A stretch of DNA of 32,000 bases from Verrucomicrobiota bacterium (GTDB lineage: Bacteria > Verrucomicrobiota > Verrucomicrobiia > Chthoniobacterales > UBA6821), in NCBI GenBank assembly GCA_008932965.1, contig WBXG01000010.1, forward strand, positions 3,898-35,897. The letters are read 5' to 3'. Positions 1 through 32,000 of this stretch are shown here, piece after piece (the stretch's first letter is position 1; each line of letters opens with the position of its first letter). The notes under the pieces were generated by a model, which made no database searches, was not told the DNA's origin, and saw only the letters and a list, made by a program, of their open reading frames with translations. The translations under genes were made by a program, and so were the position numbers.

Positions 1-760
1 CGACTTGTGCCCCAATAAAAACGAGTAATTCACTTGGCGTGATATGCCATGATTTATTGAGATCACCGCGTTGTAAAAGATGCATGACTCCTATCCATTG
101 ATGCTGGTAATTCCAAAGAATCATTGGCAGCGAGAACATCAAAGCTACTCCAATCATGATGTAGAAAGGAGCTTGCTTGAGCTGCTGGCGGCACTTCGGA
201 CTCCAGAAACAGAAAAGTGCAAAACATAACAGCTCTGAAGCATTGGTATATTTAGCGAGCATCCCTAACCCCACACACACTCCCGCAAGAATCCACCAGA
301 GAAGATGGTGTTTTTCTTGAGCTTTCCAAAAAGCAATTGCTGCTATTGTCCAAAAGAAAATACTGATTGGATCAATCGTCATTAAAATACTCCCAACCGC
401 GTAGAGCGGCATAAAAAGAACAACAATTAACGTCCAGAAAGCAACCTTTTCATTGTAGAGCATCGAGGCCAGGACATACAGGCCAATGCCTATGGCTGCT
501 GAAAGCAAAACTGCAAAAAAACGGACACCAAAAACAGTATCCCCAAAAAGATGAGTGCCCAAAAAAATGGTTACTGCAGCTCCAGGTCCTTTATCGAAAA
601 AGCTCCAATCTAAATGACGAGAGCAATACCAATAATAGGCCTCATCCCCTATTAATTCCAGTTGTGTCGCATACCAGAACCGAAAAAGAGTCACCGCAAT
701 AATCAAGATTCCTAAGATCCACAAGCGATTGGCGGTATTAAAAAAAAATTTCTGCTGCAT
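1..760 (-). CDS. GT-C fold membrane glycosyltransferase (ArnT/PMT-like, family 39/83 type), N-terminal part. The 3' end runs off the window.
   Basis: Not in the ORF track because the window edge truncates it. Hand translation of the minus strand from the ATG at 760-758 gives MQQKFFFNTANRLWILGILIIAVTLFRFWYATQLELIGDEAYYWYCSRHLDWSFFDKGPG... It is multi-TM, carries the DEAYYW motif typical of ArnT/PMT-type transferases, and stays open to position 1. Confidence 0.6.
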   Translation of the reverse strand, partial: MQQKFFFNTANRLWILGILIIAVTLFRFWYATQLELIGDEAYYWYCSRHLDWSFFDKGPGAAVTIFLGTHLFGDTVFGVRFFAVLLSAAIGIGLYVLASMLYNEKVAFWTLIVVLFMPLYAVGSILMTIDPISIFFWTIAAIAFWKAQEKHHLLWWILAGVCVGLGMLAKYTNASELLCFALFCFWSPKCRQQLKQAPFYIMIGVALMFSLPMILWNYQHQWIGVMHLLQRGDLNKSWHITPSELLVFIGAQV

Positions 761-818
761 GAAAATAATAAGAAAATTTATAGTAACAGTATTTCAAATG
801 ATGACGATTCAATTGATT

Positions 819-1430
819 TTAGAGTGAATAATCTCCTCGATTCATGAGTGCTCGTTGCAATGTGACTGCATCAGCCTGTTCGACTCCACTTCCAGCAGAG
901 AGACCTTGAGCAAGACGTGTTATTTTGATGCTCCAAGGAGCTATCATTTCTGCTAAATAATGAGCTGTTGCCTCTCCTTCAACATCTCCACTGAGTGCCA
1001 AGATAATTTCCGAGGGTCGCTCCACATGAAGACGATCCATCAGTTCGGTAATACGCAGTTGCTCTGGACCAATACCATCAAGGGGAGAGAGCTTTCCTCC
1101 AAGAGCATGATACCGTCCGTGAAATGCACCTGTTCGCTCCAATGGTAAAATATCAGTCACCCTCTCAACAATGCAAAATTCTTTTCCGGATCGCGTTTCA
1201 TCAGCACAGAGAGAACAGATTTTTTGTTCTGAGAAAAAACCACATTGTTCACATGATTGACAATGTTGAGTAGCATTATGAATTGCTTCAGCTAAAGCCT
1301 TTGGATGAGCATGAGGAGAACGTAACATCCAAAGTGCAATCCGCTCTGCACCACGAGGACCAATACTAGGAAGACGACGTAGTTGACGCGTCAACTCACA
1401 AAAGGATTCAGGATAATCAAGAAGCGGCAC
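819..1430 (-). CDS. recR: Recombination protein RecR
   Basis: 203 aa. It has the N-terminal helix-hairpin-helix (LPSIGPRGAERIA), a C4 zinc motif (CQSCEQC...CSLC) and a Toprim-like C-terminal half (EIILALSGDVEGEATAHYL), the canonical RecR layout and length. Confidence 0.9.
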   Translation of the reverse strand: MPLLDYPESFCELTRQLRRLPSIGPRGAERIALWMLRSPHAHPKALAEAIHNATQHCQSCEQCGFFSEQKICSLCADETRSGKEFCIVERVTDILPLERTGAFHGRYHALGGKLSPLDGIGPEQLRITELMDRLHVERPSEIILALSGDVEGEATAHYLAEMIAPWSIKITRLAQGLSAGSGVEQADAVTLQRALMNRGDYSL

Positions 1431-1566
1431 AAGAAATGGAAAGTAGAGGTGAAAGGCAGAGATATTTCATGAGAGGCTTTTTTATTAAAAAAGGGGAATC
1501 GAAATTTGGCGAAATTTGGAATAATACTACGTTTGTAGGATGATTCATAGGCCTTCATTCTAAACG

Positions 1567-2862
1567 TTATTCTGAAAATAAAGAGAGCGCCTCTTTCAAA
1601 ATAGATTTCTTCGACATGTTGAGATCATCCCCCTTCTGAGCTCGATCGATTTTTTCTAAATAAAGATCTAAAGCCATATCAGGAATACCTAAAATGGGTG
1701 CAGATTTGAATGACTCGATCGCTTTTCCCCATTCTTGGGAACGAAAAAAAAGGACTCCTAGCCAAAATAAATCACGACTCCGTTCTCTCTCAATGGAAAG
1801 ATTATTTTTTGCAGCTAACACTTCATAAAGCTCTACTCGATGCTGCACACCGTGACATACAAGCGAATCAATTGGTCGAAACTCTGCTATGGTCTCTGCC
1901 ATCTCATAGGTATGAGGTCCCACTAAAATACGACATCCATAGCTCACGCATGCAGCACACAAGTAGTGTGCAAAATCAACTACGGGTCCTGCGACACTAA
2001 ACTGATTGAAATGCGGCCCCCCATACAGAGCTGCAATCATCTCACCAGAATGTACTCCTATTCGGAAATCAAGACGTTGTTGCCAGCGGGCATCGCATTC
2101 AACATTGAGTTCGTCAAGACGCTTTGCAAGATCAAGAGCAACGCGGGTCGCTTTGGCACCGTGATTAATCGGTCCATCTATAGGAAGCGGCACACCAAAG
2201 AGAACACGAATACTTTCTCCGGAGCATTCCTCGAGATAACCACCCACATCGACTAAAAAATTGGAAGCGACCTGTAAATAAAGATTGGCCATTGCAACGT
2301 ATGCTTCAGGACTTAAGACTTCCATAAGTGCTGCATGATTCTTGAGCGAACAGACTAAAATACTTCCATTTTTCAACTCCCCTAAAAACGAAACGGACAC
2401 CTTGCTTTTACAAAGTTTACTTATGAGGTGGCGATGCAAGCGATGTTGAAAAATCCGTCGTACCTTTTGATTCCTGGATCCTAAAGTAGTCGGAAGGAAT
2501 AAAAATACCATGAGATAGCCTCCTCCAAGTGCCAACTCTGAAGGAAATGGATTCCAATAAAAATGATATAAAGCCATCACAAGGCTTCCAGAAATGATTA
2601 GCAGGGCTGATATCACAAATAAAATCATTCTCTCCCTGTGGGTGCTGAGCTCCAGCCCTATTTGAACCGTTACGTAGGCAATAAATAAAACAATGATCCC
2701 TTGGACTAGTTCAGGAACCAACAGGTAATCAGGGGTTATATGCAAGAAGACTTTCCACCACTTATCCCATGGAATCATCCACCCACTCATAGTAACTACA
2801 AAAATAAGTCCTATTGTGAGACTCCCTAATACAAATGTTGATTTAATATTCCTCATGAACAA
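1567..2862 (-). CDS. Membrane-anchored class III adenylate/guanylate cyclase with a C-terminal TPR-like tail
   Basis: 431 aa. The N-terminus has about 4 hydrophobic helices. The cyclase homology domain follows, with motifs GESIRVLFGVP and FRIGVHSGEMIAALYGG. Confidence 0.75.
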   Translation of the reverse strand: MFMRNIKSTFVLGSLTIGLIFVVTMSGWMIPWDKWWKVFLHITPDYLLVPELVQGIIVLFIAYVTVQIGLELSTHRERMILFVISALLIISGSLVMALYHFYWNPFPSELALGGGYLMVFLFLPTTLGSRNQKVRRIFQHRLHRHLISKLCKSKVSVSFLGELKNGSILVCSLKNHAALMEVLSPEAYVAMANLYLQVASNFLVDVGGYLEECSGESIRVLFGVPLPIDGPINHGAKATRVALDLAKRLDELNVECDARWQQRLDFRIGVHSGEMIAALYGGPHFNQFSVAGPVVDFAHYLCAACVSYGCRILVGPHTYEMAETIAEFRPIDSLVCHGVQHRVELYEVLAAKNNLSIERERSRDLFWLGVLFFRSQEWGKAIESFKSAPILGIPDMALDLYLEKIDRAQKGDDLNMSKKSILKEALSLFSE

Positions 2863-3005
2863 TGGAGTTTTCTAAGCAGATAGCAGAAATTTTTTCAGAA
2901 TAGTCAGGGAATATGAATCATGACAATATTGAAAAAAATAGAAATATTCATACTAGTCTATTTTGATGAATAGAGTAACATTCAACTTCTTCGACCCAAA
3001 ATTTC

Positions 3006-3956
3006 ATGACTAAAAAATCTTCTCGGCCTATTAGCGTTGTTACAGGAGGTGCTGGCTTCCTTGGTTCTCACTTGACTGATCGACTTCTTGAAGAAGGCCA
3101 TGATGTCATCGTTATTGATAATTTTATCACTGGAAGTCCTCATAATCTTGAGCATCTTGCTGAAAATATTCATCTCAAGTTTATTCGACACGATGTTACT
3201 GAATATATTTTTGTTCCAGGGCCCGTCCACTATGTATGGCATTTTGCAAGTCCAGCTAGTCCCATTGATTACCTTGAACTCCCGATTCCTACATTAAAAG
3301 TCGGTTCTCTTGGAACCCACAATGCACTAGGACTCGCTCGTGAGAAAAAGGCAGCATTCCTTCTTGCATCGACCTCGGAAACTTATGGCGATCCTCTCAT
3401 CCATCCTCAAACAGAAGATTATTGGGGTAATGTCAATCCCGTCGGCCCACGCGGAGTCTATGATGAAGCCAAGCGTTTTGCAGAAGCAATGACAATGGCC
3501 TATCATACGTTTCATGGAATGGATACAAAGATTGTTCGTATTTTTAACACCTACGGTCCTCGTATGCGTTTACGTGATGGACGTGTTGTACCAACATTTA
3601 TTGGTCAAGCACTCACCAACCAATCACTAACTATTTTTGGGGATGGGAGTCAAACACGCAGCTTTTGTTATGTCTCTGACCTCATTGATGGAATTTATCG
3701 GCTCATGATGAGCGAATATCATCATCCAGTAAACATTGGTAATCCGCGCGAGATGACAATTAAAGAATTTGGTGAAGCAATTTTAAAATTGATCGAAACA
3801 ACTTCTGCCATGGAATTTAAACCACTCCCAATCGACGACCCCAAAGTGCGCCAACCTGATATTACACGCGCTAAAACTATTTTAAAATGGGAACCTAAAA
3901 TTGATTTTGAAGAGGGAATACAAGAGACAATTCATTACTTCCGTTCAAAGATTTAG
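3006..3956 (+). CDS. UDP-glucuronate decarboxylase (UDP-xylose synthase, SDR family)
   Basis: 316 aa. It has the Rossmann motif [12 protein letters not shown] and the catalytic region [10 protein letters not shown]...YDEAKRFAE. It resembles UXS-type extended SDRs along its whole length. Confidence 0.9.
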
Positions 3957-3977
3957 AAAAACTAGCATTAGCTTTTT

Positions 3978-5972
3978 GTGGCGAGACAACTTCTTTTGCA
4001 TTGGGAGAAGAATTTTTTTACTCTTGTTGAATGTGTTAGGAATAAAAAAGGAAGATGGTTATTACATCGGGAAGCGACACACGATCTCTCTCAAGAATCT
4101 GATCAAGATCTTCTCCATCAGCAAGCACTGGACCAACTTCAAACTACTCTCACCGCATGGGATGTACGTAAGGCAAGCCTTCATTGCTTGCTACCTGCCG
4201 AAAAGATTTTCCTTAAGACTCTGGTATTAGAAATCCCAGCTAATCTGGAGGATCTCATCCCAGAGATAGTGAGATTAGAGGCAAAAAAAGTTTTCCCCGT
4301 CCCACTCGAGGAGTTGATTTGGAATTTTCAAATATTCCCCTCTCATACCAAGGGAAAGATTTCTATTCTTTACGCTGCAATTAAAAAAAAATCCATTACC
4401 CCTCTCTTGGAGATGAATTTTTTAACAGAGTTAACTCACATATTTCATACTGATTCGTCGCGAGGCACCGCGAATCCTGATGCAGACACCACCGGCGGTC
4501 GGGAGACCGTGGTGGAGACTGCCCTGGCTTTAAGGGGGCAGCCCTGTAAGGGCGAGACGAGCGGGAGTGAGCGAGTCAACGAAGGTGATGGATTGCAACG
4601 ACGGCTGCATGTTTCATACTGCCCGAGGAGCAATTCGAGGCTGACGCAGTATCCATCAGGTGTTCGCAAGCCACAGCAGAATCGGGATGAAATATCCGGG
4701 TTAAACTTTCAAACAATCTCCTCAACGACACAGGCCCTCTGCGAGTCTCTCCAACTCATCAATCAAAACCAAGAGACCACTCTGATCATCGATATTAATG
4801 GGTCATTACCGAACGTGATTTTGATGAAGCCTCAAGAAATAATTATCAGCTACACCCTCGAGCAAAGAGCAGTAGGGAGTTCCCAATTAGGAAAAATAGA
4901 TACTGATCTTTCACGTATCCTGGAGCAGGCGACCTCGCAAAAGATGATTCCAACACAGATTGTTGTGACCGGAAAAAGTGCACAAAAAAATCAGCTACTT
5001 CTCCTTCTACAAAAGAAATACCAGATTCCAATCAAGGATCTCGATGAACTGCTCCTGAATCACCTCTCTTGGTTACCGACAACGCCAGAAAATTTAGAAA
5101 ATAAAAGTGGCTTCTCAAGGAGCTATGTAGCAGGTGCAATCCATTTTTTTACAAAGAAAAATAGAAATATCGTAGCACAAATATTTCATAATCATCAACC
5201 GCAAAGACTGGTAAGCCTGATGGATACTGGGTTGAACTCGAAGTCTTCCTCCGGCAATCTTTACTCAAGACTATGTCATCAGACTTCATCACGTGCCTTT
5301 TCCCATCAAGTTTCACAGCCTCCTTGTCACCATCAGTATGAAATATTCGATCTCAATCTTCTTCCTCCCTCGTTGGTAGCAAAGCAAAAGTTAAAAAAAC
5401 AACAGTCCTATATCCTAGGGGTCATGACACTAATAACATGCACCTTGCTCCTTGGTTCACTCACTATTTACGACCAAACCAGCCGTCTCATTACAGCCAG
5501 TTCACAGGCTACTTTTTTTTTAATACAAGAGGAAAAAAGACTTCTTTCCTTGGATCAAGAGATAGCTAGCTTTCAAAAGGTTGAAGAAAAAAACGGAGCT
5601 TGGTTTAGGCTTCTCCAAGCACATGCAGCTTGGCCTCGAGTGATTCAAGAAATTCAAAAAGCCCTCCCTAAACGTTATCTCTGGATTACACAATGCTCTG
5701 CTAATGATGATCAGAAAAATATCGATAAGACTTCTTCTCTAACTGCCATTACCCTTGAAGGACTCTATCTAGAAAATCCTCGTCAGGCAGATGTCGTCGA
5801 TGATTTTGTTGAAAAACTCAAAAAATCAGATTTTTTTGATATTAAAAAACAAGAGAAGCAACAACTTCTTTGCTCTCCTAATGATGGAAGTGCTTATGCT
5901 TATCCATGGAAGCTTCGAGTGCCACTCAGGAGTCCTATGAATTTCAATCTTAACCCGGATATTTCATACTGA
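3978..5972 (+). CDS. PilM-like / PilN-like pilus or secretion assembly protein as one fused ORF. It is interrupted in frame by two repeat elements and terminates inside a third.
   Basis: 664-aa ORF with a GTG start. The N-terminal ~400 aa is weakly PilM/actin-like (TLIIDINGSLPNVIL). After aa ~458 it has the PilN hallmark LNLLPP, then a basic stretch, a single TM helix (SYILGVMTLITCTLLLGSLTIY), a coiled region and a C-terminal alpha/beta-type domain. Codons ~153-242 and ~400-458 are encoded by repeat elements (see mobile_element features). Confidence 0.5.
   Translation: MARQLLLHWEKNFFTLVECVRNKKGRWLLHREATHDLSQESDQDLLHQQALDQLQTTLTAWDVRKASLHCLLPAEKIFLKTLVLEIPANLEDLIPEIVRLEAKKVFPVPLEELIWNFQIFPSHTKGKISILYAAIKKKSITPLLEMNFLTELTHIFHTDSSRGTANPDADTTGGRETVVETALALRGQPCKGETSGSERVNEGDGLQRRLHVSYCPRSNSRLTQYPSGVRKPQQNRDEISGLNFQTISSTTQALCESLQLINQNQETTLIIDINGSLPNVILMKPQEIIISYTLEQRAVGSSQLGKIDTDLSRILEQATSQKMIPTQIVVTGKSAQKNQLLLLLQKKYQIPIKDLDELLLNHLSWLPTTPENLENKSGFSRSYVAGAIHFFTKKNRNIVAQIFHNHQPQRLVSLMDTGLNSKSSSGNLYSRLCHQTSSRAFSHQVSQPPCHHQYEIFDLNLLPPSLVAKQKLKKQQSYILGVMTLITCTLLLGSLTIYDQTSRLITASSQATFFLIQEEKRLLSLDQEIASFQKVEEKNGAWFRLLQAHAAWPRVIQEIQKALPKRYLWITQCSANDDQKNIDKTSSLTAITLEGLYLENPRQADVVDDFVEKLKKSDFFDIKKQEKQQLLCSPNDGSAYAYPWKLRVPLRSPMNFNLNPDISY
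4435..4700 (+). mobile_element. MITE-like palindromic element, long form (copy A), inside the PilM-like coding region
   Basis: 266 bp flanked by a direct TTAA at 4431-4434 and 4701-4704. The termini are ctcacATATTTCATACTG ... GATGAAATATccggg. It differs from copy B (24049-24314) by about 28 substitutions and no indels. It is GC-rich relative to its surroundings. Confidence 0.8.
5176..5351 (-). mobile_element. MITE-like element, short form, reverse orientation (copy F), degenerate. It lies at the PilM-like/PilN-like junction.
   Basis: It aligns by eye to the reverse complement of copy C. Shared blocks are AAATATTTCAT, CTCGAAGTCTTCCTC, TCAGACTTCATC, TTCACAGCCTCCT.GTCAC.ATCAGTATGAAATAT. The flanks (gtag / ctca) show no clear duplication, and the central palindrome has been replaced. 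Confidence 0.65.
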
Positions 5973-6127
5973 TTGTGACGAGGAGGCTGTGAAGGCTTAT
6001 GGGGCAAGGCGAGCGATGAAGTCTGACGACGGCTGTGTGTACACACTGCCCGAGGAAGACTTCGAGATCAACGCAGCATCCATCTTACTTCCCGGTCTCC
6101 GCAGTAGATCAGAATGAAATATTTGGG
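5954..6127 (+). mobile_element. MITE-like element, short form (copy C), between convergent genes
   Basis: 174 bp. The left TIR is CCCGGATATTTCATACTGAT and the right TIR is ATCAGAATGAAATATTTGGG. TTAA precedes it at 5950-5953. It folds as a long imperfect hairpin around a central TGTGTACACA. The left TIR provides codons P-D-I-S-Y-stop for the 3978..5972 ORF. Confidence 0.8.
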
Positions 6128-6135
6128 CTCATTGC

Positions 6136-6624
6136 TTACGTGCTATTTTTAATAATAATCATTACCCCTAAGATCACCAAAAAACCTCCCACAAAGGTCA
6201 TCCAATTGAGTTGAATCTCTTGAAAAAAAAGCCATGTAAAAATAACAACAAATAGGGGGTATGAAATTTCAATCATCGCGGCAAGAGATGCATTTTTAGC
6301 ACCCACTGCTTGATAGGTCATCCAAGCACCAAGCGATGCTGTTAGAAGCGAGAAGAGAAACCATCCAGCATAGCGTGGCTCCAGCTCACGAATTTGGGAT
6401 AGAATCGATGTCCCTTTATTACCAAAGAAAAGAACCAATCCAGCAACAAGGACTCCTACAAGAGAATAACAAAAAAAGAACGCCGACGGGGTTACCCTAG
6501 AACGCAAAATTGGGCCACTTGCAGCATAACTGGAGCCCCAAAGCACGGAAGCAGCAACAGCATAGATTACCCATTTTTCATACATAAAAAAAAAGAGCAT
6601 GTTTGAAAAGAGAAGGAGAAACAA
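6136..6624 (-). CDS. Small DMT/EamA-like membrane protein (single EamA-type domain)
   Basis: 162-aa ORF that is entirely hydrophobic with about 5 TM helices. The N-terminus is EamA-like (WVIYAVAASVLWGSSY). The likely true start is the internal Met (MYEKW, about 6585). Confidence 0.5.
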   Translation of the reverse strand: MFLLLFSNMLFFFMYEKWVIYAVAASVLWGSSYAASGPILRSRVTPSAFFFCYSLVGVLVAGLVLFFGNKGTSILSQIRELEPRYAGWFLFSLLTASLGAWMTYQAVGAKNASLAAMIEISYPLFVVIFTWLFFQEIQLNWMTFVGGFLVILGVMIIIKNST

Positions 6625-6677
6625 GCCCTCAATATCATATAAAGTTGACTCAATAAAAAAGGATCAAAACTTTATAA

Positions 6678-7190
6678 ATGACTCTTTTTTTGTGCTCTTT
6701 GTGCTTCTTCCTGCCTATCTTATTTTATATGCCCGTTGAAATAGAACGAAAATTTTTAGTTAAAAACGATACCTGGCGCTCCGAAGCTGTTGGCATCGAC
6801 TATTGCCAGGGATACCTTTCCCGTAAACCTGAAGCCGTTGTCCGTGTGCGTATCGAAGGGAAGAACTCTTTTCTCACCATTAAGGGTCGGAGCCAAGGAA
6901 TTAGCCGACCTGAATTTGAATACCAAATTCCCATTAAGGAGGCTCTAGAATTACAACAACTCTGTACTACTCCACTCGTAAAAAAAACCCGTTACCACAT
7001 TCCTTATGACGGGATGATATGGGAGGTTGATGAGTTTCAGGGTGAGAACGAAGGTCTTATTATTGCTGAAATTGAACTCGATCATCCTGAAGCACTCATC
7101 ACACTCCCTCCGTGGGTTGGAGTAGAAGTCTCTCATGATCGGCGTTATTGTAATTCTCATTTAGCAACACATCCCTTTAAATCCTGGTAA
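6678..7190 (+). CDS. CYTH domain protein (triphosphate tunnel metalloenzyme / class IV cyclase-like)
   Basis: It has the hallmark ExExK start motif (MPVEIERKFLV) and later acidic strands (WEVDEF, IIAEIEL). The probable real start is the ATG at 6729, since the upstream 17 codons look like a spurious extension. Confidence 0.8.
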   Translation: MTLFLCSLCFFLPILFYMPVEIERKFLVKNDTWRSEAVGIDYCQGYLSRKPEAVVRVRIEGKNSFLTIKGRSQGISRPEFEYQIPIKEALELQQLCTTPLVKKTRYHIPYDGMIWEVDEFQGENEGLIIAEIELDHPEALITLPPWVGVEVSHDRRYCNSHLATHPFKSW

Positions 7191-7435
7191 ATATTTATCA
7201 TAAAGCACGTCCCATTGGAGCCGAAGCTTGTATTTAAGAGGCTTTGAGGGCTAAAAAAGTTGAGTATCACAAGCCAAAAAAGCTGTTATGTTCTAAATAG
7301 AGGTGGCCCCCAAAAACTGGACCAGTAGTTAAGCTTTAAAAAGAGTGGAGAAGGAAGGTAAAAACATTATTTTCACTTGCGAAACTTAAGTAAGTGAGTA
7401 GATTTAAATACAGTTTAAGAAAAAAATAAAAAATT

Positions 7436-8413
7436 ATGATAACACCTCGTCTTTTTACATTATTAGCACTGATTGTTTCTGTGCTAGGATTCAGCAATCT
7501 TTCAGCGCAAACAACATCGCCTGCGCCTTCCGATCAAGCAACTGCCCAAGATCCAGGTAATAGCGCAGGACCGTTCAACCTGAGTAAAGATCAGCTTCTG
7601 AGCTTGGGATATCGGATGTGGAATAATTATGCTGGTGGGACTGTAGATGGGTTGACTAAATGGGATGGCTCGGATGACAATCATCAATTCATGTACCTTG
7701 GCATTGCCAATAATATCTGGCTTCCAGAAGGTTCAACCTCCATGTTTGGTGAAGATTGGCCAACGGTGGCTCAGCGCCTCCAAGAGCTTGGATGCAAGAT
7801 CAAACCTTGGATGTTGAACGGCTGCCCTTGGACAACACAAGAGGAATTTAACGCTGACTTTAATGGCAAGAAGATGACTTGGCTGCGCACCCATCTTTCC
7901 AAGGAGAAATTTGTTCGCGCTCAAGCTTTCTGCATTGCCGAGCGACTTCAACGGACGATGGATCCTAGCTCTCCAGACTCTCTCTTGACCGGCCTTGCTG
8001 CCGACCAGAGCGCACTGGTACAGAAAAATTTTGAACTCGTTGTGAATTCAATAGACCCTCTCGGTGTCTATGCTTTGATTGATTACGTCAATTTCAAAGG
8101 CGAAGGACGCCTTGGTGCAACCGAATTTAATGGCCAAAGTTGGGGATTGCTCCAAGTGTTGCTCAACATGCAAACGCCTGCGGAAGGTGCCAGTGATGCT
8201 GACGTGATGAAAGCTTTTGTTCAAAGCGCTAAGTTCACACTCTGCCAACGCGTTATCAATCATAAGATTCAAGATCCTACTAACAATGATGTGCAGTATC
8301 TTGACATGTGGGTCGCGCACTTGAACGACTATTTGTTGACCAATGCAGAAGTGACAGCACGCGGCTTGGATAAAGCGCCTGCAGCTCCTGCAGCCGATAC
8401 TTCGAGTAACTAA
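7436..8413 (+). CDS. Secreted hypothetical protein
   Basis: 325 aa with an N-terminal signal peptide (LFTLLALIVSVLGFSNLSAQ) and a clean intrinsic terminator downstream. I recognise no family. Confidence 0.6.
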   Translation: MITPRLFTLLALIVSVLGFSNLSAQTTSPAPSDQATAQDPGNSAGPFNLSKDQLLSLGYRMWNNYAGGTVDGLTKWDGSDDNHQFMYLGIANNIWLPEGSTSMFGEDWPTVAQRLQELGCKIKPWMLNGCPWTTQEEFNADFNGKKMTWLRTHLSKEKFVRAQAFCIAERLQRTMDPSSPDSLLTGLAADQSALVQKNFELVVNSIDPLGVYALIDYVNFKGEGRLGATEFNGQSWGLLQVLLNMQTPAEGASDADVMKAFVQSAKFTLCQRVINHKIQDPTNNDVQYLDMWVAHLNDYLLTNAEVTARGLDKAPAAPAADTSSN

Positions 8414-8433
8414 AATTACTAAAAAATCCTTAA

Positions 8434-8468
8434 AGCCCCGATTGTTTTTCGATCGGGGCTTTTTTTTT
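8434..8468 (+). terminator. Rho-independent terminator
   Basis: A perfect 9-bp stem AGCCCCGAT / ATCGGGGCT with a 9-nt loop, followed by T8 (8461-8468), 20 nt after the stop at 8413. Confidence 0.85.
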
Positions 8469-8473
8469 AACTC

Positions 8474-8707
8474 TTGCCCATGAAAGCTATCCTCCTTGGA
8501 CTTCTTGTTGCTGTCTTCATTATGGTGCTGATCCTTGTTGCTTTTTGGGTAACGCGGCCAGGTTTTTTTTCGCCGCATCATTCTTTGAATGCTGCTCCCA
8601 AGGCTTTTGATCCGCATCTTTCAGTACAAATCACACAACAACAAAAGCAGAAACTTTCATCAACCTTCAGCTCAACCAACCTATCAGCCAGGTTTGCAAC
8701 CAACTGA
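8474..8707 (+). CDS. Small membrane-anchored protein, possibly the 5' remnant of a disrupted gene
   Basis: The ATG at 8480 opens MKAILLGLLVAVFIMVLILVAFWV (a TM helix), followed by low-complexity sequence. An overlapping ORF in another frame (8589..8780) and further ORF fragments to about 9010 suggest frameshifts. Confidence 0.3.
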   Translation: MPMKAILLGLLVAVFIMVLILVAFWVTRPGFFSPHHSLNAAPKAFDPHLSVQITQQQKQKLSSTFSSTNLSARFATN

Positions 8708-9152
8708 ACAACTTAATTTGCAGTCAACGGATGAGCCAACAAGTCAACCGTCCGACTCTAGTTCAGATGATTCATCATAGAAAAGATCAGCTGATATCAT
8801 CGAAGCTGCTTCTATGGGAGGAGTATTTGGAACAGGGGCATTAATTTGGGCTCTTCATAAGAGTGCTGTTTTGGATGGTACCAAAGCTCATTTTACAAAT
8901 AAATTTTTTCCCAACAGAGGAAAATAGTGCCAGTAGAAGCAGTAATAGAGGAGGAATCTGGTGATGTTGAATTATTCGGCGGAACAGCAACCAATCCCGA
9001 CTCTCAAAATTGAAGAAAACTAGGAGTTAAATAGTTGGGATGCTTGCTATAAAAAATCCACTTTTGTTTACTCTCTTTGTGTTCTTTTATGGCTAATTTT
9101 CTTTTTTTAATTAGATTCTTAATCCCTTCTATTCCTGTGAATTTTTTTTATC

Positions 9153-11147
9153 ATGCTCACTGCTTCTAACTTATCTAAATCTTTTGGTGGCCGTACTCTT
9201 TTTGAAGAGGCCTCTCTTCAAGTCAATCGGGGTGACCGCATTGGTCTTATTGGAGCCAACGGAGCTGGTAAGTCTACCCTTTTTTCTCTTATTCTCAAAG
9301 AAGCCTCCCCCGATTCCGGAGTAATTGCTCTGGAGCGAAATATCCAAATTGGTTTTCTTCCCCAAGAAAATGCTACCTCTGGCAATGAGACCATTTTGGA
9401 ATTAGCCACTGGAATTAATCCAGCAATGGAAGAAGCTCATCGGCTCTTGCGTGAGCACCCCAACCATGAAGATCCACTACATCATGAGGGACAGGCCCTC
9501 TTTGCTGAAAATGAGGGCTATGCCCTTGAGGCCAAAGCAAAACGGATCTTGAATGGCCTTGCCTTTCGTGAAAACGACTTTAACCGCATGGCCCGCACCA
9601 TGAGTGGTGGTTGGATCATGCGGGCACACCTTGCTCGTCTCCTCGTCTTAGAACCTGACCTGCTGATGTTAGATGAGCCGACGAATCACTTGGATCTAGA
9701 ATCCCTTGGCTGGTTTCAAAATTATCTCATTAATTATAGCGGGGCCATTCTAGCCATTTCTCATGATCGCGAATTCTTAAATGTGATTTGTGAATCGATT
9801 CTTCAAATTAGTCATCGCAAACTTCATCACTATCGAGGCAACTTCGATTCTTTTCTGGAACAAAAAGCTGCTCGAGATGAACAACAGCTTGCTGCTTATA
9901 AAAGTCAGCAACGTGAAATTGTAGAGATCCAACGTTTCATCGATCGCTTTAGAGCGAAAGCAAGCAAAGCCTCTCAAGCTCAAGATCGTATGAAACAACT
10001 TGCTCGTATGGTTCGTATTGAACCACCAGAACGTGCCGAATCAACTGTTCATTTTCGTTTCCCTCAGCCAGTTCGTAGTGGACAGCGTGTTGCTCGCTTA
10101 ACAGATGTTAAACAGGCTTATGGGGCTCATGTGGTCTATGAAAATCTCAACCTGGAAGTAGAACGTGGACAACGCACTGTCCTTGTCGGGCCTAACGGTG
10201 CTGGAAAATCGACCTTATTAAAAATCCTTGCAGACATGCTTCCTCTGGAAGCTGGGACCTATGAACATGGTCATAACAGTTCGATTGGTTATTTTGCACA
10301 ACACCGGACCGAAATGATGGATCTAAAAAAAACAGTGCTCCAGGAAGTTATGAGTATTCCCAAGCCAGTTGCCGAACAGACAGCACGCACCATCCTGGGC
10401 TCTTTTTTATTTCGTGGAGAGGATGTCTTTAAACCAGTGGCAGTCTTAAGTGGTGGAGAGAAAAGTCGTTTAGCTCTCGTAAAACTGCTCCTAGATCCTC
10501 CTAATTTTTTACTCCTCGATGAACCGACCACTCATCTTGATATGCCAAGTATTGATGCTCTCATTAGTGCATTAAAACAATATGAGGGAACCTTATTGTT
10601 TGTGAGTCACGATGTTTATTTTATCAAAGCCTCTGCAACAAGTGTCCTTCATATTAATGCTGGAGATGTCACTCCCTATGCTGGTGACTATAATTATTAC
10701 TTAGAAAAATCGGGAGCAATTTCGGAAAAAGCAGCCCTTGTCTCACCCGGGAATGGACCATTACTGAGTAACTCCCAGCCTCAGAAACTTGTTTCTACCG
10801 CTCCTGCAATACCCAAGATGGGTCTCAAAGAGATCAAAGCGCTTCGTAAAGCAGAGGCAGAAAAAAGAAAAACTGCCAATAAGCTACGACGTGAGCTTGA
10901 AAAAGAGATTGCAGCACTTGAATCAACTATTGCTAATTTAGAATCTGAAAAAAACCGTTTGGAAGCAGCTCTTGAAGATCCTATTTCCTACGAAAAAGGA
11001 ACGACTTTTCAACTCAATCGTGAACTTTCAGTGACTTTAGCAACATTAGAAAGAACAACATGCCGGTGGGATCAACTCACCACAAGGTTGACTCAAGAGT
11101 ATCCTGAAGCATTCTTAACAAAGGAAGATGAGATTGTCATTCAATGA
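9153..11147 (+). CDS. ABC-F family ATPase (two ABC domains, no TM domain, C-terminal coiled coil)
   Basis: 664 aa. It has two Walker A motifs (GANGAGKST, GPNGAGKST), two signature motifs (MSGGW, LSGGEK), two Walker B motifs (LMLDEPTNHLD, LLLDEPTTHLD), an inter-domain linker and a K/E-rich C-terminal coil. Confidence 0.9.
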   Translation: MLTASNLSKSFGGRTLFEEASLQVNRGDRIGLIGANGAGKSTLFSLILKEASPDSGVIALERNIQIGFLPQENATSGNETILELATGINPAMEEAHRLLREHPNHEDPLHHEGQALFAENEGYALEAKAKRILNGLAFRENDFNRMARTMSGGWIMRAHLARLLVLEPDLLMLDEPTNHLDLESLGWFQNYLINYSGAILAISHDREFLNVICESILQISHRKLHHYRGNFDSFLEQKAARDEQQLAAYKSQQREIVEIQRFIDRFRAKASKASQAQDRMKQLARMVRIEPPERAESTVHFRFPQPVRSGQRVARLTDVKQAYGAHVVYENLNLEVERGQRTVLVGPNGAGKSTLLKILADMLPLEAGTYEHGHNSSIGYFAQHRTEMMDLKKTVLQEVMSIPKPVAEQTARTILGSFLFRGEDVFKPVAVLSGGEKSRLALVKLLLDPPNFLLLDEPTTHLDMPSIDALISALKQYEGTLLFVSHDVYFIKASATSVLHINAGDVTPYAGDYNYYLEKSGAISEKAALVSPGNGPLLSNSQPQKLVSTAPAIPKMGLKEIKALRKAEAEKRKTANKLRRELEKEIAALESTIANLESEKNRLEAALEDPISYEKGTTFQLNRELSVTLATLERTTCRWDQLTTRLTQEYPEAFLTKEDEIVIQ

Positions 11148-11210
11148 GAATGCATCCAATCGAAGATGATACGCTAGGAGCTGCTCTTTAGATTTAAAAG
11201 ACTATAAATT

Positions 11211-11660
11211 TCAAATAATATTTTGATGAAGTAGTATTAAAATATTATTTAAAGCATGTTGTATCGTCTCACAACAGTGTTGATATGTTTCTAGATTGCC
11301 TCCGATAGGATCGATGACATCCTCCTGTGTGATTCCTTCATTAAGTAAAAAAAACTTTTTTTGGTGCTCAGGATAGAGGAAGAGGAGCTCTCGAAGATGA
11401 TCGCGGGTCATTGCAAAAACATGGGTTGATTGCTCGATTAAAAACGGGGTAACAGGCTGACTTTTAAATAAAGAAAAATCGATGCCATGCTCTGACAAAA
11501 CCGCATTAGTAAATGAACTTGCAGAAAGGCCCCGTGCTGCATGCAGACCAGCAGAAGCAACAGTAAAACCGTGATTCTCTTCTACCATTTTTTGAAAAAG
11601 CCCATGAGCAATTGGACTTCTACACGTATTACCGGTACAAACAAAAAGTATCCTCTTCAT
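11211..11660 (-). CDS. Low-molecular-weight protein-tyrosine phosphatase family protein
   Basis: 149 aa. It has the N-terminal P-loop VCTGNTCRSP (CX5R-S) and a downstream D-P loop (VIDPIGG). Confidence 0.85.
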   Translation of the reverse strand: MKRILFVCTGNTCRSPIAHGLFQKMVEENHGFTVASAGLHAARGLSASSFTNAVLSEHGIDFSLFKSQPVTPFLIEQSTHVFAMTRDHLRELLFLYPEHQKKFFLLNEGITQEDVIDPIGGNLETYQHCCETIQHALNNILILLHQNII

Positions 11661-11778
11661 TCAAAGAGAGTAGTTAAAAACTGCCCTCCTAAGCAAGGAC
11701 TTGCCGAAAAGTTGCTAAAAATCATATCAAAATGATAGTGACATTAGATTGGTTATTGGCTAGAGTTACACGTTCATT

Positions 11779-12084
11779 ATGCAACGAAAAAGCGCCTTCT
11801 CTCGTAGACTACCTGACCTCGTAACTGAGGAATTAGTCGCCGTACTCTCCAAAAAAGGAACTTCTTTTGAATTCAAGCAACTGTTCGATATTATTTATGA
11901 ACGTCTAAAAAAGAGAAACGCTGCTAGTGGAGGAGAAGAAATGCTACGTCTCCGTGCCTATGAAAAGCTCCAGCATCTCGTTTCCAGAGGTATGGTTAAA
12001 AAGACAGGAAAAAAATATAAAGGCCTCGTCTCACTTGCAAATGCATTGACACCAACAGAACCTTTTGTTACTAAGCCAGCTTAA
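11779..12084 (+). CDS. Small basic hypothetical protein
   Basis: 101-aa ORF ending 10 nt before the probable nuoA ATG, on the same strand. I recognise no motif. Confidence 0.4.
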   Translation: MQRKSAFSRRLPDLVTEELVAVLSKKGTSFEFKQLFDIIYERLKKRNAASGGEEMLRLRAYEKLQHLVSRGMVKKTGKKYKGLVSLANALTPTEPFVTKPA

Positions 12085-12094
12085 CTTCATTGCT

Positions 12095-12469
12095 ATGACC
12101 GACACTTACGGATCTCTTCTCGTTCATGTTGTAGTTTCCCTAGCATTCGCACTTTCTATTTGGTTTGCTAGTCTCCTTTTAGGACGGATTGGAACGGCAT
12201 TTGGGGTTAAAAATGCTGCTTACGAATGCGGCATGATTCCCAAGATGACGATTCAGCCTCGATTCAGTGTCAAATTTTATTTGGTCGCCATGCTCTTCAT
12301 TCTTTTTGATATTGAAGTAATCTTTATGGTCCCTTGGGCTGTTTGTTATCGAGATTTCATCGTGCAATATGGAGATATTATTTTAGGAAGCATGTTGAGC
12401 TTCGTTACGATCCTGATGGTTGGATATATTTATGCTATCAAAAAAGGGGCATTAGAATTTGCCTCTTAA
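12095..12469 (+). CDS. nuoA: NADH-quinone oxidoreductase subunit A
   Basis: It has three TM helices and the NuoA/ND3 signature YECGMIP...RFSVKFYLVAMLFILFDIEVIFMVPWAV. The ATG at 12095 was chosen, because the track ORF begins at an in-frame TTG at 12065. Confidence 0.85.
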   Translation: MTDTYGSLLVHVVVSLAFALSIWFASLLLGRIGTAFGVKNAAYECGMIPKMTIQPRFSVKFYLVAMLFILFDIEVIFMVPWAVCYRDFIVQYGDIILGSMLSFVTILMVGYIYAIKKGALEFAS

Positions 12470-12530
12470 AGTGCCTCCATCAAAGCAGAGATGGGATACG
12501 TTAGGCGACTGTTTTGATACTTCCTGTTTG

Positions 12531-12842
12531 GAGCACCACAGCGACACAGCACTTCGCTGCAGAAGATATTTTTTAAAATGAAATTTCTTTTTTAATCGCT
12601 CTTATGCTGATGAAATGCAAGAAGTCGAGGAGCACAGATGACGAGCGTATAGTTAATACGTGAGAAGTCGAGCACCACAGCGACACAGCACTTCGCTGCA
12701 GAAGATATTTTTAAAATGAAATTTCTTTTTTAATCGCTCTTATGCTGATGAAATGCAAGAAGTCGAGGAGCACAGATGACGAGCGTATAGTTAATACGTG
12801 AGGAGTCGAGCACCACAGCGACACGGCACTTCGCTGCAGAAG
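12531..12842. repeat. Tandem direct repeat, 2.25 copies of a 138-139-bp unit, immediately upstream of tRNA-Ser
   Basis: Units start at 12531, 12670 and 12808 (GAGCACCACAGCGACAC...). Copies 1 and 2 are nearly identical apart from one T-run length difference and a few substitutions. Copy 3 breaks off after GCAGAAGA. Confidence 0.9.
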
Positions 12843-12861
12843 AGCGATTAAAAAAGAAATT

Positions 12862-12953
12862 GGAAGGATGGCTGAGCCTGGTTGAAGGCACTCGACTCGA
12901 AATCGAGCGTAGGGTTAAACCTACCGTGGGTTCGAATCCCACTCCTTCCACCA
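12862..12953 (+). tRNA. tRNA-Ser (anticodon CGA), CCA encoded
   Basis: The acceptor pairs GGAAGGA/TCCTTCC. The anticodon stem is CTCGA/TCGAG with loop CTCGAAA. There is a long variable arm GTAGG-GTTAAA-CCTAC. The T arm is GTGGG-TTCGAAT-CCCAC, followed by the discriminator A and CCA. Confidence 0.92.
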
Positions 12954-12962
12954 TTTTGGAGG

Positions 12963-13054
12963 CCCGGTTAGCCGGGTATCACCATCCTTTGACTGCCTTG
13001 TACTAATGAAGCTTTGTACGGCGCCTTGCGACAGATCAGTATGAAATATCAGGT
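12963..13054 (+). mobile_element. Truncated or degenerate MITE-like copy (copy E), right half only
   Basis: The right terminus GATCAGTATGAAATATCAGGT matches the family right TIR and is followed by TTAG (13055-13058). Upstream, GTATCACCATCCTTTGACTGCCTT resembles GCATCCATCCTTGCTTCCCGTCCT of copy D. The left boundary is uncertain (CCCGGTTAGCCGGG hairpin at 12963-12976). Confidence 0.5.
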
Positions 13055-13341
13055 TTAGTATACAGAGGATTTTTTGAAATGAAGGTAGCAGATATTTTTT
13101 TTGCCTTTTTACTAACTAGTGAAAATTCTATTGGCATTTTTAAAAAATCCCCGGGGAATCCACTGAGGGTCGGATTACTGCTTCCTCCAATGATGATGGG
13201 TAGAAGAACAATAAAAAGCTCCTCGAGGTTTTGGATATTGGGATACAACGAGGTTGAAGCAGGTATTTTAAATTCCTCACATAGCAAAGGGTCATTAATG
13301 AGCTTCCCGTCAATGCTCATGAGGACCTTCAATAATGCCAT
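13036..13341 (-). pseudogene. RibD C-terminal-domain / DHFR-like reductase remnant (internally shortened), ending inside copy E
   Basis: 101-aa ORF. The start (KVLMSIDGKL) and end (LEELFIVLLPIIIGGSSNPTLSG) resemble the two ends of RibD_C-type reductase domains. Only about 30 aa lie between them, where roughly 100 would be expected. The C-terminus KPDISY-stop is encoded by the element TIR. Confidence 0.4.
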
Positions 13342-13344
13342 GAT

Positions 13345-14427
13345 TTAAAAGTTTTTTTCTGCATTGCTTTCTACCTCTTCTTCAAGCAGCTCTACTTGGT
13401 CACTCATTTCATGGAAGCTACTATTTCCTCCAGAACTAGGACGATAAAAAAGATAAAAAATACCACCAATTAAACTCCAAAAAACAGTGAGTGAAAAACT
13501 GGTTAATGAGATTAAGACGGCAAGAGATTTTGGGGTTCCATATAATGTGTTCAACAAGGTTTCGAAAAGACCTTCACGAACTCCAATACCACTCAAACTA
13601 ATAGGGATATTACAGATTGTATTAACAATGGGAATGACCACAATCATCGGCCCTGCTCCAGGAGCTCCAGGAAGTGCAGAAAAGGCATAGGCTGCAAAAA
13701 TACCAGAACCAAAGAGAAAGATATTCATGAGAATTGAATAAAAAAAAGCGCTTCCTAGGGCCTTTTTTTTAGAACTATAGGCAGAAAGTGCTGTTCCAAT
13801 ATCGACTAGAGTTCGATGACCAGGGATCCAATGAGGAATATACTTCCAAAGATGAAAATAATTCACAACAAGACTAAAAATAAGAAAACAAACAAAACCA
13901 CCAAAAACAGCAAGAACTGTTGTTAAAAGACCTTCGGTAACAGGATTAGCCAGGAGTTGTCGAAAAGAAAAAAGACCAATAAATAGCGTCACTACCATGA
14001 GAGAAAACATTCCAATAAAACGATCAAACATAATGCTAAAAAAAACAGCTGTTTTTTGTTGCGGGACTTCTTTCATCGAGTAAAAGATTTTTAAAACATC
14101 ACCTCCAACCGAGCCGAGCAGAAAGAGATTAAAAAACATCCCAATCATCACAAGAGAGAATGTTCTTTTCCATCCAAAATGAATTTTCTGAATTGCAAGC
14201 AGCACATACCACCGCATTGTTGAACAAAGCAATACAGCTCCAAAGCAGAACAACCCTGGAATCAACCAGAGTAATTGAGCGCGTTGAAGCGCCATTGTCA
14301 TTTGTGAACGCTTTACTGGATCATGAAAAATCCACCAGAGCAAAAAAAGCGTTACGGCTCCTTGCACAATAGGCATAATCAATTTTTTACATTTCATAGA
14401 AGGGGTGAAAAGTAACCAACTCTTCAA
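13345..14427 (-). CDS. Lysylphosphatidylglycerol-synthase-TM-type (UPF0104, flippase-like) integral membrane protein
   Basis: 360 aa with about 8 TM helices. It has the family-typical MRWYVLL motif and FFNLFLLGSVGGDVLK motif. Confidence 0.65.
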   Translation of the reverse strand: MKSWLLFTPSMKCKKLIMPIVQGAVTLFLLWWIFHDPVKRSQMTMALQRAQLLWLIPGLFCFGAVLLCSTMRWYVLLAIQKIHFGWKRTFSLVMIGMFFNLFLLGSVGGDVLKIFYSMKEVPQQKTAVFFSIMFDRFIGMFSLMVVTLFIGLFSFRQLLANPVTEGLLTTVLAVFGGFVCFLIFSLVVNYFHLWKYIPHWIPGHRTLVDIGTALSAYSSKKKALGSAFFYSILMNIFLFGSGIFAAYAFSALPGAPGAGPMIVVIPIVNTICNIPISLSGIGVREGLFETLLNTLYGTPKSLAVLISLTSFSLTVFWSLIGGIFYLFYRPSSGGNSSFHEMSDQVELLEEEVESNAEKNF

Positions 14428-14488
14428 ACAAAAGAAAAGGTTTCTTTGTTTTATTCTGATTATTTTTTACATCCCGTGAGCGCATTTC

Positions 14489-15580
14489 GTGATTGAACAC
14501 CTCTATATCCACATTCCCTTTTGCCCCAATATCTGCCCTTATTGTGCCTTCTACAAAGAGACAGCGGGAAGAGACCGTGTTGAACTATTTATAGAGGCAC
14601 TTCTCTTAGAAGCTCAATTTCATGCTTCAGAGCTACTTCCCAAGACTATTTTTTTTGGAGGGGGGACACCTAGCGCTCTTTCGTTTTCTCAAATGGAACG
14701 CCTTCTTGATGGATTGCATCATACCCTCAATCTCTCAGCTATAGAGGAATGGACCATAGAGATGAATCCAGCTACTGTCTCTTCCGACAAGGCCAAACTC
14801 CTCTATGAAGCAGGTGTTAATCGTATTAGCATGGGAGTTCAATCATGGGATGATGCTGTTCTTAAAACACTAGGGCGAATGCATTCATCTCAGAAGGGAG
14901 AGGAATCGTTTTATTTACTACGCGAAGCGGGTTTCAGAAATATTTCCATTGATTTGATTTTTGGGATTCCTTATCAATCATTAAACTCCTGGAGAAACAC
15001 ACTTGAAAAAACAGTGTTATTAGCTCCAGAGCATCTCTCTGCCTATGGATTGACCTATGAGGAGGGAACAGATTTTTTTCGTCAACGGAGTCGTGGTGTC
15101 ATGAAAGAAAATAATGATTTAGAAGCAGAACAATTTGAATTAGCTGATGCCATCCTAGAAAGTAGCGGGTATGAGCACTATGAGATTTCTAATTATGCTA
15201 AGAATCATCATGAATCAAAACACAATCTGGCTTATTGGCTTGGCAGTGATTACCTAGGTTTGGGGCCAAGTGCTTTTTCAACAGTAAGAGGAGAGCGCTG
15301 GCGTAATATTGCTGAAACAGGCCTCTATAGCTCTAGCACGATCGAAGGAAAAACAGCTCGTGATTTTGAGGAAAAGCTCTCTTTAAGTCTCCTGGCCTCT
15401 GAGCGTGCTGCCTTTGGCCTACGCACCAATCAGGGGCTTGATTTTGAGAAAGCACATCCATGGCATCAGGCAATGGTGGAGATGGAACAGCATGGGCTTC
15501 TCTACCGCACTCAGGACCGATGGCTTCTTACTAAAAAAGGATTTTTGCTTGCAGATACAGTTGGAGAAATTTTTTTTTAA
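14489..15580 (+). CDS. hemW: Radical SAM heme chaperone HemW (coproporphyrinogen-III-oxidase-like)
   Basis: 363 aa with a GTG start. It has the CX3CX2C cluster motif in YIHIPFCPNICPYCAF, GGGTPS, and a HemN_C-like C-terminal domain. Confidence 0.85.
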   Translation: MIEHLYIHIPFCPNICPYCAFYKETAGRDRVELFIEALLLEAQFHASELLPKTIFFGGGTPSALSFSQMERLLDGLHHTLNLSAIEEWTIEMNPATVSSDKAKLLYEAGVNRISMGVQSWDDAVLKTLGRMHSSQKGEESFYLLREAGFRNISIDLIFGIPYQSLNSWRNTLEKTVLLAPEHLSAYGLTYEEGTDFFRQRSRGVMKENNDLEAEQFELADAILESSGYEHYEISNYAKNHHESKHNLAYWLGSDYLGLGPSAFSTVRGERWRNIAETGLYSSSTIEGKTARDFEEKLSLSLLASERAAFGLRTNQGLDFEKAHPWHQAMVEMEQHGLLYRTQDRWLLTKKGFLLADTVGEIFF

Positions 15581-15604
15581 TTGTTACCATTTCTTTTTTT
15601 CTTC

Positions 15605-16795
15605 ATGGAAACAAATCGGCCTCGACACAAAAAAGCGATCATTACTGTTGTTACTAGTAATTGTTTTCATCAAGCCCATGTTTTAGGAAAAACGGTAAAG
15701 CTCTTTGAAAAAGAATCGGACTTTATTATTTTTGTTGTCGATTATAAAGCTAACGAACCTTGTTATCAGGGATGTGAGTTTGAAATTATTGATGCTAAGA
15801 TTTTAAATCCTGATGAATGGGAACGTTTCTTATTTCAATACAAAGGGATTTCTGTTTGCTGCGCCCTGAAATCTAGAGCACTGAGCCATGCATTGCTTTT
15901 CTATGAAAAAGTTATTTACCTAGACAGCGATATCGAACTGTTTCATGACCTCTCAGAAGCATGGAGTCAACTAGATCATTGTGACCTCAGCCTCACACCC
16001 CAGAGAAATGAAGCCCCATGTGTTGTGGCTACTATGATTCCACAAATAATGCTTCGAATCTCTGGTGTTTTTAATGCAGGTTATATTGGAACTTCGCGTG
16101 GCGCCTCTCCTTTTCTCGAGTGGTGGTGGGAATGCACCCATTATAACTGCCTCGTAGATGATTATATTATTGGAATATACCTAGATCAAATCTACCTCAA
16201 TGAGGCACTATGGCGAGTAAACCGATTGGGTATTTTAAAACATAGTGGCTACAATGTTGCTTGGTGGAATTTTGACCAAAGAAATATCAAGCGTCCCCAT
16301 GATCGCTATTTCGTGAATGATCAACCTCTTGTCTTTTTTCACTATTCCTGTTTTTCCTTTTTTCTAAGAAATAAAAAAAATTTTCGCTGGCTCAAAAGTA
16401 GATTTGGAGAATTGTATTTTGAATTATACTCCAATTATATTGGGAGGTTATCTTACTACAAAAACAAGCTCCAAATACCATCTTACTCTTATAATCATTT
16501 TATTGATGGAACTCCCATAAGCTATGAGTGGAGAGAGCACATGAGAAGGGATATCCCTGAGTTAAAAGAGACCACACATCCCTTTGAACTTTCTGAAACA
16601 AAGAGAAAGGAAATTGAAAAAATAATGTCAAAGCGCCCTGAATTTTTTCAACCCAATCCTACACGTATCATCAATAATTGGAGAAATTCAGATCTTGTCT
16701 TCACACGTGCTCTTAGCAAAAGTGATAGCTACATTCGTTTTCTTGAAAAAGTGATTCATGAACGTGGCTATAATAAAACAGATACTTCACAATAG
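15605..16795 (+). CDS. Nucleotide-diphospho-sugar (GT-A-like, DxD) glycosyltransferase-like protein
   Basis: It has an N-terminal beta-strand, ITVVTSNCF, and a DxD motif in YLDSDIELFHDL. The ATG at 15605 was chosen, because the track ORF starts at a TTG at 15581. The family assignment is only approximate. Confidence 0.5.
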   Translation: METNRPRHKKAIITVVTSNCFHQAHVLGKTVKLFEKESDFIIFVVDYKANEPCYQGCEFEIIDAKILNPDEWERFLFQYKGISVCCALKSRALSHALLFYEKVIYLDSDIELFHDLSEAWSQLDHCDLSLTPQRNEAPCVVATMIPQIMLRISGVFNAGYIGTSRGASPFLEWWWECTHYNCLVDDYIIGIYLDQIYLNEALWRVNRLGILKHSGYNVAWWNFDQRNIKRPHDRYFVNDQPLVFFHYSCFSFFLRNKKNFRWLKSRFGELYFELYSNYIGRLSYYKNKLQIPSYSYNHFIDGTPISYEWREHMRRDIPELKETTHPFELSETKRKEIEKIMSKRPEFFQPNPTRIINNWRNSDLVFTRALSKSDSYIRFLEKVIHERGYNKTDTSQ

Positions 16796-16843
16796 CCCTA
16801 ATAGATGAAGCGTGATTATACGGGTTTAAGAGTAACAAAGAGC

Positions 16844-16931
16844 TGGTGCCGATGGTGGGACTCGAACCCACACTCCACTTTCGCGGAAAGGGATTTTAAG
16901 TCCCTTGCGTCTGCCATTTCGCCACATCGGC
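16844..16931 (-). tRNA. tRNA-Leu (anticodon UAA), CCA encoded
   Basis: On the reverse complement the acceptor pairs GCCGATG/CATCGGC. The anticodon stem is AGGGA/TCCCT with loop CTTAAAA. There is a long variable arm. The T arm is GTGGG-TTCGAGT-CCCAC, then A and CCA. Confidence 0.9.
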
Positions 16932-17054
16932 CTCTTTCGTTGTAAAAAGAAAAAGGTAATTCCTTCATCCCTACTTTACGTAGCAAAATTAACACTCTCC
17001 CGTTTCTTTTACTTCACTAAACGAGTAACCATTTTAGTGATTATCTTACAAAGA

Positions 17055-18062
17055 TCAATGAGCGATCTCTTTTTCAAGAACCATTGTAAAAATCAGGGGA
17101 GCTACAATGGACGCATCTGACTCAATAATATATTTCGGTGTCTTTACTCCTAATTTCCCCCAGGTAATTTTTTCATTGGGCACAGCTCCAGAATAGCTTC
17201 CATAGCTCGTTGTTGAATCACTAATCTGACAGAAATAGCCCCACAGCGGAACATGAGTACGTTCTAAATCTTGATGAAGCATCGGAACAACACAGATTGG
17301 AAAATCCCCAGCAATACCACCCCCTATTTGAAAAAAGCCCATTGAACCTTGATCATTATTAATGAGCTGAGCCTCCTGTGTATACCAGTTGGCAAGAGAG
17401 ATCATATATTCAATTCCTGTTTTTACGGTGTGAACATTTTTGACATCACCACTGATACAGTGTCCTGCATACATGTTTCCAAGCGTTGCATCTTCCCAAC
17501 CAGGAACAAACATGGGGAGATTTTTTTCTGCTGCAGCAAGCATCCAACTATGAGCTGGATCAATTTGATAACTCTTGGAGAGTGCACCACTTAAAAGGAT
17601 TTGATACATGAACTCATGGGGAAAATAACTTTTTCCAGCCTGATCTGCAGCAACCCACTTTTCAAGCACTGCTGATTCAATACGACGCATCGCTTCCATT
17701 TCTGGAATACAGGTATCCGTCACTCGATTCATATGACGCTTCAAGAGCTTTTCTTCATCCTCTGGAGTCAAGTCACGATAGTTAGGAACACGCTCATAAT
17801 AATCATGAGCAACAAGATTGAAAATATCTTCCTCTAAATTCGCTCCTGTACAACAAATCGCATGTACCTTGTCTTGACGAATCATCTCCGCTAGCGAGAG
17901 TCCAATTTCAGCAGTGCTCATCGCACCAGCTAACGTCAAAAACATTTTCCCACCCCTCTCAAGATGCTTACAATAACCATCTGCTGCATCTTTTAATGAG
18001 GCAGCATTGAAGTGACGAAAGTGGTGATTGATAAAATCGGTGATAGGTTGAGAGGTATTCAT
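17055..18062 (-). CDS. Deoxyhypusine synthase family protein (DHS-like / homospermidine-synthase-like)
   Basis: 335 aa. It resembles the DHS fold along its whole length (LTLAGAMSTAEIG, CTGANLEEDIF, GGGIAGDFPI, ITWGK). Confidence 0.85.
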   Translation of the reverse strand: MNTSQPITDFINHHFRHFNAASLKDAADGYCKHLERGGKMFLTLAGAMSTAEIGLSLAEMIRQDKVHAICCTGANLEEDIFNLVAHDYYERVPNYRDLTPEDEEKLLKRHMNRVTDTCIPEMEAMRRIESAVLEKWVAADQAGKSYFPHEFMYQILLSGALSKSYQIDPAHSWMLAAAEKNLPMFVPGWEDATLGNMYAGHCISGDVKNVHTVKTGIEYMISLANWYTQEAQLINNDQGSMGFFQIGGGIAGDFPICVVPMLHQDLERTHVPLWGYFCQISDSTTSYGSYSGAVPNEKITWGKLGVKTPKYIIESDASIVAPLIFTMVLEKEIAH

Positions 18063-18097
18063 AGAATGAGTGAATAGATAAAAAACAGAATTTTTTT

Positions 18098-19420
18098 CTA
18101 AAAGAGATGATTCTCGAGTAGTTCTTCAAGACAATGACGCAGATGGGGCTCCTCTAAACGATCGAGAACAGTTTGAAAAAACCCACGAACAATCAGTTTA
18201 GACCCCTCTTTGGGAGGAATACCACGAGCCATCATATAGAAGAGTTCCTCTTTATTGAGCTCTCCTGAGGTAGCACCATGAGTGCAGCGTACATCATCTG
18301 CAAGGATTTCAAGACCTGGCATAGAATTAGCCTCAGCATCATCACTGAGCATGAGATTTCTGACTTTTTGATAAGCATCTGTTTGATGGGCCTCCTTTTC
18401 TACTTTAATAAGTCCTGAAAAAATAGTTCGGGCATGATCGCTTAGAGCATTATGATAGAGAAGGTCACTAGTGGCATGAGGAGCAATATGATCTTGAAAA
18501 GTACGTTGATCAATCTCCTGTTCACCAACGGCAGGATTAATAGAGAGCATGATGCTTTGAGCCTCTTTTCCAAGAAGACGACTGTCACTTTCTGTACGGA
18601 CAAAATGACCTCCTAAGTGAAGTTGCAGTGATGTTGCCCTCCCCTTTTGAGAGACACTGGTGTTATTCATATGAAATGCTGTTGTCTGAGAGCTCCACTC
18701 CTGGACTGAGGCATAGTTTAAACATCCCCCCTCTGCTACAACGAGGTCGTTCATAGCACACGCCAAGGTTGGTTCTTGACGCAGTGAAACAAATCGCTCC
18801 AAAACGGAAACATGGCTATGTTCCCCAACAACAATAAGAGTATGTGGAAAAATTGCACTGTGGACACCTTCAACCCAATGCCATATTTCAATTGGCTTAT
18901 TGAGAACAACTCCTGGAGGCAGATATAGAAAGGCTCCCGTACGTAATTGCGCTTGATGCAGCATCGCAAATTTTTGTGATCCAAGCCGTGCTTCATACTG
19001 CATGAAGTACTGGCGGAAGAGCTCTTCATGCTTTGCAAGAGCCTCTTCTATCGAAATACAAAGAACTTCTTGAGGTAGATCCTCTACTTCAAGATGAAGT
19101 AGCTGGTCATTAGCAAAAACAAATTTTGCAGCCACATCGTTCATTCCTTGTGAACGGCGTAGAATTTCTGCTACCTCTGAGGTCTTACTGGCCTCCACAA
19201 ACTTTTCCAAGGAGGCTTTTTTAAGATTGGCAAAACGCCACATTTCATCACTACGTGAGGGTTGAGGAAGTTTTAAAAAAGAGTTCCAAGCTTGAGCTTG
19301 TAATTCTTGAAACCATTTCGATTTGCTAACAGATCCATGGAAGTTGAAGTTCGAAGTTGAGGTAGGCATTAACGCACGAGAGATTAAAATAAATATTGAA
19401 TCCAAAAATACGACTAACAA
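18098..19420 (-). CDS. sufD: Fe-S cluster assembly protein SufD
   Basis: It lies directly after sufB and has a beta-helix core with the typical C-terminal motifs (DDVRCTHGATSGELNKEELFYMMARGI). The start is ambiguous. A TTG at 19420 has AGGAG 8 nt upstream, and an ATG at 19369 would remove an odd hydrophobic leader. Confidence 0.85.
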   Translation of the reverse strand: MLVVFLDSIFILISRALMPTSTSNFNFHGSVSKSKWFQELQAQAWNSFLKLPQPSRSDEMWRFANLKKASLEKFVEASKTSEVAEILRRSQGMNDVAAKFVFANDQLLHLEVEDLPQEVLCISIEEALAKHEELFRQYFMQYEARLGSQKFAMLHQAQLRTGAFLYLPPGVVLNKPIEIWHWVEGVHSAIFPHTLIVVGEHSHVSVLERFVSLRQEPTLACAMNDLVVAEGGCLNYASVQEWSSQTTAFHMNNTSVSQKGRATSLQLHLGGHFVRTESDSRLLGKEAQSIMLSINPAVGEQEIDQRTFQDHIAPHATSDLLYHNALSDHARTIFSGLIKVEKEAHQTDAYQKVRNLMLSDDAEANSMPGLEILADDVRCTHGATSGELNKEELFYMMARGIPPKEGSKLIVRGFFQTVLDRLEEPHLRHCLEELLENHLF

Positions 19421-19431
19421 AAAAAGATCTC

Positions 19432-20844
19432 CTATCCAACCGATCCCTCCATTTCAAGGTCGATGAGACGTTTGAGCTCTACAGAGTATTCCATCGGAAA
19501 TTGCTGCACAAGGTCATTGACGAATCCATTGACTGCAAGGCTCATTGCAGCTGCTTCACTCAATCCACGCTGCTGCATATAAAAAATCTGTTCTGCATTA
19601 ATTTGACTAACACTCGCCTCATGCTGAACCGAATGTCCCTGACCACGTACAGTAATCGCAGGGTAGGTATCGGTGCGACTCTGGGCATTAATTAAAAGGG
19701 CATCACACTCCGTATTATTCTTACATTTTTTAAGATGTTTAGGAATATGAACCATCCCACGATAGGTAGAGCGACCGCTACCAAGACTAATTGATTTTGA
19801 AATAATATTACTTGTGGTTTCATCTGCAGCATGAACCATCTTTGCTCCTGTATCCTGGTGCTGTCCATCTCCAGCTAGAGCAATTGAGACTACTTCTCCT
19901 CGAGCACGCCGCCCTTTCATGATGACTCCAGGATATTTCATGGTAAGGCGTGATCCAATATTACAATCAATCCATTTGATCTCAGCATCTTCATGGGCCA
20001 ACCCACGCTTGGTCACAAGATTAAAGACATTAGAGCTCCAATTTTGAACTGTGATATATTGGATCTTTGCTCCCTTCAGAGCGACCAATTCAACAACAGC
20101 ACTATGAAGCGTTGCTGTTTCAAATTTAGGTGCCGTGCATCCCTCCATGTAGGTTACTTCCGCTCCCTCATCAGCAATGATAAGGGTACGCTCGAATTGA
20201 CCAAAATTTTGTGCATTAATTCGGAAGTAGGCCTGAAGTGGATGTGAGACCTTTACCCCAGGTGGCACATAAATAAAACTTCCTCCACTAAAAGCAGCAC
20301 TATTGAGCGCACTGAATTTGTTATCTCCCGTTGGTATCACTTTTCCAAACCACTTTTTAAAAATCTCAGGATGATCTTTCAACCCCTCTGCGCTACCTAC
20401 AAAAATAACACCTTGTTCTCCAACTGCTGCCTTGATGTTGGAATAGGCCGCCTCACTATCAAATTGTGCTTCGACTCCTGCAAGAAATTTTCGTTCTTGT
20501 TCTGGAATGCCAAGACGTTCGAACGTTCTCTTCACATCCTCAGGAACCTCTTCCCATGTGCGCTTGGGCGCTTGTCCTTGGGAAAGGTAATAACGAATAT
20601 TTTCAAATACGATATTCTCTAAATCTTTTGTTGCCCAGTGTGTGGGCATGGGCATTGCAAGAAACTTACGATAAGCTTCCTTACGAAAGGCACGTACCCA
20701 CTGGGGATCTTTTTTGACATCACAAATGTAGTCGATAGTCGCCTCGCTAAGCCCCACACCGGCATCGTAGGCATAATCAATGTCATAACGAAAATCCCCA
20801 ACGGAACGATCTGCCTCTATTTGAGATTGGATATCAGTTTTCAT
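19432..20844 (-). CDS. sufB: Fe-S cluster assembly scaffold SufB
   Basis: 470 aa and highly conserved throughout ([54 protein letters not shown]). Confidence 0.95.
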
Positions 20845-21071
20845 AAATAATAACTTTTTTTTTCGAGTTCGTAGATTAACTAGGAACTTACATCATACAA
20901 CTTTCATTATAAACCCATTCTCCTTTTTTGGGAATGTTTTGAACTATTTTTCAAAGAATGCTGAAAGAAGCTGGATCAAGGAATACTCAAGATTCTCACG
21001 TAGCAAAGATTTTCTTAGAACAACCCTTGCTAGGAGAGGCAAGGACTTGCATCGAGCAACACAAAGATAAT

Positions 21072-21815
21072 TTAAGATGCAGTGACCCAGTCATAGCCCT
21101 CAGATTCTAGTTTGAGTGCAAGATCTTTTTCTCCACTTAAAACAATTTGTCCCTCTGCCATAACGTGGACTTTATCAGGGACAATATAATCAAGCAGACG
21201 CTGATAGTGCGTAATGACAAGCATTCCAACCTCTGGTCCGCGCAGGGAATTAACTCCTGAGGAGACTATTTTGAGTGCATCGATGTCAAGACCACTATCT
21301 GTCTCATCAAGCACCGCATATTTTGGCTGAAGCATGGCCATCTGTAAAATTTCACAACGTTTTTTTTCACCGCCAGAAAAACCTTCATTAACCGAGCGCG
21401 AGGTAAAGGAGCGTGGGATGCTTAACGCATCCATCTTGGAATAGATCTCAGCATAGTAATCGGTGGCTTCTAATTCCTCTCCCTGAGGAAGACGAGACTG
21501 TACCGCTGCTCGAATAAAATTTGCAATCGTAACACCTGGAATTTCCATCGGGTATTGAAATGCTAAAAACAATCCCAAACGAGCCCGCTGATCAGGTTCC
21601 ATACCTAAGATACTCTCCCCATCAAGAAGCACATCCCCTGAATTCACTGTATAATCAGGATGCCCTGCCATGACTTTTGCTAAGGTGCTTTTACCAGAAC
21701 CATTTTTTCCCATAATGGCATGAACCTGGCCTTTGGGAATCTCCAGGGTGAGACCGCGAAGAATCGGCTTGTCACCGATAGAGGCATGAAGATTGCAAAT
21801 AGAGAGTGTGCTCAT
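21072..21815 (-). CDS. sufC: Fe-S cluster assembly ATPase SufC
   Basis: It has Walker [10 protein letters not shown], the signature FSGGEKKR and Walker [12 protein letters not shown]. The ATG at 21815 ([10 protein letters not shown]) fits SufC N-termini, and the track ORF extends to a TTG at 21866. Confidence 0.9.
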
Positions 21816-21943
21816 GAAGTGTAAAAATGTAATCTGCTTTGATCCATTATCAAGAATTTTAACCAAAGAACCTGATCCTTACTTCATGTAGCATGAGCTA
21901 TTAGTAATGACTTCAGTGATGCCAAAACCTAGGGAACCGTACC

Positions 21944-23971
21944 CTAAATCCTCTGAGCTATATCCTCTCTAAGCCAGTTCCAACGGTCTTCTAGCTCTTT
22001 TTTTAGCATTTTTTTAATATCCACAAGATCCTTGATAGAGAATTTTTCAGACTCAGGTTTTTGTGAAGCAAAGAGATAAAATTTAATTTTTGGTTCTGTT
22101 CCTGAAGGACGAACCACCACTCGATTATCTCCCTGAAGTTTAAAAATCAACATCGACTCTTGTGGCAAAACTTCCCCTTCACTATCAACAATTATTTCCG
22201 TGGAATAATTTTGAAATGCAGTCACCGGCTCTCCATGAATAGAAGTAAAAGGATGTTGAATATAAGAATGAATGAGAGATTGCATTTTAAGAGATCCCTG
22301 AGCCCCTTCAAAAGCTAATGACTCTCCACATTCATGGTAGTACCCATAGTCACAATAAATTTGATCAAGGAGCTCCAAGAGGCTTGTTTGCTTGCTTGCC
22401 GCATAGGCAGCAGCTTCACAAAAACCGAGAGCTGCTGCATTAGCATCTTTATCACGCACAAAATCACCCAAGCTATAACCATAACTCTCTTCCCCTCCAA
22501 AAACAAAGTAACTGGATCCTTCAAGTCGTGCCTCTCGGGATTCCTCTGCACTTAGGATACGATATTTTTTTTGAAACTCTTGAGAAAGTTGATGCTCATA
22601 GTGTGTTAATTTTGCTCCGATATATTTAAAACCAGTAAGTGTTTCTACACAGCGAACTCCAAATTTCTCAGCAATCGCTTTTTGAAGATCCGTTGTCACA
22701 ATACTCTTAATGAGGAGAGCATTTTTTTTATTTTTTTTATTGAGGAGACCTTGTTCAAAAAGAGTCTTCAAACGATACCACGCCATCAGTGATCCAATCT
22801 GATTTCCCGTAAGCAACTCTAAGGAGCCTGATCCATTACGAACAGCCACTCCCATTCGATCTGCATCAGGATCTGTAGCAATAACAAGGTCCGCTTTTTC
22901 TTGTTCTGCCAGAGCTATCCCTAAGGTGAGTGCCTCCGAATTTTCGGGATTAGGTGATTTTACTGTAGAGAAAAATCCATCAGGCAGCATCTGCGAGGCA
23001 ACAGGCAAGCATTCCACACCAACACTCCTAAGAAGTGGTACAATAATGGATCCACCCACACCATGAAGAGGGGTATAGACAACCTTTAATTTTTTTTCAA
23101 ATAAGGAGGGCTGCAAAACAAGACTCTTCAATCTCTTTTTGTAAGATCTATCCAAAGCCTCCCCCAAAAAGATAATTTTGCCACATTGCCAAGGAGGAAG
23201 TGGAGTGTACTGTTCACCTTCCATTTGATCAACCAAAGCAATGATTGCGGAGGCATGGGGTTCAATCACCTGTCCTCCATCCTCAAAGTAGACTTTATAA
23301 CCATTGTAGGCAGGAGGATTATGGCTTGCTGTAATATTGATTCCTGCTGTAGCAGCACATTCTCGAACAGCAAAAGAGAGTTCTGGTGTGGAACGAGGTG
23401 CCTGAAAAATTAATGCATCACACCCATGTTCTGAAATCACTTTTGCTGCTAACTCTGCAAATTCTCTTGAAAAAAATCGAGTGTCATAGCTAATGCAGAT
23501 TTTAGGATTTCTAGAATGATTCTTTTGTTGGTGCCATTGGAGTACATAAGTAACGAGACCACGCGTCGCTCTAATAATATTATAATTATTAACAGCATTT
23601 GTGCCGATACATGAAAATTGAGGACGTCCATCGGGCCGCTTTATACCTGCCTCTGCAGAGGTCACAATATCCCCTATTGTCTTTCCTCTTAACCCACCCG
23701 TCCCAAAGGCAAGGGTGCGAAAAAAACGATCATTAAGCTCAGCCCACGCTTTTTGATCCAACAATTCCGTGATCACACGCCTGGGGAATGAGGAGGAGGC
23801 TTGTTTTAAGAGCTGCTTCATATTCTGAGCAGAACTCTCAAGTAGATCTCCTGCTTGCGCTGCCTTCGAAATTGCACTCATGAGCTCTCCTTGCAATTTG
23901 AGTTCCTCAAAAGAAAGGTGCTCCTCCTTTTCAGGAAAAGGAGAATCAGGGTTATTAGATTGTTGATTCAT
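21944..23971 (-). CDS. Alpha-D-phosphohexomutase (phosphoglucomutase/phosphomannomutase family)
   Basis: 675 aa. It has the active-site loop TASHNPPAYNGYKVY, metal loop ATDPDADR, sugar loop GGEESYG, and phosphate-binding RPSGTEPKIKFY. Confidence 0.9.
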   Translation of the reverse strand: MNQQSNNPDSPFPEKEEHLSFEELKLQGELMSAISKAAQAGDLLESSAQNMKQLLKQASSSFPRRVITELLDQKAWAELNDRFFRTLAFGTGGLRGKTIGDIVTSAEAGIKRPDGRPQFSCIGTNAVNNYNIIRATRGLVTYVLQWHQQKNHSRNPKICISYDTRFFSREFAELAAKVISEHGCDALIFQAPRSTPELSFAVRECAATAGINITASHNPPAYNGYKVYFEDGGQVIEPHASAIIALVDQMEGEQYTPLPPWQCGKIIFLGEALDRSYKKRLKSLVLQPSLFEKKLKVVYTPLHGVGGSIIVPLLRSVGVECLPVASQMLPDGFFSTVKSPNPENSEALTLGIALAEQEKADLVIATDPDADRMGVAVRNGSGSLELLTGNQIGSLMAWYRLKTLFEQGLLNKKNKKNALLIKSIVTTDLQKAIAEKFGVRCVETLTGFKYIGAKLTHYEHQLSQEFQKKYRILSAEESREARLEGSSYFVFGGEESYGYSLGDFVRDKDANAAALGFCEAAAYAASKQTSLLELLDQIYCDYGYYHECGESLAFEGAQGSLKMQSLIHSYIQHPFTSIHGEPVTAFQNYSTEIIVDSEGEVLPQESMLIFKLQGDNRVVVRPSGTEPKIKFYLFASQKPESEKFSIKDLVDIKKMLKKELEDRWNWLREDIAQRI

Positions 23972-24048
23972 AAAAAAAAGTGATCATGACGGTCAAAGAT
24001 GGATTTTATAAAATAGCCAAGAACTAACAATTGAAAACTACGGGCTAG

Positions 24049-24314
24049 TCCGCATATTTCATACTGGTTCGTTGCGAGGCGCAGCAAATCCTGATACAGA
24101 CACCACCGGCGGTCGGGAGACCGCGGTGGAGACTGCCCTGGCTTTAAGGGGGCAGCCTTGAAAGGGCGAGACGAACGGGAGCAAGCGAGTCAATGAAGGT
24201 AACGGATTGCGACGACGGCTGTATATTTCATACTGCCCAAGGAGCAATTCGAGGCTGACGCAGTATCCATCAGGTGTTCGCAAGCCGCAGCAGAATCGGT
24301 ATGAAATATGCAGG
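24049..24314 (+). mobile_element. MITE-like palindromic element, long form (copy B), intergenic
   Basis: 266 bp flanked by a direct CTAG at 24045-24048 and 24315-24318. The termini are tccgcATATTTCATACTG ... GTATGAAATATgcagg. An internal third TIR-like motif (TATATTTCATACTG) lies at 24222-24235. A hand count gives about 55% GC. Confidence 0.85.
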
Positions 24315-24854
24315 CTAGAGCCGTGATAAAGATTTTTGGATGATCTCCACCTCGGTGCCTTGACCAACACTCTCATCAAGACGAATTGCATCAGAAGAAC
24401 TAATACGAATACAACCATAACTCTTAGGATGTCCGAGCGATCGCTCCTCTGGAGTACCATGAATGTAGATACAACGTTTATATGCATTTCTGTTACAACT
24501 CTCTTTTCCCTTGAGCCAAAAAATACGTGTCACAATTGGGTCCCGACCGAATGCATTGGGTAATAAAATTTCCCCTGTTGGCTTTGTATCCTTAAAAACC
24601 ATTCCAGAAGGGGCACCCGATCCGATTTTTTGACAAAGTGTAAAATGCCCCAGGGGAGTTTTATAGCTTCCCATAGTATCTCCTGTTCCATACTTAGAGG
24701 TAGAGACAGGATAGGAGGCCATGGGACGTCCATCTTCATAAACAATCATCTTCTGCTCTACTGTGCTAACAACTATTTTATGGTGTCGATCACCAGCGCA
24801 GCCAGTAAGTAGCAGCAATGAGATAAAACATAAAAACCGCAGTAAAAAAAACAT
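24315..24854 (-). CDS. L,D-transpeptidase (YkuD domain) lipoprotein
   Basis: It has a lipobox LLLTGCAG and the catalytic motif IHGTPEERSLGHPKSYGCIRISSSDA. Its stop codon lies inside the CTAG duplication of element copy B. Confidence 0.85.
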   Translation of the reverse strand: MFFLLRFLCFISLLLLTGCAGDRHHKIVVSTVEQKMIVYEDGRPMASYPVSTSKYGTGDTMGSYKTPLGHFTLCQKIGSGAPSGMVFKDTKPTGEILLPNAFGRDPIVTRIFWLKGKESCNRNAYKRCIYIHGTPEERSLGHPKSYGCIRISSSDAIRLDESVGQGTEVEIIQKSLSRL

Positions 24855-24982
24855 TCTTTCAGATAAGCCCCTTTCTCAAGGAAATCAAAATAAAATTGCT
24901 CCTCCACCATGATTAAGAGAGTGTGTTCATTTGTATTAATACAATCATTCCGTTTCCTTTCTAACCACCGTACAGAATCAAA

Positions 24983-25972
24983 ATGAAAAAAGTGAAAAGC
25001 GCTTTTATCCTAGCAGCTGGTAAAGGAACACGTTTGCGCCCACTTACTGAAAAAATACCTAAGCCCCTTCTGCCGGTTTTTCACAAGCCACTGATGACAT
25101 TTGCACTCGATCATTGTATCGCCCTTGATATTGAAAATATCTCTATAAACACATGTCACCTCTATGAGGCTTTCTATGATGCTTTTCAAGTCCAAGAGGT
25201 ACAAGCTAGTTTTGGCCTAGGTCATTATGAGGGCAGAACACTTACCCTTTTTCATGAAAATCCGATCCTAGAAACTGGGGGCGCTCTGCGTAATGCTCGT
25301 TCCGTTTTGGAACAAGGAACTTTTCTCGTGCATAATGGTGATATTTTAACCGATGCCCCCCTTCAAGATCTCATCGATCATCACATTCAATCAAAGTCTA
25401 TGGTAACGCTACTCCTACGCCATGAGGGAGCTGCCAAAAATGTTGCTTATAATGTCAGCAGTGGCGAAATAGAAGGATTTAGTGGCACTTGGAATTCTCT
25501 ACCGTCTCTTGCCACAAAAAACTCTCTTCCTATGGTCTATACAGGCATTGCAGTAATGGAGCCTTCCTTCCTAGATTGGATTCCGATTGAAGGTCCATCA
25601 TCGATGATACCTGCTTTCACAAAAGCTATTGAGCACAAGCAAAAAGTTGGAGGTTTTCTTCTCCCTCACAATTATTTTTGGAGTGATCTTGGAACACCAG
25701 CATCTTACCTCCAAACCCATCTTCATATCGCTCAAAACAATTGGAGACCTCCTTACAAGCTAGGTAAAAAGCACCTTTCATGGCCACAAGCTATTCATCC
25801 TTCAGCCACCATTGACTCTTCTGCCAAACTCGATGGAATGGTAGTTGTAGGAGCTCATACCCATATTGCACCAGGTGCACACTTGAAAAACTGCGTCATC
25901 CTTCCAAGAACAATCATCACCCAGGATGCTCATTTCTCAGAAATGATTCTTAGCCCGGATATTTCCTACTGA
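24983..25972 (+). CDS. Sugar-phosphate nucleotidyltransferase (NTP_transferase family) with a C-terminal left-handed-helix-like tail
   Basis: It has the N-terminal motif LAAGKGTRLRPLT, and hexapeptide-like repeats near the C-terminus. The last codons, PDISY-stop, are supplied by the TIR of element copy D. Confidence 0.75.
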   Translation: MKKVKSAFILAAGKGTRLRPLTEKIPKPLLPVFHKPLMTFALDHCIALDIENISINTCHLYEAFYDAFQVQEVQASFGLGHYEGRTLTLFHENPILETGGALRNARSVLEQGTFLVHNGDILTDAPLQDLIDHHIQSKSMVTLLLRHEGAAKNVAYNVSSGEIEGFSGTWNSLPSLATKNSLPMVYTGIAVMEPSFLDWIPIEGPSSMIPAFTKAIEHKQKVGGFLLPHNYFWSDLGTPASYLQTHLHIAQNNWRPPYKLGKKHLSWPQAIHPSATIDSSAKLDGMVVVGAHTHIAPGAHLKNCVILPRTIITQDAHFSEMILSPDISY

Positions 25973-26130
25973 TCGTGACGAGGAGGCCGCGAAGGCTGAT
26001 GGGGTAAGGCAGGCGAGCATTTTGATGCAGGGCTGTATGTGTACATACTGCCCAAATCAAAATGGGAGTCTAACGCAGCATCCATCCTTGCTTCCCGTCC
26101 TCCGCAGTAGATTAGTATGAAATATCCGGG
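25954..26130 (+). mobile_element. MITE-like element, short form (copy D), between convergent genes
   Basis: 177 bp. The left TIR is CCCGGATATTTCCTACTGAT and the right TIR is ATTAGTATGAAATATCCGGG. The flanks are TTAG (left) and TTAA (right). There is an internal perfect 9-bp stem CATTTTGAT (26018-26026) / ATCAAAATG (26056-26064). Confidence 0.85.
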
Positions 26131-26150
26131 TTAAATAAGAAACATTCGCT

Positions 26151-27581
26151 CTAGTAGCGATAATGCTCCGTCTTATAAGGTCCTTCGATTGGAATCTCCA
26201 AATAATCCGATTGTTCTGGAGTAAGCTTTGTCAACTTTACTCCAATTTTTTCTAGATGGAGGCGTGCCACTTCTTCATCAAGTATTTTTGGCAGAATATA
26301 AACACCTATCTTGTTCTCATGTCGATTTTTCCATAGCTCAATTTGAGCCAGTACCTGATTGCTAAAACTGTTACTCATCACAAAGCTGGGATGACCAGTA
26401 GCACAGCCGAGATTGACTAGACGTCCTTCAGCGAGAAGGAAGATTTCGTGTCCATCTGGAAATGTGTATTTATCGACCTGTGGTTTAATGTTTGTCTTTT
26501 TGATTCCAGGGAATGTGACAAGATTATCAACTTCGATTTCATTATCAAAGTGGCCAATGTTACAAACAATGGCCTGGTTTTTCATCTTTTTCATATGCTC
26601 CAGGGTGATCACTTTGAAATTCCCCGTTGTTGTTACATAAATATCTCCACGACCTAATGTCTCCTCCACGGTAGTTACTTCATATCCTTCCATCGCAGCT
26701 TGAAGAGCATTAATGGGATCGATCTCAGTAATAATCACACGTGCCCCTTGACCTCGTAGTGATTGAGCAGAACCTTTTCCTACGTCACCATAACCACAAA
26801 CAACAGCCACTTTGCCTGAGATCATGACATCAATAGCTCGATTCAGACCATCAACGAGTGAATGGCGGCATCCGTAGAGATTATCAAATTTCGTTTTTGT
26901 AACAGAATCATTGACGTTGAATGCTGGAACCAAGAGTTTTCCTTGCTCGTGAAGCTTATAAAGACGATGTACCCCTGTTGTTGTCTCTTCTGAAACACCT
27001 TTCCAATCCTTGACCATATCATGCCAGCAGGTTGGATTTTCAGTATGAATTTTTTGGAGTAAATCTTTAATGACTTGCTCTTCCTCATTGCTAGAGGGAG
27101 TCGTCACCCATGTATCTCCATTTTCAAGTTCGTAGCCTTTGTGAAGCAGCAGGGTAACATCACCACCATCATCGACAACAAGCTCAGGACCTTGGCCATG
27201 AGGATGTGAGAGGGCTTGGTAGGTACACCACCAATATTCTTCAAGAGATTCACCCTTCCATGCAAAGACAGGAACCCCAATGGCAGCCATTGCTGCAGCC
27301 GCTTGGTCTTGTGTAGAAAATATATTACAGCTAGCCCAACGAACACTTGCTCCCAATTCAATCATTGTTTCTATGAGAACAGCAGTTTGAATGGTCATGT
27401 GCAATGAGCCAGTGATACGAACGCCAGAAAGGGGCTTTGACGAAGAATATTTGTTTCTAATACTCATGAGCCCAGGCATCTCTTGCTCGGCAATAGAAAT
27501 TTCTTTGCGCCCCCAGTCTGCAAGAGAGAGGTCAGCAACTTTGAAGTCAGAAAAGGAGGTCATTGAGGTTGGAGTGTTCAT
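26151..27581 (-). CDS. ahcY: Adenosylhomocysteinase
   Basis: 476 aa with strongly conserved motifs ([36 protein letters not shown]). Confidence 0.95.
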
Positions 27582-27587
27582 AGATAA

Positions 27588-28823
27588 TTAGGCGATTTTA
27601 GAGTGAAGTGATTTAGTGATGAGAGCAGCTGCTTTTTTTAATGCAGGAACTTTATCAATGCGTTCCCAGGTAATGTTTTCAAGATCATGAATTTTTCCAA
27701 AATGACCGTAGTTGGTTGTTTTAGAATAAATCGGACGTTTGAGTTTTAAGGTTTCAATGATATGAGCAGGCTTAAAACAAAAGATTTTTTCAATAGCCAT
27801 TTTAATCACTTCCTCTGGAATTGCAGCTGTGCCGAAGGTCTCAATATGAATACTCACAGGATCTGCACATCCAATGGCATAGGCAAATTGAACTTCACAT
27901 CTCTTGGCAAAACCGGCAGCCACAACATTCTTGGCAACATAGCGTCCCATATAGGCGGCGGAGCGATCAACTTTGGTAGGATCTTTTCCAGAAAAAGCCC
28001 CTCCCCCGTGACGTCCCATTCCGCCATAACTATCAACAATAATTTTTCGGCCCGTTAATCCGGTATCACCTTGTGGACCACCAATCACAAAACGTCCTGT
28101 TGGATTGATCAGAAACTCTGTCTTCTTAGTAAGCATCGATGCTGGAATTACTTTGCGAATCACATGATTGATAATGAACTTTTCAATCTCCTGATTACTG
28201 ACATCGGAGGTATGCTGGGTTGAAACAACCACATTTACTACATGTGCCGGCACTCCGTTTTCATATTGAACGGAGACCTGTGTCTTAGCATCAGGACGAA
28301 GCCACTTTGCTTTGCCAGCCTTTCGCAAACGGGTTAACTCACGGCCTAAGCGATGTGCATACATGATTGGAGCTGGCATTAATTCTGGAGTCTCATCACA
28401 GGCATACCCAAACATGAGGCCTTGATCACCGGCTCCTTGCTCATGAACTGTTTTTCCACGGCTCTTTCGAACATCAACACCTTGAGCTATATCATCACTT
28501 TGAGAGGTAATGATGTTATTGATAAAAATTTTCTCAGCATGAAAAACATCATCATCATGAATGTAACCAATCTCACGAACGACATCGCGGACGATTTTAT
28601 TAATATTGAGAAGACTATCGATATTTTTCCCTTTGTACTTGGGTATGGTGATCTCACCACCTACAACCACAATGTTGCTCTTGGCATAAGTTTCACAAGC
28701 GACACGACTGTTAGGATCGGCTGCCAGACAGGCATCTAAAATTGCATCAGAAATAGTATCACAAACTTTGTCAGGATGCCCCTCACCAACTGATTCAGAT
28801 GAAAAAATAAAATTTTTAGACAT
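27588..28823 (-). CDS. metK: S-adenosylmethionine synthetase
   Basis: 411 aa with conserved motifs ([42 protein letters not shown]). Confidence 0.95.
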
Positions 28824-29065
28824 GGATTAAAGCTGCTTCGCAGAAGTGGAAGATTAAAGAATCGAATAAATGGTTTAAGTCGTTATACCAGGAACTCCTA
28901 ATTCAAGAGCTATACAATAATCATACTTGAACGCATGAACATATTCCTATATGTAAATTTGTTTATTGGCAAGAGTCATTATAAATAAATCTTTTTACTA
29001 AAATATCTATAGAACTCATAAGTGAATATATTACCCCCCCAGTCTCCTAACTAAGAATTATTATC

Positions 29066-29989
29066 ATGCCTTCGATACTTCCTATGATGCGTTTGCTTTC
29101 TGAGCCAACACGCCTACGCATTATGTTCTTATTGATGGAAGAGGAATTAACTGTTGCTGAGCTCCAAGAAATCTTAGGTATGGCTCAATCACGCATCTCG
29201 GCAAGCCTTGCTCAACTTCGACGTCAGGGGCTTGTCACAGATCGACGTGTTGGAAAAAATAGTTACTATACTGCTCTTACCTCTCATTTAGAGCCGCTTC
29301 GAAAAACCTTGAGTGTTGCTCAAAAAGAACTGCCCGAATCATCTCGAGATCAACGAGCATTGAAATTGATCTTGTATAAACGTCGTGACCGGGCTGCAGA
29401 ATATTTTGATAAATTAGCTGGAAAATTTGGTCACTCTTATGTACCTGGCCGCTCTTGGCAAGCCTTGGCACATGGATTACTTCGTCTGTTACCACCTCTT
29501 GTTATCGCCGATCTTGGGGCTGGAGAAGGAACCCTTTCTCAACTGCTGGCACGCTCTGCTAGTAAAGTCATTGCCATAGATAACTCCCCAAAAATGGTTG
29601 CGTTTGGTAAAAAAACAGCCAAACAAAATGGTTTTAAAAATCTAGAGTACCGTCTTGGTGATATTGAAAGTCCACCCATCGAGGATTCTTCAGTCGATAT
29701 TGCACTTCTTAGCCAGGCACTGCACCATGCCAGCAGCCCTCAGCAAGCCATTGATGCTGCTTTTCGCATCCTCAAACCAAAAGGAAAAATTCTTATACTC
29801 GATCTTAGCAGCCACAATTACGAGCAAGCCAAAAAACTCTATGCCCATGTCTGGCTTGGTTTTTCAAGTATCGAACTCCACGAGTTTTTAAGAAAGGCAG
29901 GTTTCGTGAATCTAGAGGTATACCCCGTAGAACGTGAACAAAAAACACCCCACTTCGAAACGATCCTTGCCATCGGTGTAAAACCATAA
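29066..29989 (+). CDS. sahR: ArsR-type HTH fused to a SAM-methyltransferase-like domain (SahR-like regulator)
   Basis: It has an N-terminal winged HTH (LSEPTRLRIMFLLMEEELTVAELQEILGMAQSRISASLAQLRRQGLV). The C-terminal class I methyltransferase fold carries motif I, IADLGAGEGT. It is divergently transcribed from metK-ahcY. Confidence 0.7.
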   Translation: MPSILPMMRLLSEPTRLRIMFLLMEEELTVAELQEILGMAQSRISASLAQLRRQGLVTDRRVGKNSYYTALTSHLEPLRKTLSVAQKELPESSRDQRALKLILYKRRDRAAEYFDKLAGKFGHSYVPGRSWQALAHGLLRLLPPLVIADLGAGEGTLSQLLARSASKVIAIDNSPKMVAFGKKTAKQNGFKNLEYRLGDIESPPIEDSSVDIALLSQALHHASSPQQAIDAAFRILKPKGKILILDLSSHNYEQAKKLYAHVWLGFSSIELHEFLRKAGFVNLEVYPVEREQKTPHFETILAIGVKP

Positions 29990-30109
29990 GAATTACAGGA
30001 GAAGATACACGGTCAGCATGAACCTTAATGCCTCAGTTAAAAAGGACCTGATTGCCCTCAACGCTTGATATCAAGAGGCATTTATTTATTGAGGTAAGAT
30101 GGTATAGGT

Positions 30110-31909
30110 TTATCTTTTTTTTCTACTATTAGTATTCGCTTGGTCTAGTCCTTCAGCTTTCATTTTTAAATCCTTTGCTTCTTCATATTTTTGCTGAATT
30201 ATTTTTTGATTAGGTTCTGGCTTTTGTGCTTCCTGAGCTGCATACCAAAGAAATTCCCCTGCTTCATTAAGGTATGTTGCTTTATTATTCTGACCTGCAG
30301 CATATGCCTCTGCAGCCCGTTGATACATGCTTGCTAACTGAGTAAACAAATCTATAATTTGAGGATTGGGATTTGGCTCTCGTGTTTCTCGAGCTACATT
30401 AAAAAGAGAATCCCCTGCATTACTAAGGCACTCTGCTTTTTTATTCAAACCTTCAGCTTCTGCCTCTGCGGCCTGTTGATGCAAGCTTGCTGACTGAGTA
30501 AACCAATCAATGCTTTGTTGATTAGGTTGTGGCTTTTGTGCCTCCATATCAGCCTCAGAAAGAGAAATCCCTGCATCATTAAGGTATCTTGCTTCATTAT
30601 TCTGATCTACAGCTTCTGCCTCTGCTGCCTGTTGATTCAAGCTTGCTAACTGAGTAAAGCAATCAATGCTTTGTTGATTAGGTTCTGGCTTTTGTGCTTC
30701 CTGAGCTGCATTAAAAAGAGCATCCCCTGCATTATAGAGGTTAACTGCTTTATTATTCTGACCTTCAGCTTTCGCCTCTACGGCCTGTTGATGCAAGCTT
30801 GCTGACTGAGTAAACCAATCAATGCTTTGTTGATTAGGTTCTGGCTTTTGTGCTTCCTGAACTGCATTATGAAGAGCCCATCCTGCATTATAGAGGTTAG
30901 CTGCTTTTGTATTCTGACCTGCAGCACTTGCCTCTACAGCCTGTTGAAAAATACCTGCTGACTGAGTAAGCCAATCAATACATTGTTGATTAGGTTCTGG
31001 CTTTTGTACTTCCTGAGCCATATTATGAAAAGTCCACCCTGCATTACAAAGGTACCCTGCTTTTTTATTCAAACCTTCAGCTTCTGCCTCTGCGGCCTGT
31101 TGATGCAAGATTGCTGACTGAGTAAACCAATCAATGCTTTGTGGCTTAGGTTCTGGCTTTTGTACTTCTAGAGCTACATTAAAAAGAGCAACCCCTGCAA
31201 TATTAAGATACTCTGCTTTTTTATTCAAACCTTCAGCTTCTGCCTCTACGGCCTGTTGAGAAGAGCTTGCTGACTGAGTATACCACTCAATTATTTGTTG
31301 ATTAGGATTTGGCTTTTGTGCTTCCTCGGCCGCATGAAAAAGAGCATTCCCTGCATTATTAAGGTATATTGCTTTATTATTCTGACCTGCAGTTTCTGCC
31401 TCTGCGGCCTGTTGATGCAAGCCTGCTATCTGATTATACCACTCAATTATTTGTTGATTAGGATTTGGCTTTTGTGCTTCCTCGGCAATTTCTTGAAACA
31501 TCACTGCTGCTCTATTTAAGAAGGACTGGCTATTACCAAGAGGAAGCAATGGAACTTGAGCGAATAGATCTTCACTTTGAGCCAGCGCTTCTTCTTTAAT
31601 GCAGAGCCATTTATTTGCTAAAAAAACGGCCTGTTGGTCTTCATGGAGCGTTTCATAAGGTGGGCGTAACACTGTGGCAGAAGCGACTCTGGCTCCAATA
31701 AGATTAGACTGATGAGTGATCGCATTAAGGAGATGTCCACTGTTAATTAACGTAGGATGATCTTCTCCCATTGGCTCAATTTGTTGGGCTATCTCTATCT
31801 CACTTTCTAGTTGTTGCGATCTCTCTTGATAAGTGGCTAGTTGGGCGTAATCGATTTCCAGTTTTTCTGCTAGTACCTCGATTTTATTGGGGCGCTCATT
31901 GAGTTTCAT
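30110..31909 (-). CDS. Tandem-repeat protein (about 8.3 x 52-aa helical-looking repeats). No signal peptide is evident.
   Basis: 599-aa ORF. The repeat consensus is roughly AQKPEPNQQSIDWFTQSASLHQQAAEAEAEGQNNKA.YLNNAG.ALFNAAQE. It has a non-repetitive ~140-aa N-terminus and a short basic tail. Confidence 0.7.
   Translation of the reverse strand: MKLNERPNKIEVLAEKLEIDYAQLATYQERSQQLESEIEIAQQIEPMGEDHPTLINSGHLLNAITHQSNLIGARVASATVLRPPYETLHEDQQAVFLANKWLCIKEEALAQSEDLFAQVPLLPLGNSQSFLNRAAVMFQEIAEEAQKPNPNQQIIEWYNQIAGLHQQAAEAETAGQNNKAIYLNNAGNALFHAAEEAQKPNPNQQIIEWYTQSASSSQQAVEAEAEGLNKKAEYLNIAGVALFNVALEVQKPEPKPQSIDWFTQSAILHQQAAEAEAEGLNKKAGYLCNAGWTFHNMAQEVQKPEPNQQCIDWLTQSAGIFQQAVEASAAGQNTKAANLYNAGWALHNAVQEAQKPEPNQQSIDWFTQSASLHQQAVEAKAEGQNNKAVNLYNAGDALFNAAQEAQKPEPNQQSIDCFTQLASLNQQAAEAEAVDQNNEARYLNDAGISLSEADMEAQKPQPNQQSIDWFTQSASLHQQAAEAEAEGLNKKAECLSNAGDSLFNVARETREPNPNPQIIDLFTQLASMYQRAAEAYAAGQNNKATYLNEAGEFLWYAAQEAQKPEPNQKIIQQKYEEAKDLKMKAEGLDQANTNSRKKR
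30190..31500 (-). repeat. 156-bp tandem coding repeat array inside the 30110..31909 CDS
   Basis: The motif TTGTTGATTAGGTTCTGGCTTTTGT, or close variants of it, recurs in phase at 30203, 30359, 30515, 30671, 30827, 30983, 31139, 31295 and 31451. The period is exactly 156 bp. Confidence 0.9.
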
Positions 31910-32000
31910 CGCTACTGAAATTCTAGATAGGCGTTGAAGTGATTCTATTTTAGGATCAGGAGAGGTTGGACTATTTGCAAGATGAGTGATTATTGAATAC

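Follow-up and report, generated by a model that had tools for sequence, protein, structure and literature searches.

A miniature transposon family of freshwater Verrucomicrobia at the meeting point of two convergent genes, and its part in gene endings

Copy C and the convergent genes around it

The stretch of 32,000 nt analysed here (contig WBXG01000010.1, positions 3,898 to 35,897; the window) carries six copies of a hairpin-forming repeat, labelled A to F, one of which, copy C, lies between a PilM/N-like ORF and an EamA-family gene. The features of this part of the window are as follows.

3978-5972, plus strand: PilM/N-like ORF, 664 aa, with copies A and B as in-frame parts and its stop inside copy C
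4431-4704, plus strand: copy A, long form with a TTAA/TTAA duplication, read in frame within the PilM/N-like ORF
5172-5355, minus strand: copy B, a reverse-oriented short form that the ORF reads in frame where its PilM and PilN parts meet
5950-5953, plus strand: TTAA at the left target-duplication site of copy C; the consensus of the family is YTAR at either flank
5954-6127, plus strand: copy C, short-form miniature transposon of 174 nt with a full-length hairpin (nhmmer, folding, alignment)
5954-5977, plus strand: left terminal inverted repeat (TIR) of copy C, CCCGGATATTTCATACTGATTGTG, containing TGA at 5970-5972
6104-6127, plus strand: right TIR of copy C, degenerate, ending GATCAGAATGAAATATTTGGG against a consensus of GATCAGTATGAAATATCCGGG
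6128-6131, plus strand: right target-duplication position of copy C, CTCA, mismatched with the left TTAA
6136-6624, minus strand: EamA-family gene, complete, convergent on copy C (Pfam EamA, E 1.9e-13)

An earlier note had described copy C as a transposon-like repeat that takes up the intergenic space where the two genes converge. Both statements were confirmed, as all coordinates hold and the 15-nt core of the TIR gave 14 matches (≤3 mismatches) against 1.6 expected. The nhmmer match of copy C (5950-6130, E 5e-59) could be placed in one alignment with 92 other copies, and the proposed boundaries of 5954-6127 on the plus strand were retained with the addition of the 4-bp target-duplication positions, which are unmatched for this copy. 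The PilM/N-like ORF, which shows weak PilM_2 and PilN matches, reads the left TTAA within the codons ctT AAc and finishes as ctt aac ccg gat att tca tac TGA, that is NFNLNPDISY-stop. To the right of copy C the sequence reads TTGCTTACGTGC, and the stop of the EamA gene (6136-6138) lies 8 nt beyond the end of the right TIR (6127). Copy A has a net insert of 270 nt, equal to 90 codons, and a fold of -113 kcal/mol, and its empty site in orthologues (loci L003 and L004) is a single TTAA.

The element family and its transposition signature

Copy C belongs to a previously undescribed miniature transposon (MITE) family of freshwater Verrucomicrobia. A total of 204 merged copies, 135 of them full length, were found in 738 kb of loci that come from six lake MAGs of Chthoniobacterales/Verrucomicrobia. 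These counts as well as differences within the element may be distorted because repeats are a weak point of MAG and metagenome assembly; the 738 kb represent loci around short copies, and the source MAGs are fragmented. The family has a short form of 176 nt (net insert 180 nt) and a long form of about 266 nt (net insert 270 nt), with a TIR of about 24 nt, CCCGGATATTTCATACTGATCGTG, which starts with CCCGG and is at least 90% conserved across 93 copies. Both ends present the same inward-reading sequence, YTAR-CCCGGATATTTCATACTGA, and the boundaries of the family consensus are sharp at YTAR. Insertion sites are mostly TTAA or CTAG, and identical 4-bp flanks were detected for 67 of 117 copies. The duplication is direct, with 10 direct and 0 inverted cases among non-palindromic pairs (TTAG/TTAG 8 times, TTAG/CTAA 0). 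The family shows TIRs, a direct duplication, small size, many copies and no transposase gene, as expected of a MITE; its sole open frame encodes a 60-residue low-complexity peptide.

Duplications of 4 bp with the sequence YTAR are made by IS5 (PMC5009759), and the direct YTAR duplication of this family suggests that it would be mobilised in trans by a DDE transposase of the IS5 type. Other than in the IS5 group, neither a transposase gene nor a full-length IS with the family termini, CCCGGATATTTCATACTGAT, was found in the sequence examined (largest TIR pair spacing in the loci searched, 490 nt; 57 solo TIRs inspected, just long forms, truncated and nested copies), so that the assignment to IS5 is made from the target duplication by itself. 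The median fold of the family is -87 kcal/mol, compared to -50 kcal/mol for shuffles; since RNAalifold of the 93 copies recovered the TIR stem alone, with subfamily interiors out of register, we relied on per-copy folds. An Rfam scan of the window at gathering score gave two tRNAs and nothing else.

The junction at copy C

Orthologues of the PilM/N-like protein (P0002/P0003) end with ENAIEEINKGEFLTKK, a 16-residue tail missing from the window gene, and the pilO/P/secretin-like genes downstream of them in L003/L004 are absent from the window. On the other side, locus L054 keeps the order EamA-CYTH-ABC-F, and its EamA orthologue of 150 aa has the same end point as the window gene, with a different 3' neighbour. 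Because two conserved gene blocks thus meet at copy C and the flanking tetranucleotides are unmatched, the PilM/N tail and the pilus genes were most likely lost by a rearrangement there and not by a simple insertion. The pair TTAA/CTCA is seen at copy C only, in the window and in the contigs L005 and L006. Such a rearrangement would be either a deletion next to the element or a recombination of one copy with another, both of which have been linked to IS copies without matched duplications (PMC11708052), and the presence of chimeric copies indicates that copies of the family do recombine. Taken as a whole, the reading of copy C as an IS5-like MITE copy, with gene endings set by frame and a loss of the PilM/N tail and pilus genes by rearrangement, is in our view highly probable.

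The most serious competitor is a plain insertion of copy C into the last codons of the PilM/N-like gene with later decay of the right flank, the difference in synteny being unrelated. Decay of the flanks alone could explain the mismatch, as the flanks of copy B (TGAG/CTAC) are fully unmatched though both its sides are contiguous in orthologues, and the right terminus of copy C indeed shows several substitutions; moreover, as the comparison genomes are distant (about 50-60% protein identity), the synteny break may predate the element or have nothing to do with it. However, the reconstructed pre-insertion reading, NFNLNCLRAIFNNNHYP followed by a stop, shows no resemblance to the tail of the orthologues and would run about 38 nt into the EamA gene, and in both conserved gene blocks the break coincides precisely with the element, which leaves a plain insertion possible but rather unlikely.

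The earlier note had also proposed that a hairpin between convergent genes acts as a bidirectional terminator or 3' mRNA stabiliser, as for REP/BIME, ERIC and Correia elements. The hairpin of copy C is very stable on both strands (-75.7 kcal/mol, z = -5.4; opposite strand -59.1 kcal/mol), and a copy is found in 27 of 54 convergent gaps compared to 18% of tandem gaps (odds ratio 4.7, p = 1.4e-6), without orientation bias (27 vs 28), which fits a symmetric hairpin. However, 32% of divergent (promoter) gaps also hold a copy, and surviving insertions are expected where operons and promoters stay unsplit, so that tolerance of insertions in convergent gaps explains the excess equally well. Neither strand carries an intrinsic terminator (GC-rich stem plus U-run; 0 sites in 5700-6400), and 18 of 130 full copies are located within ORFs that read through them. 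Following an argument made for QMITE2 (PMC5896051), stems of 60-70 bp may by analogy rather be RNase III substrates than protective 3' hairpins. We therefore regard retention of the hairpin for such a role as improbable, and would see any influence on the 3' ends of transcripts as a side effect of the hairpin.

The elements named as precedents share certain traits with the family. Neisseria Correia elements (CREE/NEMIS) have a TA duplication as well as IHF and promoter motifs. They resemble the family as abundant MITEs of about 100-160 nt with TIRs of the 26-nt class and long transcript hairpins, often adjoining gene ends, but the duplication here is YTAR and not TA, and a scan around copy C gave no promoter-like site. 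REPs are moved by RAYT enzymes. REP/BIME and ERIC elements are likewise palindromes between genes for which effects on termination or mRNA stability have been proposed, but the family consists of 176-nt elements with TIRs (CCCGG start) and duplications, not of 20-40 nt palindromes. REPs of 20-40 nt with GTAG/CGTC heads are described in PMC3733652, and according to PMC2759123 ERIC/RU elements may contain ORFs and are also located within genes.

A chimeric assembly across the repeat, for which repeats of about 180 nt at roughly one per 6 kb would be a classic metagenome source, can practically be dismissed, as the identical join with its flanks recurs in contigs of two other, independently assembled JGI metagenomes (L005, L006) and an NCBI MAG of the window's lineage (proteins MDH4469687.1 and MDH4470888.1) encodes a 664-aa protein with the same end.

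Reading frame and the fate of host genes

Besides copies A to C, the following features bear on the ends of the genes struck.

12970-13058, minus strand: copy E, half element with one arm and TTAG, adjoining a tRNA-Ser; gives the ORF at 13036-13341 its KPDISY-stop
13036-13341, minus strand: ORF of 101 aa, ending YTKPDISY-stop inside copy E
24045-24318, plus strand: copy F, long form with CTAG/CTAG
24315-24854, minus strand: YkuD gene, whose TAG stop is at the right duplication of copy F
24983-25972: NTP_transferase (nucleotidyltransferase) ORF, Pfam E 2e-23, ending EMILSPDISY-stop inside copy D
25950-26134, plus strand: copy D, short form with TTAG/TTAA, 16 nt from the stop of a convergent AdoHcy hydrolase gene; gives the nucleotidyltransferase its SPDISY-stop

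That PDISY-stop is encoded by the TIR of the element and common to three unrelated ORFs, as claimed in the earlier note, was found to be correct. Two details were revised, as the 101-aa ORF, labelled RibD_C-like before, has no Pfam match even at E = 1, and copy E is not a mere terminal fragment; with about 85 nt (12970-13054) it makes up half of an element. The frame in which a gene enters either end of the element sets its fate: a stop in the duplication, (N/S/K)PDISY followed by TGA, or an open frame, L-[AT]-R-I-F-H-T-D ... Q-Y-E-I-[SC]-G-L, which spans the whole 60- or 90-codon insert. The endings of the three ORFs represent the second of these, because the TIR carries TGA in one frame. All three fates occur in the window, with the YkuD gene stopping in the duplication of copy F, the PilM/N-like, nucleotidyltransferase and 101-aa ORFs ending in C, D and E, and copies A and B being read through.

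We counted 55 gene-like ORFs that run into a copy after at least 100 upstream codons: 24 stopped in the duplicated TAA/TAG, 11 ended in PDIS[YHC]-stop and 20 entered the open frame, 14 of which read through the whole element. Eleven further ORFs in related genomes share the ending of the window ORFs, and this outcome is not enriched among the three frames (24/11/20, p = 0.09). As the ending follows mechanically from the reading frame, the PDISY tail needs no functional explanation. A selected C-terminal tag (e.g. for sorting or proteolysis) spread to host proteins by the element, to which the same ending kept in the 101-aa ORF across two MAGs and an independent origin in two nucleotidyltransferase lineages might point, was rejected on the frame frequencies and is extremely unlikely, since PDISY is the rarest outcome (11/55), varies (PDISH, PDISC, PHISH) and occurs on unrelated cytoplasmic and membrane proteins.

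The further claim that native 3' ends had been displaced is well supported for the PilM/N-like gene only, which lacks the orthologue tail and the downstream pilus genes. For the nucleotidyltransferase the displacement amounts to one trivial codon, because the reconstructed empty site reads EMILK-stop; more distant orthologues are 8-12 residues longer. As to the 101-aa ORF, the orthologue from a second MAG shares both the half element and the ending. All full-length cluster members are 664 or 329 aa long, and the insertions therefore appear fixed. A search of the metagenome collection with the left flank of copy C for an empty-site or alternative allele gave 0 matches despite the presence of this flank in L005/L006, indicating that the collection does not include the window's lineage. 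Between the window and L005 the PilM/N-like ORF shows 10 nonsynonymous and 1 synonymous differences, and neighbouring genes also show few, mostly nonsynonymous, differences.

The open frame characterises the family as a whole: both orientations are open in 33 of 93 copies, compared to 27 of 1860 with shuffled interiors, and the net length is divisible by 3 in 64 of 93. Excision of the hairpin at the RNA level is unlikely, as an insert removed before translation would not keep frames free of stops or a length that is a multiple of 3. In unrelated proteins (Amt, secretin, PMT, OprB, TPR) the element peptide is the sole common part; it is carried by P0004-P0009 and P0031/P0032.

The family resembles two known groups of repeats in its behaviour. 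It works like the Rickettsia palindromic elements (RPEs) but is not counted among them; RPEs are hairpin-forming repeats inside unrelated protein-coding genes and between genes (PMC10969869). The family shares with them hairpin repeats of about 150-180 nt, an intergenic as well as in-frame location in unrelated genes (here A and B in the PilM/N-like ORF and the 14 ORFs read through) and a conserved added peptide. It differs in its host, Chthoniobacterales/Verrucomicrobia being another phylum and not known as obligate intracellular, in its clear 24-nt TIRs and YTAR duplication, and in having the same frame open whichever way it is inserted, with 60- and 90-codon forms. QMITE1/QMITE2 of Coxiella burnetii overlap 3' ends of functional genes and give them a few C-terminal residues and/or a stop (PMC5896051); 3'-end overlap, a supplied C-terminus or stop, a stem that is long and stable and, now and then, an insertion in frame within a gene are common to both. 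QMITE2 has direct repeats of 7-9 bp, unique for each copy (PMC5896051), whereas YTAR is fixed here, and the two share no known relation in sequence or host.

The family may have evolved so as to do little damage in densely coding DNA, with every entry frame benign in either orientation (an immediate stop in the duplicated TAA/TAG, a tail of six residues before a stop, or 60 or 90 codons read through without a stop), and to serve as a donor of loops and tails and a substrate for recombination, an idea we put forward tentatively. If true, it would colonise gene ends and interiors in free-living freshwater Verrucomicrobia and give proteins new loop and tail segments, reshuffle gene order by recombination, and represent a system like the RPEs in bacteria that are not obligate intracellular, one whose transposition signature can be identified. 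Should this compatibility with coding sequence be a real design, the family would be a tractable case by virtue of its many copies, its several subfamilies and its known empty sites, and a model for selfish DNA that is tolerated within proteins and drives gene-order change in streamlined environmental genomes. The family is also a clean natural example of a transposon end sequence deciding the fate of the genes struck, and it accounts for odd annotations in lake Verrucomicrobia MAGs, such as peptides common to unrelated proteins, extended N- or C-termini and contig breaks. Predicted peptides across host-element junctions include TELTHIFHTD, QYEIFDLNLLPP and NLNPDISY.

Copy C and its family

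The earlier note placed copy C between two convergent stops at 5950-6138, and the sequence and the ORFs agree with this description. At the left end of this stretch the sequence is ctt aac ccg gat att tca tac TGA, and the 664-aa PilM/N-like ORF (3978-5972) ends here with ..NFNLNPDISY-stop. An EamA-family ORF (6136-6624, minus strand; Pfam E 1.9e-13) converges on C and stops 8 nt past the right inverted repeat, whose last base is 6127. Copy C is a single long hairpin (plus strand -75.7 kcal/mol, z = -5.4; minus strand -59.1 kcal/mol, z = -3.3), and the TTAA and CTCA at its flanks are unmatched. It belongs to one repeat, without a match in Rfam, of which the window has six copies (five full, one partial); the 15-nt terminal core was found 14 times with up to 3 mismatches (1.6 expected).

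Copies of the repeat in the window
4431-4704: copy A, long form
5172-5355: copy B, reverse orientation
5950-6131: copy C
12970-13058: copy E, half element (one hairpin arm), abutting tRNA-Ser(CGA)
24045-24318: copy F, long form
25950-26134: copy D

Two tandem repeats were also observed. A 138-nt repeat (12531-12843; 2.3 copies, 98% identity) immediately precedes tRNA-Ser, its last unit extending into the 5' flank of the tRNA gene, and a 156-nt (52-codon) repeat (30202-31482; 8.2 copies, ~79% identity) lies within a 599-aa ORF (30110-31909, minus strand), which encodes a repeat protein.

The source organism is an uncultivated freshwater verrucomicrobium; proteins of the window were also found in lake metagenomes from JGI and in MAGs at NCBI under the labels Verrucomicrobiae or Chthoniobacterales. 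A paired-terminus pattern scan of one genome per species led to at least 101 stretches. Among the matches listed, nearly all came from six lake MAGs (Kiruna_bin-02438, Tobar2m-G38, Deming_bin.170, SMAG_U8253, WGG202013 and a Lac Pavin MAG), and ~15 scattered in unrelated taxa look like chance. With a profile of copies B, C and D, 738 kb of loci yielded 204 copies that do not overlap, of which 135 are full length; the family consensus is 176 nt, and conservation ends sharply beyond a flanking YTAR tetranucleotide. As the 4-bp flanks were identical in 67 of 117 copies, non-palindromic pairs were always direct (TTAG/TTAG eight times) and never inverted, and the empty site of copy A has a single TTAA at the orthologous position in two other contigs, YTAR is a direct target duplication that lies outside the inverted repeat. 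IS5 generates 4-bp duplications with this consensus (PMC5009759). In the loci examined, terminus pairs were spaced at ~176 nt (n = 124) or ~260-290 nt (n = 14), with a maximum of 490 nt, and none of these loci had a full-length IS bounded by such termini. We therefore class the element as a MITE and infer that an IS5-type transposase probably moves it in trans.

In the alignment of the copies, left and right arms fall into at least four subfamilies, every one of which pairs as a full hairpin; chimeric copies, whose arms do not match, form 19-44 pairs instead of ~67, and some copies were nested in others at TTAA (examples of these types: L056:3663-3846, L094:1748-1931, L086:3961-4147 and L072:6850). 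In SMAG_U8253, a copy (L054 6137-6322) occupies the divergent promoter gap between a CYTH and an EamA gene, the same pair that flanks the right side of C.

Gene ends within the element

The same note had read the PDISY-stop ending as element-encoded and common to three ORFs. This was borne out: besides the PilM/N-like ORF, the nucleotidyltransferase ORF (24983-25972) ends with ..EMILSPDISY-stop and a 101-aa ORF (13036-13341, minus strand) with ..YTKPDISY-stop, the terminal-repeat TGA being read in one frame. As both ends of the element read inward as YTAR-CCCGGATATTTCATACTGA, the fate of a gene entering a copy depends on frame only. There were 55 non-redundant cases of an ORF reaching a full-length copy after 100 or more open codons: 24 stopped at TAA or TAG within the duplication, 11 ended as ..PDIS[YHC]-stop at the terminal-repeat TGA, and 20 entered the third frame (L-[AT]-R-I-F-H-T-D...), 14 of these reading through the whole element and continuing for up to 2.7 kb. 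Entry by either end was equally frequent (27 vs 28), and the split among outcomes was compatible with equal thirds (chi-square 4.8, p = 0.09), PDISY being the rarest. The commonest, the duplication stop, leaves the protein unchanged, as for the YkuD L,D-transpeptidase gene (24315-24854, minus strand), whose TAG stop is the CTAG duplication of copy F (24315-24318). All three outcomes are present in the window, with this stop at F, PDISY at C, D and E, and read-through at A and B. The common PDISY ending is thus real, but a mechanical product of frame, and no function is needed for it.

The proposed displacement of native 3' ends applies to PilM/N, where the orthologue tail and operon differ, and is trivial for the nucleotidyltransferase: joining the flanks of copy D gives GAA ATG ATT CTT AAA TAA (..EMILK-stop), one residue thus being replaced by six. 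Element-free orthologues of this enzyme (60-68% identity) have 8-12 more residues; in a further orthologue (P0026, 74% identity), a separately acquired copy lies 12 residues beyond this point and the protein again ends in PDISY. As the Tobar2m-G38 orthologue of the 101-aa ORF has the same half element by tRNA-Ser (L014 4230-4330) and the same ..PDISY-stop, the insertion of copy E is old. Coxiella QMITEs overlap gene 3' ends, giving a few residues or a stop codon (PMC5896051), as the present copies do.

The junction at copy C and the role of the hairpin

PilM/N orthologues end with ..F[DN][LF]ENA[IS]EEINK[GS]EFLTKK-stop; downstream, their contigs have pilO/P-like genes and a gene for a secretin, none of which had a match anywhere in the window, and nucleotide homology of these contigs to the window ends at the left edge of C. 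On the other side, the EamA-CYTH-ABC-F block is conserved in SMAG_U8253, which has a complete 150-aa EamA gene with a RecD-like 3' neighbour. Copy C therefore lies at the exact meeting point of two conserved blocks. For IS elements that have no duplications, the causes given are decay, an adjacent deletion or recombination between copies (PMC11708052), and recombination within the present family is shown by chimeric copies whose arms derive from different subfamilies. Gene order also breaks at another copy, the long form at L004 1311-1582: exactly there, upstream synteny with L003 and the window is lost and a TPP enzyme gene replaces RecR. From the meeting blocks, the unmatched flanks, the chimeric copies and this second break, we think that a rearrangement at C removed both the PilM/N tail and the operon downstream of it. 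The unmatched flank could also be due to decay, as the flanks of copy B have decayed although its sides are contiguous. The join is not a misassembly, since it was found again in two other metagenome assemblies and one NCBI MAG.

That the family hairpin is a selected terminator or stabiliser, as also proposed, seems improbable to us. Its fold is strong (median -87 kcal/mol vs -50 ± 6 for shuffles; ~67 pairs in full-length register), and copies occupy 27 of 54 convergent gaps vs 49 of 279 tandem and 20 of 63 divergent ones (convergent vs tandem: odds ratio 4.7, p = 1.4e-6). However, the same convergent enrichment is expected if copies survive where they interrupt neither an operon nor a promoter, many copies lie in promoter-side gaps or within genes, and a U-run 3' of the stem of C, looked for on both strands, is absent.

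Copies in frame within genes

A more striking feature than the PDISY ending are the in-frame copies, of which A and B lie outside the coordinates of the earlier note. As read from the sequence, both are translated in frame within the PilM/N-like ORF; two orthologues (P0002 and P0003, ~50% identity) are without A, B and C and have their own in-frame copy at another site. In P0031 and P0032, which are orthologues of the nucleotidyltransferase, one or two copies are located mid-enzyme. Homology searches matched an ammonium transporter, a secretin, a PMT glycosyltransferase, a TPR protein and an OprB porin via the element peptide only (..ARIFHTDSSRGAANPDA...LTQYPSGVRKPQQNRYEICGL), some of these matches probably being over-extended gene calls at N-termini. 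Net insert length is 180 nt in the modal short form and 270 nt in the long one; it was divisible by 3 in 64 of 93 copies, and 33 of the 93 were stop-free in the read-through frame in both orientations, compared with 27 of 1860 with shuffled interiors. Well inside long ORFs were 18 of 130 full copies. Such in-frame insertion has been described for Rickettsia palindromic elements (PMC10969869), which the present copies resemble in this respect. In the searched literature nothing was found on such repeats in Chthoniobacterales or Spartobacteria; the family is new and its kind is known, a MITE whose tolerance of coding DNA is RPE-like and whose target signature resembles that of IS5.

Between near-identical strains (window 3978-6140 vs L005/L006), copies A and C diverge by 3.4-3.8%, compared with 0.7% for the flanking coding DNA and 0% for copy B; the excess in A and C could be due to gene conversion among copies or to repeat collapse in assembly.

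Follow-up and report, generated by a model that had tools for sequence, protein, structure and literature searches.

A MITE family of freshwater Verrucomicrobia that folds over its whole length into one hairpin, with pairing probably selected on one strand

Results and Discussion

The 177-nt repeat designated copy D and its relatives constitute an abundant MITE family of freshwater Verrucomicrobia whose whole length forms one long hairpin. MITEs are a well-known kind of element; the present family is undescribed and an unusually clear example. Our main reading, to which we assign a probability of roughly 0.68, is that copy D is one of the modular, non-autonomous DNA transposons (MITEs) of Chthoniobacterales (Verrucomicrobiota) and that pairing is selected on the plus strand. 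Whole-length hairpins of bacterial MITEs are usually ascribed either to how these elements arose or to ill-defined "RNA effects". Being old, abundant, divided into several sub-families, and common to several species, this family offers a clean test of why such hairpins exist. The covariation and wobble bias reported here are specific to helices and to one strand and follow the element, not the host gene, which suggests that a single-stranded form matters for the element's own spread.

Anatomy and Abundance of the Family

The element is laid out as CCCGG-ATATTTCATACTG ... CAGTATGAAATAT-CCGGG, with terminal inverted repeats of 21 nt (CCCGGATATTTCATACTG...CAGTATGAAATATCCGGG). The segments ATATTTCAT...ATGAAATAT are invariant, and the outer 21 pairs (helix 1) are paired in 94.6% of cases across eight lineages. 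Copies measure 176–177 nt, about 266 nt where a further 90-nt module is present, and about 125 nt without the inner cassette. These forms (125, 177, and 266 nt) lie below the approximately 400 bp that bounds MITEs and carry no transposase ORF; the sole open frame is a read-through of 60 or 90 codons with no Pfam match. A first, sequence-only reading of this DNA had implied a MITE without stating it, and the terminal repeats, YTAR duplication, and dispersed copies now identify it as one.

Five full copies and one fragment were present in the 32-kb window, that is, the whole 32,000-nt stretch of DNA analyzed. Several Chthoniobacterales MAGs contained dozens of copies per genome, and a pattern scan located the element in at least seven MAGs of Chthoniobacterales, Spartobacteria, or Verrucomicrobiia. 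Over 85 loci (563 kb), nhmmer returned at least 219 matches, at least 124 of them full length. Pattern matches from Clostridiales, Bacteroidota, Lachnospiraceae, and others (L012, L019, L046, L063, and L070) had no nhmmer match and were set aside as chance. The 124 full copies formed at least six sub-families, each with the same 63-pair hairpin. Parts of the arms differ by 40–75% between sub-families, and complementarity between an element's own arms is kept in each. In the annotation of Chthoniobacterales MAGs, the family accounts for many small "hypothetical proteins" and for odd inserts of 60 or 90 residues.

Copies in the Window

Copy D (25954..26130, plus strand), a short form of sub-family II, lies between two convergent genes, a nucleotidyl transferase gene (24983–25972, plus strand) and an S-adenosylhomocysteine hydrolase gene (26151–27581, minus strand). 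Its target-site copies are TTAG on the left (25950..25953) and TTAA on the right (26131..26134), and its terminal inverted repeats are CCCGGATATTTCCTACTGATC (25954..25974) and GATTAGTATGAAATATCCGGG (26110..26130), both given on the plus strand. The upstream ORF now ends at a TGA (25970–25972) inside the left repeat. The inner helix pairs the left arm CATTTTGAT (26018..26026, plus strand), part of the sub-family II cassette, with the right arm ATCAAAATG (26056..26064, plus strand). Between them is the apical palindrome GGGCTGTATGTGTACATACTGCCC (26030..26053, plus strand), the best-conserved interior segment of the family (79–92% identity across sub-families). A terminal-repeat-like motif, CATACTG, occurs inside this palindrome.

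Copy C (5954..6127, plus strand), a short form of sub-family I, is flanked by TTAA (5950–5953) and a degenerate right flank (CTCA); it swaps the last 14 residues of a PilM-like ORF for NPDISY and a stop. Copy F (5174..5349, minus strand), a degenerate member of sub-family I, is read through in frame within ORF 3978–5972. Copy A (4435..4700, plus strand) is a long form with sub-family III arms and the extra 90-nt module, bounded by TTAA at 4431–4434 and 4701–4704. It adds 270 nt (90 codons) to the PilM-like ORF without shifting the frame, a segment that orthologs lack. Copy B (24049..24314, plus strand), another long form and 92% identical to A, is bounded by CTAG at 24045–24048 and 24315–24318 and lies between a phosphoglucomutase gene (21944–23971, minus strand) and a YkuD L,D-transpeptidase gene (24315–24854, minus strand). 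The fragment is a solo 40-nt end of a sub-family III-like element (13019..13058, minus strand), 66 nt downstream of tRNA-Ser.

The modal insert of the family is 180 nt (60 codons). Of the full copies, 31 of 113 (27%) lie inside ORFs, and all but one of these (30 of 31) have a length divisible by 3. Confirmed in-frame hosts include PheT, ComEC, 4-alpha-glucanotransferase, and the PilM-like protein. After the elements of Rickettsia, the family is a second clear example of palindromic repeats in frame in housekeeping genes (pheT, comEC, and pilM-like among them).

Target Duplication and Mobilization

Insertion duplicates a 4-bp YTAR target (TTAA, CTAG, or TTAG). Identical YTAR on both sides was found in 54 of 115 copies (TTAA/TTAA in 34, CTAG/CTAG in 15, and TTAG/TTAG in 5), and most others were near-identical. 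The type of duplication was independent of sub-family and of nearest relative (same in 31, expected 29.9). Because the same tetranucleotide stands on both flanks and varies by locus independently of element lineage, the duplication is a real target duplication. The 90 residues that copy A encodes are missing from the orthologous proteins P0002 and P0003, and deleting copy A with one TTAA restored ...E-L-N.... This empty-site comparison was readable at the protein level; at the DNA level, the intergenic DNA of the window and of syntenic locus L007 was too diverged.

A staggered-cut transposase, presumably a DDE enzyme acting in trans, would produce such a duplication. An autonomous element was sought among terminal-repeat pairs 0.4–4 kb apart, long sequences repeated among loci, Pfam domains of ORFs beside solo ends, and proteins that contain the MITE-encoded peptide. 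Neither such an element nor a transposase bearing these ends turned up in any of these, in the window, or across the 85 loci (563 kb); MAG assemblies often lose IS copies. As no transposase partner was found, both the enzyme and the mechanism are read from the target duplication. For DDE cut-and-paste on double-stranded DNA, we see no obvious reason for strand-specific selection on a hairpin, which counts against our main reading.

A Conserved Hairpin with Covarying Helices

The two 85-nt arms are complementary up to the conserved apical palindrome, so a single strand is predicted to fold into one 63-pair hairpin. All sub-family consensuses share one architecture, with folding energies of −88 to −98 kcal/mol. 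The folds of copy D (−83.7 kcal/mol, z = −6.95; none of 200 shuffles as low) and copy C (−75 kcal/mol, z = −5.5) are far from what chance would give.

Covariation between sub-families is real. Over eight sub-family lineages, changes on both sides affected 24 of the 63 pairs, compared with 12.5 ± 2.2 in shuffled alignments (0/500) and 5–12 in slid controls, and 90.6% of cells in the sub-family-level alignment were paired. Within sub-families, 18 isolated compensated pairs were found, double transversions included. Core helices had fewer substitutions than loops (0.30 vs 0.41 events per site, p = 0.009); this deficit is confined to the core helices, since stems over all paired sites (0.39) were close to loops (0.41). 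RNAalifold recovered 15 pairs only from all 119 aligned copies, a poor consensus that resulted from chimeras and module differences, and the sub-family-level alignment was used instead.

These results bear out the proposal in the sequence-only reading of covarying helices in a selected-looking hairpin, which had been drawn from a few copies. The pairs that it reported, GAAGTCT (6018–6024) with AGACTTC (6057–6063) in copy C and the inner-helix arms of copy D given above, are correct in string and position, and both helices sit at one offset in elements whose identity is otherwise 80%. Copy F retains the C-type pair, and the long copies A and B carry GGATTGC/GCAATTC, as had been described. The non-complementary stretch GACGACGG / CCCGAGGA is present in A, B, and C, as was said, and degenerate in F. 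The "conserved internal loop" deduced from it exists in the related sub-families I and III only and is replaced by a continuous helix in V and VI.

Wobble Bias on One Strand

Arm mismatches were counted on an arm-against-arm alignment that treats the strands equally. Isolated helix mismatches, read on the plus strand, comprised 139 G:T and 20 A:C. The excess held among distinct variants (50 vs 8, p = 1.6e-8) and singletons (35 vs 8, p = 4e-5); copies are related by descent and per-copy counts are not independent, a problem that these two counts lessen but do not remove. Transitions in core Watson–Crick pairs created a wobble in 31 cases and A:C in 9 (p = 7e-4). Comparing G-U with C-A had been suggested as a check, and helix-internal G:T proved to exceed A:C about 6:1 on the element's plus strand. 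Loop mismatches were unbiased (490 vs 459), and mutation bias was rejected as the source of the wobble excess because loops lack it. At the consensus level, a strand-symmetric count of all arm mismatches gave 27:25, the asymmetry being present only in mismatches isolated inside helices. A count of G:U against A:C on the RNAalifold structure (42:10) was discarded as biased, that structure having been predicted on the plus strand.

RNA parameters favored the plus-strand fold in 116 of 124 copies, and DNA parameters did so in 113 of 124; as both favor it, energy parameters do not separate an RNA from a single-stranded DNA reading. The two strands of copy D were equal with DNA parameters (−39.7 vs −40.8) and differed with RNA parameters (−83.7 vs −71.8).

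The wobble bias was alike in copies co-oriented with, anti-oriented to, convergent with, or divergent from host genes and in those inside ORFs. With gene orientation taken from crude ORF calls, G:T against A:C was 25:5 in anti-oriented copies and 22:3 and 18:1 in anti- and co-oriented copies within ORFs, respectively. Since the bias is independent of orientation to host genes, selection in the propagating lineages appears to act on the pairing of one strand. Plus-strand pairing may be needed for an element-intrinsic step of proliferation, which could involve single-stranded DNA in mobilization or an element-specific transcript. Such a step is suggested by the tolerance of G:T, the depletion of A:C and other mismatches, the independence from host orientation, the only moderately slower evolution of helices, and the spread of weaker chimeras.

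A further-reaching proposal, which we consider improbable, is that the one-strand hairpin is itself the functional form, recognized as single-stranded DNA or element-made RNA in mobilization despite the DDE-type duplication, and combined with a "coding-compatible" design like that of Rickettsia palindromic elements (RPEs). If true, this would be a mode of MITE propagation undescribed among elements that carry terminal repeats and duplicate their targets. By this design, an element would span 60 or 90 codons exactly and could be read through in a single frame in either orientation, the other two frames being closed by immediate stops, and this would allow it to colonize essential genes in free-living bacteria.

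Cassette Exchange and Chimeras

Identity between sub-families I and II was 100% in the left repeat and outer-left arm, 25% in the inner-left arm, 92% in the center, 41% in the inner-right arm, 97% in the outer-right arm, and 95% in the right repeat. The inner hairpin (inner-left arm, apex, and inner-right arm) behaves as an exchangeable cassette, and sub-family II (D) combines the outer arms of sub-family I (C) with an inner cassette related to sub-families IV–VI. The difference between C and D is a single cassette swap between near-identical outer arms, not serial independent compensations, and as one replacement it counts as one event. Block replacement had been allowed for at the close of the sequence-only reading. 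Genuine single-pair switches do occur among the IV–VI-related cassettes, where one position, for example, has G-C, U-A, or C-G.

Left/right chimeras, with weakened helices, make up about 17% of copies. One type, with the outer and inner left of sub-family I and the inner and outer right of sub-family III, was found at no fewer than six loci with its own target duplications; spread therefore does not depend on perfect cognate pairing. Because chimeras with weaker hairpins have spread, the hairpin probably aids spread but is not strictly required.

Alternative Explanations

The chimeras and mosaic sub-families denote frequent recombination, and the C/D block swap is in keeping with an explanation that dispenses with structural selection and has the arms homogenized by template switching (quasipalindrome correction or fold-back synthesis) and sub-family recombination. 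Double transversions without a wobble intermediate (GC>CG, which affects the terminal pair of four sub-families, TA>CG, and GC>TA) fit it as well. We nevertheless regard this explanation as unlikely. Template switching is blind to strand and mismatch type and predicts neither the helix excess of G:T nor the unbiased loops. It should also erase loops and bulges, yet sub-families have the same asymmetric loops in common, for example, GTGACGA / CGCAGTA following the terminal repeats.

About equally improbable is that the host has domesticated the copies as RNA elements, with selection at each locus for a role in host transcripts as terminator, mRNA 3' stabilizer, or RNase III target, as described for Correia, ERIC, and YPAL. 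C and D lie at the 3' ends of convergent gene pairs, and the wobble bias extends even to singleton variants. An orthologous copy (L001/L061) differed at 3 of 177 nt, compared with 90 of 900 nt in the surrounding ORF (p = 6e-5). Stable hairpins in MITE transcripts and effects of RNase III and RNase E have been reported (PMC10969869, PMC3184786). Against this stands the absence of a U-tract after the hairpin on either strand (the following sequence is GTTAAATAAG), and copy D has no promoter consensus. The one terminator-like site found (26160–26146, minus strand) lies beyond D and its edges. At gathering score, the window matched Rfam 15 at two tRNAs and nowhere else, and the best Rfam hit on D at an E-value threshold, sR23 (12.2 bits, E = 0.94), is no family match. 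The wobble bias tracks element orientation, not host transcription. In tandem gene contexts, the better-folding strand was mostly antisense to the genes (26 vs 10, p = 0.011); replication direction was rejected as the cause of orientation, with non-adjacent neighboring elements not concordant (42 same, 30 opposite). With 27% of copies within ORFs as well, the terminator or 3'-UTR function first suggested for the hairpin is not supported.

Still less probable is that arm complementarity reflects one long set of transposase binding sites, repeated at both ends and read as double-stranded DNA, with sub-families and transposases co-evolving and the hairpin as a by-product. The outer 21 bp are indeed the best conserved and best paired part of the element, and sub-families V and VI changed the region adjacent to the terminal repeats on both ends jointly (CACTTTC / GAGAGGG). 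However, covariation runs through all six helices to the apex, 65–85 nt from the ends, and recognition of double-stranded sites is blind to whether arms differ by G:T or A:C. Inner cassettes were also swapped between sub-families with the same ends, and mixed-arm chimeras still transpose.

REPIN-like movement of hairpin single-stranded DNA by an HUH tyrosine transposase (RAYT or an IS200/IS605 relative) would directly explain strand-specific hairpin selection and finds echoes in the right internal loop, where GTAG (sub-families I, II, and V) or CGTC (III and IV) are REP-family tags (PMC3733652), and in the compensatory changes known in REPINs (PMC3116915), but it is very improbable, because HUH Y1 enzymes make no target duplication and a real one exists here, the element has 21-bp terminal inverted repeats, and no RAYT-like gene occurred among the Pfam-scanned ORFs of the sequence examined.

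Comparison with Known Systems

The TTAA, CTAG, or TTAG duplication and the CCCGG...CCGGG ends resemble those of IS5, IS1380/piggyBac, and IS630/Tc1-mariner elements, a 4-bp duplication and a TA duplication within YTAR being indistinguishable here. By ISfinder descriptions, the IS5 group makes a 4-bp YTAR duplication, and IS630/Tc1-mariner elements duplicate TA inside CTAG/NTAN. The piggyBac elements target TTAA and have terminal repeats starting with CCC, and IS1380 is their prokaryotic relative (PMC10813416). As no transposase was found, the family is assigned to none of the three; the likeness is one of target and end signatures.

REPINs are likewise hairpin-forming miniature mobile DNA with compensatory changes, which preserve the hairpin and from which a single-stranded functional form has been argued (PMC3116915). 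They consist of two short REPs, are linked to RAYTs, and make no target duplication, whereas the present family has true terminal inverted repeats and duplicates its target. A REPIN would carry a fixed tetranucleotide of its own without duplication; here the tetranucleotide on the flanks is a duplication whose type is unrelated to element lineage.

ERIC/YPAL of Yersinia, Correia/NEMIS of Neisseria, bcr1 of Bacillus cereus, and QMITE of Coxiella share with the present family a length of 125–270 bp, terminal inverted repeats, target duplication, dispersed copies, and the lack of a transposase gene. A very stable predicted stem-loop is another shared feature of these bacterial MITEs with whole-length hairpins. 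MITE transcripts form stable stem-loops (PMC10969869), and the structure of bcr1 is reportedly kept by compensatory changes (PMC3184786). The present family belongs to another host phylum and is set apart from these elements by features, not by sequence comparison. Unlike them, it has the YTAR duplication with CCC...GGG ends, an exchangeable inner cassette with an optional 90-nt module, a strand-specific wobble bias independent of host transcription, and a length of exactly 60 or 90 codons.

RPEs are palindromic repeats of about 150 bp that lie in frame in unrelated protein-coding genes without destroying them (PMC10969869, PMC3733652). The present family is also in frame inside functional protein-coding genes, a likeness of design with no known sequence relationship. 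It differs from RPEs in its clear terminal repeats and target duplication and in its hosts, which are free-living freshwater Verrucomicrobia and not an obligate intracellular alphaproteobacterium.

Inner helices of copies C and D

With 80% overall identity, copies C (5954-6127) and D (25954-26130) carry differing 7-9-nt helices at the same offset, each self-complementary: GAAGTCT/AGACTTC in C and CATTTTGAT/ATCAAAATG in D. These strings and coordinates, reported by the sequence-only reading, were exact on checking. The C-type pair recurs in copy F (5174-5349, minus strand), and GGATTGC/GCAATTC takes its place in the long copies A (4435-4700) and B (24049-24314), also as described there. All five full copies in the window share the ends ATATTTCATACTG...ATGAAATAT. 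When folded, every short copy forms a single long hairpin, at -83.7 kcal/mol for D (z = -6.95) and -75 kcal/mol for C (z = -5.5), each matched by 0/200 shuffles.

In an alignment of 119 copies (A2), the four arm segments each cluster into discrete types, and the inner-left/inner-right combinations are mostly cognate: the D type CATTTTGAT/ATCAAAATG in 29 copies, the C type in 26, GGATTGTGAT/ATCACAATTC in 16, GGATTGC/GCAATTC in 16, and two rarer combinations in 5 and 3. Left/right chimeras make up about 20 of the 119. Between sub-families I (C type) and II (D type), the terminal repeats and outer arms are 97-100% identical and the apex 92%, but the inner arms only 25% and 41%. The C/D contrast is therefore a single exchange of the inner hairpin cassette and not the outcome of serial independent compensations. 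The D cassette has relatives in sub-families IV-VI, with 71-76% identity in the inner-right arm. Short forms of ~125 nt without the cassette and longer forms with an additional 90-nt module were also found; the family is modular. The apex, the best conserved interior segment, includes the core of the terminal repeat once more (ATGTTTCATACTG or ACATACTG; window 4609-4621, 24223-24235, and the apex of all copies, e.g., 26030-26053) opposite an inverted near-copy (CTGTATG), so the 177-nt element may have originated as an inverted dimer of a ~88-nt unit.

The window is an ordinary chromosomal region of 41.7% G+C (recR, sufB/D, metK, ahcY, nuoA, a radical-SAM gene, two tRNAs) with no transposase, syntenic with locus L007 of a related species at ~85% identity. 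At L007:6148-6271 the spacer holds a deletion form (~125 nt, outer arms only, TTAA flanks, intergenic), and the corresponding window spacer (11133-11213) has no element. Beyond the syntenic stretch, L007 carries two further copies, close to where the window has its tRNA-Leu. A 40-nt solo element end lies at 13019-13058, 66 nt downstream of tRNA-Ser(CGA) (12862-12953); immediately upstream of this tRNA is a 138-nt tandem repeat (12531-12843, 2.3 copies, 98% identical). A 156-nt (52-codon) tandem repeat (30202-31482, 8.2 copies, ~79% matching) lies in a 599-residue ORF (30110-31909, minus strand) with no Pfam match, a repeat protein of unassigned type.

A MITE family with YTAR target duplication

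Reference genomes were scanned with a pattern drawn from the element's right arm, which matched at least seven MAGs bearing the labels Chthoniobacterales, Spartobacteria, Chthoniobacter or Verrucomicrobiia; the window contig was absent from the matched contigs, whereas the syntenic L007 is among them. In 563 kb of fetched loci, nhmmer gave 219 matches, 124 of them full length with unambiguous orientation. Identical flanks among 115 copies were TTAA/TTAA (34), CTAG/CTAG (15), and TTAG/TTAG (5), and most remaining pairs were one transition off matching YTAR. We read these flanks as a 4-bp YTAR duplication; the target being palindromic, a TA duplication inside YTAR might also fit. Duplication type was independent of sub-family and nearest relative (31 same vs 29.9 expected) and thus derives from the target, not the element. 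Together with 21-bp terminal inverted repeats, the duplication identifies the family as a MITE; both features argue against a REPIN-like HUH mechanism. Rfam matched no family. A terminator role was offered earlier; copy D contains no promoter or terminator consensus.

Sub-families I-IV are common to four species, and their identity between species (0.84-0.93) about equals that within a genome (0.87-0.93). As the closest within-genome pairs reach 98-99%, the family is old yet recently active. At 13 places in the loci, abutting elements share exactly one YTAR (CCGGG-TTAA-CCCGG; e.g., L007:162-520, L068:6880-7237, L081:1866-2226, L055:6795-7136). Such pairs have the same orientation in 12/13 cases (p = 0.003), often with members of different sub-families; among neighbours that do not abut, orientation is not concordant (42 same, 30 opposite).

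Maintenance of the hairpin on one strand

The consensus of all six sub-families has the same fold architecture, at -88 to -98 kcal/mol. These consensus sequences and two divergent single copies were aligned as eight lineages, for which RNAalifold gave 63 pairs. Paired cells amounted to 90.6% (82.5±0.9 in shuffles), and 24 pairs had two-sided changes, while shuffles gave 12.5±2.2 (0/500) and slid controls 5-12. With another 18 isolated compensated pairs within sub-families, the stems do covary, as had been suspected from the window alone. Covariation was seen in 5/6 helices, including the inner one, where one position is U-A, C-G, or G-C depending on sub-family. Pairing of the hairpin is preserved on one strand, both between and within sub-families.

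A blind arm-copying process would likewise keep the arms complementary, and both ends might be recognised as double-stranded DNA; mismatch asymmetry separates these explanations from selection. A G:U to A:C ratio of 42:10 on the predicted structure was set aside as biased by the structure's derivation. Counted strand-symmetrically at consensus level, all arm mismatches gave 27:25, and the balance depended on mismatch position. In loops, G:T(+) and A:C(+) numbered 490 and 459, respectively; among isolated helix mismatches (two matches on each side) they numbered 139 and 20, or 50 and 8 as distinct variants (p = 1.6e-8) and 35 and 8 as singletons (p = 4e-5). At 121 core Watson-Crick pairs, with the sub-family consensus as the starting state, 31 transitions created wobbles and 9 created A:C (p = 7e-4), alongside 32 transversions. 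The asymmetry favours the element's + strand in helix mismatches only, and this strand folded better in 116/124 copies with RNA parameters and 113/124 with DNA parameters. Neither double-stranded recognition of the ends nor blind arm-copying can yield a one-strand, helix-confined bias, whereas selection for + strand pairing can.

The bias was alike in every gene orientation (anti 25:5, co 5:2, convergent 27:4, divergent 25:6, in-ORF anti 22:3, in-ORF co 18:1) and is therefore intrinsic to the element, not a product of host read-through transcripts. Where genes lie in tandem, the better-folding strand was antisense to them in 26 cases vs 10 (p = 0.011; crude ORF calls).

Core helices had 0.30 substitution events per site and loops 0.41 (p = 0.009). 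Selection on pairing is not absolute, since stems and loops vary about equally over all predicted pairs (0.39 vs 0.41) and chimeras fold more weakly (mean -67 vs -84 kcal/mol), one type having multiplied to at least six loci in two species, with a separate target duplication at each locus.

Copies inside genes

Counted with its duplication, the element most often spans 180 nt (71/113 copies), and the long form 270 nt. Of 113 full copies, 31 lie within ORFs, 30 of them with a length that is a multiple of three. Read from the target TTAA, the frame TTA ACC CGG ATA TTT CAT... is free of stops in roughly half the copies, for either orientation; T TAA stops immediately, and TT AAC CCG GAT ATT TCA TAC TGA stops after NPDISY, the frame that ends the genes upstream of copies C and D. 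Copy A lengthens a PilM-like protein by 90 residues, as a clean in-frame 90-codon insert missing from orthologs P0002 and P0003. This single gene (3978-5972) contains copies A, F, and C: F is read through in frame where the orthologs have an element-coded segment of their own (IFHTDRDEE...), and C swaps the last 14 residues for NPDISY*. Further confirmed hosts are PheT (between the tRNA_bind and B3_4 domains), ComEC, 4-alpha-glucanotransferase, and an FtsX permease, and the segment also occurs in an Amt transporter and a GspD secretin. In-frame copies of 60 codons lie in L021:3222-5786, L078:235-2763, L067:1473-3383, and L049:1320-4154, and in proteins P0004 and P0005.

One orthologous in-ORF copy in two species (L001:3440-3616, L061:7117-7293) shows 3/177 differences vs 90/900 in the surrounding ORF (p = 6e-5; single case), which could reflect nucleotide-level selection, gene conversion by copies elsewhere, or insertions made in parallel. 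Dozens of 'hypothetical proteins' of 49-104 residues (P0009-P0044) are plain translations of the element and thus artefacts of annotation in MAGs of Chthoniobacterales and Verrucomicrobiae.

Mobilisation and relation to known elements

The element would be mobilised in trans by a DDE-type transposase. By signature alone, candidate sources are the IS5 group, IS1380/piggyBac-like elements, whose signature is TTAA plus CCC...GGG ends (PMC10813416), and IS630. The + strand hairpin would raise the chance of propagation, either in the form of ssDNA or through an RNA specific to the element.

Bacterial MITEs are described as classically forming long RNA stem-loops. Compensatory changes were reported for bcr1 (PMC3184786) and REPINs (PMC3116915), and for Correia and ERIC elements, effects involving RNase III or RNase E (PMC10969869). 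We found no paper on such elements in Chthoniobacterales. Notable in the present family are its host-independent, strand-specific wobble bias and its coding-compatible design; Rickettsia palindromic elements likewise lie in frame inside genes.
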